Below, in pieces: positions 1-64,000 of a DNA stretch of 64,000 bases. The translations under genes and the position numbers were made by a program. Position 1 is the first letter of the stretch. Every line of letters begins with the position of its first letter. The notes under the pieces are model-generated. The model saw nothing but the letters and a program-made list of their open reading frames with translations. It had not been told where the DNA came from and searched no databases. This stretch comes from a virus (taxonomy: Duplodnaviria > Caudoviricetes): the IMG/VR virus record IMGVR_UViG_3300014208_000027, positions 96,001-160,000 of that record, one strand, 5' to 3'.

Positions 1-1047
1 ATTGCATATTGGCAAAACCAAGGTGGTGATTTTTATCACGGAAATTATATCCCTAATTCAACTTTTCCATCTTATACTTCAAGCATTCAAACTTTGGGTA
101 CGGAAGATTTAGAACTTCAATGTACAAGTTTAGTTGAGGAATACCTAACAAATAATAAACCTGACTATGGGATGGCTCTTTATTTGCACCCGACAAATGA
201 AAATGCCATTAGTTCAAGCTACTATGTAAAAAAATATTTTTCTCGTTCCTCTGAATTTAGATTACAACTTCCAGTTTTAGAGGCGCAATTTGATGATTCA
301 AAATTTGACCATCGTGGAAATTTCTTTGCATCGTCAAGTCTTTGTGATGTTGAGAACCTTAACACGATTTTTTTAACCAATCGTATCCGTGGCAGTCTTA
401 AAACTATCCCAGGTACCGCTAGTGGCATTTATGTACGAGTATATGATGATGCCTCTTCAGGTTCTTTACTCACTCCTACAGTCATTACAGGTGGCTTAGT
501 TTCGACAGGAGTGTACAGCGCATCATTTGCTTTAGCTACTACAAGTTCAGTAGTATATGATAGATGGTTAGATTCTACTCTTACTCAATGTTATTTTACA
601 GGTGCTATTAATATTTCCAATTTTTCTTCTCAAGGTGATTCACAAGAGGAACAGTTTATTATTTCTATGCCAGGGCTAAAATCTTCCTATACTCCAACCG
701 AGACAGCGCGTTTCAAAGTGTTTTGTAGAAATAAATCATGGTCTCCTAATTTGTATGCTGTAGCCGTACAAGATCAGTCATTTGAACTAAGTGGAGATTT
801 ATATTATCAAGTTCGTAGAGTAGTAGATAAATTTATTGTTACAGACTTTCTTACAGGGTCTAATAGTATTCCTCCTGCTACACGTTTGTCACGCGATATA
901 AGCGGTTCATATTTTAATTATGATATGGCTAACTTGATGCCAGATTTTGCATATGAAATAAATTTTCTTCACAAGAGACCAGATGGCATAAATTATGAAG
1001 AATTACCTTATAGTTTTAAATTTATGGTAGAAAGGGAGACTATTTAA
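1..1047 (+). CDS. Virion structural protein, 5'-truncated by the window edge
   Basis: Frame 1 is open from base 1 (IAYWQNQGGDF...) through the track ORF at 94. Ser/Thr/Gly-rich, like the other structural genes. Confidence 0.65.
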   Translation: MAYWQNQGGDFYHGNYIPNSTFPSYTSSIQTLGTEDLELQCTSLVEEYLTNNKPDYGMALYLHPTNENAISSSYYVKKYFSRSSEFRLQLPVLEAQFDDSKFDHRGNFFASSSLCDVENLNTIFLTNRIRGSLKTIPGTASGIYVRVYDDASSGSLLTPTVITGGLVSTGVYSASFALATTSSVVYDRWLDSTLTQCYFTGAINISNFSSQGDSQEEQFIISMPGLKSSYTPTETARFKVFCRNKSWSPNLYAVAVQDQSFELSGDLYYQVRRVVDKFIVTDFLTGSNSIPPATRLSRDISGSYFNYDMANLMPDFAYEINFLHKRPDGINYEELPYSFKFMVERETI

Positions 1048-1051
1048 GATC

Positions 1052-1348
1052 ATGGGATTTAATTTTAGAAAAATATTAAGAGAAAACCTTGATGCGATTA
1101 AATATCCTGGAGACGACATAGAAGATGAAGAAGCTATAAACTACGCTCTAAAATATGGAAGGAGGGAGAGCGTGGGAATAGATAATGCAACAAAACCAAG
1201 TTACTCGTTAGAAATTGATAAGCTCCCAGAAGATATCTCTAGAAAACTTAAACTTTTGTACGATAATGATACTAAAATAGAAATTGATGATCATCTCTAC
1301 ACTGTAGACAAAATTCTTGGTAGTTATAAAATAAAACGCTGGCGGTAG
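1052..1348 (+). CDS. Small hypothetical protein with N-terminal FxKILxE motif (candidate internal head protein)
   Basis: MGFNFRKILRENL is nearly identical to the N-terminus of 55460 (MFNFKKILRENI). CTATTTA lies 5 nt before the ATG. Confidence 0.6.
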   Translation: MGFNFRKILRENLDAIKYPGDDIEDEEAINYALKYGRRESVGIDNATKPSYSLEIDKLPEDISRKLKLLYDNDTKIEIDDHLYTVDKILGSYKIKRWR

Positions 1349-1361
1349 AAAAAGAAACTAT

Positions 1362-1532
1362 CTAGAGTAGTTTGAGTTGGTGTTCGTAGGCTTCTCCTAT
1401 AACGTCTGAATCGAGCCATTTTACTTTCCATAGCCCACGGAGATTATAATCTCTTGCCGGGCTTAGTAAAAGTGCAATATATTTTAAGTTGTTGTTCCAA
1501 ACTACTAAATCACCTATTTCAAATTTTGTCAT
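1362..1532 (-). CDS. Small SH3/KOW-like protein (56 aa, below the track cutoff)
   Basis: Manual translation MTKFEIGDLVVWNNNLKYIALLL...WKVKWLDSD...; paralog of 25287..25454. Confidence 0.65.
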   Translation of the reverse strand: MTKFEIGDLVVWNNNLKYIALLLSPARDYNLRGLWKVKWLDSDVIGEAYEHQLKLL

Positions 1533-1722
1533 AGTTTTGTTCTATAGAATGAGGTGAAAAAAATAATTTATTGCCAGTGGCTAACTCTACGAAGTGAACT
1601 ACTTCCATGGCTTCTAGATAAGCACCTTCCATGTAAGACACATCAATTGGTTTGCTGATGATTAAAATACATTGTTTTGGTCCACTTTTACTCCGCAAAA
1701 TCATTCCAGGCTCAAGAATCAT
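1519..1722 (-). CDS. Small SH3/KOW-like protein, probably leaderless
   Basis: MILEPGMILRSK...; the ATG at 1722 lies 6 nt after the -10 box. Confidence 0.65.
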   Translation of the reverse strand: MILEPGMILRSKSGPKQCILIISKPIDVSYMEGAYLEAMEVVHFVELATGNKLFFSPHSIEQNYDKI

Positions 1723-1728
1723 ATTCAA

Positions 1729-1756
1729 ATCCTAGCACAGCTTTAAATTTTGTCAA
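1729..1756 (-). promoter_or_regulatory. Sigma70-type promoter
   Basis: TTGACA-16-(TGc)TAGGAT-6-ATG. Confidence 0.7.
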
Positions 1757-1897
1757 GATGTTCTTCCCCGTATGTTGCACGATAAAGGGAATCAAAAAAT
1801 AAAACTTGGTATGGGAGCGTAAAAATTTTATTATCAAAAATGTTTATTATGACACCTATGCTGCCATGGTAAGAGGAGAGTTCAAGATTTAACTTAA

Positions 1898-2443
1898 CTA
1901 AGTCTCCGATAGCAAGCATCTTCCAGTCCCATCACAAAAATCGCATTTCCGAGTATCACGGTAGTTACCATTTTCGTTAGAAAAGTCTTCTTCAAAATAA
2001 CCTCTACCATCGCAGTCAGGACAAAATAATAGAGAATTTTCTACTTTGTTGCACGTATGAATTCTTTCATCGATTGGGTGTGGGACTTCTTCTGTTCCAA
2101 TTTCTGCTTCTATATTGCAAGCTTCACAAGAACCATGATATCCTTGATGACATTCATTTCTTTTTAATCTAATTATTTCTTTCAATAATCCGTCTTTATT
2201 CCAATAGTTGTGGTCGATTGGGTCAAGAATTTGTCGTAATTCTGCACATATATCAGTCCAGCCTTCGCTCCGACCTGAATTAAAAACTGGCCCGTCTGTT
2301 CCACAATATTCTTTTAAGGATTGCTCGACTTTTACAACAGCATCCATTCTTCTGTTCGATGTATAAATTGCGTCTGTTTTTCCATTACAAGCTTCAACGT
2401 AATTGTTGATTGCGTTCCACAGATTAATTTTTAACGAATTCAT
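1898..2443 (-). CDS. Hypothetical protein with a DnaJ-type CxxCxGxG zinc finger
   Basis: CPDCDGRG and CDFCDGTG at the C-terminus. Confidence 0.65.
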   Translation of the reverse strand: MNSLKINLWNAINNYVEACNGKTDAIYTSNRRMDAVVKVEQSLKEYCGTDGPVFNSGRSEGWTDICAELRQILDPIDHNYWNKDGLLKEIIRLKRNECHQGYHGSCEACNIEAEIGTEEVPHPIDERIHTCNKVENSLLFCPDCDGRGYFEEDFSNENGNYRDTRKCDFCDGTGRCLLSET

Positions 2444-2886
2444 TTTATGTTCCTTGTATTATATGATACAGTTTCAGTATCCCAAGGGACACTATCTAAG
2501 TCATCTTCCTGATTAAAATAATCTTTTTCATCCCACGGGCAAACGTTCTTTTGTATTGCTTTCCATTCTTTTTTTGATGGAACTCTAAACTTTCCGACCG
2601 GATGAGTGCTTCCATCTTGAGGGCACTCATATCCACCTGGTGTCCAAAGATATTTTCCCTCCCAGACGGAAATTCCTATTGGTGCATCATCTAGACCAAG
2701 ATCGGAAAGAGATCTAACTCCAGTTTCTTGCATTTCATGTTTTAGTGAAAACCCAACAGTAAATAATACAATTCCATCATATCCATCGCTAGCTAAAACA
2801 GCTTTGGAATTTTCTTCATAAGTTCTCGCTGAGTAATTTTCATAGAGTCTCTTACTTAAAGAAGTACCCGTTGGTTTAATTATCAT
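2440..2886 (-). CDS. Hypothetical protein, probably leaderless
   Basis: 148-aa ORF; ATG 6 nt after TATAAT; overlaps the downstream start. Confidence 0.65.
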   Translation of the reverse strand: MIIKPTGTSLSKRLYENYSARTYEENSKAVLASDGYDGIVLFTVGFSLKHEMQETGVRSLSDLGLDDAPIGISVWEGKYLWTPGGYECPQDGSTHPVGKFRVPSKKEWKAIQKNVCPWDEKDYFNQEDDLDSVPWDTETVSYNTRNIK

Positions 2887-2892
2887 ATTATT

Positions 2893-2920
2893 ATTATAAT
2901 GGGTAGAATAGAAAAGTCAA
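2893..2920 (-). promoter_or_regulatory. Sigma70-type promoter
   Basis: TTGACT-16-TATAAT-6-ATG. Confidence 0.75.
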
Positions 2921-2923
2921 GTC

Positions 2924-3859
2924 CTACTTAAAATAATTTTTGATATATTCGACTAACTGTTTAATATCTTTGAGTTTTAAATATTTTATTGCGTTTCCAA
3001 TAAATTCAATGGAATTTCTATCAATAGATTTTGACTTAGAATTGTGGACCCAAGAAGAAAGAAGCGCCGCCCCGTCCATCCCAGATAGAGAACGAAGTAT
3101 TTTTTTTTGTTCATCTGACAGATCGGAATAAGACATATTATTTTTAATTGAATTTAATAGTTTTACAACCACTTCAAGAGCGCTGTTTGGTTTTTTAGGA
3201 AATCTTTTTTTGTAATCTTCTTGATCTTGGTCGATTGGCTTCACGCTATCTTTAACTTCCTTTGCAAATTGTTCAAAAGAAATTCCTTTACTCGCGATTG
3301 TTCTAAATGATTTTTCTGTGGTGTGGATAGAAATAGGGATATTTCTCTTTGTTAGTTCATCATTGATAAAACTTAATTCATTTATTGCTTCTTGACGAAC
3401 ACCAAAAGAGGTATTTGGGTTAAACGCGATTCTTACGCCTAAAATATATTTTGTTGCTTCTGGGATCCATGCTTTGTCTGTGAAGATTCTATCTTCTGTT
3501 TCAGCCATTTTTGGATTTTCTTTTCTGTATTCTGGCCCCCAATAATCAACCGGAGACCCTTTGTACTTTGTTCCTAGTTTTTGTCCATCTAAAATTAGTA
3601 AAACTTGTTCAACATCAACGCCAGACCCATAGTATCCTTGAGGCGTTCTCATGGTAGAGAAATAATAGAATCTACTTTTATTGATTTTATTGTCTGAAGA
3701 GGTTCCATAAGCTACAGAAGTCATAAATTTATCTGATTTTAAGATACTGGAAAGTGAGTCTAAATTTGTAAAATGATATACAATTTTTGAGATACCTTCT
3801 TGTAAAAGGTTTCTTTCTTCCAAAAACTCTTTTAGGACTTGCTTAAAAAGAAACGTCAT
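2924..3859 (-). CDS. Putative ADP-ribosyltransferase-fold protein with an acidic N-terminal propeptide-like segment
   Basis: VYHFT...IL, YFSTMR, LILDGxKL and ETEDRI follow the H/R-S-E strand order of ART folds. N-terminus FKQVLKEFLEE...LLQE. Confidence 0.5.
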   Translation of the reverse strand: MTFLFKQVLKEFLEERNLLQEGISKIVYHFTNLDSLSSILKSDKFMTSVAYGTSSDNKINKSRFYYFSTMRTPQGYYGSGVDVEQVLLILDGQKLGTKYKGSPVDYWGPEYRKENPKMAETEDRIFTDKAWIPEATKYILGVRIAFNPNTSFGVRQEAINELSFINDELTKRNIPISIHTTEKSFRTIASKGISFEQFAKEVKDSVKPIDQDQEDYKKRFPKKPNSALEVVVKLLNSIKNNMSYSDLSDEQKKILRSLSGMDGAALLSSWVHNSKSKSIDRNSIEFIGNAIKYLKLKDIKQLVEYIKNYFK

Positions 3860-3864
3860 GTTGT

Positions 3865-3887
3865 TAAATAGGGTGTTATTCTAATTA
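3865..3887. promoter_or_regulatory. Divergent pair of candidate late-promoter motifs
   Basis: CTATTTA on - (3865-3871, 5 nt before ATG 3859) and CTAATTA on + (3881-3887, upstream of the giant gene). Confidence 0.5.
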
Positions 3888-3922
3888 CTACAACAATACT
3901 CCCTTATCAGAGGAATTAAACA

Positions 3923-6900
3923 TTGTCTATTAAAGAACTTTTCAATAAAAATAAATTACTAGCTCAAACTTCTATGGATGCGCTTACCTCTTCAGTTGAG
4001 TCAGCAGGCTACGTAACAGAATTTTTAGTTGACCGTGATAGAATCATTCCACAAGTAGATTTTAGTGATCCTTCTCAATTTTGCAAATTTGGCTCAGCAA
4101 AGAAATATTACGTTGATTCTATTCAGAACATTTATCAAAATTTCCCATTTGACGGTTCTGGCAAGGAAAAGTTAGAGTTTTATAATTCTTCTAGTGGCGT
4201 AGATCTCCATGTCCTAAACCAATGGTATCCAAAATTTACAGGTTATGCAAAATTTTCACCTAATGGTTATGGTTCTGTTTTAACTCAAAGTGATGGGTTT
4301 TCTAATCCTGCAACAAAAGAATATATTTTAGTACATGGTGGTCCTAATACAGGTTCGTTAGGTGGTTATCTTGGTGGTAACGTATACGACACTGGGTCCT
4401 TACGTGTTTCTAATTTACGATTTGGTGGTGACTATGGCAATACTGTAGAGTTCTGGTTAAAGAAAGGTGCTCCTGTTCTTGCTAGTTCTGCGAAGGAAGT
4501 TATTTTTGATGCCTGGAATAATGTGTCAGCTTCTCATGCAGCAGGAAGCACTTATGGTAGACTTTTAATTTATGTTGATGGCCAGGCTACCCTTGGAACA
4601 TCTTGTTTTAAAGTTTCATATGTTTCAGGTTCAGTTAGTGTTTGTACAGATTATTCTTTAGGTACAGTAGCCTTAACTGCAAGTTCAGTTTTAAATGATA
4701 CATGGAATCACTACGCTTTTTCTTTTAAGAATGCTGGTTCTGATCTTGCCGCGAAGGTTTATTTTAATGGTGCCTTGGATAGTTCTGTTATCATCTCGAA
4801 CGGCGCTATAAATGAGGTTCAAGGTGTCCTACACGGCTGCCTAGGCTCGATACTTACTTCTTCAGGTATGGATCATGTTCCACCTCAAGACCTAGGCTGG
4901 GGCAAGTTAAGTGGCTCTATTGATGAGTTTAGATTTTGGAAGAAAGAACGTACTCTTGGTGATATTGGTCGGTATTGGTTTACTCAAGTTAATGGTGGAG
5001 CAAACTCTAAAGATGGCAATACTAGTCTAGGTGTTTATTATAAGTTTAACGAAGGCATCAACTCTGTTACGGATAATAAAGTTTTAGATTATTCTGGTAG
5101 ACTTTCTCATGGCGCTTTTGTTGGGTACACTTCAGCTAATCGTTCATTAGATTCTGCAATTGATACTTATTTTTCTTCTTCCTCAGCAATTACTGAGGCA
5201 AAAGATCCGGTAGTTTATTCTTTCCACCCTGATGTAGTCTCCTTAGAATCTGAGAAGGCTCTTACAGGTAGTTTACATGATTTAGGTAACAGCACTAGTC
5301 TTTATTATTCTATGCCCTCTTGGATGATTGAAGAGGATGAAGAAAAAGAAAGATTTAATTTGTTAAATTTGACTCAAATTATGGGTCAGTATTTTGATAC
5401 GTTGTATATGCAAATTAGTGCTTCTGTTGGTATTCGAGACATCAATTATGATGGGTTGAGTGGTAGTAATAAGCCTTATCCGTTTGTTAATAAGATGTTA
5501 CAATCTAGAGGTTTTGATACTCCAGAGATTTTTTCTAATGTATCAACTTTAGAAAGTCTTGCTAATAGAAGTGATAAACTAGAATTTGAAGTGAAGTTAA
5601 ATGATACTAAAAATGTAATTTATCAGAACATTTATAATAATCTTTCTTACATCTATAAATCTAAAGGGACTCTTAATTCTATAAGAAACCTTATTAGATG
5701 TTTTGGTGTTGATGATGAGTTAGTACGATTTAATATCTACGCCAATAATACAACTCATCTTTTTAATGAGAACTTCAGAACTACCTCGGCAAAGAAAAAA
5801 TATGTTGATTTTAATAACGTAGACAGGTTTTACGGTACAGTTTATCAATATAGTTCTTCTAACAATGCTAATTCGTATTCTTATTTAACTTCTTCTGGTA
5901 CAAACCTTGAAGCTAGCGGATCAGCTTTAACAGCAGAAGCAAATATTATTTTTCCTAAGAAGTTTGAACAATCATCACCATTTTACTTTGAAACACCTTT
6001 CGTATCTTCTTCTCTATTTGGCGTTCACACTGTAAAGAAAAGTGCCGCTTCTTTATATGATACGTCGTGGGATAGTTCTGATACTTCTAACTTCCAAGTC
6101 TATGCGGTAAAAGAAGAAATAGACTCTAAGAATGTTTATTTTGTTCTTACAAGCTCTACAGGTGGACCATTACCTAGAATTTCTTCTGGTTTGATTACAA
6201 ATGTTTATGACAACAATCAATGGACTTTAGCTGTTAAAGTTCATCCTGAAAAATATCCCATTTTTGACGCAGTAAGTGGTTCTGGCGGAAACAACTTTAC
6301 TGTAGAGTTTTGCGGATACAATACAATTCTTGACACTGTAGTTAATTCTTTCTCCGTATCAAGTTCTTTAACTTACGCTCAAGGTGTGGCTTTCCTTGAC
6401 AATTCTAAGCGCTTTTACGTAGGAGCACATAAAAATAACTTTACAGGATCTAACCTTCAAGGAACAGATGTTAGAGTAGGAAATTTTAGAGTATGGTTAG
6501 ATAATCTCAGTAATGAGGAAATCCTTCATCACGCTTATGATAATTTAAATTATGGCGTAGATAGCCCTTATAGAAATATATCTCTACTAAAAAATTCTTA
6601 TGTTGGTAAAGAAATTCCTAAATTTGAAACTTTAGCACTTAACTGGAATTTTGAATTAGTAACCGGGTCTAATGCTTCAGGCCAATTCCAAGTTGTAGAC
6701 ATTTCTTCTGGTTCTAGTGATAATTTAAATCGTTATGGGTGGCTTAGTAATGTTACAGAAAAACAATTAGAAGGTCGTGGTGATGGATTCCTATCTAACG
6801 ACTCAAAAGTAACAAATGTAGAGTATATTTCTCGCGCTAAGTCAAGTTTGCCTGAAACTATTGGCGACGATGATATGATTCAAATTCTCGAAAGGGATGA

Positions 6901-9900
6901 TGAAACTTTCACAAGAGATACAAGACCTACACAATTCTTTTATACCGTAGAAAAGAGCATGTATCAAACCATTTCGGAAGAGATGGTAAAAATGTTTGCT
7001 TCTATTCTAGATTTTAACAATCTTGTTGGTCAACCTGTAAATCGATACCGAGCAGAATATAAAGATCTTGCCAAGTTACGACAATTATTCTTTGAGAGAG
7101 TATCAAATACGCCTGAAGTAGAAAAATATATTGATTACTTCAAATGGATTGATTCTTCTCTTATGAGAATGATTAAGCAGTTAGTACCTGCTTCAGCAGT
7201 TATGTATGATAATGTAGGCGACGTAATTGAAAGTCATATACTGGAACGAAATAAATATCAAACTAAGTTTCCAATTGTGGAATTTAAGCATGTTGATCCT
7301 ATCGAGGGAATGAAAGGAATAAATGAGTTAAAATATGATTGGAAAATTGGTCATGCACCTTTAAACGGGCTACAAAACAATAATTCTCTATACTGGAAGA
7401 AACGAGCCGTTAGAACTGATCCTGTACTATCATCATCTGTAGCTAGTGTAAATGATACTAGAGTAGGAATTTTTAACAACCTTCTTTCAACTTACGAGCG
7501 TCTAAAGACTACACCGTATGTTTTCTCCGGGGAACAAGAAAAAATAGTTGCTGGTGGTGCTAATCAAAGTAATCAAAAATCACCTACGCTACTAAAGAAT
7601 CTTGTTAATACTAAGGGAACATATGCAAGGGTAATTACAAGTTCTTTTGTTGATAATAATGATTATTCTGACCTAGGGCAAAAGAAAAAATACTCTTCTC
7701 AAATAATAAACAGTGCTACTGGAGATACATCTAAAGGAAACATTCTACCTTTCAGTATCTTTAGTTCGTCAGTAACGAGTGGTTATAATACTACTTCAAA
7801 TAACCTAAGCGTTGAAAATTTACACAATGATAGCTATCTTGATGGTGGTGAAGTTCCAATGCAAGGCCCATTTACTGAGCAACATGTAGGTGGACATCAA
7901 TATAGACATAATACTTTAAATACTGCTGGGACTGCTTCACAAGTTGACAGAGTAGAAGGATTTAAACTTTATCCTAATGCTAGTGGATATATGGATATCT
8001 ATAGTGGGGACACTTCTGGAAGTAATTTATATTCTAACCAACTACAAAAAGGTAATTATTTAAGAGATAGTGGAATTAAGAGTCCTGTCAATGTAAGAAA
8101 TATCAAAGGAGCTAACTTTGATAAAAACTACCAAGTAGTACAAACTTCTGGTAGGAAAACAAACAATAAAGCTTTTGTGGTAAGTGGTGGATTTGCTAAT
8201 CTAGTGAGTGCTTCTGCTACTGTAGCTGGAGTAATGGATTATCAATTACCCGATAGAGGTAGAAACGAAAGCGTATTCGTAGAAAGATTTAGTTGCCCTG
8301 GTGGACCCGAAACGGCTGGTGGCCCTAATGGTGGTTTTGGTTTAGATGTGAACTCTGCTGAATACTCTGTTTATAATTCATACAATTATAGAAATTTAAG
8401 AGTTAGAGACGCATTACAAACTTTATTAACAAGACATGCTGGACAGTTTGGAACAGATAGTTTATACGGAAATGTCAATTCAACTTATGAATCATCTGCA
8501 TCCTATCAAAAAACCAATAGAAATACGAGTTATGTCTTTACCTCTCAAAGTAATGGTACATATTTAACTGCTTCAAAATATGATAACTTTTTCATTAGTC
8601 ATGCTATACCCGCTAATGATAGACAGTATAGCTGGATCACTAGTTCTGCAATAACTGTGCCTTTTGGATATGCACTTAATAGTGATGATATAATTTTCAT
8701 TTCTTCAAGTGTAAGTTCATCCGCTACTGGAATAAGTGGAGTAGGAAATTTTGTAGGAGTAATGTCAAGTAGTTTAACTGCAAGTGATGGTTTAGACCTT
8801 AACTTAGTTTTAAATAATCGGGGTGCGGCTGGTAGAGGTTGGCCTTCTTGGAAGCAAATACGTTCGGGGGATACCCAACAAGCAAGAAATAATAGAGCAA
8901 AGAATATAATTGAAGTGCTTGATCCAAGTGCACCTATTACAACGGTTAAAAATGGACAAATGAACACCGTTCAAGCACTTCGATCATATAAAATAAGTTC
9001 ATACTTGGAAGCACCAATAAGTTCAAAATTTGCACCGTTAACTTATAATTTGAAAGTGAATAATGATGGATTAGTAGCACCACTAAGTTTGAAAGTAGCG
9101 TTTGGCAATCAAGTGCATAGTTTTGGCAATATTGAATTGGCTAATAAGTTGGGGATACAAGCAACTACACCTGCCTTATATAGTAGAATGTTGATGAGTT
9201 ATGCTGATGAAAATATTGGAGGTGATAATCAAGTTGATAGTTTCGAAAGTTTAAAATATAGCGAAACTGTATATCCAAGTGATATGTTTTCGTACACTGG
9301 CGATATTAGAAGTAGAAAAAATTATTCTGTAGATTATTGGACACATGCAAGAGAACATAGAAATACGGTAGCAACAAATTCACAAGGATATGTGGTATCC
9401 CAAAGTGTGTGGGGATTAGATGCAAGAAGTAATTTTACTTCTAGTATGCCGCAAACTGGGAGCGTTGGAAGCGAAGGAGAGTTACAGAATCTTTATTCAA
9501 TTTATTTTGCAACTAGCTCAATTGATCCTTGGTTAGCTGGAAATTATGTGAAATCGGTTACAAAATTTGGATATGCTTATGAAGTTGATGGTGTGCCAAC
9601 CGTTAATGCGGCAAACATCACAGATTATAATGACAGATTAGATGCTGGTCCTGCAGGCTACTGGAATTCTTATGTGGGTTATGATGGGACTAACCATTTG
9701 AGCATCTCAACTTGGGTTAATCCTATTCAATTTGTTGGGGCAAGTTTCCCAAATAGGCAACAAATAATAAGTTGGGGCACTGGTTCTATGGGACTGACCT
9801 TAGCAACTGGCTCAAGTGCAACAGATACACAAGTCTTATTCTATACTAGATGGGGCGTAGGAGCGGCTGCACCTGAAGTATATTGGGTCACTCATGGCAC

Positions 9901-12900
9901 ATCACTTTCATACAATAATTGGCATAATATTGTTGCTGTTTTCGATAAGGCGTTAATGTTAACAACTCCAGCCGTGGCAACAAAAATATATATTGATGGA
10001 GCATTGGCTTCAACTTATGGAGCACCAGCCGCCGCATATACTACACAACAAAAAATAGAAGGGGCAAATGCGTACATAGGAAATGATTGGTTATCCAGTG
10101 GTTCACACAGTTCCCCCTTAGAATCATATGTGTCTCACACTGCTATTTTTAGTGGATCACTTACAGCTACTCAAGTTAGTGAAATTTATAATAGCGGCAA
10201 ACCTTCTAGTCTATATCAGCATTCAGCAAGGAACAGTTTAATTAGCTATTGGCTTATGGGAGATGGAGTAGGAACTTTAAGTGGTAGTGGAGTATGTGGA
10301 GTTGTGCCACAATTAAATACTTTTGGTAGCGCCTCATTGATTAGTGATAGTTTAAGTAATACTGGGATTTATTTTGATATGGCTGGTTTGTCGTATCTGC
10401 GAAATACTAGCGATAGAATGAAAAATGAAGATACTTATTATAACAACGGCTCGGCAATAGATCACACTAAAGTTACACCTGGTAAACTAATTTTGAATTC
10501 TTCTTTAACTTCTCCGCTAAAAGGAATTGCTCAAGTTCGTGAGCCTAACTGGAGTGCAAACTTTAAACTTGGTTCTCTTTACGCAAGACCTGAGTATGTT
10601 TATGAGAATGTTACGCCATGGCAAAGAATAAAACTTTCTTCGAGTATTGGTTCTAACCCTTACTTTAGGGAAATTCATATAACTTCAAGTAAAACTTTAG
10701 CAGGATCGGCTGAATTTACTGCCAACCAGGGCAACAATGACCCAATGTTTAATTCATACTCTGAATATGCAAATGATTTGAGAAAGTATCAAGACTATTC
10801 TATTGTTCCAAGTTACAATTCATCGGATAGAATGGATTTCTATCTTAACAGTAAAAATTTTCTTGAGCCGGATGATGAGTTTTTGCAGCTCAAAGGTGGG
10901 ACATATTCTAGCAGTATTGAAAGTGGAATGTTTAAAACATACTCTATGGCAGAATTTTTGCAATACTTTGAAATATTGAAAAACGATCATGCACAATCAG
11001 GTGATGTTAAAACTCTGTCTTTAAAGTGTAAGGCTGCAATAAAATTATTACCTCATGATGGATTTTACCCAAACCAAAGAGTGGTACAATTAGCAGGTTT
11101 GTATTCTTCTAGTTATGGTGATTACGTAAGACCTTACAATCAAGGCGATGCATCATCAATGACGGCTTCTTTCCGTTCCTTCTTAACACCAGTGTGTATG
11201 CCTGGAATTCTAATGAATAGTTTGAAAGCATCTATTGCAACCGATCATCCTATTTGGACAGCACCTCCTAATACTTTTCAAGACTATAAATCAGGTAGAG
11301 GGAATTATTCGCCTACTGCTGATGGATGGCAAGACACGACACTTGCGCTTCTTGCTCCTTCTACATCAATTAGGAACAGGGAAATATTTGGAAGTGCTTA
11401 TAATGCGCAGACAGCTTCTTTCGTATCTTTTACCACGGGAATAGGTGGGTGCCATGTTGAACCAGCTTCTCTAAATTCATCTTCTTTTACAGTTATTGAC
11501 CCACTTGGGAATGATGACGGTATTGAATGGCAAAGTGTTTTGTTTGGGAATGTCAGCGAGAGGATTCCATTTGAAGCATTGGTAGCGCCTGAAAATTATT
11601 TAGCTAAACGTCCACTATATGACATAGAGTGTGATGCTTCTGCTAGTTTAAGGACGGATTTAACAGATCCTTCTACTAACATGGCATCATTTTGGGGAGG
11701 AGAGGGTAAACTAAATTATCGTTTAGCAATGTCGAACTTTTTGGCTTCAGTTCCAGATTTCTTTTTGAGCGAGGGAAAGCTTACTTCTTTTGTTAGTGAT
11801 CCGATTCCCTCTACTGGAGTTGTCATAACAGAAGAAGGAGCAAATTGTTATTATGGAATGGACGTTTCTCTAGCAGGTAGTCAAATTAGAAGTTTGAGTG
11901 ATTGGAATGCGAGAGTCCAACTTCCCGAATTTTCTGTGATAAGTAACTTATTCAATACCGGATTGACTGATGATGACTTAAATAACATTAAGGGTGTTCA
12001 CACGCAAACTTATACTCGTGCGAGTGCTTTTGGTCCACCTCAAGTCGCAGCACTTCCTGTTTTTACTGGCTCTGGAGATGTGTATAGATACCATTATGAT
12101 TATAGTACATTTACACCTAGTCACTTTGATGCGTTTTCTGTAGCCAGGTTATTGTTTTTCCCATATAAAGGCGCTGGAACGTATACGCTTTCTGAAATTC
12201 AAAGTCATACTACGGCAAGTTATATCAGAATGCCAGGAAGTAGAGTTGGAGTTGGAGCTTTATATAAAGTAAATCAATTACTTGAATTACAGACACTTAT
12301 TGCAAATGATAAAAATGTTCTTACTCCGGTATCTTCATCAGGGGCCCCCAGAATTTATGATTTAGCCTCACAGATTCTTACAGCTTCAGGAAATTGGTCT
12401 CAATTATCTTCTAGTATAGATTTATTTGGAGTTTCTAAGGTCAAGAATGCAAGTTTTGATAGAGGAACATCGCAAGAGTATAAAATTTCCTCTGTTTCAA
12501 ACGATAGTCCAAATCCTGACTACCAATGGGTGATTTCTAGTAAGTTTGAATCTCCAGTCTTAAACTTTAAGGATGCTAGTGTTAATCTTCCAACTTATGG
12601 AAGTTCAAGCATTTCTCGTGGTTTATGGCATCAAGCAGGGAGAGAATGTGTAGGAAATGAAGGATTGTGGATGAGTGTTTCTGATTTGCCAAGTTCTCCA
12701 TTAACAACTATTGGATGTGATGAATCTTCTGGAACTTGTTTATGGAATGGTAAAAGTGAAAATGTGATCAATATTGGAAATAAAAACGCTGAAGTAATTC
12801 TCTATGTCAATGACTATACGAAACTAACCGATTATTATTTGTATATTGATGGGACGTGGATGCCCTGCGCTAATGCTCTTGTACCCTCGCTTACACTTTA

Positions 12901-14002
12901 CTATGGTTACGTCGGATGGGAAAACGAAGTAAGCAATTATAAAACTTGTGTCAATATTGCAGCGTGTATAAATGATGTAAACGCTTATGGAATTGGGGGA
13001 ATATACAATAAAAGTTATAATGTTGTAGGTTCTACTGATAAGTTGATTGGTTTAGATAAACGATGCCACGCAGAAGCATTTCTTCCCGATATCCCTTCTG
13101 ACCCATTAAATCCTGTTGCGGCTGTTAGAATTAAAATAATTGATGTTGCAACACCGGACACAAATTACCCTGAATATTACAAATCTGGTAATTTAGGTAA
13201 TTCTTTAACAGTTTCTTGTACTCCTGATAGTAGCGCTTGGGGATTTGAAGGAAAGAGTTTAACTTCGGATAACATTATTGTTGCTTCTGAAGTTAGATTT
13301 CATGGTGGTGTAACTGGGGAATATAAGGTAAAAAGTTTTGCAGATCTTGTGAAGATCAAAAAAGAAAGTAAGCGTATTGGGCAAGTGGCTGAAGAAAAAA
13401 AGATTTATGAGGCAGTGGTGGCAATTCCTTATATTGAAAATAAAGGATATAGAGAGTTTTTCACGATTCCTAGACGACAAGTTGATATTGCATTAGGGAA
13501 AGTGGATGCTGCACCTGGAGAAAGCGTAGGTAAGAGTATAATGGATATGGTTACGAATATGCAAAAGTTCGTTTTCCCACCGCGCTTGGACTTCGTAAAA
13601 AATAGTTCTTTGGACGCATTTTCTATGTATATTTTTCCATTTAGCAAGACTCTGAATAAACAAGACTTGTTGAATATTTTTCAAGGTTTGATGCCAGCCG
13701 CGTCTCTTCAAATGGAGCATCAAGAATTGACGATGGCTCATGATTTAAGTGTAGGAGAATTGTTTAATGGTGATTTCCAAAATTGTCGATGGTTGATTTT
13801 TAAGGTAAAGCAAAAGGCAGCGTGGGATTATTATCAGACAACTCCAACGTCAATAGACGATAACAGATTTGTTTTTGATTTCCGGACTGGGAGAAAGTCT
13901 GCTCCTTCGGTTAGTTATAATTGGCCGTTTAGTGAGTGTGATTTGGTAGAGTTAGTTAAACTTGATGCGGGGATAACTATTGAAGGTAAGAAAAAGATTT
14001 AG
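3923..14002 (+). CDS. Giant virion (baseplate/tail-type) protein with LamG/ConA-like domains, 3359 aa
   Basis: LamG motifs: TVEFWLK, WNHYAFS, GSIDEFRFW...YYKFNE, and a second unit ISTWVN...WHNIVAVFD...KIYIDG...LTATQVSEIYN...YWLMGDG. TTG start after GAGG. Confidence 0.75.
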   Translation: MSIKELFNKNKLLAQTSMDALTSSVESAGYVTEFLVDRDRIIPQVDFSDPSQFCKFGSAKKYYVDSIQNIYQNFPFDGSGKEKLEFYNSSSGVDLHVLNQWYPKFTGYAKFSPNGYGSVLTQSDGFSNPATKEYILVHGGPNTGSLGGYLGGNVYDTGSLRVSNLRFGGDYGNTVEFWLKKGAPVLASSAKEVIFDAWNNVSASHAAGSTYGRLLIYVDGQATLGTSCFKVSYVSGSVSVCTDYSLGTVALTASSVLNDTWNHYAFSFKNAGSDLAAKVYFNGALDSSVIISNGAINEVQGVLHGCLGSILTSSGMDHVPPQDLGWGKLSGSIDEFRFWKKERTLGDIGRYWFTQVNGGANSKDGNTSLGVYYKFNEGINSVTDNKVLDYSGRLSHGAFVGYTSANRSLDSAIDTYFSSSSAITEAKDPVVYSFHPDVVSLESEKALTGSLHDLGNSTSLYYSMPSWMIEEDEEKERFNLLNLTQIMGQYFDTLYMQISASVGIRDINYDGLSGSNKPYPFVNKMLQSRGFDTPEIFSNVSTLESLANRSDKLEFEVKLNDTKNVIYQNIYNNLSYIYKSKGTLNSIRNLIRCFGVDDELVRFNIYANNTTHLFNENFRTTSAKKKYVDFNNVDRFYGTVYQYSSSNNANSYSYLTSSGTNLEASGSALTAEANIIFPKKFEQSSPFYFETPFVSSSLFGVHTVKKSAASLYDTSWDSSDTSNFQVYAVKEEIDSKNVYFVLTSSTGGPLPRISSGLITNVYDNNQWTLAVKVHPEKYPIFDAVSGSGGNNFTVEFCGYNTILDTVVNSFSVSSSLTYAQGVAFLDNSKRFYVGAHKNNFTGSNLQGTDVRVGNFRVWLDNLSNEEILHHAYDNLNYGVDSPYRNISLLKNSYVGKEIPKFETLALNWNFELVTGSNASGQFQVVDISSGSSDNLNRYGWLSNVTEKQLEGRGDGFLSNDSKVTNVEYISRAKSSLPETIGDDDMIQILERDDETFTRDTRPTQFFYTVEKSMYQTISEEMVKMFASILDFNNLVGQPVNRYRAEYKDLAKLRQLFFERVSNTPEVEKYIDYFKWIDSSLMRMIKQLVPASAVMYDNVGDVIESHILERNKYQTKFPIVEFKHVDPIEGMKGINELKYDWKIGHAPLNGLQNNNSLYWKKRAVRTDPVLSSSVASVNDTRVGIFNNLLSTYERLKTTPYVFSGEQEKIVAGGANQSNQKSPTLLKNLVNTKGTYARVITSSFVDNNDYSDLGQKKKYSSQIINSATGDTSKGNILPFSIFSSSVTSGYNTTSNNLSVENLHNDSYLDGGEVPMQGPFTEQHVGGHQYRHNTLNTAGTASQVDRVEGFKLYPNASGYMDIYSGDTSGSNLYSNQLQKGNYLRDSGIKSPVNVRNIKGANFDKNYQVVQTSGRKTNNKAFVVSGGFANLVSASATVAGVMDYQLPDRGRNESVFVERFSCPGGPETAGGPNGGFGLDVNSAEYSVYNSYNYRNLRVRDALQTLLTRHAGQFGTDSLYGNVNSTYESSASYQKTNRNTSYVFTSQSNGTYLTASKYDNFFISHAIPANDRQYSWITSSAITVPFGYALNSDDIIFISSSVSSSATGISGVGNFVGVMSSSLTASDGLDLNLVLNNRGAAGRGWPSWKQIRSGDTQQARNNRAKNIIEVLDPSAPITTVKNGQMNTVQALRSYKISSYLEAPISSKFAPLTYNLKVNNDGLVAPLSLKVAFGNQVHSFGNIELANKLGIQATTPALYSRMLMSYADENIGGDNQVDSFESLKYSETVYPSDMFSYTGDIRSRKNYSVDYWTHAREHRNTVATNSQGYVVSQSVWGLDARSNFTSSMPQTGSVGSEGELQNLYSIYFATSSIDPWLAGNYVKSVTKFGYAYEVDGVPTVNAANITDYNDRLDAGPAGYWNSYVGYDGTNHLSISTWVNPIQFVGASFPNRQQIISWGTGSMGLTLATGSSATDTQVLFYTRWGVGAAAPEVYWVTHGTSLSYNNWHNIVAVFDKALMLTTPAVATKIYIDGALASTYGAPAAAYTTQQKIEGANAYIGNDWLSSGSHSSPLESYVSHTAIFSGSLTATQVSEIYNSGKPSSLYQHSARNSLISYWLMGDGVGTLSGSGVCGVVPQLNTFGSASLISDSLSNTGIYFDMAGLSYLRNTSDRMKNEDTYYNNGSAIDHTKVTPGKLILNSSLTSPLKGIAQVREPNWSANFKLGSLYARPEYVYENVTPWQRIKLSSSIGSNPYFREIHITSSKTLAGSAEFTANQGNNDPMFNSYSEYANDLRKYQDYSIVPSYNSSDRMDFYLNSKNFLEPDDEFLQLKGGTYSSSIESGMFKTYSMAEFLQYFEILKNDHAQSGDVKTLSLKCKAAIKLLPHDGFYPNQRVVQLAGLYSSSYGDYVRPYNQGDASSMTASFRSFLTPVCMPGILMNSLKASIATDHPIWTAPPNTFQDYKSGRGNYSPTADGWQDTTLALLAPSTSIRNREIFGSAYNAQTASFVSFTTGIGGCHVEPASLNSSSFTVIDPLGNDDGIEWQSVLFGNVSERIPFEALVAPENYLAKRPLYDIECDASASLRTDLTDPSTNMASFWGGEGKLNYRLAMSNFLASVPDFFLSEGKLTSFVSDPIPSTGVVITEEGANCYYGMDVSLAGSQIRSLSDWNARVQLPEFSVISNLFNTGLTDDDLNNIKGVHTQTYTRASAFGPPQVAALPVFTGSGDVYRYHYDYSTFTPSHFDAFSVARLLFFPYKGAGTYTLSEIQSHTTASYIRMPGSRVGVGALYKVNQLLELQTLIANDKNVLTPVSSSGAPRIYDLASQILTASGNWSQLSSSIDLFGVSKVKNASFDRGTSQEYKISSVSNDSPNPDYQWVISSKFESPVLNFKDASVNLPTYGSSSISRGLWHQAGRECVGNEGLWMSVSDLPSSPLTTIGCDESSGTCLWNGKSENVINIGNKNAEVILYVNDYTKLTDYYLYIDGTWMPCANALVPSLTLYYGYVGWENEVSNYKTCVNIAACINDVNAYGIGGIYNKSYNVVGSTDKLIGLDKRCHAEAFLPDIPSDPLNPVAAVRIKIIDVATPDTNYPEYYKSGNLGNSLTVSCTPDSSAWGFEGKSLTSDNIIVASEVRFHGGVTGEYKVKSFADLVKIKKESKRIGQVAEEKKIYEAVVAIPYIENKGYREFFTIPRRQVDIALGKVDAAPGESVGKSIMDMVTNMQKFVFPPRLDFVKNSSLDAFSMYIFPFSKTLNKQDLLNIFQGLMPAASLQMEHQELTMAHDLSVGELFNGDFQNCRWLIFKVKQKAAWDYYQTTPTSIDDNRFVFDFRTGRKSAPSVSYNWPFSECDLVELVKLDAGITIEGKKKI

Positions 14003-15051
14003 TTTGTAGGTCTTGAAGACTTTACCCACGGGTTTCCGCTGCTAAGCAGAAGCTCTTGCAAAGAACTATCGGGTGTTGGATCACAAGCGTCGCCAAGAAG
14101 ATCTCCATCATAGTTCTTTTGGTCTGGGTTATATGCGTATGGACAGTTGTCATTTGCATTGTTGATTCCATCTTTATCGGTATCATCGACAGTATAACAA
14201 TACTTTTGTCCAGTTCCAGGTCTTGCCCATGTATTACTAAATTGTATCGCATCATCTCGCCAAAATCCGCACTTATCGCTGCCATCAAAGATGATTTTTG
14301 TTAGTTTGGATCCTCCCCATGAATTAGCTGCCAAGAATACCTTTCCGTTATCCTCATAACCCACAATACTTAGACTATGACCTGAACCATGTGGTTTGAT
14401 TACTCGACATTGCAAAGTATTTTTATCTCCATTAACTGGCATCATGTCAGACATTCTATCAATACCTACACGAACTGGCCCGCTGGCTAATAACGCCATT
14501 AAATTGATGCGCTTTTGTTCGGGGATCAGATACATTCCATTCTCACGGTTTATTTTGCTTGCTCCATAGAAGACCATTTCAGACATAGGAGTCATTCCCC
14601 ATTCAGTGGGATATTTTTTCATACAATTATTGCATTCAGATGGTAACCATAAGCCATCAGGAGAATATTTTCTCTCCATGACGCCATATTGCGTGAGGTA
14701 TCCTGCTAATTGGTTTGGATCAAATACTTCTTGTCGGGTACAATTAAAAACATTTTGTGAGGATAATTCTATAGTTGTTAACAGTTTATGATCGATTGAG
14801 TATTGAATCTGAAGTGTTGTGATTTCAGAATATAGGACACAACTTCCACCAATCTGATTTTTTAATGGGGGACAGTAATTTTCATACACACCATCATTAT
14901 TGGTATCAATATGACACCAATTTAAATTTTCTGGAAGGTATGGTTTGTATTCTTCTGGAGAGGGGTTTTCGATAGGTTGTTGTTGAGTTTCTATTCCCCC
15001 ACAAGCAGAAAAGGCCAGTGTTACAAATAGGATTAAGTTTTTCATCATCAT
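13999..15051 (-). CDS. Lipoprotein papain-like (C1A) cysteine protease with C-terminal thrombospondin type 3 repeats
   Basis: Lipobox LAFSA-C; KNQIGGSC (oxyanion Q, catalytic C); GHSLSIVGY; ANSWG; DTDKDGINNANDNCPYAYNPDQKNYDGDLLGDACD. Confidence 0.85.
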   Translation of the reverse strand: MMMKNLILFVTLAFSACGGIETQQQPIENPSPEEYKPYLPENLNWCHIDTNNDGVYENYCPPLKNQIGGSCVLYSEITTLQIQYSIDHKLLTTIELSSQNVFNCTRQEVFDPNQLAGYLTQYGVMERKYSPDGLWLPSECNNCMKKYPTEWGMTPMSEMVFYGASKINRENGMYLIPEQKRINLMALLASGPVRVGIDRMSDMMPVNGDKNTLQCRVIKPHGSGHSLSIVGYEDNGKVFLAANSWGGSKLTKIIFDGSDKCGFWRDDAIQFSNTWARPGTGQKYCYTVDDTDKDGINNANDNCPYAYNPDQKNYDGDLLGDACDPTPDSSLQELLLSSGNPWVKSSRPTN

Positions 15052-15088
15052 CTCTAGTTCAAAAGTTTTTTTGTTGCCTACAAATATA

Positions 15089-15116
15089 AGAATAGCAGGA
15101 AAAGGTGAGGTGTCAA
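15089..15116 (-). promoter_or_regulatory. Sigma70-type promoter for the protease gene
   Basis: TTGACA-16-(TGc)TATTCT. Confidence 0.65.
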
Positions 15117-15117
15117 C

Positions 15118-16035
15118 CTACCAACCGACATATTCGTATTCATATGGGAAGTTTTCTTCAGGCAGATCATAAATTAATTTGTTACTCTTGCGAATATTTT
15201 CTATTGCTTCTAAAGGTTGCAAATTTTCTAAATTCCAAACTTTCAAGAAATTAGGATGATCCATAGAGTCATATGGATAAAGAGATTGAGGAAAATATTT
15301 ATGGTCTAGTTGCCAAGTTGGTTTATCTTTGTTATAATTTCCATGATTTTCCCAAGACATCCACGGTTCAAATTGAGACTCAAGGTGCGCTTTTAATTCT
15401 TCTATGGTATACGGAAGGCAATCTAAGATAGAACCTCCGTTTTTACTTCCGTTTTGTATTCGGAGAGCGCTATATACTGAAGAAGATATTTTTTTTCTTA
15501 ATCGGAAACATGGGTTTAACTTTTTTTCTTTCTCCCACTCATTTTGTCTAATACGAATTTTTTCTTTATTCTGTTCCCTGTACTTTACGCCGTATAGATA
15601 ATATTTTTCTCTATTTTTCTCTCGTAATTTCTTTTCTGTTTTATTCTTCTTTTCTTTATTGTTTTTTCGATATCTTTTTCGGTACTCTTTAAGGCTTTCT
15701 ATAATATTCTTTTGGTATTTTGTATTCTTAATTGTTGTGCACAAGATGCAATAAGTTGAAATTTTTTCATTACTGATATAGAATTCTTTGGTTTCTTTTA
15801 TTTCTTTACAGTCTGGACATCTCTTGAGGTTTTTTTGTTTTAGTTGTTGTAGTTCAATTGTTTTTTGCGGGTTTGTACTTCTACACATTGCGCAATAACA
15901 TTTTAGCCCATCTTTAGTTTGCTTACTCCTATGGAACTCCCCTATTTCTTTGATTTCCCCACATTTGCTACACTTCTTCTTCCCTTTTTCTAACAGTTTT
16001 TCTTTTTCTTCCCTTTCTTCTTTTGTTAGTGTCAT
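15118..16035 (-). CDS. HNH homing endonuclease with N-terminal zinc ribbons
   Basis: CSKC..CAMC and CPDC..CILC; C-terminal HLESQFEPWMSWENHG...WQLDH...NLQPLEAIENIRKSNK. Confidence 0.8.
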   Translation of the reverse strand: MTLTKEEREEKEKLLEKGKKKCSKCGEIKEIGEFHRSKQTKDGLKCYCAMCRSTNPQKTIELQQLKQKNLKRCPDCKEIKETKEFYISNEKISTYCILCTTIKNTKYQKNIIESLKEYRKRYRKNNKEKKNKTEKKLREKNREKYYLYGVKYREQNKEKIRIRQNEWEKEKKLNPCFRLRKKISSSVYSALRIQNGSKNGGSILDCLPYTIEELKAHLESQFEPWMSWENHGNYNKDKPTWQLDHKYFPQSLYPYDSMDHPNFLKVWNLENLQPLEAIENIRKSNKLIYDLPEENFPYEYEYVGW

Positions 16036-16037
16036 AT

Positions 16038-16730
16038 CTAAAGTTCTCCTAGTTTTTTATTTATTATAGTTGTGAAAATTTCCAGATATTGTTTTGCTAC
16101 TCCTTCGGTAAATCTTTTCATGCTTGATGAATCTATTATGCATAGTTCGATATTTTTTTCTAAGCAAGCTTGTATTTTTCTATCATCATTAGATTGTATT
16201 TTATCTAACTTATCTTTTCCATATATTGGTTCATAGTGAAAGATTCCGTTAAGTTCAAAAGCCAAGTTTAGACTAGGCATATAAAAATCCAACTCAGAAT
16301 TGATAGTATTCTTCCCGTTGTAAATTATCTCTAAGTTTGGGTAAGTTATTTTTATTTGTTCCTCTAGCCAAATTTCAAGTTTGGAGCGCCTATTTCCAGT
16401 TTGTTTATGAGTATTATTATAAATTGCAGCACAAGAGCTACAGCAGAAGAAGTTGTTTGATTTATTTTTTTTAAGTTCTTTAGGTGTTCTTCTCACATCT
16501 TTGCTACATTGAGCACAAGGCTTTATTATTGCTTCTCCTATATGTTTTCCTCTACAGGTTTGTGAGCAAAACGTAGCAATAGTAGAATTGTTTTTTGCGT
16601 CTTCTAAAGAGCGGATTATATGAGATTTTTTACGGGAGAAAGGTTTAGAACAATGGTCGCAGATTAGTTTTATGTAACTATCGTAGTAATTCAGAAGGAT
16701 TGGATCAATTAAAAAATCTTGTTGTTTCAA
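16038..16730 (-). CDS. PD-(D/E)xK (Vsr/DUF559-like) endonuclease with two CxxC...FCSxxC zinc modules
   Basis: CDHC..FCSQTC, CAQC..FCCSSC; RSKLE...ELDFY...LAFELNGIFHY...D..K..AC. TTG start. Confidence 0.75.
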   Translation of the reverse strand: MKQQDFLIDPILLNYYDSYIKLICDHCSKPFSRKKSHIIRSLEDAKNNSTIATFCSQTCRGKHIGEAIIKPCAQCSKDVRRTPKELKKNKSNNFFCCSSCAAIYNNTHKQTGNRRSKLEIWLEEQIKITYPNLEIIYNGKNTINSELDFYMPSLNLAFELNGIFHYEPIYGKDKLDKIQSNDDRKIQACLEKNIELCIIDSSSMKRFTEGVAKQYLEIFTTIINKKLGEL

Positions 16731-16767
16731 AGAGACACCTCGTGAGGTTAGCGTGTCTCTTAAATAG
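16730..16767 (-). promoter_or_regulatory. RBS-sequestering hairpin plus late-like motif upstream of the endonuclease gene
   Basis: 9-bp inverted repeat AAGAGACAC/GTGTCTCTT covers GAGGT and abuts the TTG start; CTATTTA at its 5' foot. Confidence 0.55.
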
Positions 16768-16801
16768 TCTCTAATTCCTCCTTTCTCTTATTATATTTTC
16801 T

Positions 16802-16987
16802 CTATGCTATCACTTTAAACAGGCAGAAACTTGCTTCATAAATTATATATAAGGTATTAGTATCTAATTGCATTGTCTCCATTCTTACACCATATATTCT
16901 TTTTTTTGCTTTAATAATTTTTAAAACTAAAAAACAGTCTTTAAACATTTTTCCTTGTATTATCTGTCCAACTTTAAAGTTTTTCAT
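16802..16987 (-). CDS. Small SH3/KOW-like protein
   Basis: MKNFKVGQII...; close paralog of 17220..17405. Confidence 0.65.
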   Translation of the reverse strand: MKNFKVGQIIQGKMFKDCFLVLKIIKAKKRIYGVRMETMQLDTNTLYIIYEASFCLFKVIA

Positions 16988-17213
16988 AATTATTCTTTAA
17001 TTCATAATCGGATATATTTCCTTTAAAATTAAGTTTAAAAACAAAACATGAAAAATAACCTAAGTATTCTAACTCTGGAAAGTCAGGGTCTTTTAATTCT
17101 TCTAAAACCAGGATGATGCGTGTAGGATCTATTTTTGATTTTAATAACATTCCAGGTTTTCGATGCTTCCTACAAAAATCTAGTGTAGAAATATATTTTT
17201 CATATTTCGACAT
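16974..17213 (-). CDS. Small SH3/KOW-like protein
   Basis: KPGMLLKSK..IILVLE. Confidence 0.55.
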   Translation of the reverse strand: MSKYEKYISTLDFCRKHRKPGMLLKSKIDPTRIILVLEELKDPDFPELEYLGYFSCFVFKLNFKGNISDYELKNNYEKL

Positions 17214-17219
17214 AGTTTT

Positions 17220-17405
17220 TTACGCTATTATTTCGAACATATTAAAACCAGCTTCATAAAACTTATATATTGCATTATCATCCATTTGTATTACTTCTAA
17301 TCTCTCGCCGTATATTCTTTTTGGTGTTTCAATCACTTTTAAAATTAAAAAACATTTTTTAGATCGTTTATGTTGAATAAGTTGTCCTACTTTAAAATTC
17401 ATCAT
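17220..17405 (-). CDS. Small SH3/KOW-like protein
   Basis: MMNFKVGQLIQHK; ATG start preferred to the track TTG. Confidence 0.65.
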   Translation of the reverse strand: MMNFKVGQLIQHKRSKKCFLILKVIETPKRIYGERLEVIQMDDNAIYKFYEAGFNMFEIIA

Positions 17406-17577
17406 AGAAATTTCCATCATACCAGCGTTCTGTTTTCGATGTTTCAAAATTATAAATTGTGAAAATTTTTTGTGGCAGAGAATTAGATATAGAACCAGGT
17501 AGATGTTGTTTTAAAATAACACCTAGATGTCCAATATTAATTATTTTTACAAGATCCCCTACTTTATATTTCGACAT
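17392..17577 (-). CDS. Small SH3/KOW-like protein
   Basis: MSKYKVGDLVKIINIGHLGVIL. Confidence 0.65.
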   Translation of the reverse strand: MSKYKVGDLVKIINIGHLGVILKQHLPGSISNSLPQKIFTIYNFETSKTERWYDGNFYDEF

Positions 17578-17737
17578 AGTTTTTATCATGCAAATTTATA
17601 TGAAAACTTGTTTTTTGACCTTCGTGAAAATTAAAAACTTCGTATGTCGTCCAATCTCCAAGCGTTCCAAAACATTCTAAAATCAAACAAACTTCATTAT
17701 CGTCATAATATCTTACTAAGTCGCCTGGCTTAAGCAT
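17564..17737 (-). CDS. Small SH3/KOW-like protein (57 aa, below the track cutoff)
   Basis: Manual translation MLKPGDLVRYYDDNEVCLILE... Confidence 0.65.
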   Translation of the reverse strand: MLKPGDLVRYYDDNEVCLILECFGTLGDWTTYEVFNFHEGQKTSFHINLHDKNYVEI

Positions 17738-17746
17738 TATATTTCT

Positions 17747-17932
17747 TTACGCTATTTTCTTATAATACTTTTCTAACGTTGAAAGATACATGTGACATGT
17801 TTTATTAGTTTGTAAATTTAAACAACGACAAATGATTTCTTTTGTATCACTTGAAAGCTGGGAGTTTTTAAGAAGAACAATTATATGTTTTGATTCGTTA
17901 TATCTTTGTAGCATATCACCTGGCTCAAACAT
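17747..17932 (-). CDS. Small SH3/KOW-like protein, probably leaderless
   Basis: MFEPGDMLQRY; ATG 6 nt after the -10 box. Confidence 0.65.
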   Translation of the reverse strand: MFEPGDMLQRYNESKHIIVLLKNSQLSSDTKEIICRCLNLQTNKTCHMYLSTLEKYYKKIA

Positions 17933-17938
17933 ACCATC

Positions 17939-17966
17939 ACTTTAGCATATATTCAGGATTTGTCTA
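17939..17966 (-). promoter_or_regulatory. Sigma70-type promoter
   Basis: TAGACA-16-(TGc)TAAAGT-6-ATG. Confidence 0.6.
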
Positions 17967-18006
17967 GGCGTAACTTTTTTTATTTTATGCCTTGGCTAAT
18001 TACTTC

Positions 18007-18942
18007 ATGGCATTTTTAGATCCCAAAGAACAGGTTCTAGACGTTCAGTTGACGCAGTATGGCAAAATATTATTAAGTAAAGGTCAATTAAAGCCTGCTT
18101 TTTACAGTTTTGATGATTCTACTATTCTATATGATTCTTTGTATGCCGGTATAACCTCTAGTCAGGGTGAAAATGTTGATAGGATCAAATCATCCCCTCA
18201 GTTTGATACCCAATATATTCTTCAAGGCGTAGAGTCTTCTTTTAAAAATTTAAAACATGACCTAGTAAGTGGAACTCCTACACGACTTGACAAACCAGAA
18301 GAAAACTTATTTTCTCCAATAGGGGATAGTAGCCCAAATTATCAAACTCTACCAGCTTTAGCTGCATATTTTTTAAATGGTCAAATTAGTGGATCAGTAA
18401 ATTATTTATCTTCTAGCTTAATGCCTAATGTTAGAATACCTCAACTTGATGCAGACATAACTTTCAATATCTTCACAGGTACAAGTGATGATAGTGGAAC
18501 GGTTATCGAGGCAGACCGTAGAGATTATGATGATGGCACGTTTATAAGTGTAGAACAAAACTATATTTTGCTTGAACTAGAAGAAGTGAATACAAATTTT
18601 GAGAATGAGAATTTTGAGATTGAAGTATTTGAGGTAAGTAATGAAAAACTTGTTCAAAATTTATTTGCGCAACTAAAAGATCCCATTGGAGATTTACTAA
18701 TAGTAGAGCCGCTAGGTAACAAAAAAAGAATTATACTAGAAACAAATGACGTGGAGTACTCTTGGAATATTCTAGTAGATTCTGAAATTGATCAGCAAAT
18801 TATCTGTAAGTCTTTACAGAATAGAAAAAATAGTTCCATATTTGTTCCTAGTAATCCATTCTGCAAGGATAAAAAGCCTTTACAGGATCAAAATATTTAT
18901 AAGACGCCTGCTGATGATTTTGACGAAGAGTGTGAATTCTAA
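18007..18942 (+). CDS. Virion/baseplate protein, N-terminal paralog of 25776
   Basis: MAFLDPKEQVLDVQLTQYGKILLSKG vs MAFLDNSGDVILDTVITDLGRMRLAQG; CTAATTA 4 nt before the ATG. Confidence 0.6.
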   Translation: MAFLDPKEQVLDVQLTQYGKILLSKGQLKPAFYSFDDSTILYDSLYAGITSSQGENVDRIKSSPQFDTQYILQGVESSFKNLKHDLVSGTPTRLDKPEENLFSPIGDSSPNYQTLPALAAYFLNGQISGSVNYLSSSLMPNVRIPQLDADITFNIFTGTSDDSGTVIEADRRDYDDGTFISVEQNYILLELEEVNTNFENENFEIEVFEVSNEKLVQNLFAQLKDPIGDLLIVEPLGNKKRIILETNDVEYSWNILVDSEIDQQIICKSLQNRKNSSIFVPSNPFCKDKKPLQDQNIYKTPADDFDEECEF

Positions 18943-19115
18943 TCACAAATTAGTTTACAATCTTGTTTGATAAACAGTTCAGTTTGCTGAGACTTTTTTC
19001 CATCTGAAAACCAAAAAACGTTTGCAATTTTTATGTCTATGATCCGTTCCGTACTAAGAATAAGTATGTATTTACCGCCTGCATATAACCATATTTGACC
19101 AGGATTAAGTTCCAT
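18939..19115 (-). CDS. Small SH3/KOW-like protein (58 aa), probably leaderless
   Basis: Manual translation MELNPGQIWLYAGGKYILILS... Confidence 0.55.
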   Translation of the reverse strand: MELNPGQIWLYAGGKYILILSTERIIDIKIANVFWFSDGKKSQQTELFIKQDCKLICD

Positions 19116-19121
19116 TTTTAT

Positions 19122-19150
19122 AGGCTAGCATAGTTTCCTAGTTGCGTCAA
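19122..19150 (-). promoter_or_regulatory. Sigma70-type promoter
   Basis: TTGACG-17-(TGc)TAGCCT-6-ATG. Confidence 0.6.
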
Positions 19151-19206
19151 TTCAACATCTTTCTTTTCTTTCTAATTATCATTAACCATTAAAGGATTTT
19201 TATTAT

Positions 19207-22200
19207 ATGCCCTTAGATATAAATTCGATTGTACCTCAAGTTGTCATAGACCGTATTGTTTTAGATACTTCGCACGCTATAGAGTCCAAAAATGATTCTT
19301 CCCTTACCGTTGCAGAAGCTAACTTTATCAATTCGCAAACAAACAAAGTTACTCGGGTGGGTAGACCTACAGATGTTTCTAAAAAGTCTAATGATTCCTT
19401 GCCATTTCTTGTAACAGTTAATTTTGTTATTAAGCAAAAAGTTGATGCAGGCCAATTAAGTGTATGGTTTGAAGAAGCATCTAATCAATCCTTTACAAAG
19501 TATTTTAAACTTCGTATATTAGCTTCAACAGATGAAGCATTGACAAACTTTATTCTTGAGTCTCCATCGTTTATAGATATTCGCAGTAGTTCTGTTGACT
19601 TTATGTCAAAAGATATAGAGTTGTCATCATATTTCACAGATAAATTACTTCTTGAAAGGTACATAGTAGAACTACCAGATGGTTCACGAGAGTATGATAT
19701 TCCAGTAGTTTTTCGAGTAAACTTTAAGTCTTCTACTATAAGACATTTATCATTATTTTCATCTTGTTATCTTGATGTAGCACAAATGTCAAAAGATTTT
19801 AATATGGCAATGGATTCTTCTATTCCATCTATTCAAGGAAAGGTGAATTCTGAGATTATCATTAGAGATTTTGATACAGTTGACGAGTCGTATTTATTCT
19901 TAGACGAGTTTGGTATGCCGTGGGAAGGCTTGGTAACGAAGAAAATTGACAAGGTAGAAATAAAAAAAGGTGATACGGTAGTAGATGTGGTTACTACTAC
20001 AAAATATGTAGCTGGTGACGGATCTGACACCACAAATGTGAAATATCTTACATTAAATCAAATTCCAAACCACAAGGTTCAAGATTTTAGAGTTAAAACC
20101 GAACTAGAAAAGAATATTTTAGATTTTTCTATCCTTGAAAATGAAATTAACCCTAAAATTCCTAACGTTTCTCCACAATCTTTAATTATTTCCTCTACTA
20201 TATCTCCCAAGAAAGCATATGTTTCTAACTTGTATCTTACAGGTGATAAATTAGGTCGTGCTCGTTACCTTTTTGGCATCAATGTGTTAGATTTTGCTAA
20301 AGAAAATGCTTTTTATGGTAAATTATTTAAAGATAATAACATAGAGTTGATGAATTTCATTAAAATCACTTCTATGAAAATAAAAAGAGTACGAGTTAGC
20401 CCTCATAAAGACGATATTAAAAATGAGTTTGGTTATGCACCTTTTAATTCAGACGATCCCTGTGATTTAATAGGAATTTCTAATGAAAAGGACCCTAACC
20501 AGTTTTCAGTAGGCAAGTTAAAAAATGGTACGCTTCGTGAAGTTGATTTAGATGTTGAAAATGGTATGAGGTTTTTTACAGGTGTTGATCATGACATGGG
20601 ATCGGTTACGTTTGGACTTTATCAATATGGAGTAGAAGTAGAATTTGAAGATATGACTTTAGATTTCCTAAAGGATAGAATAAATATTCTTCTCAACGCC
20701 TATGAAGGTTTAAAAGATTATAATTCCGATGGTTCTAAGATAAATAACTTTGATGCTAGCGTAGGACGATTCATTTTACCGTTTATTACGCAACAGGAAA
20801 ACTATTATAAGTCCAAACCAGAGTCTTCACCTTGGTCACGAGTTGTATCAGCTTATTTAGGTGTATTAGATTTGTTAGTAGATAAGTTAGATACAGAAAA
20901 ATATTCTAAAGCCTTGCTAACCTTCATTCACCCGAGAACTGGTTCATTAGACGGTATTTCTACGGTCCTGAAGCTCTGTGAAGACCTTTTAATGAAACTT
21001 GGGCAGGTGACTGACATATCTTCTACAGCGAGCCTTAGGAGCAAGATAAAGAGCACTGGTACGATTCCTAGTAGTACGATAAGAACTAGAGCTGAAGTAT
21101 TGGGTGGAGGTAGAAAACTAAGAATAGAAAAATACTTTGATTCTGTGTTTGACAGTGACCTACCTAAGAACACGGGTTATGATTATCTTTCTTCGGATGG
21201 TATAGAACAAGAGCCAAATGATGATGGCTTGTTAGTCGTTTCTAGTGTTAAGTTTGAGCAAAGAACTAACGAGGAAACAATAAAATATTTTAAAGCTGTT
21301 GATATTGATATCAACTTGAAGACCTCTACTAAACAATATACTGTAGATGATAAGATTTTAAATTCCAAGTATAGGTTTCTAACTCCTTCCTTTGTTGAGT
21401 TAAAAGGTGGAGAGAGTATATCTATGAAGAATCGGGGTACTGGCCTGTTAGGGAGTAAACAATATGAATCGTTTCTTTCTCAGGTTATGAATTTTAACTA
21501 TATGAAGAAGTCTCCTAGAATACCTGTTAGACAAAGTGCTCCTAATCAGGCTTCTAACTTGGTAGTTCAAGACCAGGTAACAAAAAATAATCTTGCCAAT
21601 GTAGCTTTTGCTGCTGGAATCATGTTAAACAATGAAGTTCCTGTAATTTCTATGAGTAGAGTTAAAGCTACTGATGTGGTTGGGTTATCTTCTAAATTTG
21701 CTGGTGAAAATATCGCCAAAGAACAATCTATGCCTGGTGGTACAAAAACAAATCCTGAACCAAATGCTACAGTTAATCCTAATGCAATATTTTTATCCTT
21801 ACTTATGCCAGAGATGGTTACAGGCGTTCATAAATTTAGTCCTACGGCTATTAAGCAAAATACTAATACTATCAACAATTTTAATCTGAATAGTAAAAAC
21901 AATGTTGTGGATAGATTGGCAAATGCTAAAATTAAAGATTTACCAAATCAGTTAAAATCTTTAATGGTATCAAGTGTTAATTCTGATGCTACAAGATTTA
22001 ATTTTATTGCCGAACAAAGTGATGTTGTTAAGAATCCTAAAAAATCTTTAGGGTTTAAGATGAATTATAATATGATCAATGAGGTGGAAGTTTTTAGTGG
22101 TTTTGTAGGTACTGAAAAAGATGATGAGGGAAACATTAGAAAACTTGTGAAGAATCCTGTATGGGTTAAATTAACTCCTGAAAAATTTACTGAGGCATCA

Positions 22201-22542
22201 AATAAAAATTTGTTCTGTAGAATGAGACGATATGAAAATAAAGATATGGGTGTCGAAATCCAAAATGGACTAGAACTTCCAACTTACAATGAATATTTTA
22301 TTTTAAGTCCTGAAGCACATTTAAACATCACAACGAAATTTCAAAGACCTGCTAACGCTAAGATCTTAGAAGTTCAAAACAAAGTTCAACAGGTAGAAAA
22401 AAATATATTTAATGCTGCCACAATGAACATGCAACATGCTAACTCATTGATTACAACAATTATAGCGAAGAAACCTATTCCAGAGTTAGAATCTAAAACG
22501 ATAAGTTCTAATGTTGCATCGAGAATAGTAGGAAGGAAATAA
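19207..22542 (+). CDS. Large hypothetical protein, probably virion/baseplate (1111 aa)
   Basis: Long beta-rich ORF in the structural cluster; CTAATTA at 19172 and an SD upstream. Confidence 0.55.
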   Translation: MPLDINSIVPQVVIDRIVLDTSHAIESKNDSSLTVAEANFINSQTNKVTRVGRPTDVSKKSNDSLPFLVTVNFVIKQKVDAGQLSVWFEEASNQSFTKYFKLRILASTDEALTNFILESPSFIDIRSSSVDFMSKDIELSSYFTDKLLLERYIVELPDGSREYDIPVVFRVNFKSSTIRHLSLFSSCYLDVAQMSKDFNMAMDSSIPSIQGKVNSEIIIRDFDTVDESYLFLDEFGMPWEGLVTKKIDKVEIKKGDTVVDVVTTTKYVAGDGSDTTNVKYLTLNQIPNHKVQDFRVKTELEKNILDFSILENEINPKIPNVSPQSLIISSTISPKKAYVSNLYLTGDKLGRARYLFGINVLDFAKENAFYGKLFKDNNIELMNFIKITSMKIKRVRVSPHKDDIKNEFGYAPFNSDDPCDLIGISNEKDPNQFSVGKLKNGTLREVDLDVENGMRFFTGVDHDMGSVTFGLYQYGVEVEFEDMTLDFLKDRINILLNAYEGLKDYNSDGSKINNFDASVGRFILPFITQQENYYKSKPESSPWSRVVSAYLGVLDLLVDKLDTEKYSKALLTFIHPRTGSLDGISTVLKLCEDLLMKLGQVTDISSTASLRSKIKSTGTIPSSTIRTRAEVLGGGRKLRIEKYFDSVFDSDLPKNTGYDYLSSDGIEQEPNDDGLLVVSSVKFEQRTNEETIKYFKAVDIDINLKTSTKQYTVDDKILNSKYRFLTPSFVELKGGESISMKNRGTGLLGSKQYESFLSQVMNFNYMKKSPRIPVRQSAPNQASNLVVQDQVTKNNLANVAFAAGIMLNNEVPVISMSRVKATDVVGLSSKFAGENIAKEQSMPGGTKTNPEPNATVNPNAIFLSLLMPEMVTGVHKFSPTAIKQNTNTINNFNLNSKNNVVDRLANAKIKDLPNQLKSLMVSSVNSDATRFNFIAEQSDVVKNPKKSLGFKMNYNMINEVEVFSGFVGTEKDDEGNIRKLVKNPVWVKLTPEKFTEASNKNLFCRMRRYENKDMGVEIQNGLELPTYNEYFILSPEAHLNITTKFQRPANAKILEVQNKVQQVEKNIFNAATMNMQHANSLITTIIAKKPIPELESKTISSNVASRIVGRK

Positions 22543-22545
22543 TTT

Positions 22546-25290
22546 ATGGCTACTTGTGAAAATAAAAAAGTTGACGGTAAATTAGAAGTAGCTAATCAAA
22601 AAAGTGACTACCTTGATAAATTAAAGTTTCAAGGTACTGCAAATTTAAATGAGGCTGTTCAGATTATACAGAATCAAACTGTAGCCGATCTTAAAGGTAA
22701 TCTTCTCCCTCAACAATATAATTCTTCTATCTCTGATAAAGCCTTTGCGCTTGGCAAAAGAATGATGGTATTAGATAAAAGTATCTATGGTCCATCTCTA
22801 CAAACTATTAAGAATCAAAAAGTGCTTTCGTCTGATACTCTGGACAATTTTAGGTTGAATAGCCTAAAGTATTGGACAATTGATGAGACTAGACAAAATA
22901 TAACTTATCTTAAAGAACCTGCTAAGCACCAAATAACCAGTTACAATTATTTTCATCGGTTAACTAAAGATAACAAGCCTAAAGATCCAAATGCAACTCA
23001 ACAATGGATAATAATCTCCCCTGATAGGGCAAAGTTTTTTGATGCTGTTGTTCCGAAGTCAGTTGCTTCTAAACTTCCCGCTGGCATTGCTGCCTATCAA
23101 AAGGCTAATTCTGGTGTGGTTGTAGTAGACGATAACGCATCTGCTATTTCTGCCAATTCTGTTAATGTGCCTCAAGGCATGGCAGTAGCATATAATCCTC
23201 AACTATGGAAATTATATGTTAATGGTGGAGTAAGTTCTGATGGATTTGTTTATCCTTCTCTATTAAAAACAAATGTAGAATATTTTGATCATGCCTTTGA
23301 GTTGAACGTACCATTTTTTCACGAAGAAATAAATGAATCCGCTCTTTTCGTCAAACCTTTGATATATGATGTTAATTTTGATTATAACTTTTTTGTGAAG
23401 GAATATGAAAAAAACATTGTTACTGTATCTGAACGTGACCTACCAAATTTTTATATTTTAGAATCCGAAATGGAACTAGAAGGCTCTAATCCTGAATATG
23501 CAAAAATGATTACTCTAGGCGGTGTAATGAATATTAAAGACGTTACATTATCTCAACCTAAAGAAGGTACAAACGCTAGGGGTAATAGTAAAAATTTCTT
23601 TGCTAGTTATGGTTTAAATGTCAAAACGGCTAGACAAGCCCAACAAGAGAAAAATGCTGTTCATGAGGGTTTGCAATATGTGAACGATAAACATTTTAAT
23701 CTGATTGTTCCTTTTGATAACATTCAAATTTTAAACAAATTTTATGGTCAAAAGAACATGTTCCCAATGTCTGTAGATTTAAGCTTTTCTACTGATAGAA
23801 CAACTTCTATATCAACTATCTTAAATGACTGTCGGTTAGATAAGACGTTTATAAAAGATGTAATTTTTGGTACGCATGAAAAATTTCAAGATTTCGTAGA
23901 AGATCTAGAGACTACCGTACAAACTAAAAATGATCAAGGTGGTTCAACATTAAATAAAGGTTCTAATGCAAGTTTTAATTCAAGAAGAACGTGGAACATT
24001 ACTGATTGGCTAATTGATGTTAGTAAGCGATTAGATGTTCCTGTCCTAACTAACGGAACAATTTTATTTAACCAAACTTCTACCGCTCAAGATAATGTTA
24101 CTGGAATCATGCGCAACCTGCTTCAAATGATTTTCACTGGCAAACTAAAAAAACTTATTAAAGACAAGTCTAGAACCTATGAAGATGTATTAAATGGTAA
24201 GTTAGCATATTCAGAAACTATGATGTATAGGATAGAAAAAAGATTAGCTGATGAACAAGGTAATCCAGTCGGAGACCCTATTCAAAATTACTACGTGGCT
24301 AATTCAAATCTAATAGATACGCTTAAGTTAATTGATATTCAGGTAAAATATAATACACGATACAGATATGATGTATTTGCTTTCCAATTAGTCATAGGCA
24401 ACAAATATAAATATAATAACATAGGTCTAGATGATAACAATGCTGTAATAGAAGTTGAATCTTCACCATCTGTACTTGTTGTAGAAGTACCCTACTTTAG
24501 TCATGCTAACATAATTTTAGACGATCCACCTGTTAGACCCGATGTGGACATTGTATCTTATAAAGATATTGATAATGAATTACTTTTACGCTTTAATGGT
24601 AACGTAGGTCAATACTATGAAATGCCTATTATTATTGATGTTGAAGACAGAAGAAAGGTAGAAGAGTATAGGCAAATAAAAAAGATTGCCTCTGATAAGC
24701 CATTTAGGTTTAGTTCTGACGATCATGCAAGTATATTTCAAATTTATAGAACCGAAGAAGAACCAAAAGATTACTCTAGTTTTGCCGGTAAATTAAGAAT
24801 AGCCGTACAAACTGACGTATCTCCTTTAACGGCTCAATCGGCTACTTCTGCGGCATATAAAGATAAAATAAAGCCTAATAGAAAGTATTGGTATACGTTT
24901 AGATCGGTAGATAATCATGGGCACTTATCGCAACCAAGTAATGTATTTCAAGTAGAAATGGTTAATAATCATGGCACAGTTTATCCAATTATAGAAGACT
25001 ACGAATTTAAGAAGGTACAAAATAAAAAAGTTAGCAAACCAATGAGAAGATATGTTTATATTGCTCCTACCATGATACAAAGTTTGATAGATGAAGAAAA
25101 AAGTAATATGATTGGCATAGAAAGTGCAAAAGATATAGACGTAAGCAAGGTTACATTAGGACTAGAAGATCAAGGTGTGTGGAATAAAAGATATAAGATT
25201 AGAATAACAAGTAAAAAGACTGGTAAAAAAATAGATATTAATGTCATGCCAACATATAAAGGCGTAAGGAAAGAAAAAAAAGAAGATTAA
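22546..25290 (+). CDS. Large hypothetical protein, probably virion (914 aa; Ig/FN3-like C-terminal half)
   Basis: C-terminal beta modules (DxxVKYNxxYxY; YxDKIKPNRKYWYTFR). Confidence 0.55.
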   Translation: MATCENKKVDGKLEVANQKSDYLDKLKFQGTANLNEAVQIIQNQTVADLKGNLLPQQYNSSISDKAFALGKRMMVLDKSIYGPSLQTIKNQKVLSSDTLDNFRLNSLKYWTIDETRQNITYLKEPAKHQITSYNYFHRLTKDNKPKDPNATQQWIIISPDRAKFFDAVVPKSVASKLPAGIAAYQKANSGVVVVDDNASAISANSVNVPQGMAVAYNPQLWKLYVNGGVSSDGFVYPSLLKTNVEYFDHAFELNVPFFHEEINESALFVKPLIYDVNFDYNFFVKEYEKNIVTVSERDLPNFYILESEMELEGSNPEYAKMITLGGVMNIKDVTLSQPKEGTNARGNSKNFFASYGLNVKTARQAQQEKNAVHEGLQYVNDKHFNLIVPFDNIQILNKFYGQKNMFPMSVDLSFSTDRTTSISTILNDCRLDKTFIKDVIFGTHEKFQDFVEDLETTVQTKNDQGGSTLNKGSNASFNSRRTWNITDWLIDVSKRLDVPVLTNGTILFNQTSTAQDNVTGIMRNLLQMIFTGKLKKLIKDKSRTYEDVLNGKLAYSETMMYRIEKRLADEQGNPVGDPIQNYYVANSNLIDTLKLIDIQVKYNTRYRYDVFAFQLVIGNKYKYNNIGLDDNNAVIEVESSPSVLVVEVPYFSHANIILDDPPVRPDVDIVSYKDIDNELLLRFNGNVGQYYEMPIIIDVEDRRKVEEYRQIKKIASDKPFRFSSDDHASIFQIYRTEEEPKDYSSFAGKLRIAVQTDVSPLTAQSATSAAYKDKIKPNRKYWYTFRSVDNHGHLSQPSNVFQVEMVNNHGTVYPIIEDYEFKKVQNKKVSKPMRRYVYIAPTMIQSLIDEEKSNMIGIESAKDIDVSKVTLGLEDQGVWNKRYKIRITSKKTGKKIDINVMPTYKGVRKEKKED

Positions 25291-25454
25291 ATATGATTTA
25301 AAGATAGAGGGTGGATGAAGGCGATTTCCTGATTTGTAAAGCTAAATATTAGGATTAGTGGGCCACGACTAGGTAGAACAATTCCAATTTCATTGTAAAA
25401 ATAATGTGAAGGATTAACATTTTTAACTAAATCACCAACTTCAAATTTAGTCAT
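25287..25454 (-). CDS. Small SH3/KOW-like protein (55 aa)
   Basis: Manual translation MTKFEVGDLVKNVNPSHYFYNEIGIVL... Confidence 0.6.
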   Translation of the reverse strand: MTKFEVGDLVKNVNPSHYFYNEIGIVLPSRGPLILIFSFTNQEIAFIHPLSLNHI

Positions 25455-25489
25455 AACATTTTCCAAGGCATAAAAAAAATAACAAATAG

Positions 25490-25561
25490 TCCGCCATCAA
25501 GGTTATGCTCCTTGTACTATCGCTTATAAGGCGATTGCTTTACTGATTAAGCTAATGGCGA
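25490..25561 (-). tRNA. Non-canonical tRNA(-like) gene, anticodon UAU (Ile, AUA)
   Basis: 72-nt cloverleaf: acceptor TCGCCAT/ATGGCGG, D stem GCTT/AAGC, anticodon stem ATCGC/GCGAT with loop CTTATAA, T stem CAAGG/CCTTG, discriminator A. T loop AGCATAA; D loop lacks GG. Confidence 0.75.
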
Positions 25562-25575
25562 ATATTAAATTTTAG

Positions 25576-25648
25576 TAGCTCCTATCGGATTCGAACCGAT
25601 ACTTGACAGATTTTGAGTCTGTTGCCTCGACCGTTGGGCTAAGGAGCC
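25576..25648 (-). tRNA. trnL: tRNA-Leu(CAA) with a short variable region, CCA not encoded
   Basis: GGCTCCT...AGGAGCT-A; anticodon arm ACAGA-CTCAAAA-TCTGT; T arm ATCGG-TTCGAAT-CCGAT. Confidence 0.9.
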
Positions 25649-25660
25649 ATTCATAGAATA

Positions 25661-25688
25661 ACATTAGCATGGTTTGAACAGTTGTCAA
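25661..25688 (-). promoter_or_regulatory. Sigma70-type promoter for the tRNA pair
   Basis: TTGACA-16-(TGc)TAATGT, 12 nt upstream of tRNA-Leu. Confidence 0.65.
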
Positions 25689-25775
25689 GTGATAAGAATT
25701 TTCACAGGCATAAAAAAATAATCTCTTGCCTAATTATCATGTAACTGATACTATACAATAGGAGTATTAAAATAC

Positions 25776-26687
25776 ATGGCATTTTTAGATAACTCAGGTG
25801 ACGTGATTTTGGATACAGTTATAACCGACCTTGGAAGAATGAGACTTGCTCAAGGTAATTTCAAAATTACTAAGTTTAGCCTGGGGGATGAAGAAATAAA
25901 TTATGCGCTATACAATAGTTCCCATAGTTCAGGAAGCGCGTACTACGATCTGCAAATAATGCAAACACCTATACTTGAGGCGTTTACAAATAATGCCTCC
26001 ACTATGAATTCTCATTTAATCACAATACCTAGAAACAATTTACTACACTTGCCTGTGATGAAGATTAATACTATAGTAGCTCCTTTAAACACAAATGGGG
26101 CTTATTATCTTGCTGTAGATAGTGCGACACAAGCAGCTTTTGCAGCAAGTAATGTCACACAAGGTATAATCAATGGTGAAACTCTAGGCGGCGGAAATAA
26201 ATTTATTAGAGTTGATCAAGGAATTGACTCATCTGAAGTAAGTTTTGCAATACCACTAGAGAATGACCTTGTGGAAGTAAGTTATGTTGTGGAAATCGAC
26301 AATAGGATGGGAAAATTAGTTTCGGTTGAGGGTGCTCCAGCAAAAGTTAGTTATATCGATGATGATCAGATTGCTTCATATTATTTTTCCAGTGGCACTG
26401 ACGCTAACTATGTTAAAGATGTTGGTAATCAAACTAACAATACAAATCAAGTAATAGCTGGACCAAGAGGAACATATTTACAATTTAGTATTCAATCAAG
26501 TCTAGATTTGAACACTTCAAATTTTCTATTTCAACAATTGGGAACCACTGGAGTAGCTGGGAATAATGCACAATTTGGCATTGCTGCAACGTATCTAGTT
26601 GATTTTATTGACAGCTATATCAAGATCACCGGAGCTACAACGGGAAATACTTTATTCGTACCTTGGCGTGCAGTTAAGGTGCAATAA
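25776..26687 (+). CDS. Virion/baseplate protein (N-terminus resembles tail-collar fibre DUF3751)
   Basis: ITDLGRMRLAQGNFKITKFSLGD resembles LTxxGxxKLA...ITxMAxGD; SD AGGAG. Confidence 0.6.
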   Translation: MAFLDNSGDVILDTVITDLGRMRLAQGNFKITKFSLGDEEINYALYNSSHSSGSAYYDLQIMQTPILEAFTNNASTMNSHLITIPRNNLLHLPVMKINTIVAPLNTNGAYYLAVDSATQAAFAASNVTQGIINGETLGGGNKFIRVDQGIDSSEVSFAIPLENDLVEVSYVVEIDNRMGKLVSVEGAPAKVSYIDDDQIASYYFSSGTDANYVKDVGNQTNNTNQVIAGPRGTYLQFSIQSSLDLNTSNFLFQQLGTTGVAGNNAQFGIAATYLVDFIDSYIKITGATTGNTLFVPWRAVKVQ

Positions 26688-27805
26688 TGAATGAATTAAA
26701 TACATCTGGTATTTATAAAATTGTGAATAGGGTGAATGGAAAAATATATGTTGGGAGTGCTGTATGTATTAAAAAGAGATGGAGGCAGCATAAAACATTG
26801 CTTAAACAAGGAATCCATCATAATTTATTTTTACAACGCTCTTGGAATAGAGATAAGGAGGAATCTTTTGTATTTTCTGTTTTAGAGAAAACGAAAAGAG
26901 AATTTCTTCTGGAAAGAGAACAATATTGGATGGATGCTTTCCAAAGTTATAACCAAGTTTTTGGTTATAATATAGCCAAAGTAGCTGGAAGTAGTTTGGG
27001 TATTAAAAGAAGTGAGGATTACAAAAAAAGATCCTCTGCTGCGAGAAGTGGTGAATTAAGTGCGATGAGTAAGATGACATGGGACAGTGTTTTTGAAATA
27101 AGAAAGCTTTATAAAGATGGATTAAACTTATCAGAAATAGGTAGAATGTTCAATGTTACATCTGGCTGTATTAGACCAATTATAAAAAACAAATCTTGGA
27201 AAGATGAAAATTATACTTATATCAAAATAGAGCCAAAACATAAAAAGACAAATAGCAAATTCCTAATTGATGATGTTAAAAAGATGAGAAGTGAATATGA
27301 AAGTGGAGAAAAATCTCTTTTAGAACTTTCAGAAATATACAATACTAATTTTACAACAATACATTCAATAGTTTCTTATAGAAATTGGAATTTTGAAGGA
27401 AAAGAGATATATAAGAAGCCAAGAAACAAAAAAAAATATCGTAAAGGCGCTGATAATACGTCTTCATTTTTGACCGAACAACAAGTTTGTGAGATGAGAA
27501 AAAAGTATGAAAACGAAGATGTAACAATAGTAGAAATAGCCAAACAATATGAGATAAATCCAAGTACCGCTCAGGGGATTTTGTCATATAAGACATGGAA
27601 TGCTGAGGGAAAAAACCGTTTTTATAAACCTCGGCAAAAAAGTTGTGATTCTCCTTCTGCAAAGTTGATTAAAGAACAGATAAAAGAGATAAAAAACTTT
27701 CTATGTACGAGAGAAAAGAGTAGAAAAGAAATTTCGGAAATATACAATATTGATTTATCAACAATTTCAAGAATAGCAACTAATAAAATACATAAGGATA
27801 TATAA
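26687..27805 (+). CDS. GIY-YIG homing endonuclease with four tandem C-terminal HTH-like repeats
   Basis: SGIYKIVN..KIYVGSA..KRWRQH...ERE..YN; four ~45-aa repeats of the type LTxxQVxEIRxxY...xxEIAxxYxIxxSTIxxIxxxKxW. Confidence 0.88.
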   Translation: MNELNTSGIYKIVNRVNGKIYVGSAVCIKKRWRQHKTLLKQGIHHNLFLQRSWNRDKEESFVFSVLEKTKREFLLEREQYWMDAFQSYNQVFGYNIAKVAGSSLGIKRSEDYKKRSSAARSGELSAMSKMTWDSVFEIRKLYKDGLNLSEIGRMFNVTSGCIRPIIKNKSWKDENYTYIKIEPKHKKTNSKFLIDDVKKMRSEYESGEKSLLELSEIYNTNFTTIHSIVSYRNWNFEGKEIYKKPRNKKKYRKGADNTSSFLTEQQVCEMRKKYENEDVTIVEIAKQYEINPSTAQGILSYKTWNAEGKNRFYKPRQKSCDSPSAKLIKEQIKEIKNFLCTREKSRKEISEIYNIDLSTISRIATNKIHKDI

Positions 27806-27808
27806 ATC

Positions 27809-28885
27809 ATGGCATCCGTGTTTAAATCTTTTTTAAGTTCAGACTTGGTCACATCAAAAACAATTTTAAGTGAGCAAATTCCAATCAGCGGCAGTTTATG
27901 TAGCGCATCTTACGGAACTTACCCTAATGAAACGAATGTCAAAAACTATACGCACTCTTTCTTTCAGAAAATTTTTGACTATCCTTATTTGTCATCATCC
28001 GCCAATTCATTATTTGACATTTCTGTAGGATATTCAAATACTTCTGCTCTTTCTAACTCTTCAAATGTTCAAAATGACAAAAAAATTGCTTTATATTCTC
28101 AAATGGCTCAACAGTTATATGGTTTTGACCAAAATGGAAATGTGAATTTATTTGATCAAGATGGAAATATAATTTTAAATGGTACTAAAATCCAAGAATG
28201 TTACTTCATCAATTTTGCAAGACTTTTAACCAAGGATGAAATTAAAAAAGGTTCCTTTAGTATTGAACTTGGTAATCAAGCTTATGCTACCGCTAATAAT
28301 ACTCGTATTGTGATTTCAGATGCAGGTGCCGAGAATGACTTCAAAGTTAATTCACCCGTGGGAGAATATTCTATACTTTCAGCCTCTTCAGGTCAGACAG
28401 CAGGTTCTACTAATGGTTTAGCAGGTTTGTTGTTCTACCAAGCGGGTGTTGCCGTCCTTACAGCTTCTATTTTTGCTTCTCAGCCTACAGGTATGATTGC
28501 TTCCGATGTTGTTATGAGTGCTCCAGATGTTTCAGGAGGCGGCACGGCTATAGCAATGTTGACAGGTTCTTCAATTACGGGAAGCGCCGATGCTTTACGT
28601 CACCGCATTTATAACATTTCTTTTAATAACACTACAGAACTTAATTCTACAATTTATTTTTGTCGTGTAGATCCAGGTGATTTTAATTATTCTTCTAATC
28701 CTTCATATGTATCAGGTTCTAAAATTAGGGTTAAACAGAATTCTACAGATCAGCCCCAAACTTATATTACTACAGTTGGTCTTTATTCTAGTAATAACGA
28801 GTTGTTAGGTGTTGCAAAATTGTCAGAGCCATTAAAAAAAGATCCCTCTACAAGTTTGACACTTCGCGTCAGAACGGATTGGTGA
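27809..28885 (+). CDS. Virion/baseplate protein (C-terminus resembles the DUF3751 C-half)
   Basis: YITTVGLYSSNNELLGVAKLSEPLKK; paralogous C-terminus in 38610. Confidence 0.6.
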   Translation: MASVFKSFLSSDLVTSKTILSEQIPISGSLCSASYGTYPNETNVKNYTHSFFQKIFDYPYLSSSANSLFDISVGYSNTSALSNSSNVQNDKKIALYSQMAQQLYGFDQNGNVNLFDQDGNIILNGTKIQECYFINFARLLTKDEIKKGSFSIELGNQAYATANNTRIVISDAGAENDFKVNSPVGEYSILSASSGQTAGSTNGLAGLLFYQAGVAVLTASIFASQPTGMIASDVVMSAPDVSGGGTAIAMLTGSSITGSADALRHRIYNISFNNTTELNSTIYFCRVDPGDFNYSSNPSYVSGSKIRVKQNSTDQPQTYITTVGLYSSNNELLGVAKLSEPLKKDPSTSLTLRVRTDW

Positions 28886-28901
28886 TTCTCAACAATTTCA
28901 A

Positions 28902-29297
28902 CTAGTTAGACAGTTTTTCTATTTCTTGCTTATACTTTTCTATTTCCTTTTCCATTTCCTTTATATAATTCTTAGCTCCTTCAATTCCACGATTATCTAA
29001 TCGCAAGAAAATTTCCAAAGTTTCTATACATTTCTTTTTTATCTTCTCTAGATCTTTTTCCAGGTTTTCTTCAGAAAACGAGAATTTTTCTTCAGGTAGC
29101 CAATGTAGGGATCCTATTTTCATATTACTATCATCTTCGCAGTTATATTTTTCTTTCGTTATAACGCATTGCAAATATTTTTTTTCTTTACCTCGTAATG
29201 TTTTTAATTGTTCTTGTACTATCTCAACTTCCCAAGTGCTAAAATTAGTATTAAGAATGTTGGTGAGTGTCAAAAATACTTTTTCTTTGTTTTCCAT
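28902..29297 (-). CDS. Hypothetical charged/coiled-coil protein, probably leaderless
   Basis: 131-aa ORF; TTGACA-16-CATACT-6-ATG. Confidence 0.6.
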   Translation of the reverse strand: MENKEKVFLTLTNILNTNFSTWEVEIVQEQLKTLRGKEKKYLQCVITKEKYNCEDDSNMKIGSLHWLPEEKFSFSEENLEKDLEKIKKKCIETLEIFLRLDNRGIEGAKNYIKEMEKEIEKYKQEIEKLSN

Positions 29298-29303
29298 ACT
29301 ATT

Positions 29304-29374
29304 AGTATGACGTAGATTTTCTTTTTGTCAATTGGTAATTTTCCTCTTTACTTTTCCTATCCTTTTGCTACACT
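29304..29374. promoter_or_regulatory. Divergent sigma70-type promoters
   Basis: Minus strand: TTGACA(29326-29331)-16-CATACT. Plus strand: TTTACT-16-(TGc)TACACT-6-ATG(29381). Confidence 0.6.
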
Positions 29375-29577
29375 TCTTTTATGATCATCAAGCCCGGTAC
29401 ACTTGTTAAATCGAAGACTGTTTATTATTTTCAGCATTCAAAATATAATAACCTCTACGGTGCAGTTTTTCATGATTATAGTAATCATGAATTAGATTAA
29501 TCTAGTGCTATAAAGGTTTTTTTATTTAGTTTGTTGGAATATCATGCTTTCTATATTCGAGATCTTGAGATTTTTCC

Positions 29578-29606
29578 TTGACATTTTCCTATCCCTTTGC
29601 TACAGT
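29578..29606 (+). promoter_or_regulatory. Sigma70-type promoter, near-copy of the one at 29347-29374
   Basis: TTGACA-17-(TGc)TACAGT; shares TTTTCCTATCCyTTTGCTACA. Confidence 0.65.
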
Positions 29607-29639
29607 GTTTTATATTGATAGACTTTCAAAGGTTTTATT

Positions 29640-29879
29640 ATGACAGCAGATTTTAAAATTCTTACTCCTACCAAACCTCACCAAAAGTTACGTATCTATG
29701 AGATTGCTTGTTTAATGTCTAAAAGTGGTTTATCGTCGGGTTTCATTGTTCCCGCGGTAGAATTGGCTTGCATCTATGAAGGTGTTTATGACATGATGGA
29801 ACTTTGGGAACGTGAGCCAGATGAGATTGAACGTGATTTACTTGTTATGGACATTCAGTGTCTTCTAAAGGTTAAATAA
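29640..29879 (+). CDS. Hypothetical protein
   Basis: 79-aa ORF, first gene after the promoter. Confidence 0.55.
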   Translation: MTADFKILTPTKPHQKLRIYEIACLMSKSGLSSGFIVPAVELACIYEGVYDMMELWEREPDEIERDLLVMDIQCLLKVK

Positions 29880-30295
29880 TGGATAATAGTGGTTTTAGAA
29901 TCCCAGAATTTGACCCAGGTGAAGATAATATTCTTTCTTCCTATTGTGAAGAACTTAAACTTGTTAAAACTTTGCAAGAACTAAATATTTTTGTCGCCAG
30001 GTGGAAAGAGTTATGGTTTGCTAGATTTGATACTACTTCAAGTTTTGAGACTGCTATGTCCGACTCTGTTTTAGATGGACAATATAGTCAAGAAGTATTA
30101 AATTGTATTGTTAGATCTTTTGATATAACAGATGATGGTTTTGTAAATTCTCCAGGGTTTAATATGGCTATGGCTATTCGTATGCCTTGGGTATTGTCAG
30201 AAGCTATGAGTGTAGCAAAAAAATACATTGTTCCTTTGAATTGTGCTGTTTTTCAACTTCTTCGAGCATATAAAATGGGTGGTAAAAGTGCCTAA
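29879..30295 (+). CDS. Hypothetical protein
   Basis: 138-aa ORF, coupled by TAATG. Confidence 0.55.
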   Translation: MDNSGFRIPEFDPGEDNILSSYCEELKLVKTLQELNIFVARWKELWFARFDTTSSFETAMSDSVLDGQYSQEVLNCIVRSFDITDDGFVNSPGFNMAMAIRMPWVLSEAMSVAKKYIVPLNCAVFQLLRAYKMGGKSA

Positions 30296-30608
30296 AAAAG
30301 TATCAAAAAAGATTACTCGCAATATTCTTCTTTCAGGTCATTATATTGTTGTAAATTGTAAGAATAAATCTTTTGAACATTTTACAGGTATACCAGAACT
30401 TAAGAAGTATTTTGAAGATCAATTTGCAGGCAAAAGTAAGTTACCTCAGCAAGAACTTATGGAGGAATTAAAAAATTACATTGTATTCAGAGGCATAATG
30501 TCTCCTATCAAGTTCAAGTATAAGAATCAGGTAGATTTTTTAGTAGGTAAAGAAAATAATAACTTAGAATCGTCAAATTTGAATGATTCTACAAAGCAAG
30601 GAGAATAA
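30288..30608 (+). CDS. Hypothetical protein
   Basis: GTG start overlapping the upstream stop, within track ORF 30243. Confidence 0.5.
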   Translation: MPKKVSKKITRNILLSGHYIVVNCKNKSFEHFTGIPELKKYFEDQFAGKSKLPQQELMEELKNYIVFRGIMSPIKFKYKNQVDFLVGKENNNLESSNLNDSTKQGE

Positions 30609-30610
30609 AA

Positions 30611-30817
30611 ATGTCGATTAGAGATGATAAGTCGTTTAGAAAAGTGGAATCTAATAGTAAGTGCGGAAAAAGTTTATGGGTTAATGATAACGGAAAATAT
30701 GTTGTGACAGAAGATATTAAAGGGTATTCTTATTTAAACGATAAAATAGTTTATGATAGCAAGGAAGACGCAAACAAAGCTCATACCACTTATTATAAAG
30801 TAGAAGTACGTTATTAA
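30611..30817 (+). CDS. Hypothetical protein
   Basis: Strong RBS AAGGAGAATAAAA-ATG. Confidence 0.6.
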   Translation: MSIRDDKSFRKVESNSKCGKSLWVNDNGKYVVTEDIKGYSYLNDKIVYDSKEDANKAHTTYYKVEVRY

Positions 30818-30949
30818 ATTCTTTGATAGAATACAATGAATAAACTTACAAAGCAAGGAGAGTAAGATGAATGCATTATAAATGTGTAATATCAATGGAG
30901 GTATAAACAGATTGTTAGTTGACTTTTAACAGAGTGAGAACAAAGAAAT

Positions 30950-31567
30950 ATGTATAAGATAGGAGATAAATTATGTATTACAGAACAGTTTGTAGATTTT
31001 AATAAATCAGATTGGGCAAGGGAACTTAGAACATTTCCTTTTTTAACAGTAAGTGATGTTATTAAAGAAGAAGAATTTTCGGCGATATATTTTAAGGAAT
31101 ATAAATTTAATAGCGGTGGAGTTGGTATAAAAGAAGATTTGTCATTCTGGAAGAATCAGACAACAATACCAGTTTTTGAACACTACAAGGAGAGTAAAAT
31201 GAGTTTTGATTCAGTAAAAAAGAAAACAGTTGATTCACTGCAAGAAGGAATGAAAATTGGTGGAAGCAGGAAGGCAGTGGAAACTGTTGTTTCTATTTTG
31301 AAGAGAGCGTGTGGGTCCAATTATCCTTCGCTTCTTACCACCCCTCTTGGAAGTAAGTTGGAGCCTTATGTTGCAAGCGTGGCTATTTTAAGTATTGTCG
31401 CTCTTTTTGAGAATCGATTTCCGACATTGAAAAATCTTGAAACAGTTGCCAATAAGGCATTGACGGGTTTTGCAGCGAATGATTGTGCTGATTTATTAAC
31501 TATGTTAGAGCCATTGGCTGTACAACTTGTTGCTGTTGCTCCAACATTGAAGATTGATGAAGAATAA
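30950..31567 (+). CDS. Hypothetical protein; SH3-like N-terminus and an in-frame internal start at 31199
   Basis: MYKIGDKLC...; internal ACAAGGAGAGTAAA-ATG. Confidence 0.55.
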   Translation: MYKIGDKLCITEQFVDFNKSDWARELRTFPFLTVSDVIKEEEFSAIYFKEYKFNSGGVGIKEDLSFWKNQTTIPVFEHYKESKMSFDSVKKKTVDSLQEGMKIGGSRKAVETVVSILKRACGSNYPSLLTTPLGSKLEPYVASVAILSIVALFENRFPTLKNLETVANKALTGFAANDCADLLTMLEPLAVQLVAVAPTLKIDEE

Positions 31568-31569
31568 AA

Positions 31570-31875
31570 ATGTCATGTACTGAATATGAACTTGGTAAAA
31601 TGCACCGTCCGAGATCGTGGGATGAATTAACAGAACAGGAACAGAAAGAGGAAAGAGAGTATCGAGAGAAGCATCGTTTAATTGATAAACTGCATGAAAA
31701 ATATAAGTTGATACGTGAAATGTGTAAACACCGTGGAGGGTGTGGTTGGGAATGTCATAGTGAAAAGGAAGAATCAAAATATGTTTGTTATTGTAATATT
31801 ACTGAGATAGAAAAACTTCATAACATTGAAAAACTTCTTAAAGAACAAAATGACCTTTTAAGAAAAAATCGATAA
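31570..31875 (+). CDS. Hypothetical protein (Cys cluster)
   Basis: 101-aa ORF after AGAATAAAA. Confidence 0.55.
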   Translation: MSCTEYELGKMHRPRSWDELTEQEQKEEREYREKHRLIDKLHEKYKLIREMCKHRGGCGWECHSEKEESKYVCYCNITEIEKLHNIEKLLKEQNDLLRKNR

Positions 31876-31891
31876 ACAAAGGAGAATAAAA

Positions 31892-32209
31892 ATGTCTAAG
31901 AAGAAGTGTTGTAATCCTAGTGAAGGTTGTTGTAGCCCGAAGAAAAAAGTTAGTGAAGGTTATACAGTAGTTAGTAGTGATGATTTTGGTAGCGGGTCGG
32001 AGCTCACTTGGGATTATTGTGAAAGTGAAGAAGACTTGGCTAATTTCTTTTATGACATTAGTGATGAAAATACTAGTTTAAATGAAGATGAAGTAGATAA
32101 GCTATTGGATAATTATCTTGTTTTCGAAGGAAAACTTACTCCACTTTCTCGCCATGTAGAATTAACTGGTTTTAAGGTTAGTTATTCAAAGGATAATGAT
32201 AATGATTAA
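31892..32209 (+). CDS. Acidic hypothetical protein
   Basis: RBS AAGGAGAATAAAA. Confidence 0.55.
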   Translation: MSKKKCCNPSEGCCSPKKKVSEGYTVVSSDDFGSGSELTWDYCESEEDLANFFYDISDENTSLNEDEVDKLLDNYLVFEGKLTPLSRHVELTGFKVSYSKDNDND

Positions 32210-32558
32210 TCTTCCTCAAGTAGTTCTTAATGCTCTTGAAAAACGCCGTGATATTCTTGAAGAGTCTCAACGTATCATGAAGTTATCGGATGCTTATCAA
32301 AACAAGGCTAATGATCTTTGTGATATGATGTGGCAGGCAGAGGCAGCAAAGAAAAATTTAAGTTGCCTATATTATTCTAAAATGGATCAAGAGGTAGCTT
32401 ATAATGGTGTACTAGGTGATTTAGCTTCTTCTAAAGCAGAACAACTTTACATTGAAGGAAATAAATTAGTGCTTGAAGCTGTTGAAAGTAGTATGCCTGC
32501 TGAGACAACGGTTAAGTTTTATAAGGGGAATATTTTTATTAATAACGAGGAAATTTAA
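32196..32558 (+). CDS. Hypothetical helical protein
   Basis: 120-aa ORF overlapping the upstream stop. Confidence 0.55.
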   Translation: MIMINLPQVVLNALEKRRDILEESQRIMKLSDAYQNKANDLCDMMWQAEAAKKNLSCLYYSKMDQEVAYNGVLGDLASSKAEQLYIEGNKLVLEAVESSMPAETTVKFYKGNIFINNEEI

Positions 32559-33775
32559 CGCTGTTCGTCCCACGTTAAAGCACTAGAAGCTACTGCTGTT
32601 GAGTTTAACGATGTCACTACTACAGAATAGTTAATTGGTGCCGATCCTGACGCATTTAATACGATTGGATATTTTTTAGCATGGTCAAAGAAAGTTGTAT
32701 ATGAAAGTCTATTTGCTGCTGAACCTGCTGCCACATATCCAGATTGTATAGTAATTCCTCCAGAAATAGCTGTTGCTGCTACATCAAATTCTGCAACGGA
32801 ATTTCCATCTACACTTGCCCATGTTGGTCCCGTTAAAGAACCACTATATACAATCTCCCAAAATACATTGTTTGACCCAACTAAAAAGTCTATTTCTTTG
32901 GGAATAATATTTCCACGATTTGTTATTCCACTGAGAGTTGATTTTGGTCGTATTGAAAGAATCGGTCTTCTAGACGTAACATTAAACGAACCTGTTGTGT
33001 TACTAGTAGAAAATGTTTGACCAAATTTATTAAAGCTCCCTTCTGAGATAACTGTGCTGCAAATTTGTGTTAAAGAACCTCCTGCACTGGCTCCTGTATT
33101 AAAAATTTCATATCGTAATGGTAAGTTTGCGGAGGTTAAAGAAACAGTAGAAATAATGTTGGCAATTAAAAATTCATGTACTGGGTAAGCAATGCCATTT
33201 ATGTCAAAACCAACACGAATTCTTCCCTCTCCTAGCCACTGTAAATCTATCCATAAGATTTGACTTTTTGTAATGTCTAAAGTTATACCGCTTGGTCCAT
33301 TACCCTGCATAGTGTCTTTATTCCAAGATGCCTGTGCTACCGTATTATTTACTATGGCGCCGGAAGAAAAAGTTCGTCTAACTACATTTAGAGTTCCACT
33401 CCCAAGTTGTTCAAAGTATATTCCGTTTTGATCGTCAAAATAACCTACTCTTCGAGTGGTATTTGTTACTGCGGTTCCAAACATAAAAGAATTATATGTT
33501 AGTAGAGATTTTCCTGGTTGGTAACGAAAATACTCTCTTGTTTGGTGTCTACTTAAATCAGTAACGCCAGTTGAGACAGTTAAGTTGCATCCAGAAGAGT
33601 TCGGCAAATGGGATAAAGAACCTGTACCGGTTAAAATTGTTTCCCAAACTAAATTACCAGTGTCATATTGAAATCCACTTTCAAATATTGTTTCAGGTGT
33701 TGATACTTTTGCCCGTCCAAAAGCGTCAATTGCGGTATTGTCACCAAAAGCTAGTGCGTTAGGAAAATAACTCAT
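32555..33775 (-). CDS. Conserved phage virion-type protein (DAFGR-x-VS family)
   Basis: DAFGRAKVSTPETIF...RQT-like/YFRYQPGKS...RVGYFDDQNGIYFE...WLGEGRIRVGF. Confidence 0.6.
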   Translation of the reverse strand: MSYFPNALAFGDNTAIDAFGRAKVSTPETIFESGFQYDTGNLVWETILTGTGSLSHLPNSSGCNLTVSTGVTDLSRHQTREYFRYQPGKSLLTYNSFMFGTAVTNTTRRVGYFDDQNGIYFEQLGSGTLNVVRRTFSSGAIVNNTVAQASWNKDTMQGNGPSGITLDITKSQILWIDLQWLGEGRIRVGFDINGIAYPVHEFLIANIISTVSLTSANLPLRYEIFNTGASAGGSLTQICSTVISEGSFNKFGQTFSTSNTTGSFNVTSRRPILSIRPKSTLSGITNRGNIIPKEIDFLVGSNNVFWEIVYSGSLTGPTWASVDGNSVAEFDVAATAISGGITIQSGYVAAGSAANRLSYTTFFDHAKKYPIVLNASGSAPINYSVVVTSLNSTAVASSALTWDEQR

Positions 33776-33789
33776 TTTTTATTTCTTCC

Positions 33790-34179
33790 CTATTTTAGAT
33801 ACCAATTCGTACCATTTGAAATTATTGTTACAGCGGCTTGAGATATTAAACCTACTGTCGAATTATTACTTATATTTCCGTTAGAACTTGATACAGTAAC
33901 TTGAGTTCCATTAGTATCGGTTCTAATCATTTCATAAATTTTATTTGTATTGCCAGAAGCAGAGGGAAGAGTGACAATTATTGGAGTTGATGATGCTGTT
34001 ATAAATAATCCGTAATCTGTTGACAGTAATGAATAACTTCCAGAAATTGTAAGATAGGTTGGATTTAAAATATTATTATTGCCATCAACTATAGTATCGG
34101 AAGATGTAGCTGGCCTAAAAGGCCCTATAGAATCCCCTATGGTATAATCAGATTTGACAATAATGGTTCTGCTTGACAT
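33790..34179 (-). CDS. Short fibre-like protein sharing its N-terminal module with 34186
   Basis: VKSDYTIGDSIGPFR; C-terminal ITASSTPIIVTLPSASG...SNGTNWY. Confidence 0.6.
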   Translation of the reverse strand: MSSRTIIVKSDYTIGDSIGPFRPATSSDTIVDGNNNILNPTYLTISGSYSLLSTDYGLFITASSTPIIVTLPSASGNTNKIYEMIRTDTNGTQVTVSSSNGNISNNSTVGLISQAAVTIISNGTNWYLK

Positions 34180-34185
34180 TAATAT

Positions 34186-35610
34186 CTATGCCCATTTTCT
34201 AACAAGACTCATTGACCCAGTGTCGCTAAGAACACTTCCATTGATTATACCTAACCATGTGCTTCCACTACTTACTGTTGTTATTTGCCCAAGAGTTCCA
34301 GCTAAAGTGGGTGTCCCTGTCGCACTAATTAAAATTTTACTAGTAACATCACAATAAGTTCCCCAACCTCCATTTCCAGAGCCGGATAATGGGACAGTTG
34401 GAGCATTTACTCGTAAATAAGAATTTTCTGATAAGTAAATCCCATGACCTGAACTATCCGCGCAACTTATACCATCACTAATTGATATATTGCTTAAACT
34501 TGAACTAATTCCATATCCTGCAACTCCTGAAAATTGAATTGGAGAATATTGAGATGGGGTGTTGACCATTAGTGTGTTGTTACATGTTTGTAAAATAAGT
34601 CCATGTGTAGTTCCTTTGATACGATTTCCATTATAAACTTCTAAATCTCTGACCCTTGATAGGGAAACCCCAGTGAGATATCCTCCTGTAATCCATATTG
34701 TTGAGGAGTCTCGTACTCCAAAAGAGCCAGTTCTTATCCCAACTCCATTCATCCAATTTGCTATTTCTATTGTTAGAGGGAATGCGGTTGTATCAAGAAC
34801 TATTGCATTTACGGTTCCTGTTTCAGTACAATAAGAAGCGTTAATGGGTGCTGCATTAGAACTTTCCAATACCATTCCAGTTAAGAATACGGATCCAGTG
34901 CTGGATATTGGTTGAATAGAGACAGAACCACCAACAGATACCCTTTGTAAAATTAATCCAGATGGATAAGTTGTAGTTCCTGAATTTTGTAAATATAGTG
35001 TTCCTGTTCCATTTATTATTGTTGATGGTTTGCTGATTTGAAAAGTTGCTGTGCCAGGATCCTCAGAGAAAAATTTATTTGGTGTTATAGTTGTTGAAGT
35101 ATTACTTAAAATTGTTCTTTTTTGTCCAGAACATACGCCAGAGGTTATTTCTATAATATACCCTGCATAACTGTCTACTGTGTATCCAAGCCCTGTTTTT
35201 CCTATGCTAGAAGTGGAATGGATATCAGCACTTGCTATTGGCCCTGCCAAAACAGTTGTGGTAGTGCCTCCATCAATTACAACATTTGCAAAAGCTTTAA
35301 TTGACAAATAAGCGTTAGATGAGAGAGTTACAGTTCCGGCAACATGTATTACGATTTCTGAGTAAGTTGTTGTTGGTAGAATGGAAGAAATCCCATTAAA
35401 AGTTTTTTTTGCGGTTGTTGCGCTTAATCCATCATTAGAATCGTTTCCACTAGTTCCATCTAGATAATATCTTTTAGTTGTTAAATTTAAAGATGGAATA
35501 TTGATTCCATTTCCGTCAACAATTGAATCTAAAGATGTCGCATCTCGGAAAGGACCAATAGAGTCCCCAAGGGTATAATCAGATTTAACTAAGATAGTTT
35601 TATTTGCCAT
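34186..35610 (-). CDS. Tail fibre/spike-like protein with a probable beta-helix
   Basis: YYLDGTSGNDSNDGLSATTAKKTF followed by short beta repeats (GYGISS, GHGIYL, GWGTY). Confidence 0.65.
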   Translation of the reverse strand: MANKTILVKSDYTLGDSIGPFRDATSLDSIVDGNGINIPSLNLTTKRYYLDGTSGNDSNDGLSATTAKKTFNGISSILPTTTYSEIVIHVAGTVTLSSNAYLSIKAFANVVIDGGTTTTVLAGPIASADIHSTSSIGKTGLGYTVDSYAGYIIEITSGVCSGQKRTILSNTSTTITPNKFFSEDPGTATFQISKPSTIINGTGTLYLQNSGTTTYPSGLILQRVSVGGSVSIQPISSTGSVFLTGMVLESSNAAPINASYCTETGTVNAIVLDTTAFPLTIEIANWMNGVGIRTGSFGVRDSSTIWITGGYLTGVSLSRVRDLEVYNGNRIKGTTHGLILQTCNNTLMVNTPSQYSPIQFSGVAGYGISSSLSNISISDGISCADSSGHGIYLSENSYLRVNAPTVPLSGSGNGGWGTYCDVTSKILISATGTPTLAGTLGQITTVSSGSTWLGIINGSVLSDTGSMSLVRKWA

Positions 35611-35647
35611 GTTTTAGAATGTTTCCTCATGTTAAATAGGTCGGAAA

Positions 35648-36364
35648 TTAGGAACGAGGCTTGATAGTCGCAATTAGATCCCAATTGATAGTTGTGGCAG
35701 CTTTTCCCGTTACTCTAAACAATAAATTTGTGCCACTACCAGTGATATCAGCATCCATAGCCGCTGTAGTTTCTATGTCGGAAAATGTTGTTTGAACGCT
35801 ACCTTGCAAATTAACATCCCCGGCTGATTGTCTATACGCACAAGCAAAGCGCCCATAAGCACACCGTTCTGTTCCTGCTATGTCTCTTCCTGTATATAAA
35901 CCTTCAACTAAATATAAAGTATTATCAGCAAGTGGATAAGATAAAATTGTTGTTATGTTAGAACCTGTAGTTTGAACAGTGGCGTACTGTAAAACTGTAT
36001 TAGCAACAGAACCACTATTGACGGTAACTGTTGGTAAATTTGCTGTCCCTGGGTCACCTGTTGGGCCAGTCACACCAGTTCCAGTAGGCCCGGTTGGCCC
36101 TATTACTGTAGAATCAGCGCCTGTTGGCCCTGTTGGACCAGTCACACCAGCTCCAGTAGGACCGGTTGGCCCTATTACTGTAGAATCAGCGCCCGTAGGA
36201 CCAGTAGGACCAGTCACACCAGCTCCAGTAGGACCGGTTGGACCTACAACTGTAGAATTAGCCCCTGTAGGGCCCGTAGCTCCAGTTGGGCCAATTGATG
36301 GGTAATGATGTTCTACAGGTGTTTCTGTTGGATCCCATTTATGCGGTATGGTTGGATTTGACAT
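35648..36364 (-). CDS. Collagen-like (G-P-T) fibre protein
   Basis: Interrupted GPT triplet repeats ([13 protein letters not shown]...). CTAATTA 5 nt before the ATG. Confidence 0.85.
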
Positions 36365-36382
36365 GAATATAATTAGTTGTCA

Positions 36383-36411
36383 TTGACTTTCCATTTTCTC
36401 TCTGCTACACT
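36383..36411 (+). promoter_or_regulatory. Sigma70-type promoter
   Basis: TTGACT-17-(TGc)TACACT-6-ATG. Confidence 0.72.
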
Positions 36412-36417
36412 GATTTT

Positions 36418-36639
36418 ATGTTCAACCTTGGTGATTTAATTTGTTTTAAGTCTTTAATCGGAGAGAATATTTATAGTGTTCCTTTGTCCTATGGATTTAT
36501 TAAAGCATATTTTACAAGTGAAATAACGGGTGAAGTTATAAAAGATGGATATTATGTTGAGTGGTTTCAAAACAAAGAGAAACTCCCAGGCTTAATTTTT
36601 CCAACTTTAATGGACATTAGTCCATATCATAAAATTTAA
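36418..36639 (+). CDS. Small SH3/KOW-like protein, probably leaderless
   Basis: MFNLGDLICFK...YYVEWF. Confidence 0.65.
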   Translation: MFNLGDLICFKSLIGENIYSVPLSYGFIKAYFTSEITGEVIKDGYYVEWFQNKEKLPGLIFPTLMDISPYHKI

Positions 36640-36651
36640 AGGAGAATTTTT

Positions 36652-36900
36652 ATGCAAGTAAAGAAAAACATTAACATTTATTTTCTAGAATCAGAAGTGA
36701 AGGAGGCGTTACTTGATTATATGGTTAAAAATGGAATGAATGATGTCGCCGCTCATGCTTTTGAAAATTATTCAATGTTGGATTATACACCAGGGAGCAA
36801 TGAGGAAGATGAAGATGGAAATGTTGTTGAGGATGTTTATGTTTTATGTGTAGATGGTGAAATGGATGATGAAAGTTCTCCAGGGAAAGAAAAAAATTAA
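36652..36900 (+). CDS. Acidic hypothetical protein
   Basis: RBS AAGGAGA. Confidence 0.6.
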   Translation: MQVKKNINIYFLESEVKEALLDYMVKNGMNDVAAHAFENYSMLDYTPGSNEEDEDGNVVEDVYVLCVDGEMDDESSPGKEKN

Positions 36901-36901
36901 C

Positions 36902-37141
36902 ATGCGCAAACTCATTCCGAGAGATAAGTTTCTGAAAAGTAAACAAGGCGGATTCGCCTATATTACAGATGAGCTACTTAAAGAATATCACACAGAAGGA
37001 GAAATTAAAAATTTTGATAAGTGGATAACAGGTCAAACTTGCGCCTTAATTGATGGAAAATGTGCAATTTACTCGTGGGATTATGAGCGATGGGTTGGAC
37101 AAGGTAAAAAGACTGATCAAAACGTAGAAGATTGGGATTAG
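36902..37141 (+). CDS. Hypothetical protein
   Basis: ATG at 36902 within track ORF 36854. Confidence 0.55.
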   Translation: MRKLIPRDKFLKSKQGGFAYITDELLKEYHTEGEIKNFDKWITGQTCALIDGKCAIYSWDYERWVGQGKKTDQNVEDWD

Positions 37142-37149
37142 GTACAAAA

Positions 37150-37407
37150 ATGGCAGAATTATCTAGACAAGAATATTATGAATGCATGGTGAAAAAGGAT
37201 ATGCAAAATTTACTTAATGCAAGAAACATTGAGGATAATACAAAAAGCATTGAGGCACTTGAAAGAGTAGTTTTGAGCTGTGCGGTTAGGTGGTACAATA
37301 TTCAAACAGACCAGTCTGTATCGTCGGGCGTGATTATGGAGTGTGAGAGAAATCTTCAGGCTGCAATTTTTAACCTTGCAACCAAAAACTGGCGATTTCC
37401 ATATTAA
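37150..37407 (+). CDS. Hypothetical protein, copy 1 of a tandem duplication
   Basis: MAELSRQEYYE...ERVVLSCAVRWY; paralog of 37488. Confidence 0.65.
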   Translation: MAELSRQEYYECMVKKDMQNLLNARNIEDNTKSIEALERVVLSCAVRWYNIQTDQSVSSGVIMECERNLQAAIFNLATKNWRFPY

Positions 37408-37420
37408 AAGGAATTTAAAA

Positions 37421-37480
37421 ATGTGTAATTTTAATATTGGCGATAATGTTCAAATGAAGGATGTTGAAGATTGGGATTAG
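37421..37480 (+). pseudogene. 19-aa chimeric junction ORF from the tandem duplication
   Basis: MCNFNIGDNVQMK (like the start of 37738) fused to DVEDWD* (like the end of 36902). Confidence 0.7.
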
Positions 37481-37487
37481 GCATAAA

Positions 37488-37724
37488 ATGACAGAACTTT
37501 CTAGACAAGAACATTATGAACTTTTGATGAAAAATGATATGAAAAATTTGTATAGTTCAAAATCCTCAGCCGATTTTGAGCGGGTTGTTTTAAGTTGTGT
37601 AGTTCGATGGTATAGCATAGAAGAAGAATTTTCTTCAAGATCTATATTGTTGCATCGAGCCAAAGAAAATCTTCGTGAAGCAGCTTTTATGCTTAAAAGC
37701 AATAATTGGCAAACTTCCTATTGA
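37488..37724 (+). CDS. Hypothetical protein, copy 2 of the tandem duplication
   Basis: MTELSRQEHYE...ERVVLSCVVRWY. Confidence 0.65.
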   Translation: MTELSRQEHYELLMKNDMKNLYSSKSSADFERVVLSCVVRWYSIEEEFSSRSILLHRAKENLREAAFMLKSNNWQTSY

Positions 37725-37737
37725 AAGGAAATTAAAA

Positions 37738-37944
37738 ATGCAAAATTTTCAAGTTGGTGATATTGTTCAAATGAAGTACGTTGATAATATTGGATCAGTT
37801 ATTGAAAAGATATATTCTACAACTGGAGAAACACTTTATAAAATCATGTGGCTTACCTCTACAACTCAAGAACATTCTTATTGTCGAAAGGAAAGTTTAA
37901 AAAATCCTCGTCCTGCTAATGTTGCAGAAATTGTTTGGAGTTGA
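37738..37944 (+). CDS. Small SH3/KOW-like protein
   Basis: MQNFQVGDIVQMK..IGSVIE..YKIMW. Confidence 0.65.
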   Translation: MQNFQVGDIVQMKYVDNIGSVIEKIYSTTGETLYKIMWLTSTTQEHSYCRKESLKNPRPANVAEIVWS

Positions 37945-37945
37945 A

Positions 37946-38176
37946 ATGGAGAAATTTAAATTTAAGGTTGGAGAACATGTAAAGTTGAAATTTTCAGGTA
38001 GAGTTGGTGTGGTCACTTGGAACGATAGAATTGAGTGTTTAAATAAAAACTTGTATCAAGTTTTATGGAGTGGGGATACTGAAGTTGAAAGAGAGCCTGT
38101 GATGGAAGGTAGTGAAATTCATGGAAATAAATGTTATTCGGAAGAATCGTTTTTGGCAAACACTACAGGCAATTAA
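37946..38176 (+). CDS. Small SH3/KOW-like protein
   Basis: MEKFKFKVGEHVKLK..GVV..YQVLW. Confidence 0.65.
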   Translation: MEKFKFKVGEHVKLKFSGRVGVVTWNDRIECLNKNLYQVLWSGDTEVEREPVMEGSEIHGNKCYSEESFLANTTGN

Positions 38177-38178
38177 AA

Positions 38179-38367
38179 ATGGCTTATAGTCCAAATAAAT
38201 ATGCTAAATTTCAAACGGGGGATAAAGTTTTTTTATTTGTTAACGGAGAAAGGGTAGATTCAGTCATTATGAGTGTTTATTTAAACGAAACTGATGATGA
38301 GTGGGTTTACAAACTAGTTGGCGTTGATGGGTGGTATACTCAAGTAAAATTAAGCAAAGTTTTATGA
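38179..38367 (+). CDS. Small SH3/KOW-like protein
   Basis: KFQTGDKVFLF...WVYKLVG. Confidence 0.62.
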   Translation: MAYSPNKYAKFQTGDKVFLFVNGERVDSVIMSVYLNETDDEWVYKLVGVDGWYTQVKLSKVL

Positions 38368-38594
38368 TTAAAGAGAAAGTTAAAGCCGGGGATGTTAAAG
38401 TCGGGGATATTGTTACAGTTTTACACTCGAACAGTATTTATAATAAATTAGCTCTTGTTATAGGAACTGGAGATTATGCTTCGGTTAAAGTTTTTGAATT
38501 TGAAAGTGGAAAAAGATATTCAATTGTTCCTCATATTACATATAAAAGTAGAAAAAAAGAAAAAATAATTCTTTCCTACGAGAAATTTTGCTAG
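38364..38594 (+). CDS. Small SH3/KOW-like protein
   Basis: VKVGDIVTV...ALVIG...VKVF. Confidence 0.62.
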   Translation: MIKEKVKAGDVKVGDIVTVLHSNSIYNKLALVIGTGDYASVKVFEFESGKRYSIVPHITYKSRKKEKIILSYEKFC

Positions 38595-38609
38595 TTTCTA
38601 GTTATTCTT

Positions 38610-39773
38610 GTGCCCGCATATCGTAAATTTAACTCGTCTGATCTAATCTTTAATCGCGTTAAAACTTATCCTAATGTAGAATTTTTTGTTTATGACCGTA
38701 AAGTTTACTATAATAATAAACCATCTCTTTCGGGTGCTTTTACTAATCAAGTTAATCATGTTCCTTCAGGTTATATCTCTTTATATGAAGAAAACGTAGA
38801 TCGTTCTGCTAATAATTTAATTTATCCTTTCCTAATAAAAGATTCTACCCTTTCAGCATTCAAGTCAGTTTCTACTTCAGATTTTAATTCAGATTTTGGC
38901 TATGGTGATGTTATAACAGGTTCTTATCCTTTATCTTCTTCTATCTCTGTTGATAAAATTGAGGCTAACGGTTCTCGTAGTCGTATTACTTCTCTTCAGA
39001 ATACATTAAATTTTTATCAGCCTTTAAGCCCACACTATTCCTATAATTCTTCTCTAGGTGATAAGTCTATACAAAAGTTATCTTTAGTAAGCATTCCAAG
39101 TATATTTTTTGGTTCTAGTATTAAAAAAGGATCAATGAAGCTAGATTATTTTGTTTCCGGTTCTTTAATTGGTAGACTTGAAGATATTAAAAGAAATGGT
39201 GAACTCGTTCAAACGCTTCCAGTGGGCTCTACGGGGTCAGGAAGCATAGCAGGTGTCTGTCTATATAACGAAGGTTTTCTCGTCTTGACAGGTGCGTGGG
39301 ACATCACAAATACACATACAGAAGTATATGATGCTGGTTCTGCTGCAACATACCCTAAATGGTATTATTTTGCTTCTACAGGTTCTTCAGGAGCAGGAGA
39401 AAATATCCCTAGTTCTAGTTTTTCAATGAAATTTGATGGAGTAAATTATATTAATACTATGACGGCGTTTTGCCATGCCCCTATAGGACAAGTTAATTGT
39501 TCTAATAATCCTACCTGGATTGATTATGGTCAAAATACTAGCCCTTCAACATCTTCATATTCGTATGTGGAGAATGAAAACTTAACTATTAAGAATATCA
39601 CAAAGCCTGTTTTTACGGGTGACTCTGGAAGTTTTGAAAAAACTGTTTACATCAACAAAATTTTATTGTATGATCAAGAAAAAAGAGTTATAGGTATTGC
39701 AAACTTGAGTCAGCCTATTAGAAAACGTGAAGTTGATGAATTGGTGTTTAAATTAAAACTAGATTTATTGTAG
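38610..39773 (+). CDS. Virion/baseplate protein, C-terminal paralog of 27809
   Basis: FCHAP..VNCSNNPTW...VYINKILLYDQEKRVIGIANLSQPIRK. GTG start 5 nt after CTAGTTA. Confidence 0.6.
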   Translation: MPAYRKFNSSDLIFNRVKTYPNVEFFVYDRKVYYNNKPSLSGAFTNQVNHVPSGYISLYEENVDRSANNLIYPFLIKDSTLSAFKSVSTSDFNSDFGYGDVITGSYPLSSSISVDKIEANGSRSRITSLQNTLNFYQPLSPHYSYNSSLGDKSIQKLSLVSIPSIFFGSSIKKGSMKLDYFVSGSLIGRLEDIKRNGELVQTLPVGSTGSGSIAGVCLYNEGFLVLTGAWDITNTHTEVYDAGSAATYPKWYYFASTGSSGAGENIPSSSFSMKFDGVNYINTMTAFCHAPIGQVNCSNNPTWIDYGQNTSPSTSSYSYVENENLTIKNITKPVFTGDSGSFEKTVYINKILLYDQEKRVIGIANLSQPIRKREVDELVFKLKLDLL

Positions 39774-39781
39774 GTTTTTAA

Positions 39782-40072
39782 ATGAATCTTACTCTATTCA
39801 TTCTTTTTTGCTACGGTTTTACACAAATCGTAATTTATGGACATATTTTTGAAGGCATAAGAAAAAAATTGAATTGGTATGTCTTGTTTTGTCCAATGTG
39901 TTCTGGTTTTTGGGTTGGAATGTTGGTTTATGTTTTATTCTATCTATCAACAATCCAACTTTTTCCTAACTTTTTCATAGGTTTATTTTTGTTTCCCTGT
40001 TTATCTTCGGGAACATCTTATTTTCTTTGTAGCTTAATAGATGACGAAGGATTAAAAATTTGCAAAAAATAG
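39782..40072 (+). CDS. Small membrane protein (DUF1360-like)
   Basis: Hydrophobic helices around FCPMCSGFWVG. Confidence 0.65.
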   Translation: MNLTLFILFCYGFTQIVIYGHIFEGIRKKLNWYVLFCPMCSGFWVGMLVYVLFYLSTIQLFPNFFIGLFLFPCLSSGTSYFLCSLIDDEGLKICKK

Positions 40073-40593
40073 TAATTGGGTTTGATATTTCAACTTCTAA
40101 AGTGGGCATAGCTATACTAAGCTTGGATAAAAAAATTCTTTACAACAATGTTTTAATCTTTAACAAAAGTCTAACTCTTTTCGAAAGAGCATCTACGTTA
40201 AGAAATTTTATTCGTTCAGAGGGTATTGTTGGTTCTGATGCTACAATTGTTATAGAAGAACCTTTGATGACTACTTCTAGTGGTGGTATGGCATATATTA
40301 CAGCCTTGCTTCAGAGATTTAACGGTATGTGTTCTTTTATGTTGGAACAAGATTATAAAGTTGTACCTATAATGGTTAACCCGTCTACAAGTAGAACAGG
40401 TATTGGATTAAAATTTACTCGTAAAACTCCCAAGAAAGATAAAAAAAAGACAATTATAGATTTTATCAAGCAACAGTTTGGCGATTCCTTTAATTATGAA
40501 TTTACTAAGGCTGGTAACCCCAAACCAGGCACCGATGATCGTGCTGATTCCCTGGTTCTCGCTCTATATGGTATAAAAATGCTTAATCCGTGA
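40060..40593 (+). CDS. ruvC: RuvC-like Holliday junction resolvase
   Basis: IGFDISTSKVGIA, IVIEEP, DDRADSLVLA (D-E-D-D RNase H-fold set). Confidence 0.75.
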   Translation: MQKIVIGFDISTSKVGIAILSLDKKILYNNVLIFNKSLTLFERASTLRNFIRSEGIVGSDATIVIEEPLMTTSSGGMAYITALLQRFNGMCSFMLEQDYKVVPIMVNPSTSRTGIGLKFTRKTPKKDKKKTIIDFIKQQFGDSFNYEFTKAGNPKPGTDDRADSLVLALYGIKMLNP

Positions 40594-40856
40594 GAAGTGT
40601 CGGTTATAAGATAGTTTCCTTTGCTTTTTTCATTACTATTATATCTTTCAGCATTTGTTATATTCTCTTTGACAGCGAAACTGATTTAAAATGCAGAGAT
40701 ATATGTTATACTCAATTTTGCCAAGATTTTGAACATTGTGAATTTCTCTTGGAAGACTCTTTTTTGTCGCTAAATGTTTGTAGGTGTGCTATAGTGAGTA
40801 ATAGATTCATGATGCACGAGCAAAGACGTTTAGCAGAAAAAGTTTTTTATTTTTAA
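40590..40856 (+). CDS. Small Cys-rich membrane-anchored protein
   Basis: N-terminal hydrophobic helix; GTG start. Confidence 0.45.
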   Translation: MRSVGYKIVSFAFFITIISFSICYILFDSETDLKCRDICYTQFCQDFEHCEFLLEDSFLSLNVCRCAIVSNRFMMHEQRRLAEKVFYF

Positions 40857-41810
40857 ATGGATGATGTTTCAAAAAAGAAGTTAAAGATCTTTTGTGATCT
40901 TTTCGGTCCTTGTCGTCGCTCTGGCGAAGAATATCTTTTTATCTGTCCTAGCTGCAAACATCATAAATATAAATTTTCTGTTAATTTCATCAAAAACGCT
41001 GCTAAGTGTTGGATATGTGATTATAAAAGAAAAAATCTTTCACTCGTTGTTAAAGCCTTTGGGCTTATTAGCGATTATCAAGAATGGCGAAAATTAGAAG
41101 GTAAAACAGATTTTTCAGAAATTCATGATCTGTTGTCTGAACCTGTGCAGGTAGAAGATAAAAAGATATCTTTGCCTGACGAGTTTGAAACTTTAGTATC
41201 TCATTGTCTTTCTACAGAAGGACAAATAGCTAAGAAATATATCCTTCAGAGAGGGATAAGTGAAGAAGTAATTTTTCTTTATAAAATGGGTTACTGTTCT
41301 AAAGGGGTATATGCTGGTAGAATAATAATCCCTAGTTTTGATGCTGAAGGAAGATTAAACTATTTCATTGCCAGAACATATGTTGATCATTGGAAAAAGT
41401 ACTTGAATCCTAAAGTTGATCGTGGTAATATCATAGCAAATGAGTTATATGTTGATTGGAATAAAGAAATAATCTTAGTAGAAGGTATGTTTGATGCAAT
41501 TAAAGCAGGGATGCAAGCTATCCCATTGTTGGGATCTACATTGAACACTTCAAGTAGGTTATTTCAGAAAATTGTTAGTACAGGTTGTAAAGTTACGGTA
41601 GCATTAGATAATGATGCGAAAGAAAAAGAAAATACTATTATAAATAAATTAGTTAGTTATCGTGTACCAGATATTAGAAAGATCTCTATACCAGTAGAAT
41701 ATAACGATATTGGTGAAATGTCCTGTGAAGAATTTCAACAGGTATATAATAAATTTTCTTTGCCTATGAGTGGGGAAAATCACTTAAGACATTTAATCTC
41801 ACAGATATAG
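40857..41810 (+). CDS. dnaG: DNA primase (zinc-binding domain + TOPRIM)
   Basis: CPSCKHHK..CWIC; RIIIP..G...YFIAR..KYLNP; LVEGMFDA; ALDNDA. Confidence 0.85.
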   Translation: MDDVSKKKLKIFCDLFGPCRRSGEEYLFICPSCKHHKYKFSVNFIKNAAKCWICDYKRKNLSLVVKAFGLISDYQEWRKLEGKTDFSEIHDLLSEPVQVEDKKISLPDEFETLVSHCLSTEGQIAKKYILQRGISEEVIFLYKMGYCSKGVYAGRIIIPSFDAEGRLNYFIARTYVDHWKKYLNPKVDRGNIIANELYVDWNKEIILVEGMFDAIKAGMQAIPLLGSTLNTSSRLFQKIVSTGCKVTVALDNDAKEKENTIINKLVSYRVPDIRKISIPVEYNDIGEMSCEEFQQVYNKFSLPMSGENHLRHLISQI

Positions 41811-41818
41811 GAGTTACT

Positions 41819-44800
41819 TTGATACGTTTTGCGCTGATTAGTGATGTGCATATTAAAAATTTCAAGAAACATAAACAATATAACCTTGTTTTCGATCAAA
41901 TTTATGAGGTTTTAAAACAAAAGAAACCAGACTATATTTTACTTCTTGGCGATCTTTTTCATTCTAAAAATGCTATATTCGCAGAAGCATATTATGTTGC
42001 TTCTAATTTTCTTCGCAAACTTTCTAAAATCGCAGAAACTCACGTAATTTTAGGTAACCATGAAGTATTTTCTAAAAATTTAGATAGACTTGATACGCTT
42101 ACTCCAATTATTGACGCTTTAAATTTACCCTCTATTAAATTTCATAAATATACTGGTCAATACAGACTTAAAGAAAATATTGTTCTCCACACCTTGTCAA
42201 TTCTAGATAAAAACAATTGGAAAGAACCTTTAGGAAATCTTGACACAAATGTTGCACTGTTTCATGGAACGGTAGAAGGCAGTGTTTCTGATAGTGGATG
42301 GGTGGTTGATAAGGGAGAAATAAATATTGATCTCCTACGAAAATTTGATTATTCCTTTTGCGGGGATATACATGCGCATCAGTTATTAGACTCTAAAGGA
42401 AAAATGTTGTATGTAGGAAGTACAATACAAAACAATTTTGGTGAGAAAGACGATAAAGGTATCATTATATATGATATCTATGATAAGAAAAAATTTGACT
42501 ACGAACGATTCATTTTTCCTAACCCTGCCCCGTTTGTAACGGTTGAATTATGTGGTGGAGACTTACCAGAAGACCTTGATATTAAAGAAGGTTCTGTAGT
42601 AAGAGTTGTGTCTTCCGAAAACATTTCCTATGATATTGTTAGTAAAACGCTTGATATTATCAAGATCAAATATAAACCTGAAAGCGTGGTTTATGTAAGT
42701 AAAATTTCTTCTACGGGTGGTTCGTTAATTGGTAGTGTTTCTGATAGTGACAGACAAAACTTACGAGATGTAAACGTTCAAGAAAAATTGATTAGAGAGT
42801 TTTTATGGGATTATGAACCTTCTGAAGAAGTTCTACAGAAAGTTTTTGAACTGAATAGAAAATTTAATGTTGTAGTAGAACAAGATGAAACAGGTGTTGC
42901 TAGGAATGTTAGCTGGTCACTTAAGAAAGTCGAGTGGTCAAATCTGTTTAACTATGGTGAAAAAAATTGTATTGATTATTCCACGCTGGATGGTATTGTA
43001 GGTCTATTTGGGGCATCGTTTAAGGGTAAATCGTCTGCTATTGAAGTGATTCTATATACAATTTTTAATGCTATAGCTAAGAATTCTCGCAAGAATTACA
43101 ATATAATCAACCAAAACTGTTCTAAAGGATCTGGAAGAGTAGAAATAACCATTGGAAATGATTTATACGTTGTCGAGAGATCTTCTGAAAAGTATATTAA
43201 AAAATCTAAAGGGGTAGAAACAGAAGAGGCTAGAACTACCGTTGATTTTAAGCGGATCAATTCTGTTACCGGAGAAGAAGAAAATAAAAATGGTGCCGAT
43301 AGAGATGAAACAGATAAAAACATTCGACAAGTCTTTGGGACTATTGAAGATTTCCTACTAACTACTATTTCTTCTCAATTTGGAGCATTATCATTTATTG
43401 ATGAAGGGGAGACAAAAAGAAAACAAATTCTTGCTAAGTTTCTTGATTTAGATTTCTTCGAGAAGAAGTTCAAGTTGATGAAGAAAGAGTCTAGTGAGAT
43501 TAAAACACTTATTAAAAAGTACGGTGAACTATCAGATTTTAAGAAACGCATAGATGATGTTAGAAAAGAAGTAACTTATAATAAAAAGCAAATAGAAGAA
43601 AACAAAAAAATATGTGAACAATGTGAAGTAGAAAAAAAGGGTATAGAAAGTGAGATATCAGAACTCAAGAACAAGATCAATTTTGCTCCCAAGATTTCTT
43701 TTAAAATATCAGATATTGTGGGGAAGATCAGTGTTCTGGATGATAAGAAGGCTAGCCTTATATCTCGAAAAGATGCAAGGGTAGAAGAAAATAAAAAGTT
43801 ATCTAAGAAACTTCATGAGATTAAGGAGTTTAGCAAAGATAGAGAGCAAAACGAGCAATCTTGCCACGAGTTGATACAAAAAGCCAACACTTACAAAGAT
43901 ATGGTATATTCTTTGCAGGTAAAATTAAACGCAAAAAATAAAGAGTTAGATAATTGCAATAAAAGAATAAAACTTCTTGAAGAAGTCCCCTGTGGTAACT
44001 CGTTTCCGAAATGTAAGTTTATTGCAGACTCCTTTATAGCGCAAAAAGAAGTAAAGGGTGTGTTAGAAGAGTGTGATAGCTTGCTTCATGAAATACAGCG
44101 TGTTAATGCTGAAACTCCGAGTGTTGCAGATGCTTGTAATTCTCAAGAGTACCTTAAAAAATGTTCATTGTCAGATAAAGAAGAAATTGTTTTAAAGCAA
44201 AAATTACTGGAGGGCAAGAACAGGATTAGCTCCATTGAAAATGATCTATTGAAGAATAATCAAGAGTCAGAGAAACTTCAAGAACAAAAGAGGCTATACG
44301 AAGATAACAAAGAAATTATTGAAGACTATGAAGGCGTGATAAGTTTATTGAACTTAAAAACTGAAGTTCTAGAACAAAAAGAAAAGAATATTCAAGATTG
44401 TGAAAATGTCTCTATGGAACTTTATAAAAAGCATGGTTCCATGGAGCAACAGTTAGAAACTCTGAGGCAGAATAGAAAAGAACTTGTTAAGATTCGTACT
44501 GAGTATGAAGCATATGACTTGTTAGAAAAATGTTTTCATAGTACAGGTATTCCTTTCATTATCATTAAACAGCAGTTACCTTATATTAACTCTGAAATTG
44601 GTAAGGTCTTGGCTAGCGTGGTAGGATTTAAAGTTTTCTTTGAGAGTGAAGATGATAAGCTAAATTTATTTATTCAACATAAAAACTATAGTCCTAGACC
44701 GCTAGAAATGGGTAGTGGCGCAGAAAAAACTTTGGCTAGTATGGCTATAAGAATGGGCTTGACAAAAATTTCTAGCCTTCCACGATGTTCTATGTTAGTA

Positions 44801-44983
44801 TTGGATGAGCCTGTACTGGCTTTGGATAGTAACATTTTAGAGGCGTTTTCAAAATTGCTAGAAGTGTTAAAAGAAGAATATAAGCCAATTGTTCTAATTA
44901 CTCATTTGGAAGCCCTCAAAGATATTGTAGATAATGAAATAATTCTGTCAACCAAGGGTAAATTTGCCCATATAAATCAATGA
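41819..44983 (+). CDS. SbcD/Mre11 nuclease fused to SbcC/Rad50 ATPase (gp47-gp46-like)
   Basis: SDVH, GDLFH, GNHE, HG, GDIH; Walker A GASFKGKSS; coiled coil with PCGNSFPKC; SGAEK, LDEP, ITH. Confidence 0.88.
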   Translation: MIRFALISDVHIKNFKKHKQYNLVFDQIYEVLKQKKPDYILLLGDLFHSKNAIFAEAYYVASNFLRKLSKIAETHVILGNHEVFSKNLDRLDTLTPIIDALNLPSIKFHKYTGQYRLKENIVLHTLSILDKNNWKEPLGNLDTNVALFHGTVEGSVSDSGWVVDKGEINIDLLRKFDYSFCGDIHAHQLLDSKGKMLYVGSTIQNNFGEKDDKGIIIYDIYDKKKFDYERFIFPNPAPFVTVELCGGDLPEDLDIKEGSVVRVVSSENISYDIVSKTLDIIKIKYKPESVVYVSKISSTGGSLIGSVSDSDRQNLRDVNVQEKLIREFLWDYEPSEEVLQKVFELNRKFNVVVEQDETGVARNVSWSLKKVEWSNLFNYGEKNCIDYSTLDGIVGLFGASFKGKSSAIEVILYTIFNAIAKNSRKNYNIINQNCSKGSGRVEITIGNDLYVVERSSEKYIKKSKGVETEEARTTVDFKRINSVTGEEENKNGADRDETDKNIRQVFGTIEDFLLTTISSQFGALSFIDEGETKRKQILAKFLDLDFFEKKFKLMKKESSEIKTLIKKYGELSDFKKRIDDVRKEVTYNKKQIEENKKICEQCEVEKKGIESEISELKNKINFAPKISFKISDIVGKISVLDDKKASLISRKDARVEENKKLSKKLHEIKEFSKDREQNEQSCHELIQKANTYKDMVYSLQVKLNAKNKELDNCNKRIKLLEEVPCGNSFPKCKFIADSFIAQKEVKGVLEECDSLLHEIQRVNAETPSVADACNSQEYLKKCSLSDKEEIVLKQKLLEGKNRISSIENDLLKNNQESEKLQEQKRLYEDNKEIIEDYEGVISLLNLKTEVLEQKEKNIQDCENVSMELYKKHGSMEQQLETLRQNRKELVKIRTEYEAYDLLEKCFHSTGIPFIIIKQQLPYINSEIGKVLASVVGFKVFFESEDDKLNLFIQHKNYSPRPLEMGSGAEKTLASMAIRMGLTKISSLPRCSMLVLDEPVLALDSNILEAFSKLLEVLKEEYKPIVLITHLEALKDIVDNEIILSTKGKFAHINQ

Positions 44984-44990
44984 GGAAAAT

Positions 44991-45239
44991 ATGGAATATC
45001 CAGATTTTAGTGTAATAGAACTTGGCGGTGGTGATCTTGAGGTTCTTTTTCTTGAAAAAGTTGGCGAAGATTTGCTTAAAGTGATTCAAAAAGAAATTGA
45101 AGTATACAGTAGAGAAGTTTTGACCACTAGAACGCTATATAGTATGAATTCTACAATCAAGAACAAACTTCATTATTTAGTTATGAGCGGGAAACTAAGA
45201 TATAATTTATTTGACAAATCATGGGTTTTGGAAGCCTAA
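44991..45239 (+). CDS. Hypothetical protein
   Basis: RBS GAGGA; 82 aa. Confidence 0.55.
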   Translation: MEYPDFSVIELGGGDLEVLFLEKVGEDLLKVIQKEIEVYSREVLTTRTLYSMNSTIKNKLHYLVMSGKLRYNLFDKSWVLEA

Positions 45240-45252
45240 AAGGAGAATTTTT

Positions 45253-45492
45253 ATGGATCAAAGAACGATGTTGGATTTTGCAAAGAAGTTGTTGTCTCGC
45301 AAGTTGTTAGTGTGGATTGCTTCTACTGTTTTATTATGTTGCAAGGTTATTACTCAAGATGTATGGCAGTTAATATCTATTACTTTCATGGGTGTTCATG
45401 CTGCACAAGCTGTTTTGACTGGGGCTGGTGTAGCAAACAAAGTATCTGCGCTGGTAACTAAAAAAGAAGATGAGAAGGAAGGTGAGGCGTAA
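45253..45492 (+). CDS. Putative holin-like membrane protein
   Basis: KLLSRKLLVW plus two hydrophobic segments and a charged C-tail; RBS AGGAGA. Confidence 0.5.
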   Translation: MDQRTMLDFAKKLLSRKLLVWIASTVLLCCKVITQDVWQLISITFMGVHAAQAVLTGAGVANKVSALVTKKEDEKEGEA

Positions 45493-45493
45493 C

Positions 45494-45877
45494 ATGCTGC
45501 TCCTACTTCAAAAGGCTTGGTTAGCAGTAAAAAAGTTTTGGTATGTACCTGTGTTGTTAGTTGTGGCCGTTATTTTAGCTGTTGTTTACAGAAAAAACAC
45601 TTCTGTTATTGAGATGTTATATAATACGCTTGATTCTTATAAAGAGCAGGCCGCTAAACTTGACAAACTGAACAAAGAACAACTAGCGCAAAAAGAAGAT
45701 CTGCAAAAAAAATACAATTTGGTTCTTCAGCAAATGATTGAGCAACACGAACACAATGAACAGGTTTTAACAGAGGAAAGAAAAAAAAGAATCAAAGAAC
45801 TTGTAGAGCAATATAAAGGTAAAGATGAAGAGCTAGCAAAAGCATTTTCCCAAGAATTTGGCATTGATTTAAAATAG
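45494..45877 (+). CDS. N-terminal TM + coiled-coil protein (i-spanin-like topology)
   Basis: KKFWYVPVLLVVAVILAVVY followed by a helical heptad region. Confidence 0.45.
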   Translation: MLLLLQKAWLAVKKFWYVPVLLVVAVILAVVYRKNTSVIEMLYNTLDSYKEQAAKLDKLNKEQLAQKEDLQKKYNLVLQQMIEQHEHNEQVLTEERKKRIKELVEQYKGKDEELAKAFSQEFGIDLK

Positions 45878-45884
45878 GTGAAAA

Positions 45885-46322
45885 ATGGCTAAATTCATAA
45901 TTGTTTTTTCTTTGTTGTTTCCATGTATTTCTTACGCTCAAGATGGAGCAGTATTCCTAAAAAAAGGTGAACAAGTTCCTTTTAATGGAGTCCTGCTTCC
46001 ACCTGATGTACAAGCTAAAATGATTGCAGATTCAGAGTATAATAAAAAAGTTTGTGCTCTGGAAACAAATTATTTATCTATGCGTCAAAAGACAACGTGC
46101 GATTTTGAAAAGAACTCTATGAAAATTGATTTAGATACGTTAAATAAAAAATACGATTTGGTAACTAAACTTAAAGATGATGAAATTACTAGGCTAAATA
46201 AAAATATCGTAGACAATAGTAAAAGTAGTGATAGATGGGTATGGTGGTTAGCTGGTGGTGTTGTAAGTGGGATTGCCCTAACTGTAGCTGTTACTTATGC
46301 GGTAACTCAAACGACAAAATAA
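45885..46322 (+). CDS. Exported protein with signal peptide, coiled coil and C-terminal TM (spanin-like topology)
   Basis: MAKFIIVFSLLFPCISYA-Q; VPFNGVLL; WVWWLAGGVVSGIALTVAVTYAV. Confidence 0.45.
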   Translation: MAKFIIVFSLLFPCISYAQDGAVFLKKGEQVPFNGVLLPPDVQAKMIADSEYNKKVCALETNYLSMRQKTTCDFEKNSMKIDLDTLNKKYDLVTKLKDDEITRLNKNIVDNSKSSDRWVWWLAGGVVSGIALTVAVTYAVTQTTK

Positions 46323-46326
46323 TATT

Positions 46327-46857
46327 TTACCACCCCGCTCCGATTCTTCCACCGATTAAAGCATCATTGCCACCTTTTTTCTTCTCGTGTGGCACTTTCC
46401 CTAAATTAGTAGTTTCATCAGCAGGAGGATCTGTTAACCTTTCAATTTCTTTTTCTTTTATTTCTTTTTGATACAACCATTCTTCTCGTTCAGACTCCAC
46501 CCAAGCTGATAAAGTTTTTAAAACGTAATCTGTAGCTGTTAAGCCTTCACCACCGTCTTTTAACTCTGGATAAGTGGCTTCCATAGATCCGTAGACATTG
46601 CCAGCATGTACTGTCTCAGGTTTAATAATTCCTTTCTTCATGAGGAACTTCATAATTTGATTTTGAATATCGTAAGTCTTAGATGATGTGTTTAGACTAT
46701 CATTGGTTAATACTAAAATTTTTCTTTTCTCCGGCATGACAACAACGTCAACGTCGGGATGGTCGAAAATGATAAAATCGCCGTCTAAAGTTTTACGAAT
46801 GTTTAGTTTAAATTTTAAATCGTTTTTATTTGGACCAATCGTTACTATTAGAGACAT
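46327..46857 (-). CDS. Hypothetical protein of the head-gene region
   Basis: 176 aa; CTATTTA at 46874-46880 and SD AAGGA upstream. Confidence 0.6.
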   Translation of the reverse strand: MSLIVTIGPNKNDLKFKLNIRKTLDGDFIIFDHPDVDVVVMPEKRKILVLTNDSLNTSSKTYDIQNQIMKFLMKKGIIKPETVHAGNVYGSMEATYPELKDGGEGLTATDYVLKTLSAWVESEREEWLYQKEIKEKEIERLTDPPADETTNLGKVPHEKKKGGNDALIGGRIGAGW

Positions 46858-46911
46858 TTTTAAATCCTTGAGATAAATAGTGGTTAAATCTAATTACTAG
46901 CAGGAGTACGA

Positions 46912-47277
46912 ATGGACAAAGATATTTCAAAACTTGAATCCGCAATTATTGAAAAATACGGTGAAGAAACTAACTTTAATCTTGATAATTGTTGGACGGT
47001 AGAGAAAGAAAAAGAATACCTTATATCTTTAAAAGAATCCGTTACTAGTGAGCCTGAAGAAATCCTTCTAAAAAGCGATGGATACTTACAGTTTAAAAAA
47101 CTAATTATTAAGAATGAAAGTGCTTGTATAGTATGTAAAAGATATACATTGACTAAAAGTGATGATGTTTATTTGACTAAGTATGAATGTTGTGAAAAGT
47201 GCTATATACAACATGTGGAAGGTCGTGAAGGCAAGTGGGAAGGCAAGAAAAAAACTTTTAAGGACATAAAAATATAA
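46912..47277 (+). CDS. Hypothetical protein with CxxC...CCxxC zinc site
   Basis: CIVC..CCEKC; CTAATTA at 46890 and SD AGGAG. Confidence 0.62.
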   Translation: MDKDISKLESAIIEKYGEETNFNLDNCWTVEKEKEYLISLKESVTSEPEEILLKSDGYLQFKKLIIKNESACIVCKRYTLTKSDDVYLTKYECCEKCYIQHVEGREGKWEGKKKTFKDIKI

Positions 47278-47278
47278 C

Positions 47279-47446
47279 ATGAAAATTTCAAGAAAAAGAT
47301 TAGAAGAGATTATTCTAGAAGAAGTGGAACTTCACTTCATGAATGATGAAAAAGAATGCGAGCATGGTGAAGATGAGGAATGCGATTGTAAATTGAAACA
47401 TGAAAAACTTCTTGAGCAAAGCGTAAACCTTAAAGGTGAAAAGTAA
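47279..47446 (+). CDS. 55-aa acidic peptide with MKISxxxLxxIIxEE start (not in the track)
   Basis: Manual translation MKISRKRLEEIILEEVELHFMNDEKECEH...; fills the gap between neighbours exactly. Confidence 0.62.
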   Translation: MKISRKRLEEIILEEVELHFMNDEKECEHGEDEECDCKLKHEKLLEQSVNLKGEK

Positions 47447-47447
47447 C

Positions 47448-48011
47448 ATGGCAAAAGATAAAAAAGTTACTGGTAATACTGCCATTTTAAATGTCATTCA
47501 GGGCATTTCTCAGGCTTTAGCCGGTAAGCATGACACAATTTATGATAATGATGGCGAGAAGAAAGAAATTGGGCTTAAGCGTGAAGTAGAAAATTATTTA
47601 ACTATGTCTAGGGGTATGGATGGATTCTCTGCTCGTGTAAGCAGCAATACTCTCATTGTCACATATCAAAGTGAAATTCTTATGAAAGATGTGCATGAGA
47701 AGAAATTTGAAGAAGACATTGAAAGTACGTTTAAAGATATTCTAAAATTTATCAAGAAGCAATATAAAAACTACACCAAGCAAAATTTAACACTTAAAGA
47801 AAATGGTAAATGTGATATTAAAGTTGAAACTGTAAGCCGTTACCGTACATGGGTAATCGCCAAAAAAATGTATGAGATTAAAAACTTTGAAGTTGAACCT
47901 GCTGGAGACAATAAAAAGTTAGATAAAGCCATTGAAAAGTGGTTAGACCAAAAGTCTGATAAAAGACCTACTAATGTAACAATTTCCAAGACGGATAATG
48001 AAAAAGAATAA
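47448..48011 (+). CDS. Hypothetical protein
   Basis: ATG 1 nt after the stop of 47279; within track ORF 47436. Confidence 0.6.
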   Translation: MAKDKKVTGNTAILNVIQGISQALAGKHDTIYDNDGEKKEIGLKREVENYLTMSRGMDGFSARVSSNTLIVTYQSEILMKDVHEKKFEEDIESTFKDILKFIKKQYKNYTKQNLTLKENGKCDIKVETVSRYRTWVIAKKMYEIKNFEVEPAGDNKKLDKAIEKWLDQKSDKRPTNVTISKTDNEKE

Positions 48012-49504
48012 TGAAAAATCTAGCCCTTCTTAGCGAGATAGAAACTATCATAGAAGATATGCTATCTGGTACTAATGATGTAGAGTCGGTAGATCAACAA
48101 AAAGTTATTGATATGTTTCGTACTCATCCCGATCCTACGCCTGCAATGGTGGATAGTTTCGCTGAAGATTTGGGTATATCAAAAGAACAACTGGAAGAAA
48201 AAATTTATTGTTTGCTATCTGACATGTTGAATAACAAAACTAAAGTACCTGATGAAGTTAGTCTAACCACTGAAAAGAGAGAAGAAGTGTTAAAAGGTGG
48301 TATTGCTGATGGACATCCTAGAAGTGAATTTGATCCTGGAGAACTTCGCAAGGGTATGAAGGTTGAATTTGAGCATACAAATAATATCGATGCTGCTAGA
48401 GAAATAGCTGAAGATCATTTAATGGAAGACCCCGATTATTATAAAAAACTAGAGAAAATGGAGACCGGACAAGATATGCCGCTTAATAATTTAAAAGAAC
48501 TTGTATCTCGTGTAGTTCAAGAAGTTTGCAAGAAACATCAAACATCTATTGAAGAAATCTTTGAGCCTAACAAGCAAACTCTAGGGGAAGAAGGTAAGAA
48601 ACTTAGGAAGGCATTAGCACATTTTAATAAAGAAGCTGGTGTATGGGGGCTTATTGATGATGAGACAAGAGAAGTGGTTCCTGGTACTCCTATTTGGCAT
48701 TCTCTAAAAGATGCCGTAAGGCAAGCCCCTCAAGGTGGGTATATCGTAAGTGGGCAAATGGAAGGTGACCTTCCACCGTGGCTAACTGAAAAAACTGTTC
48801 AAGGCACAGATACAAAGATTGATATTGGTGATAAACTAGCAAATTTTGAGAGAGTATCTGATCTTCTAAGAGATGAAAATTATCAATTATATCAACTTAT
48901 TAAATCTGGGGAACTAACTCAAAAACAAGCACCTGTGGCTATTGATGCGTTAAAAGATTTATCGCGTTATGCTCGTAGGGAAGACCAACAACAAGTTCTT
49001 GATATTTTAGCTAGAGATATTGAAGATGCTAGCGAAGGCACTGATCACGGTCTAGTAATGGAAGATGAAGTTGAAGGGCAAGAAAAAAATAATCCTACCC
49101 CCGTTGAATTATTTGAGAAAGCTAAGAAATTACAAAAACGTCTTAAGATAGCTTTGCTTAAAATAGCTAAAACTCTTCCTAGCTATAGCGAGGCAAGGTC
49201 TGAACTTAGAAACTCTGTCTTTGCGTTAGATCGTATCAATATTAATGGTTTACAAGAAGAATATGAAGGCGAAATTGAAGACGAGAAAAATTTTCCTCGT
49301 GAGCCACGTAGCCTTAGTTACCCCATGAAAGAAGAACTGGTAGAAGTAGCTCCACCGGGAAGAGAAGAACAAGTCAAGGCATTAAAGAAAAAGTTTCCTA
49401 AAGGGTCTGACTCTCCTTATAAGATTTCATGGGCACAAGAAAAAAGAGAAGAGAACCTTTACGAATCAATGCTTAAAATAGCTACAAAGCGTAGTAACAA
49501 ATAA
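48011..49504 (+). CDS. Glu-rich multi-module protein containing a DUF5661-like domain
   Basis: FDPGELRKGMKVEFEHTNNIDAAREIAEDHLMEDPDYYKKL; many L/I-x-E sites. Confidence 0.62.
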   Translation: MKNLALLSEIETIIEDMLSGTNDVESVDQQKVIDMFRTHPDPTPAMVDSFAEDLGISKEQLEEKIYCLLSDMLNNKTKVPDEVSLTTEKREEVLKGGIADGHPRSEFDPGELRKGMKVEFEHTNNIDAAREIAEDHLMEDPDYYKKLEKMETGQDMPLNNLKELVSRVVQEVCKKHQTSIEEIFEPNKQTLGEEGKKLRKALAHFNKEAGVWGLIDDETREVVPGTPIWHSLKDAVRQAPQGGYIVSGQMEGDLPPWLTEKTVQGTDTKIDIGDKLANFERVSDLLRDENYQLYQLIKSGELTQKQAPVAIDALKDLSRYARREDQQQVLDILARDIEDASEGTDHGLVMEDEVEGQEKNNPTPVELFEKAKKLQKRLKIALLKIAKTLPSYSEARSELRNSVFALDRININGLQEEYEGEIEDEKNFPREPRSLSYPMKEELVEVAPPGREEQVKALKKKFPKGSDSPYKISWAQEKREENLYESMLKIATKRSNK

Positions 49505-49519
49505 AAAAGTAGGCAATGA

Positions 49520-50296
49520 ATGATTTGCGGAACATTTCCTGGTCCAAATAGAAATCATATCTTAGGTATAGACCAATTAGACCCCTTACTTTGGGGGGTT
49601 TATCCAAACTTTAGATACCGTGGAATTGATGCTAATTTAACTAATTGGCCCGCGTGGAAGTATGGACCTACATTAACCTATTATGGAACTTCTTCTCCGC
49701 CAAATTTGTTGGTATCTTCAAGTCCTTACAGTGGACCTTCGGATAAGTCAGTTGAAATGTTTGGGAATACAGGTGCAGTTGGACCTGGAAGTTATCAAGA
49801 TGCTACTGGTACTACAACTGGTGATGTAACAACTGGTGACATATTCATAGAAATGATTATTAAGTTTGTTGCCGGTGGTGGAGGTTGGATTATTTCAAAG
49901 GGGGCCTTTCCATCTGGTGGTAATGGCTGGCGCCTTTATTATGATAGCGTTCCAAACTGGGTTATTCCTAACAACGCATTAGTAGGCTCTTATGGTGCCG
50001 CTTCTGGTTTTGATCATTTAGTATTTTCATATAATCGTGATATAACTGGAGTACAAGGAATTCGTCACTATAGGAATGGAACGTTAAAAAATCTTGGAGC
50101 ACAACAAATTACGACCACACTGACAAATGCTTATCCACTAACAATTAATGGTGATAAAAATAGAGCATTGACAAATACGCATTTTTATATTTCTTATGTA
50201 TCAATGTGGACTTCGCAAGATTGGATACCGGCCGATACTACTGCCGTGGATGCCATGGTTTTAGCACGCTATAATGCGTTGCAAGGAAATTATTAA
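49520..50296 (+). CDS. LamG/ConA-like protein, paralog of the N-terminal half of 62418
   Basis: YPNFRYRGIDA..WPAWKYG..SP..GD..IEMIIK..ISKG..GW..DHLVFSY..HYRNG. Confidence 0.55.
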   Translation: MICGTFPGPNRNHILGIDQLDPLLWGVYPNFRYRGIDANLTNWPAWKYGPTLTYYGTSSPPNLLVSSSPYSGPSDKSVEMFGNTGAVGPGSYQDATGTTTGDVTTGDIFIEMIIKFVAGGGGWIISKGAFPSGGNGWRLYYDSVPNWVIPNNALVGSYGAASGFDHLVFSYNRDITGVQGIRHYRNGTLKNLGAQQITTTLTNAYPLTINGDKNRALTNTHFYISYVSMWTSQDWIPADTTAVDAMVLARYNALQGNY

Positions 50297-50344
50297 CTTT
50301 ACTTTCTTTCAAAAATAATATATCATGTAATGTAGGAGACAAAT

Positions 50345-51337
50345 ATGAAGATAGGAATATGCGAAATATGTAAGAAGGAAAAGAAGGTTTGTAGGCGCAG
50401 AAATACTGGCTCGACAACGTGTCACAGGTGTTATCTAGATTTTATTGCACCAAAGAGTTTATGTGAGTGTGGGAGGTTTGAACCTGCTGCAAAGATTGTA
50501 AACGGAAAACCATATTGTAAGAAATGTTTTTATAATAAACTAACTTTGGTATCTGAATGTTATATTTGTCATGAGGAAAAGGAAGTTAGAAAGCAAAAAA
50601 AAACTAATATACTTGTTTGTGAAAAATGTCACAAAGACAATTTTGCTTTAAAACGAATCTGCGCATGTGGAAAAAAAACAATTTCTGCAAAAGTTGTTGA
50701 TGGTGAAGGATTTTGTGACACATGCTACAGAAAAAAGTTTTTATCTGAAGAGTGTGATGGGTGTCATGAAATAAAGGTTATAAATTGTAGAAGTGGTGGT
50801 AACTTTTGTAGTAAATGCTGGTTTAACAATATAAAAGAAAAAAAAGAGTGCCATGACTGCGGCGAGATAAGAAGAATATGCAGAGTTACTAATAACGGTC
50901 CAGTGTGTGAGAGGTGTAGCAGAAAATATCTGGAAAAACGGAAATGCACTGAATGCCCTAGAGTTAGACTAATACAAAAAGTATTGGGGGATAAAGAGTA
51001 TTGCAGTGTTTGTTATAAAAAATATCGATTGCAAAATGATGAATCTTTTAGAGTTAAAGAAAACTTAAGAGATAGACTTGCGTCGGCGTTTAGAAGACTA
51101 TCTAAAGGTGGGAAGAAGGCCAATGCCAAGGAATATGGTATAGACTATCAAGCCATTTTTGAATATATCGGAGAATGCCCTGGAGATAGAAAAGATTACC
51201 ATATTGATCACATAAAACCTTTGTGTTTATTTGATTTTGATGATCCAGAACAAGTAAGAGATGCATTCCGCCCAGAGAACCATCAGTGGTTAACTAAAGA
51301 AGAAAATATGAAAAAAGGGTCAAAATATAATTCATAA
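50345..51337 (+). CDS. HNH endonuclease with seven tandem Cys zinc-binding repeats
   Basis: Seven CxxC/CxC...CxxC pairs, then YHIDHIKP...NHQWLTKEENMKKG. Own sigma70-like promoter TTTACT-17-TATCAT. Confidence 0.8.
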   Translation: MKIGICEICKKEKKVCRRRNTGSTTCHRCYLDFIAPKSLCECGRFEPAAKIVNGKPYCKKCFYNKLTLVSECYICHEEKEVRKQKKTNILVCEKCHKDNFALKRICACGKKTISAKVVDGEGFCDTCYRKKFLSEECDGCHEIKVINCRSGGNFCSKCWFNNIKEKKECHDCGEIRRICRVTNNGPVCERCSRKYLEKRKCTECPRVRLIQKVLGDKEYCSVCYKKYRLQNDESFRVKENLRDRLASAFRRLSKGGKKANAKEYGIDYQAIFEYIGECPGDRKDYHIDHIKPLCLFDFDDPEQVRDAFRPENHQWLTKEENMKKGSKYNS

Positions 51338-52959
51338 TGGCTATTCCATCATTAAAACTAACAAAAGAAGACATAAAAAAAGAAATTATACGATGTGGCA
51401 GAGATCCTGTTTATTTCATCTCAAATTATTGCTATGTCCAACACCCCACAAAGGGAGTTGTCCGATTTAATTTGTATGATTTCCAAAAACAAATTATTCG
51501 AGACGTAAGTGATTATCGATTTAATGTCATACTTAAAGCAAGGCAATTAGGGGTTTCTACGGTTTCAGCTTGTTTCTCCTTATGGATGATGTTGTTTCAT
51601 CGTGGTCAGTCTATATTGATTTGCGCAACAAAAGAAAAAGTTGCTGTCAATGTCGTTAAAAAATGTAAATTAGCATATAAGAGGCTTCCTTCTTGGTTGA
51701 AAGTTTCTGATCTCACAATTGACAATAAAAACTCATTTGAATTAGAAAATTCAAGTTGGATCCGAGGAAGTAGTACTAGTGATGATGTGGGCCGTTCCGA
51801 AGCGTTATCCCTGCTAATAATTGACGAAGCTGCAATTATTAAAAATCTGGAAGATTTATGGCCCGGCTTATATAACACGGTTAGTGAGGGTGGAAAAATT
51901 TTGATAATGTCAACTCCGCTTGGAGCTAGCGGTTTGTTCTATAAAATTTACACTGACTCTTTAGCGCAAAAAAATGACTTTCACTCATCATTTTATGATT
52001 GGAGAAGCCACCCAAATCATGACCAGACTTGGTTTGATCACGAAGTAACTAACATGTCGCGCGCTCAAGTAGCTCAAGAATTACTGGGTAATTTCAATAT
52101 GTCCGGTGAAACTGTATTTGATCCTGAGATGATTGAATGGATGGAAAAAACTCATATTCGTGAACCATTATATCATACTGGGTTTGATCGTAATCTTTGG
52201 GTTTGGGAGGGTTTTAACCCTGAAGAAAAATACTTTATTGCTGCTGACTGTGCCCGAGGTGATGCTACAGATTATTCTGTAGCAGTTGTGTTAAAGATTG
52301 GGCTGTCTTCTTTGAGTGATAAAATGGAAATTGTGGCCTCTTATCAGGGGAAAACTCCTCCTGATTTATTCTCTAATTTTTTACACAACTTAGGAAAAGA
52401 GTATGGGAATGCTCTTTTAGTGGTTGAGAATAATACTGTTGGATTTGCTGTTGTTAGTAAATTGCAAGAATTGCAGTATCCAAATTTATATTATTCTGAA
52501 AAAGGAACGCATAATTTTGTTGAGTCTTATGAAGCAGAAACTAGTAATTCCGGTTATGTAGCAGGGTTTAGTACTACTTCAAAAACTCGTCCATTGATCG
52601 TTTCTAAAATGGAAGAAGATTTAAGGAATAAACTTTTAATATTCCACGATGCAAGATTACTAAACGAATGCCGTACTTTTATTTTTGAAAGTGGAAGACC
52701 GCAATCACAGCGAGGGTATAACGACGATCTAGTAATTGCAACTTGCATTGGCTGCTACGTGAAGGATCTTATTTATGCTACCAATACGGTTGAAATGAGT
52801 TATAAAAAAGCTTTCCTTAGTTCAATTTTTGTTAGCAATACAACTTTAAATACTAAAGTAGCTGGTCAAGCTGGAGCGCCCTTAACGGCTCAATATGATC
52901 AAAGTTTAAAAGACTACCAAGAGTATAATTGGATATATGTTGATATGTTTAAAAAGTAG
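51337..52959 (+). CDS. terL: Terminase large subunit (T4 gp17-like)
   Basis: RDPVYFI, LYDFQ, LKARQLGVST, IIDEAA, MSTPLG, AADCARG, VENN, NDDLVIA. Confidence 0.92.
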   Translation: MAIPSLKLTKEDIKKEIIRCGRDPVYFISNYCYVQHPTKGVVRFNLYDFQKQIIRDVSDYRFNVILKARQLGVSTVSACFSLWMMLFHRGQSILICATKEKVAVNVVKKCKLAYKRLPSWLKVSDLTIDNKNSFELENSSWIRGSSTSDDVGRSEALSLLIIDEAAIIKNLEDLWPGLYNTVSEGGKILIMSTPLGASGLFYKIYTDSLAQKNDFHSSFYDWRSHPNHDQTWFDHEVTNMSRAQVAQELLGNFNMSGETVFDPEMIEWMEKTHIREPLYHTGFDRNLWVWEGFNPEEKYFIAADCARGDATDYSVAVVLKIGLSSLSDKMEIVASYQGKTPPDLFSNFLHNLGKEYGNALLVVENNTVGFAVVSKLQELQYPNLYYSEKGTHNFVESYEAETSNSGYVAGFSTTSKTRPLIVSKMEEDLRNKLLIFHDARLLNECRTFIFESGRPQSQRGYNDDLVIATCIGCYVKDLIYATNTVEMSYKKAFLSSIFVSNTTLNTKVAGQAGAPLTAQYDQSLKDYQEYNWIYVDMFKK

Positions 52960-53139
52960 TGTTGCCCAATCTGCACAACATAACCTTTCTAGGCACAACT
53001 TGATTACAATTTGGCAAGGCAACAAAAAATAAAGTGTTCAATGTTCATTATTGTTTCACGCTATGTTGAACAAGCTAATTTGTGAAACACCTACTACTAG
53101 TGCTCCACTAAACTATTTATCATATTCAAAGGGTGAAAT

Positions 53140-55455
53140 ATGCCTCCAAAGAATCATAATACTAGAAATCCGTTAGAACAATCTCATGATCTTTTTAAAC
53201 GCTTAACACGTCTTTTTAGTGGTCCACTAGTCTCATACAAAGCACAAGTTGAGAAGTCTCTTAGGCGTAAACAATTAGATAAGTATTCTCGTCAGCTAAA
53301 GACAACAGATGGTCAACATTTTAAGAAGCAACAATTTAATTTATATGATGCCTTGAGATCTGCTGCGTTTATGAATGTCCAAAGGCATCAACGTTATAAT
53401 GATTTTAATGAGATGGATACGGATGCTTATATCAGTTCTTGCCTAGACATATATTCTGATGAAATGTGTACGTACTCTAAGCTTCAACCAATGTTGACGA
53501 TTAACTGTGCAAATGAAGAAATTAAAGAAGTTTTAAAAGTTCTCTATAAAGATGTGCTAAATGTGGAATGTAATTTGCCTGGTTGGTGCAGGTCAATGTG
53601 TAAGTTTGGTGATTTTTTTATGTTTCTTGACATTGACGATTCTCTTGGAATTCAGCGTGGAATTGCATTACCACCTGGAGAAGTAGAGCGACTTGAAGGA
53701 GAAGATAAGTTAAACCCTGATTATGTTCAATTTCAGTTAAATACCGGAGGATTAACTCTTGAAAATTGGCAAGTTGCACATTTTAGAATCTTAGGTGTAG
53801 ACAAATATGCCCCATTTGGAGTAAGTGTGTTAGATGGTGGGAGAAGAACCTACAGACAGCTTTGTTATGCTAAGGGAACAAAAGTTTGGCTTCCAAATCT
53901 TGAAGAAAAAAATATTGAAGATATGAAAATTGGGGATGTTGTATTTTCTTTTGATCGTAGTATAAACCAAATAATTGAAACAAAAGTAAAAAATGTTGCA
54001 TTTATGGGGATACAAAAGGTAATTGAAATAAAAAGCGGGGAGATTACTTTAAAAGTTACTCCAAATCATGGAGTTTATGTTAGAAATAAAGATGATCAAA
54101 TTATTTGTAAAATGGCAAAAGACTTAATTTGCTTTGAAGATAAGTTGATTTGTCCTACTGAACTAAATGATTGCGATTGCGGTGATTGGAGTTATTATAG
54201 TTTCCAACTTGTAGAAGAAGTTGTTGACAATGGAGAATTTGTTGAAACTTATGATCTTGAAGTTGATCATGAATGTCACAACTTCACTGCTGATGGAGTA
54301 ATTGCTTCTAACACACTATTAGAAGATTCTATTATAGCTTATCGTATTGTTCGCGCACCTGAAAGAAAAGTTTTTTATCTTGACGTAGGTAATATCCCGC
54401 CACAAGATGTTGAAGTATTTATGCAGAAAGCTATGACGCAAATGAAACGTCACCAAATTGCTGATCCCACTACAGGTAGAGTAGACCTTCGCTATCAACC
54501 TATGAGTGTTGAGAATGATTATTTTCTTCCTGTGCGCGGTCAAGGTTCTGCTACTAGAATTGAGCCCCTACCAGGTGGTCAATTTGTTGGCGATATTGAT
54601 GATTTGAAATATATTAAAGATAAATTGTTTGCTGCCTTAAAGGTTCCTATTTCTTATATTTCTCGTGGCGAAGGCTCTAGTGAAGATCAAGGTTCTTTAA
54701 GTGTCAAAGATATCCGCTTTGCTCGCACTATTCAACGCCTACAGAAGTCAGTTATTGCAGAGTTAACTAAAATTGGTCTTGTGCATCTTTTTATTCTAGG
54801 TTACCGTAACGAAGATCTGCTATCATTTTCGCTAGCGTTGAATAATCCTTCGAAGATTGCAGAACTTCAAGAACTTGAACATTGGAAAACTAAATTTGAG
54901 GTTGCTGGCGCTGCTACGGAAAACTTCTTTTCTAGGCGTTGGATCGGTGAAAGAATTTTTAATCTTTCTGAAGAAGAGATGCTTCGTAATCAGCGTGAAA
55001 TGTATCAAGATCGATGGCTAGATTCACAATTAAATTCTATTTCTGAAGGTACTGAGTCTAGCTCTGGAGGTGGCGGTGGACTTGAGGGCTTATCTAGCCC
55101 CGATAACACACCTGACGCTGGTTTAGAGGGCACTGATGAAACTGGAGAGCCATCAGAACCACCTACTCTTCTAGCCGCTCCTGGTAAGCGTGACGAGCCT
55201 CATTTAACGCCTGGTTCAAAAGGTAAAGTTTATTTTCCTGAAGAGTTTGATAAGCGTGGTATGGGGGCTAGATCTGTTCATATGGATTCTTTAGGTGGCA
55301 CTATTTTACCAGGGCTTAAAAAAATGAAATCTCTTGGTAGAGGTATTGCTAATGAATCTTTAACATTGGAAGAAAGTAAACTTCATAACACTAGTTTTGA
55401 AATTAAACAATTATTAGAAAAGTTAGAAAGTAAAACAGACAAGAAGATTATTTAA
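53140..55455 (+). CDS. Portal protein (T4 gp20-like) containing a mini-intein
   Basis: CLDIYSDE, WCRSMCKFGDFF, QL/TLLEDSIIAYRIVRAPERKVFYLDVGNIPP, DYFLPVRG..TRIEPLPGG, ALKVP. Confidence 0.92.
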   Translation: MPPKNHNTRNPLEQSHDLFKRLTRLFSGPLVSYKAQVEKSLRRKQLDKYSRQLKTTDGQHFKKQQFNLYDALRSAAFMNVQRHQRYNDFNEMDTDAYISSCLDIYSDEMCTYSKLQPMLTINCANEEIKEVLKVLYKDVLNVECNLPGWCRSMCKFGDFFMFLDIDDSLGIQRGIALPPGEVERLEGEDKLNPDYVQFQLNTGGLTLENWQVAHFRILGVDKYAPFGVSVLDGGRRTYRQLCYAKGTKVWLPNLEEKNIEDMKIGDVVFSFDRSINQIIETKVKNVAFMGIQKVIEIKSGEITLKVTPNHGVYVRNKDDQIICKMAKDLICFEDKLICPTELNDCDCGDWSYYSFQLVEEVVDNGEFVETYDLEVDHECHNFTADGVIASNTLLEDSIIAYRIVRAPERKVFYLDVGNIPPQDVEVFMQKAMTQMKRHQIADPTTGRVDLRYQPMSVENDYFLPVRGQGSATRIEPLPGGQFVGDIDDLKYIKDKLFAALKVPISYISRGEGSSEDQGSLSVKDIRFARTIQRLQKSVIAELTKIGLVHLFILGYRNEDLLSFSLALNNPSKIAELQELEHWKTKFEVAGAATENFFSRRWIGERIFNLSEEEMLRNQREMYQDRWLDSQLNSISEGTESSSGGGGGLEGLSSPDNTPDAGLEGTDETGEPSEPPTLLAAPGKRDEPHLTPGSKGKVYFPEEFDKRGMGARSVHMDSLGGTILPGLKKMKSLGRGIANESLTLEESKLHNTSFEIKQLLEKLESKTDKKII
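53863..54312 (+). mobile_element. 150-aa mini-intein (no endonuclease), portal residues 242-391
   Basis: Block A CYAKGTKV..IEDMKIGDVV; block B TPNH; block F VETYDLEV..HNF; ends ASN, then +1 Thr. Removal restores RQL-TLLED. Confidence 0.9.
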
Positions 55456-55459
55456 TTTA

Positions 55460-56545
55460 ATGTTCAATTTCAAGAAAATCTTAAGAGAGAATATTCAGCA
55501 AACTAGATTGTTGTTATGGGAAGGTTTAGGTCAACTTGATGAAAGAGCTAGGTATAGAGAGAAAGATATAGAGCTGCCAGAACTATGGGATGTGTTAAAA
55601 AAACTTAAAGTTGACAATCCCAATGATAGTCAATATTTTGTTCATCTTTCACAAATAGAAAAAGTTGGAATTAACCCACAATTTAGTCACGATGAATCGC
55701 CAATTGGAATATATACTTATCCTATAGATGAAGAGTTTTTTCGAATTTTTAAAGACAAAGTAGTATACGCTACAGACTTTCCATATGTTTTTATTCTAAA
55801 GTTTGTCGGAGATCCATCAAAGATTTATACTTTCGGGCAACGAAGCAAACTTTATTCTGAAATGTCGGAAGAAAGCTATAATAAATATTTAAATCTGATA
55901 AAAGTTCTCTTTAATGGGAAGCCTGAATTTGAAAAAATTTCAAAGTTTGAAAAAGAATATAGATCCTTTGAGCCTATCCAAAGGTTATGGAATATAACTA
56001 GAGGGTTAGTTGGCGATGGAAATGGCAAACAGTGGGGATTTTTATTAAAAAAACTTGGAATAAATGGATTCGTAGATTCTGGTCTGGGTGCTATACATGC
56101 CGCAGAAGATTCTCAGGCTATATTTTTTAATTATCCTGATCTTCAAATTGAGTATGAATTTACTAATATAAGTGATTCTAGACGGTATGAAAAACTGATT
56201 AACAACATCATTGATTTGTATAAGAATGGAAAAGTACCTAGCGAAAAAATGTTTAATGAATTAAACGATGTGAATTTAAAAAAAGTAGTGGAAGACGACG
56301 AATTGTATTTTGATAAATTTTGGGTTAAGTTGTCGAAGCGAAAAAATCTACCAGAAGAATTTATTGTTAAGTTTTCGGGTTATCTTGATTGGGGTTATAT
56401 TTCTCTTTATCAAAACTTGAGTGAAGACTTTATTGAAAAGTTTAGGAATAAGATTAATTGGATATCTCTCTCTAAAAACAAGGAAATTCCCGAAGAAACA
56501 AAAAACAAGTTTATTAACAAAGGAAAGGTAAAAAATGGCGTTTAG
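55460..56545 (+). CDS. Putative ART-fold (PolyVal-like) protein with C-terminal tryptophan repeats
   Basis: VHLS, PIGIYTYP, YA, LKKLGINGFVD, EDSQAIFF; repeats W..LS..xLPEEFIxKFxxxLDWxYISxYQNLSEDFIEKF. Confidence 0.45.
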   Translation: MFNFKKILRENIQQTRLLLWEGLGQLDERARYREKDIELPELWDVLKKLKVDNPNDSQYFVHLSQIEKVGINPQFSHDESPIGIYTYPIDEEFFRIFKDKVVYATDFPYVFILKFVGDPSKIYTFGQRSKLYSEMSEESYNKYLNLIKVLFNGKPEFEKISKFEKEYRSFEPIQRLWNITRGLVGDGNGKQWGFLLKKLGINGFVDSGLGAIHAAEDSQAIFFNYPDLQIEYEFTNISDSRRYEKLINNIIDLYKNGKVPSEKMFNELNDVNLKKVVEDDELYFDKFWVKLSKRKNLPEEFIVKFSGYLDWGYISLYQNLSEDFIEKFRNKINWISLSKNKEIPEETKNKFINKGKVKNGV

Positions 56546-57326
56546 ACACAACAAAAAAAAGAATACGCTTTTTATCTATGAAGTTCTTATACGTGAACTT
56601 ACTAGATGTATTCTAAAAGAAGACAAGGCACAAAAAAAAGAAATTCTCAACATTATTAAAACTTTCTTTGCTAAGGATAAGCCTTTAGCTAAAGAAATAG
56701 AGTTATATCGTATTCTATCTGAAACTACTGACCTTAAAGAAGGGTTAGCGCGTAAACTGTTATCAGAAACTTTACGAGTTTATAGTAACTTCAATCATAA
56801 TGATTTACAACAGGAACAAGAAAAATTACTTGCTCAAGTTAACGAGAAAACTGATTCTGAATCATTATTTACTACTTTTATTCCTTCTTATAGAAATCTT
56901 GCAAGTATCTACCAAATTTTTAACCGTAAAATGAATCCTAAAGAAAAAGTTATTCTTGAAGAACGCATTGTAGAATCTTTAATGAGTTCGCCAAAGTTAA
57001 AAGAGGAAGAAAAATTTAATCCTATTGGAAATTTAGAGTTTAAAACATTTCTAAACTCATTTAATGAAGTATACTCTGGTACGCTTATAAAAGAACAACA
57101 AGAGTTGTTAACTCGTTATGTGCTTTCTAGTACAGATGATGGTACGGAACTAAAAATATATCTTAATGAGGAAATTTCAAGATTGAAAGGTGCTGTAAAG
57201 GGTAGGGAAGAATTAAAAGAAGTGTTACAGGTTTTAGAAAACTTTCAAAATCAACCAATTAGTACGGAAGTATTAAGTCAAGTGTTGCGAGTGCAAGATT
57301 TAGTAAGTCAGTTAGAAAACAAATAG
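56535..57326 (+). CDS. Helical protein between portal and protease (prohead core/scaffold-like)
   Basis: HNKKKNTLFIYEVLIRELT; position in the head module; Glu-rich helical. Confidence 0.5.
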   Translation: MAFRHNKKKNTLFIYEVLIRELTRCILKEDKAQKKEILNIIKTFFAKDKPLAKEIELYRILSETTDLKEGLARKLLSETLRVYSNFNHNDLQQEQEKLLAQVNEKTDSESLFTTFIPSYRNLASIYQIFNRKMNPKEKVILEERIVESLMSSPKLKEEEKFNPIGNLEFKTFLNSFNEVYSGTLIKEQQELLTRYVLSSTDDGTELKIYLNEEISRLKGAVKGREELKEVLQVLENFQNQPISTEVLSQVLRVQDLVSQLENK

Positions 57327-57356
57327 AATCACAACTATTTATTGCTAGGAGATATT

Positions 57357-57443
57357 ATGCAAGATTTCGTCTATATTGTTCGTAAGTGGCAAAATAAACG
57401 TAGAGTTGCTTTGTGTTGTAAAGGTAGCATAAGCAAGCCCTAG
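57357..57443 (+). CDS. Possible 28-aa basic peptide
   Basis: CTATTTA at 57335, SD AGGAG, MQDFVYIVRKWQNKRRVALCCKGSISKP. Confidence 0.35.
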   Translation: MQDFVYIVRKWQNKRRVALCCKGSISKP

Positions 57444-57465
57444 CGAGTAGGGCAAGAAAAAATAA

Positions 57466-58068
57466 ATGTCAAAAATGCTTCTTACAGAATTTTTTAGTTT
57501 ATGCCCTGGGGGTCAATGTGAAGATCTGTTAACTGAGCATGATAAACATATGGTTCGTGAAGGCAACATTATTTTAACTGGTAAAATTCAAGAAGCAAAC
57601 ACTAGGAATGGCAATGGAAGAGTTTATCCCAAGAAAATCCTTGAACGTGAAATCAACAAGTATCAGCAATTAATTGAAGAAAAACGGGCACTTGGGACCT
57701 TAGATCACGGAGTGGATGAGACAGTGATGTTGAAAGATGCCTCGCATTTAATGACACAACTATGGTGGGATGGTGATTGCGTTATGGGCAAGCTCAGAGT
57801 GTTAAAAACTCCTGTAGGTCAAATTTTAGAAACTTTGATTAAAGAAGGCATATTACTTGGAATTTCTTCTAGAGCACTCGGTAGCTTAACAGAAGGTAGG
57901 GATGGAAATTCTATTGTCAATGAAGATCTTGCCCTACTGTCGTTTGATATAGTTTCAGTCCCTTCTACAAATCGTGCATTTCTTCAACAAGTTCAAGAGT
58001 CAAAGTTGAACGAATCTAAACAAAGTAAAATTTCTTCCCTAGTTAGTGAAATCCTCAAGAGGCGCTAA
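57466..58068 (+). CDS. Prohead maturation protease (T4 gp21-like)
   Basis: NGNGRVYP, ALGTLDH, GISSRALGS, FDIVSVPS. Confidence 0.9.
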   Translation: MSKMLLTEFFSLCPGGQCEDLLTEHDKHMVREGNIILTGKIQEANTRNGNGRVYPKKILEREINKYQQLIEEKRALGTLDHGVDETVMLKDASHLMTQLWWDGDCVMGKLRVLKTPVGQILETLIKEGILLGISSRALGSLTEGRDGNSIVNEDLALLSFDIVSVPSTNRAFLQQVQESKLNESKQSKISSLVSEILKRR

Positions 58069-58514
58069 TGAATCTTCTAGAATTAAAAAAACTCCTTAAA
58101 CCTTTAATTCGTGACATTGTTAAAGAAGTTATCCTTGAAGAGCAAGGTATTATTTCTCATGTCATAAAGGAGTCTATGACTGCTATAGCGGGTAATAAAG
58201 CTTCTTTACCTGTTCAACAGTTGCAAGAAGAAGTTAAATCTTTTCAACCTCGTAAACTCCCTAGTGACGTTAAAGATCAACTAGCAGGCACAAGAAAAAA
58301 ACTTTTAGAAGCTATTGGTAAAGATGCTTATAACGGTGTAGATCTTTTTGCCGGTACAGAACCGCTAAGAGAAAACGCTCCTACGGTTACGCCTATGGGA
58401 AGCGTCCCGTCACCACTAGCAAACATGGATCCTAGTGATCCAGGTGTTCCAATCGATAAATTTTTCGATACTCAAAACTGGGCAAAGTTAGCAGCAGGTA
58501 AGAAAAAAAAATAA
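58068..58514 (+). CDS. Hypothetical protein with N-terminal LKxLIxxIVKEVIxEE motif
   Basis: MNLLELKKLLKPLIRDIVKEVILEE. Confidence 0.6.
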   Translation: MNLLELKKLLKPLIRDIVKEVILEEQGIISHVIKESMTAIAGNKASLPVQQLQEEVKSFQPRKLPSDVKDQLAGTRKKLLEAIGKDAYNGVDLFAGTEPLRENAPTVTPMGSVPSPLANMDPSDPGVPIDKFFDTQNWAKLAAGKKKK

Positions 58515-58541
58515 CTTCAAAACATTAACAAAGGATAGAAA

Positions 58542-58832
58542 ATGGCTTATTATAACCACAAACGACGTGTGCATGAAAAGAAGGAATGGGGTGTTACCGG
58601 AGATGAGGCAGCAGGTTCAATTCTTCTAGAAGTAGTATTTGAAGAAAATGATACTGTTGAAAAACTTATTAAACGCTTCCTAAAGAAGTTTAAGAAGAAT
58701 AAGTTAATGGATGAGATCCATGAGCATAATTATTATGTGAAGCCTTCTATGCGCCGCAAACTTAAACGGTCTAGACGTAGGAAAGTGGCTCAACGCATTC
58801 AACAAGAAAAAGATTTATCTAATTTAGACTAA
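58542..58832 (+). CDS. rpsU: Ribosomal protein bS21 homolog with an N-terminal extension
   Basis: VVFEENDTVEKLIKRFLKKFKKNKLMDEIHEHNYYVKPSMRRKLKRSRRRK matches the bS21 pattern. Confidence 0.85.
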   Translation: MAYYNHKRRVHEKKEWGVTGDEAAGSILLEVVFEENDTVEKLIKRFLKKFKKNKLMDEIHEHNYYVKPSMRRKLKRSRRRKVAQRIQQEKDLSNLD

Positions 58833-58839
58833 CTAACAT

Positions 58840-59820
58840 ATGGCGGTAGAACATCTTTGGCGGCAAATCGGGGGTAGTGGTGGTGGAGCTACTGGGCCTA
58901 CGGGACCTACAGGCCCAACGGGCGCTACTGGAGCCACTGGGACTAGTGTAACCGGACCTACTGGTGCTACTGGTCCAACTGGTGCTGATTCTACTGTACC
59001 TGGCCCTACAGGCCCAACTGGCCCAGTAGCTACATTTGATACCAGACTTCCTCAAATGATGTGGATTTCTTCTACGGCAATAGATGTGTACCCCCCTCCA
59101 GGAGTTTCTACAGCTAGATTAACGCTTCAAAATGGCACTCAATACGCATTAACTTCTGCACTTTCTTTTTCGTTTTCTAATCCTGTAGGAGGGGATTTGG
59201 GGTTAGATGTTGGAGCTGAAGCTCCTTCAACATGGTATTATATGTACGTATTGCCAAAGTCTGGTTCTGCTACGGAATTTACTGTAAAAGCATCTGCAAC
59301 TTCTCCAACAAATACATCAGGGCCTCCAAGCTCTAGTAGTTACGCATACCTTGGTTCATTTTATAATAATTCTGGAAGTAACATTCGTCCATTTGACCAA
59401 AATAATAGTTATTTTTCTTATAGAGATTATACTGGCTTAGAGTTGGTGTTGTATACGGAAAGTGCAGGTTCTCCTGCAACTGGAACATGGACTCTGCTAT
59501 CGGCATCATCTATATCTTCTTCCTTTCCAACCAATACTGCTGGGTCTGTAGTCATTACTGGGGTTATGGATTCGGATGCTGCTGGAGTTCATGAAATAAT
59601 GGTTGAAGCAGGGAACCCACCTTCATATACCCCATCTTCATTTAATCAAACATTTTTAATAGCTCAAGAAAATTCTCGTTGTGCGAATACGAAAATTATA
59701 AATTTAACTTTAAACGGTAGTTCCAAGGGGGATATTTCTAGGTATTGGCTTAATAGAACGGGTTTAGTAGATATTAGGTTGTGGGTATTAGGATACTACG
59801 ATAAATATCTCCCAGGCTAG
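58840..59820 (+). CDS. Collagen-like fibre protein
   Basis: [16 protein letters not shown]...; followed by a beta-rich domain (GGLDxG.EA..TWYY.Y). Confidence 0.8.
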   Translation: MAVEHLWRQIGGSGGGATGPTGPTGPTGATGATGTSVTGPTGATGPTGADSTVPGPTGPTGPVATFDTRLPQMMWISSTAIDVYPPPGVSTARLTLQNGTQYALTSALSFSFSNPVGGDLGLDVGAEAPSTWYYMYVLPKSGSATEFTVKASATSPTNTSGPPSSSSYAYLGSFYNNSGSNIRPFDQNNSYFSYRDYTGLELVLYTESAGSPATGTWTLLSASSISSSFPTNTAGSVVITGVMDSDAAGVHEIMVEAGNPPSYTPSSFNQTFLIAQENSRCANTKIINLTLNGSSKGDISRYWLNRTGLVDIRLWVLGYYDKYLPG

Positions 59821-59827
59821 GTGATCT

Positions 59828-61120
59828 TTGCGAAACTTAATAAAACTCAATATGATTGTTAAAAATGAGTCTGCCCGTATTCGTCAGACTTTAGAGTCTG
59901 TCCTTCCTTACATTGATTCATGGTGTATTGTCGATACTGGTTCAACTGATGATACGGTAGAAATAATTAAAAGTTGCCTTAGTAATGTCCCAGGCCATCT
60001 TATACGCCATCCTATTATTACTTATTTAGACACTGATTGTATTGATTATGCTGCTACTCGTAATATGGCGCTTGAATATGCTAGTAATAATTCTACCTTT
60101 ATTTTTTTAATGAGCGGTGATGAGATTCTACAAAATGGTGAATCCCTTAGAACGTTTTGTGAAGAGGCAAAAGAAAAAAAAGATTACGACGCTCATTATG
60201 TTCAGTTACTAGGCTCTTCTAGGGGCAGCTATGATCAAATAAGATTATTACGCTCTAACGCTAACCTTCGTTATACTTTTCCTACGCATGAATATATTTT
60301 TAACGCTAAGAATATTGGACAACGCATATTGAATGTAAGTATTAACTCTTTCTCAGAACCCTATGAAAAATCCTGTGAACGCTGGGAACGAGATATAAAA
60401 GTTCTCTACCGCTACATGCAAAATGTTCCTGGTAACTATTTAACTAAAGAATCTGAGGATTCTAATATCGGCGGGGGTCGTCGATTACACGGGTGGAGAC
60501 AAAATAAGACTTCTTTCCCCTTTAAAGAAGCATTGTCGGAGAAGCCCGAAGTTTCGAAAGAAACAACCCACCTAGCTCAGAACTATGATAGCGGAGATCG
60601 AAATAGGGCGATCTTTTATCTTGCGCAAAGTTATGAGTGTCTTGGTAATAATGATTTAGCATTTGAATATTATGAAAAGCGTTCAAAAATGGGTGGATGG
60701 TCTGAAGAAGTATATGAAGCTAAAAAAAGAATGGCTCAATGCGCTGATAGGTTAAAAATAGTATCTTCTAAAAAGTTTTCATGGGAAGAAGTAAAAGAAA
60801 TGTATTTAGAGACATACTCTTTTAGACCAGAACGATTAGAAGCCATATATGAAATAGCCAAGCACTATTACGATGAAAAGAATTTTTCGTTATGTTACTT
60901 GTACGCTTTAATAGGATTAGACTGTAAAGCGCCAGAGCAAGATGTTTTGTTTGTAGATAGAGAAGTCTATACTTGGAAACTTGCAGATTTAGTTTCTGCT
61001 TCTGCTTGGAACATAGGAAAGAAAGAAATTGGGTTAAAAGCAGCTAAAAAGGCGTATCGAGCAAATTCTGAAGATAAGCGACTGCAAGAAAATTATTATT
61101 TCTATCGGGACAACTCCTAA
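59828..61120 (+). CDS. GT2 glycosyltransferase with C-terminal TPR repeats, carrying a ~50-aa insertion
   Basis: LNMIVKNE, WCIVDTGSTD, YAATRN.AL, SGDE, THE; FYLAQSY..LG...A..YY.KR...GGW.EEVYEA. Confidence 0.85.
   Translation: MRNLIKLNMIVKNESARIRQTLESVLPYIDSWCIVDTGSTDDTVEIIKSCLSNVPGHLIRHPIITYLDTDCIDYAATRNMALEYASNNSTFIFLMSGDEILQNGESLRTFCEEAKEKKDYDAHYVQLLGSSRGSYDQIRLLRSNANLRYTFPTHEYIFNAKNIGQRILNVSINSFSEPYEKSCERWERDIKVLYRYMQNVPGNYLTKESEDSNIGGGRRLHGWRQNKTSFPFKEALSEKPEVSKETTHLAQNYDSGDRNRAIFYLAQSYECLGNNDLAFEYYEKRSKMGGWSEEVYEAKKRMAQCADRLKIVSSKKFSWEEVKEMYLETYSFRPERLEAIYEIAKHYYDEKNFSLCYLYALIGLDCKAPEQDVLFVDREVYTWKLADLVSASAWNIGKKEIGLKAAKKAYRANSEDKRLQENYYFYRDNS
60434..60615 (+). other. Structured, GC-elevated in-frame insertion (candidate RNA element)
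   Basis: Six hairpins, a closing helix and complementary GGGG/CCCC loops; about 44% GC by hand count; bounded by an AACTAT direct repeat. Confidence 0.45.
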
Positions 61121-61172
61121 ACCATTCTTCAGACTAATTATTTTTGGTTAAGTACAATCTAAGGAGCTATTC

Positions 61173-61598
61173 ATGGCAAATTGGCAAACACCACCCCAAC
61201 CTGGTTACGGAAATGTTGGGTCATATCAAATTTCAGGTATCCCATTTTTAACTGGTTCTGATGTTAATGGAACTGGAACAAATAATGGTGAAGTAAAGAT
61301 TTCTTTTCCGTATGTAGCTAGATCTATCACTGTTGTAAATACTGGATCTGTAGCTCTTTGGATACACTTTGATAGCCGTGCGAATACTGATGTTGTTACT
61401 TATAAACATTATGCTGTTGTGGCTAATAGTGGTGATGCCTGGGCATTTAACGTAAGGGTAAAAGAAATATATGTTTCTGCTGCCACTGCTGTAGCTGGTG
61501 GAGGTTTTTCATTAGGAGCAGAACTAACGCCAATTCCAGTACGAGATATTCCAGTTATGACTGGTTCTGGAATCAATAGCAAAGGCTTAGGATTTTAG
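61173..61598 (+). CDS. Virion-type hypothetical protein
   Basis: PGYGNVGSYQISGIPFLTGS; CTAATTA at 61134 and SD AAGGAG. Confidence 0.6.
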   Translation: MANWQTPPQPGYGNVGSYQISGIPFLTGSDVNGTGTNNGEVKISFPYVARSITVVNTGSVALWIHFDSRANTDVVTYKHYAVVANSGDAWAFNVRVKEIYVSAATAVAGGGFSLGAELTPIPVRDIPVMTGSGINSKGLGF

Positions 61599-61601
61599 CT
61601 T

Positions 61602-62408
61602 ATGAGTGGTTCACCATTTGGAGCACCTAGGTTTAAACAGAGTAGTAATGTTTTAAGTGGCGATGTTATTATTTCTGGCTCGTTAACTGTGTCTGGAAGT
61701 TTTAATGTTTCTGGTTCTTCTACTGGGTCGATGGCAGCAACTTTACCTGTTGCTGATAATGCTGTTGCCCGTTGGGATGGTACGAGTGGTTTAATCCTTC
61801 AAAATTCTCTAGTCGTCATTGATGATGTAGGAAATATTTCTGGTCCTACTGGCTCAATATCTGTTTTAGGAACTGCTTTAGATGGTGGTTCTGCTGTGGG
61901 TGTAATTTTAGGAAGTAGTGCAAGTTATATAACTTCTGGAGCAAAATTAGTTAGTATTCAAAATAGTGGATTGGAAAGAAACTATACTGATTATAGCGGA
62001 AGCCATACATATAATATTTCTAATTGGGGTGGTTATCTAAGGAATAATTATTTTAGTGAATTGGTTACATGTGCTACTGGAACACTCTGGACAACTGTTA
62101 ATGTAATTCCTGCTGGAGCATTAAATTTAGGGGTAGGGTTACGAGTAATTGATAGTTTTGCTACGGCATCAAAATTATATTTAGGCGTATTGTCTAGTTC
62201 CTACAACAAATGGGCTATTGGAATGGATAGTAACAGTACTGTAACAAATTTAACAAGTTCTATGGCATCTGGGTTAGAGTTTTACCAATCTAATCAAGCT
62301 ATAACGCTTAGTTCATCTGTGGGACAACAACAAAGTTTAACAACTACTGTAACAGGTAGTGTTCGAGTAGAGGCACGATATATTACTTTACTTCCACCTC
62401 AAAGTTAG
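61602..62408 (+). CDS. Fibre-like protein
   Basis: SGS-rich N-terminus; DNAVARWDGTSG..LQNS...IDDVGN fibre repeat. Confidence 0.6.
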   Translation: MSGSPFGAPRFKQSSNVLSGDVIISGSLTVSGSFNVSGSSTGSMAATLPVADNAVARWDGTSGLILQNSLVVIDDVGNISGPTGSISVLGTALDGGSAVGVILGSSASYITSGAKLVSIQNSGLERNYTDYSGSHTYNISNWGGYLRNNYFSELVTCATGTLWTTVNVIPAGALNLGVGLRVIDSFATASKLYLGVLSSSYNKWAIGMDSNSTVTNLTSSMASGLEFYQSNQAITLSSSVGQQQSLTTTVTGSVRVEARYITLLPPQS

Positions 62409-62417
62409 GAAAAATAA

Positions 62418-64000
62418 ATGAAAATTAAAGGTGGTAAAAGTAAAGGTGGAATAATCGTACCAACACCTGACCCAACATTTTCATTATTTGATTTTGATAA
62501 TAATCCTAATGGAGTAGAAAATTTAGATCCTGCGTGGACAGTTAACGGACAAACTGTTTATCCAGCTTTAAGATATAATGCTGCCGATGCTACGCCAACC
62601 GGATGGAAGTCCTGGGGCTATGGTGGTCCATTGGCCGAAGCTGGGACTGGGGTATCTCCATCATATAATACGGGATCTCCATTCTTAGGGCAAAAAAATG
62701 ATGGAGTAAAATATAATGGCACTGGAACAAAATATCATTTAGGACAAGATGTTGTTCCAACGATTGGAACAAATGATATTATTATCGAATATGTTTTCAG
62801 AGCTACAAATGGTTCGGCGGGCGCGACCGTACCTGGATTGTTTGATTTGCGATTAAACACACTTACCCCTGGATTTACAGCTTACAAATCGGTAGGACAC
62901 CACATAAGTGTTTTATATGGAACCACTGCGAATGGATTATTACATTATTTTACTTCTCCTGCAGTCTCCCCTGTAGATGGTAGATATGCTTATGTTGTTT
63001 CTTGTATGGATAATAGTGAGGGAGGCTCTGTAACTAACGGAATAAGAGTTTGGTTAAATGGAGTTTTTTCTACGGCAACATACGCACTGCTTGGTGCTGG
63101 AACCGTGGGTTTAAGTTTTTCTGCTGGAGAGAAATTAAAAATTGGTTATGTTGTGAATGCCGGTTCTGTTACATCTGAAGAATCTATAATGTATTTTGCA
63201 ATGTGGAACAAGGCAGATTTATTTGCTGCTACGGGTGGGTCTTGGACCGAGATGGATACGTTTGTAGCAAAGAGGGCACAGAAACTTTTTGGGACATATC
63301 CGAATCAATCAAGAGGGACGCCTTCTTTAATTTCTCAAAGTACAAGGAACTCTCTTGCGCATTTCGGGAAAATAGAATCGGACGGTACAACAAAACTTTA
63401 TTCTGTTTCCAACAACTGGGCTAGAGTAGAGTCAAAAAAGAATGGAAGTAGCAGTTCTGTGGTTAAAGGTTTATTAATAGAGCCTGCAGTAACACAACGA
63501 ATTGCACAAAGTGAAGAATTCAGTAACGCCTCTTGGGCAAAAACAAGAAGCTCAATAGCTTCGACATCAATTGTTTGTCCTACTGGCTTTGCATCTACCT
63601 ATGTAACTTTGCATGAAGACGCTACGGCTGGTTCGACACACTTCGTAAGTCAATCTGCGGTACAGTTAATAACTGGAACACGACAGACAATAAGTGTTTT
63701 TGCAAAACCGATTAATAGAAATTGGATACAAATTGAAAATTTAATAAATCCGAATGCTTCTGCTTATTTTAATGTTTCAACGAAAACGGTTGGTACAACT
63801 TCAGGATGTGTAGCTGGAATTGATCCAACAGTATATACAAATGGATGGGTTAGAGCATATATATCTTTTGTTGCTACTGCCTTAACTGGTTCTGCTATTA
63901 GTTTTTATGTTGCTTCTGCCGATAACGTAAATTCTTTTGATGGATTAAATCAAGATTCTTTAGCCATTTGGGGTGCTCAATCTGAAGGTGGAACTGCTCA
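62418..64000 (+). CDS. Tail fibre/adhesin-like protein (LamG-like + GLLIE + carbohydrate-binding-like), 3'-truncated; not in the track
   Basis: Open from ATG 62418 to the window end: MKIKGGKSKGG...GLLIEPA..SEEFSNASW...NGWVR...IWGAQSE. Confidence 0.7.
   Translation, partial: MKIKGGKSKGGIIVPTPDPTFSLFDFDNNPNGVENLDPAWTVNGQTVYPALRYNAADATPTGWKSWGYGGPLAEAGTGVSPSYNTGSPFLGQKNDGVKYNGTGTKYHLGQDVVPTIGTNDIIIEYVFRATNGSAGATVPGLFDLRLNTLTPGFTAYKSVGHHISVLYGTTANGLLHYFTSPAVSPVDGRYAYVVSCMDNSEGGSVTNGIRVWLNGVFSTATYALLGAGTVGLSFSAGEKLKIGYVVNAGSVTSEESIMYFAMWNKADLFAATGGSWTEMDTFVAKRAQKLFGTYPNQSRGTPSLISQSTRNSLAHFGKIESDGTTKLYSVSNNWARVESKKNGSSSSVVKGLLIEPAVTQRIAQSEEFSNASWAKTRSSIASTSIVCPTGFASTYVTLHEDATAGSTHFVSQSAVQLITGTRQTISVFAKPINRNWIQIENLINPNASAYFNVSTKTVGTTSGCVAGIDPTVYTNGWVRAYISFVATALTGSAISFYVASADNVNSFDGLNQDSLAIWGAQSEGGTA

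Follow-up and report, generated by a model that had tools for sequence, protein, structure and literature searches.

The tRNA cassette and its genomic context

Two tRNA genes lie side by side on the minus strand of the window, by which we mean the whole stretch of 64,000 nucleotides that was analysed, and they are the only tRNA genes in the entire phage genome. The upstream one is a tRNA-Leu(CAA) at 25576–25648, called by ARAGORN at 25575–25648 and matched by the Rfam tRNA model with 62.2 bits; its elbow is canonical. The downstream one is a tRNA-Ile(UAU) at 25490–25561, which measures 72 nt to the discriminator A73 and does not encode CCA. Its assignment draws on ARAGORN, Rfam, the predicted fold and an alignment of 20 homologues. 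The spacer between the genes (25562–25575, minus strand), read from the sequence, has the 14 nt that an earlier, sequence-only reading of this DNA had given for the gap.

Bacterial tRNA-Leu usually carries a long variable arm. The tRNA-Leu(CAA) of the cassette has only 73 nt and a 5-nt variable loop and is of class I shape. Short genes annotated as tRNA-Leu also occur in Rhodococcus phage Trina (74 nt, anticodon taa) and in Bacillus phage P59 (77 nt).

A putative sigma-70-type promoter, recognized by reading the sequence, occupies 25661–25688 on the minus strand and ends about 12 nt before the tRNA-Leu gene. It combines a perfect TTGACA (25683–25688) with a 16-nt spacer and TGn-TAATGT (25661–25669). 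A promoter and terminator scan of the minus strand of the locus listed neither element; the putative promoter stayed under the scan thresholds because its −10 hexamer matches at only three of six positions. The sequence-only reading had put both tRNAs under one promoter. A candidate upstream site with a perfect TTGACA does exist, but the promoter scan does not list it, and co-transcription of tRNA-Leu and tRNA-Ile from this site is plausible.

The tRNA pair is flanked by a 34-nt direct repeat, with its downstream copy at 25449–25482 and its upstream copy at 25688–25721; the two copies are 71% identical. The repeat core GGCATAAAAAAA occurs at only these two places in the window, where 0.09 occurrences are expected. 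The repeat may be a footprint of the insertion of the tRNA pair. It brackets exactly both tRNA genes, and its downstream copy extends into the start of a 53-codon putative ORF (25287–25448), which follows the tRNAs on the same minus strand and lies within the inserted segment. This ORF belongs to no PHROG family, and its product has no homologue but itself among 5.8 billion proteins.

A search with the neighbouring 303-aa protein led to ten contigs of related phages. All ten have homologues of the 914-aa, 303-aa and 358-aa proteins side by side, and none of the ten loci has a tRNA at the matching place; the block of the present phage has therefore received two insertions. The first is a minus-strand segment of ~485 bp that holds the two tRNA genes and the 53-codon orphan ORF, and the tRNA cassette is thus an insertion. 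The second is a GIY-YIG homing endonuclease gene (26687–27805, plus strand) between the 303-aa and 358-aa genes. Its 372-aa product has C-terminal HNH and HTH matches, and it lies 1 kb from the tRNA cassette. The cassette recurs, identical and without any difference, on contigs of a second, independent groundwater study.

The virus record that contains the window (203,498 bp, 34% G+C, rated complete) originates from a groundwater metagenome. It encodes a large terminase and a portal of T4 type; among cultured phages, Flavobacterium phage immuto and Microcystis phage Mel-JY01 come nearest, with a terminase identity of only ~39–40%. A search of the phage proteins found neither a TilS-type enzyme nor a CCA-adding enzyme. 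Since neither tRNA encodes CCA and the phage has neither of these enzymes, host enzymes must finish the tRNAs. Elsewhere in the window, the T4-type portal is encoded at 53140–55455 on the plus strand (Pfam Portal_T4, 222 bits). A weak intein-splicing match to its residues 241–391 scores 29.7 bits, below the cut-off of 35.8, and the gene may be intein-bearing. Positions 3923–14002 of the plus strand form one open reading frame of 3,359 codons.

Structure of the tRNA-Ile(UAU) gene

ARAGORN calls a tRNA-Ile(tat) at 25489–25561 on the minus strand, and Rfam RF00005 matches 25490–25561 on the same strand over model positions 1–71. With 50.7 bits (E 6e-8, calculated for the whole window), the match exceeds the curated gathering threshold of 29 bits, and it covers the full-length model. 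The sequence-only reading had recommended ARAGORN and Infernal scoring and had warned that standard scanners may miss the gene; both programs detect it.

In the Infernal alignment the acceptor stem is UCGCCAU/AUGGCGG with a U1–G72 pair, the D stem GCUU/AAGC and the T stem CAAGG/CCUUG, and no stem contains a mismatch. The anticodon loop CUUAUAA (25524–25530) is placed by both ARAGORN and Infernal and carries the anticodon UAU at 25526–25528; the variable loop AGUA has 4 nt, and the discriminator is A73. Energy minimization yields exactly this cloverleaf (−20.9 kcal/mol, z −3.4). Besides the four stems, the molecule has a 7-nt anticodon loop, U33, U8, A14 and the G53–C61 pair. The gene at 25490–25561 is a real phage tRNA-Ile(UAU).

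The two loops that form the elbow depart from the usual sequences. The D loop AAUCAGUA (25541–25548, minus strand) contains A14 and, in the Infernal alignment, an AG dinucleotide that is read as A18–G19 and replaces GG. The T loop AGCAUAA (25503–25509, minus strand) aligns as A54 G55 C56 A57 U58 A59 A60 and is closed by G53–C61. Among the near-universal elbow bases, G19 and C56 are kept, while A takes the place of G18 and of U54, G that of U55 and U that of A58. The pairing of all stems, the U1–G72 pair and both loop sequences had been read in the same way from the sequence before. The earlier statement that the D loop lacks G18–G19 is right in that there is no GG, but one G is kept in the AG and aligns across the family as G19, the partner of C56. 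In the core, A15 opposes A48, and position 48 is C or A across the class of tRNAs with this elbow. As A15/A48 is not a standard 15–48 (Levitt) pair, the core may differ from the canonical one.

The elbow as two paired loop swaps

The corner of tRNA is built by the G19–C56 pair, the intercalation of base 18 and the contact between G18 and Psi55 (PMC4810234). We compared the loop positions of 666 unique tRNAs called by ARAGORN in the fetched phage loci. With the AGCAUAA loops left out, 72 of 79 tRNAs with G55 have a D loop that contains AG but not GG, 494 of 544 with U55 have a D loop with GG, and 33 of 43 with A54 have U58. U54 is accompanied by A58 in 577 of 580. The association of position 54 with position 58, and that of position 55 with the D loop, point to two swaps, each compensated and independent of the other: A18/G55 in place of G18/U55, and A54/U58 in place of U54/A58. 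The tRNA-Ile(UAU) of the window has both swaps, and it keeps G19–C56, a purine at position 57 and G53–C61. The D and T loops had been described as degenerate in the sequence-only reading; what was taken for degeneracy is a set of two covarying swaps. Judged by this covariation, the elbow is rewired into a matched alternative corner, and is not a degenerate or decayed one.

A parallel for such a corner exists in the class-II cobalamin riboswitch, where the pentamer AGCAU is a proven T-loop module and fully active as a variant (PMC6158498). In this riboswitch, the T-loop has a closing A–U pair, the turn is held by a near-invariant G at its second position, and its C forms a pair with a distal G, whose 5′ neighbour intercalates (PMC6158498). 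Given the retained contacts, the covariation and the AGCAU module of the riboswitch, the L-shape is expected to be kept. From the covariation and the riboswitch analogue, we infer that A18–G55, A54–U58 and G19–C56 contacts are formed in three dimensions.

TrmA and TruB modify U54 and U55. The tRNA-Ile(UAU) of the window has neither uridine and hence, by its sequence, lacks the target sites of TrmA and TruB.

Relatives with the UAU anticodon

The family was searched with a pattern in which the anticodon loop CUUAUAA is joined to the T arm GGAGCAUAACC. Its matches in viral contigs were four true tRNAs in phage tRNA clusters and chance ones in a coding region. Among prokaryotes, represented by one genome per species (185,579 genomes), it gave three matches, two of them distinct, all in phage-like tRNA clusters on Erysipelotrichaceae contigs. 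Metagenome contigs contributed 28 further loci, several of which are repeats. UAU tRNAs with the rewired elbow thereby amount to 20 distinct sequences, that of the window included, and the other listed members of the family score 46–56 bits under the Rfam tRNA model.

In the alignment of these 20 sequences, 97.1% of the cells are paired, a percentage inflated because candidates were chosen by their pairing in three of the stems; the D stem, which was not a basis for the choice, pairs in 92.5%. Both-sided changes occur in 19 of the 21 pairs, and the remaining two are fixed by the search pattern. Double-change cells number 172, as against 52 ± 6 in shuffled alignments, and none of 500 shuffles reached this value. 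When partners were slid as a control, pairing fell to ~40%. Covarying homologues, for which a search had been suggested from the sequence alone, are therefore present, and their stems do show compensatory changes.

The tRNA of the window gave only partial matches to unrelated tRNAs in a blastn search against cultured phages, and two other class members gave no match in the same database. A match in Xanthomonas phage X1 was rejected as a relative; it is a different odd tRNA, a tRNA-Ile(GAU).

Some members of the family were found in particular surroundings. On two unrelated metagenome contigs (L073:1775–2203 and L108:339–771), a rewired tRNA-Ile(UAU) lies directly 3′ of a tmRNA, with gaps of 4 and 0 nt, respectively. 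On a third contig that carries one, there is a match to a Pistol ribozyme (L089:349–419; 61 bits, cut-off 34.5). At L085:3469–3674, two rewired tRNA-Ile(UAU) genes stand in tandem, 136 nt from start to start, and the two copies differ by one deleted G at the start of the T stem.

The first acceptor pair was also compared. G1–C72 is present in none of the 20 rewired UAU tRNAs, in 25 of 101 UAU tRNAs with a canonical elbow (loci L252–L371) and in 233 of 405 other tRNAs on the same contigs. Phage tRNA-Ile(UAU), with either elbow, tends to have a weak first acceptor pair.

Spread of the rewired elbow among phages and bacteria

We assigned the tRNA of the window to a wider class by its AGCAUAA loop on a G53–C61 pair, its D loop with AG instead of GG, and its 4-nt variable loop. 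All 69 tRNAs of the class that we collected have AG in the D loop, with the consensus AAU(N)AGNA, and 59 of them have the 4-nt variable loop. ARAGORN misses 43 of the 69, and gene finders consequently under-call the class.

A second scan was anchored on the T arm plus ACCA, without the anticodon. It retrieved 53 distinct cloverleaf tRNAs with many anticodons, only one of them UAU, and an elbow specific to tRNA-Ile(UAU) was rejected on this count. The anticodon types found with the rewired elbow are His, Ile-GAU, Thr, CAU, Lys, Val, Ala, Glu, Phe, Gly, Gln and Leu. In phage tRNAs the elbow serves at least 12 amino acids, and overall it occurs in 15 specificities. Phage tRNA clusters often contain members of the class, as a rule one or a few amid canonical tRNAs. 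The single A18/G55 swap, for its part, dominates some phage clusters, where it is found in 21 of 31 (L237) and 10 of 12 (L207) called tRNAs.

A restriction of the elbow to phages was likewise rejected, as the scan of prokaryote genomes gave at least 120 matches in bacterial genomes; 51 clean cloverleaf tRNAs were obtained from the 89 loci analysed. Among the matches listed, tRNA-His(GUG) with the rewired elbow occurs in 24 species of Patescibacteria, with C73 in all 24 and an encoded G-1 that was checked in one Paceibacterota genome (G006). Also among the matches listed, rewired tRNA-Val(GAC) occurs in eight Pelagibacterales genomes, and rewired tRNA-Asp and tRNA-Val mainly in Verrucomicrobiota. 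The SAR11 tRNA-Val(GAC) genes (L415, L417, L422, L426, L431, L438, L451 and L457) have the D loop AAUAGNA and the T loop AGCAUAA. SAR11 has cultured strains, which makes the rewired tRNA-Val(GAC) accessible for testing.

In the genome G006 (L489–L520), the sole tRNA-His among 46 tRNA matches has exactly this D and T loop, while almost all the others are canonical; the assembly is incomplete, with no CAU-anticodon tRNA among the 46 matches, and a second tRNA-His is conceivable. That the only detected tRNA-His carries the rewired loops indicates, as strong evidence if not as proof, that the design works in ordinary translation. The same genome has a tRNA-Glu(CUC) and a tRNA-Phe with the single A18/G55 swap, and a canonical tRNA-Ile(UAU).

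AUA decoding and the likely function of the gene

The sequence-only reading had proposed a TilS-independent decoder of AUA, and at the level of sequence the features of the gene agree with it. The anticodon UAU is accompanied by U33, A37 and A38, the discriminator is A73, and the pairs C4–G69, U12–A23 and C29–G41 are present. A73, A38, A37, C4–G69, U12–A23 and C29–G41 make up the identity set of E. coli IleRS. Across the 20-member family, A73 is found in 20, C4–G69 in 15, U12–A23 in 10 and C29–G41 in nine sequences. The phage, which encodes no TilS, uses ATA at 19.7 per 1000 codons, that is, for 29% of its Ile codons.

Because relatives without a tRNA at this locus use ATA similarly, with no clear contrast, a benefit in codon supply is not demonstrated, and we regard such a benefit from tRNA-Ile(UAU) as plausible. 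The related phage G003 has independently, elsewhere in its genome, a tRNA-Ile(UAU) with a canonical elbow and a tRNA-Leu(CAA) with a long arm.

There is precedent for this kind of decoding in cells. Mycoplasma mobile uses a tRNA-Ile(UAU) naturally (PMC3575796). In B. subtilis, a tRNA-Ile in which G34 was changed to U34 read AUA well and AUG weakly, and it sustained growth without TilS (PMC3919564).

Taken together, we consider the gene to be a working elongator tRNA, a TilS-independent AUA decoder with a rewired elbow that was brought by the inserted cassette, with a probability of roughly 0.75. On this reading, the gene would have arrived within the small inserted cassette and would be transcribed, probably together with the neighbouring tRNA-Leu(CAA). 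The transcript would then be processed by the RNase P, the 3′ trimming enzymes and the CCA-adding enzyme of the host, and would be charged by the host isoleucyl-tRNA synthetase. The Ile codon AUA would be read through a U34–A pair at the wobble position, a mode of reading for which neither lysidine nor TilS would be needed. The tRNA would thereby add AUA-reading capacity to a phage that uses ATA often. Its expression, its charging with isoleucine and its reading of AUA are predictions from the features listed above.

Why the elbow is rewired

Two readings of the elbow itself were weighed. On the plain one, the design is equivalent to the canonical one and spreads together with tRNA genes. On the other, it is an adaptation: without U54 and U55, the tRNA would escape the enzymes that read or cut the T loop, such as T-loop tRNase toxins, TrmA and TruB, and an AUA decoder would be kept under tRNA attack or limiting modification. 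A toxin of the required kind exists: CdiA-CT(E479) cleaves tRNA between the T and the pseudouridine, both of them conserved (PMC9086364). Sequence changes are known to let phage tRNAs evade nucleases of the anticodon arm (PMC10264068; PMC11464382). The way in which the class is scattered through phage tRNA clusters, one or a few members among canonical ones, would also suit an adaptation. However, the tRNA-Leu of the same cassette is canonical, as are most tRNAs in phage clusters, and free-living bacteria have the elbow as a fixed trait of housekeeping tRNAs, for which phage defence is no obvious driver. Moreover, the anti-phage tRNases that were checked cut the anticodon arm, PARIS at positions 40/41 (PMC11464382) and bacterial Schlafen at 30/31, and both were rejected as readers of the T loop. 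Evasion of host nucleases by means of the elbow is possible only for enzymes that do read the T loop, and we find the adaptive explanation unlikely, if worth keeping in view.

A broader version of this idea would see in the elbow a second type of tRNA corner with a distinct function, one that folds without TrmA and TruB and goes unseen by readers of T54–Psi55. The phage tRNAs would be spares, and the isoacceptors of Patescibacteria and SAR11 would have become fixed for the same reason. If this were true, phages would deploy single rewired tRNAs, such as the AUA decoder, as nuclease-proof or modification-independent spares. We hold this proposal to be doubtful.

The sequence-only reading had also raised the possibility of a tRNA mimic or decoy, which would act outside translation by soaking up or misleading a nuclease, a T-box or a synthetase. 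The replacement of the universal G18, U54, U55 and A58, all four of them, and the weak U–G pair at 1–72 might be taken as marks of such a molecule. Nevertheless, the features required for translation are all kept (the cloverleaf, U33, A37, A73, G53–C61 and G19–C56), and the same elbow is found in a sole tRNA-His and in 15 specificities, many of them in phages. The weak 1–72 pair, in turn, is general in phage tRNA-Ile(UAU), including those with a canonical elbow. A role as mimic or decoy is hence very improbable. A decaying or non-functional pseudogene carried in by the cassette, for which the lack of a close relative among cultured phages and the existence of relatives without the cassette could be cited, is scarcely credible for a gene whose stems contain no mismatch, whose loops are identical to those of a family with compensated divergence in its stems, and whose cassette is identical in a second, independent groundwater study.

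The tRNA-Ile(UAU) of the window is thus most likely an AUA decoder and, judged by its loops, one member of a widespread class with a rewired elbow. G18, U54 (T), U55 (pseudouridine) and A58 are taught as near-universal in tRNA and are the sites of its most conserved modifications. The class replaces these four bases in coordination while the tRNA, as far as the housekeeping members indicate, stays in service. Its members comprise phage tRNAs with many different specificities as well as housekeeping tRNAs from Patescibacteria, SAR11 and Verrucomicrobiota. It offers a natural test of the purpose of T54 and Psi55, and a testable idea of how a tRNA may escape enzymes directed at the T loop. For the phage itself, the practical meaning is modest and would consist in decoders of its own for AUA and UUG.

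Comparison with known systems

In the literature, we found no paper that contains the loop sequence or describes an elbow with A18/G55 plus A54/U58. A specialist review of T-loop conservation makes no mention of G55, U58 or A18, and neither a paper on tRNA arrays nor a survey of virus tRNAs describes G55/A18 or A54/U58.

The closest counterparts by anticodon are other phage tRNAs. Canonical phage tRNA-Ile(UAU) matches the tRNA of the window in anticodon, in likely role and in its tendency to a weak 1–72 pair, but its T loop is UUCRANY and its D loop contains GG. It was found at no fewer than 120 loci in viral contigs, as compared to four for the rewired form when a pattern of this kind was used. 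UAU tRNAs are therefore ordinary in phages, and only a small share of phage AUA decoders has the rewired form.

The published cases of tRNA-Ile(UAU), tRNA-Ile2 of M. mobile (PMC3575796) and the G34U suppressor of tRNA-Ile1 in B. subtilis (PMC3919564), share with the tRNA of the window the UAU anticodon, lysidine-free reading of AUA, A73 and an Ile-type body. Their U34 carries no modification, and they read AUG only weakly (PMC3575796, PMC3919564). These cases are cellular, whereas the present tRNA is phage-borne, has the rewired elbow, and owes its charging and decoding to prediction. The tRNA-Ile2 of M. mobile carries pseudouridine (PMC3575796), which we take to mean a canonical elbow.

For the corner itself, the nearest known structure is the T-loop formed by J1/3 with J6/3 in the class-II cobalamin riboswitch env8Cbl-IIa (PMC6158498). 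It has the same five-base loop closed by an A–U pair, the G at the second position, the pair between C and a distal G, and the intercalating base. This T-loop is part of a riboswitch junction and not of a tRNA, the tRNA version being known as a sequence.

Among tRNAs, a changed 54–58 pair is known from eukaryotic initiator tRNA and AGC-tRNA-Ala, in which A54/A58 replaces U54/A58 (PMC7566577). Pairs of the A54/A58 type have been reported as not seen in bacterial or archaeal tRNAs (PMC7566577). The eukaryotic molecules keep A58, U55 and G18–G19 (PMC7566577), whereas the tRNA of the window keeps neither A58 nor U55 nor G18; the purine at position 60 and the unusual 15–48 pair are features that they have in common with it.
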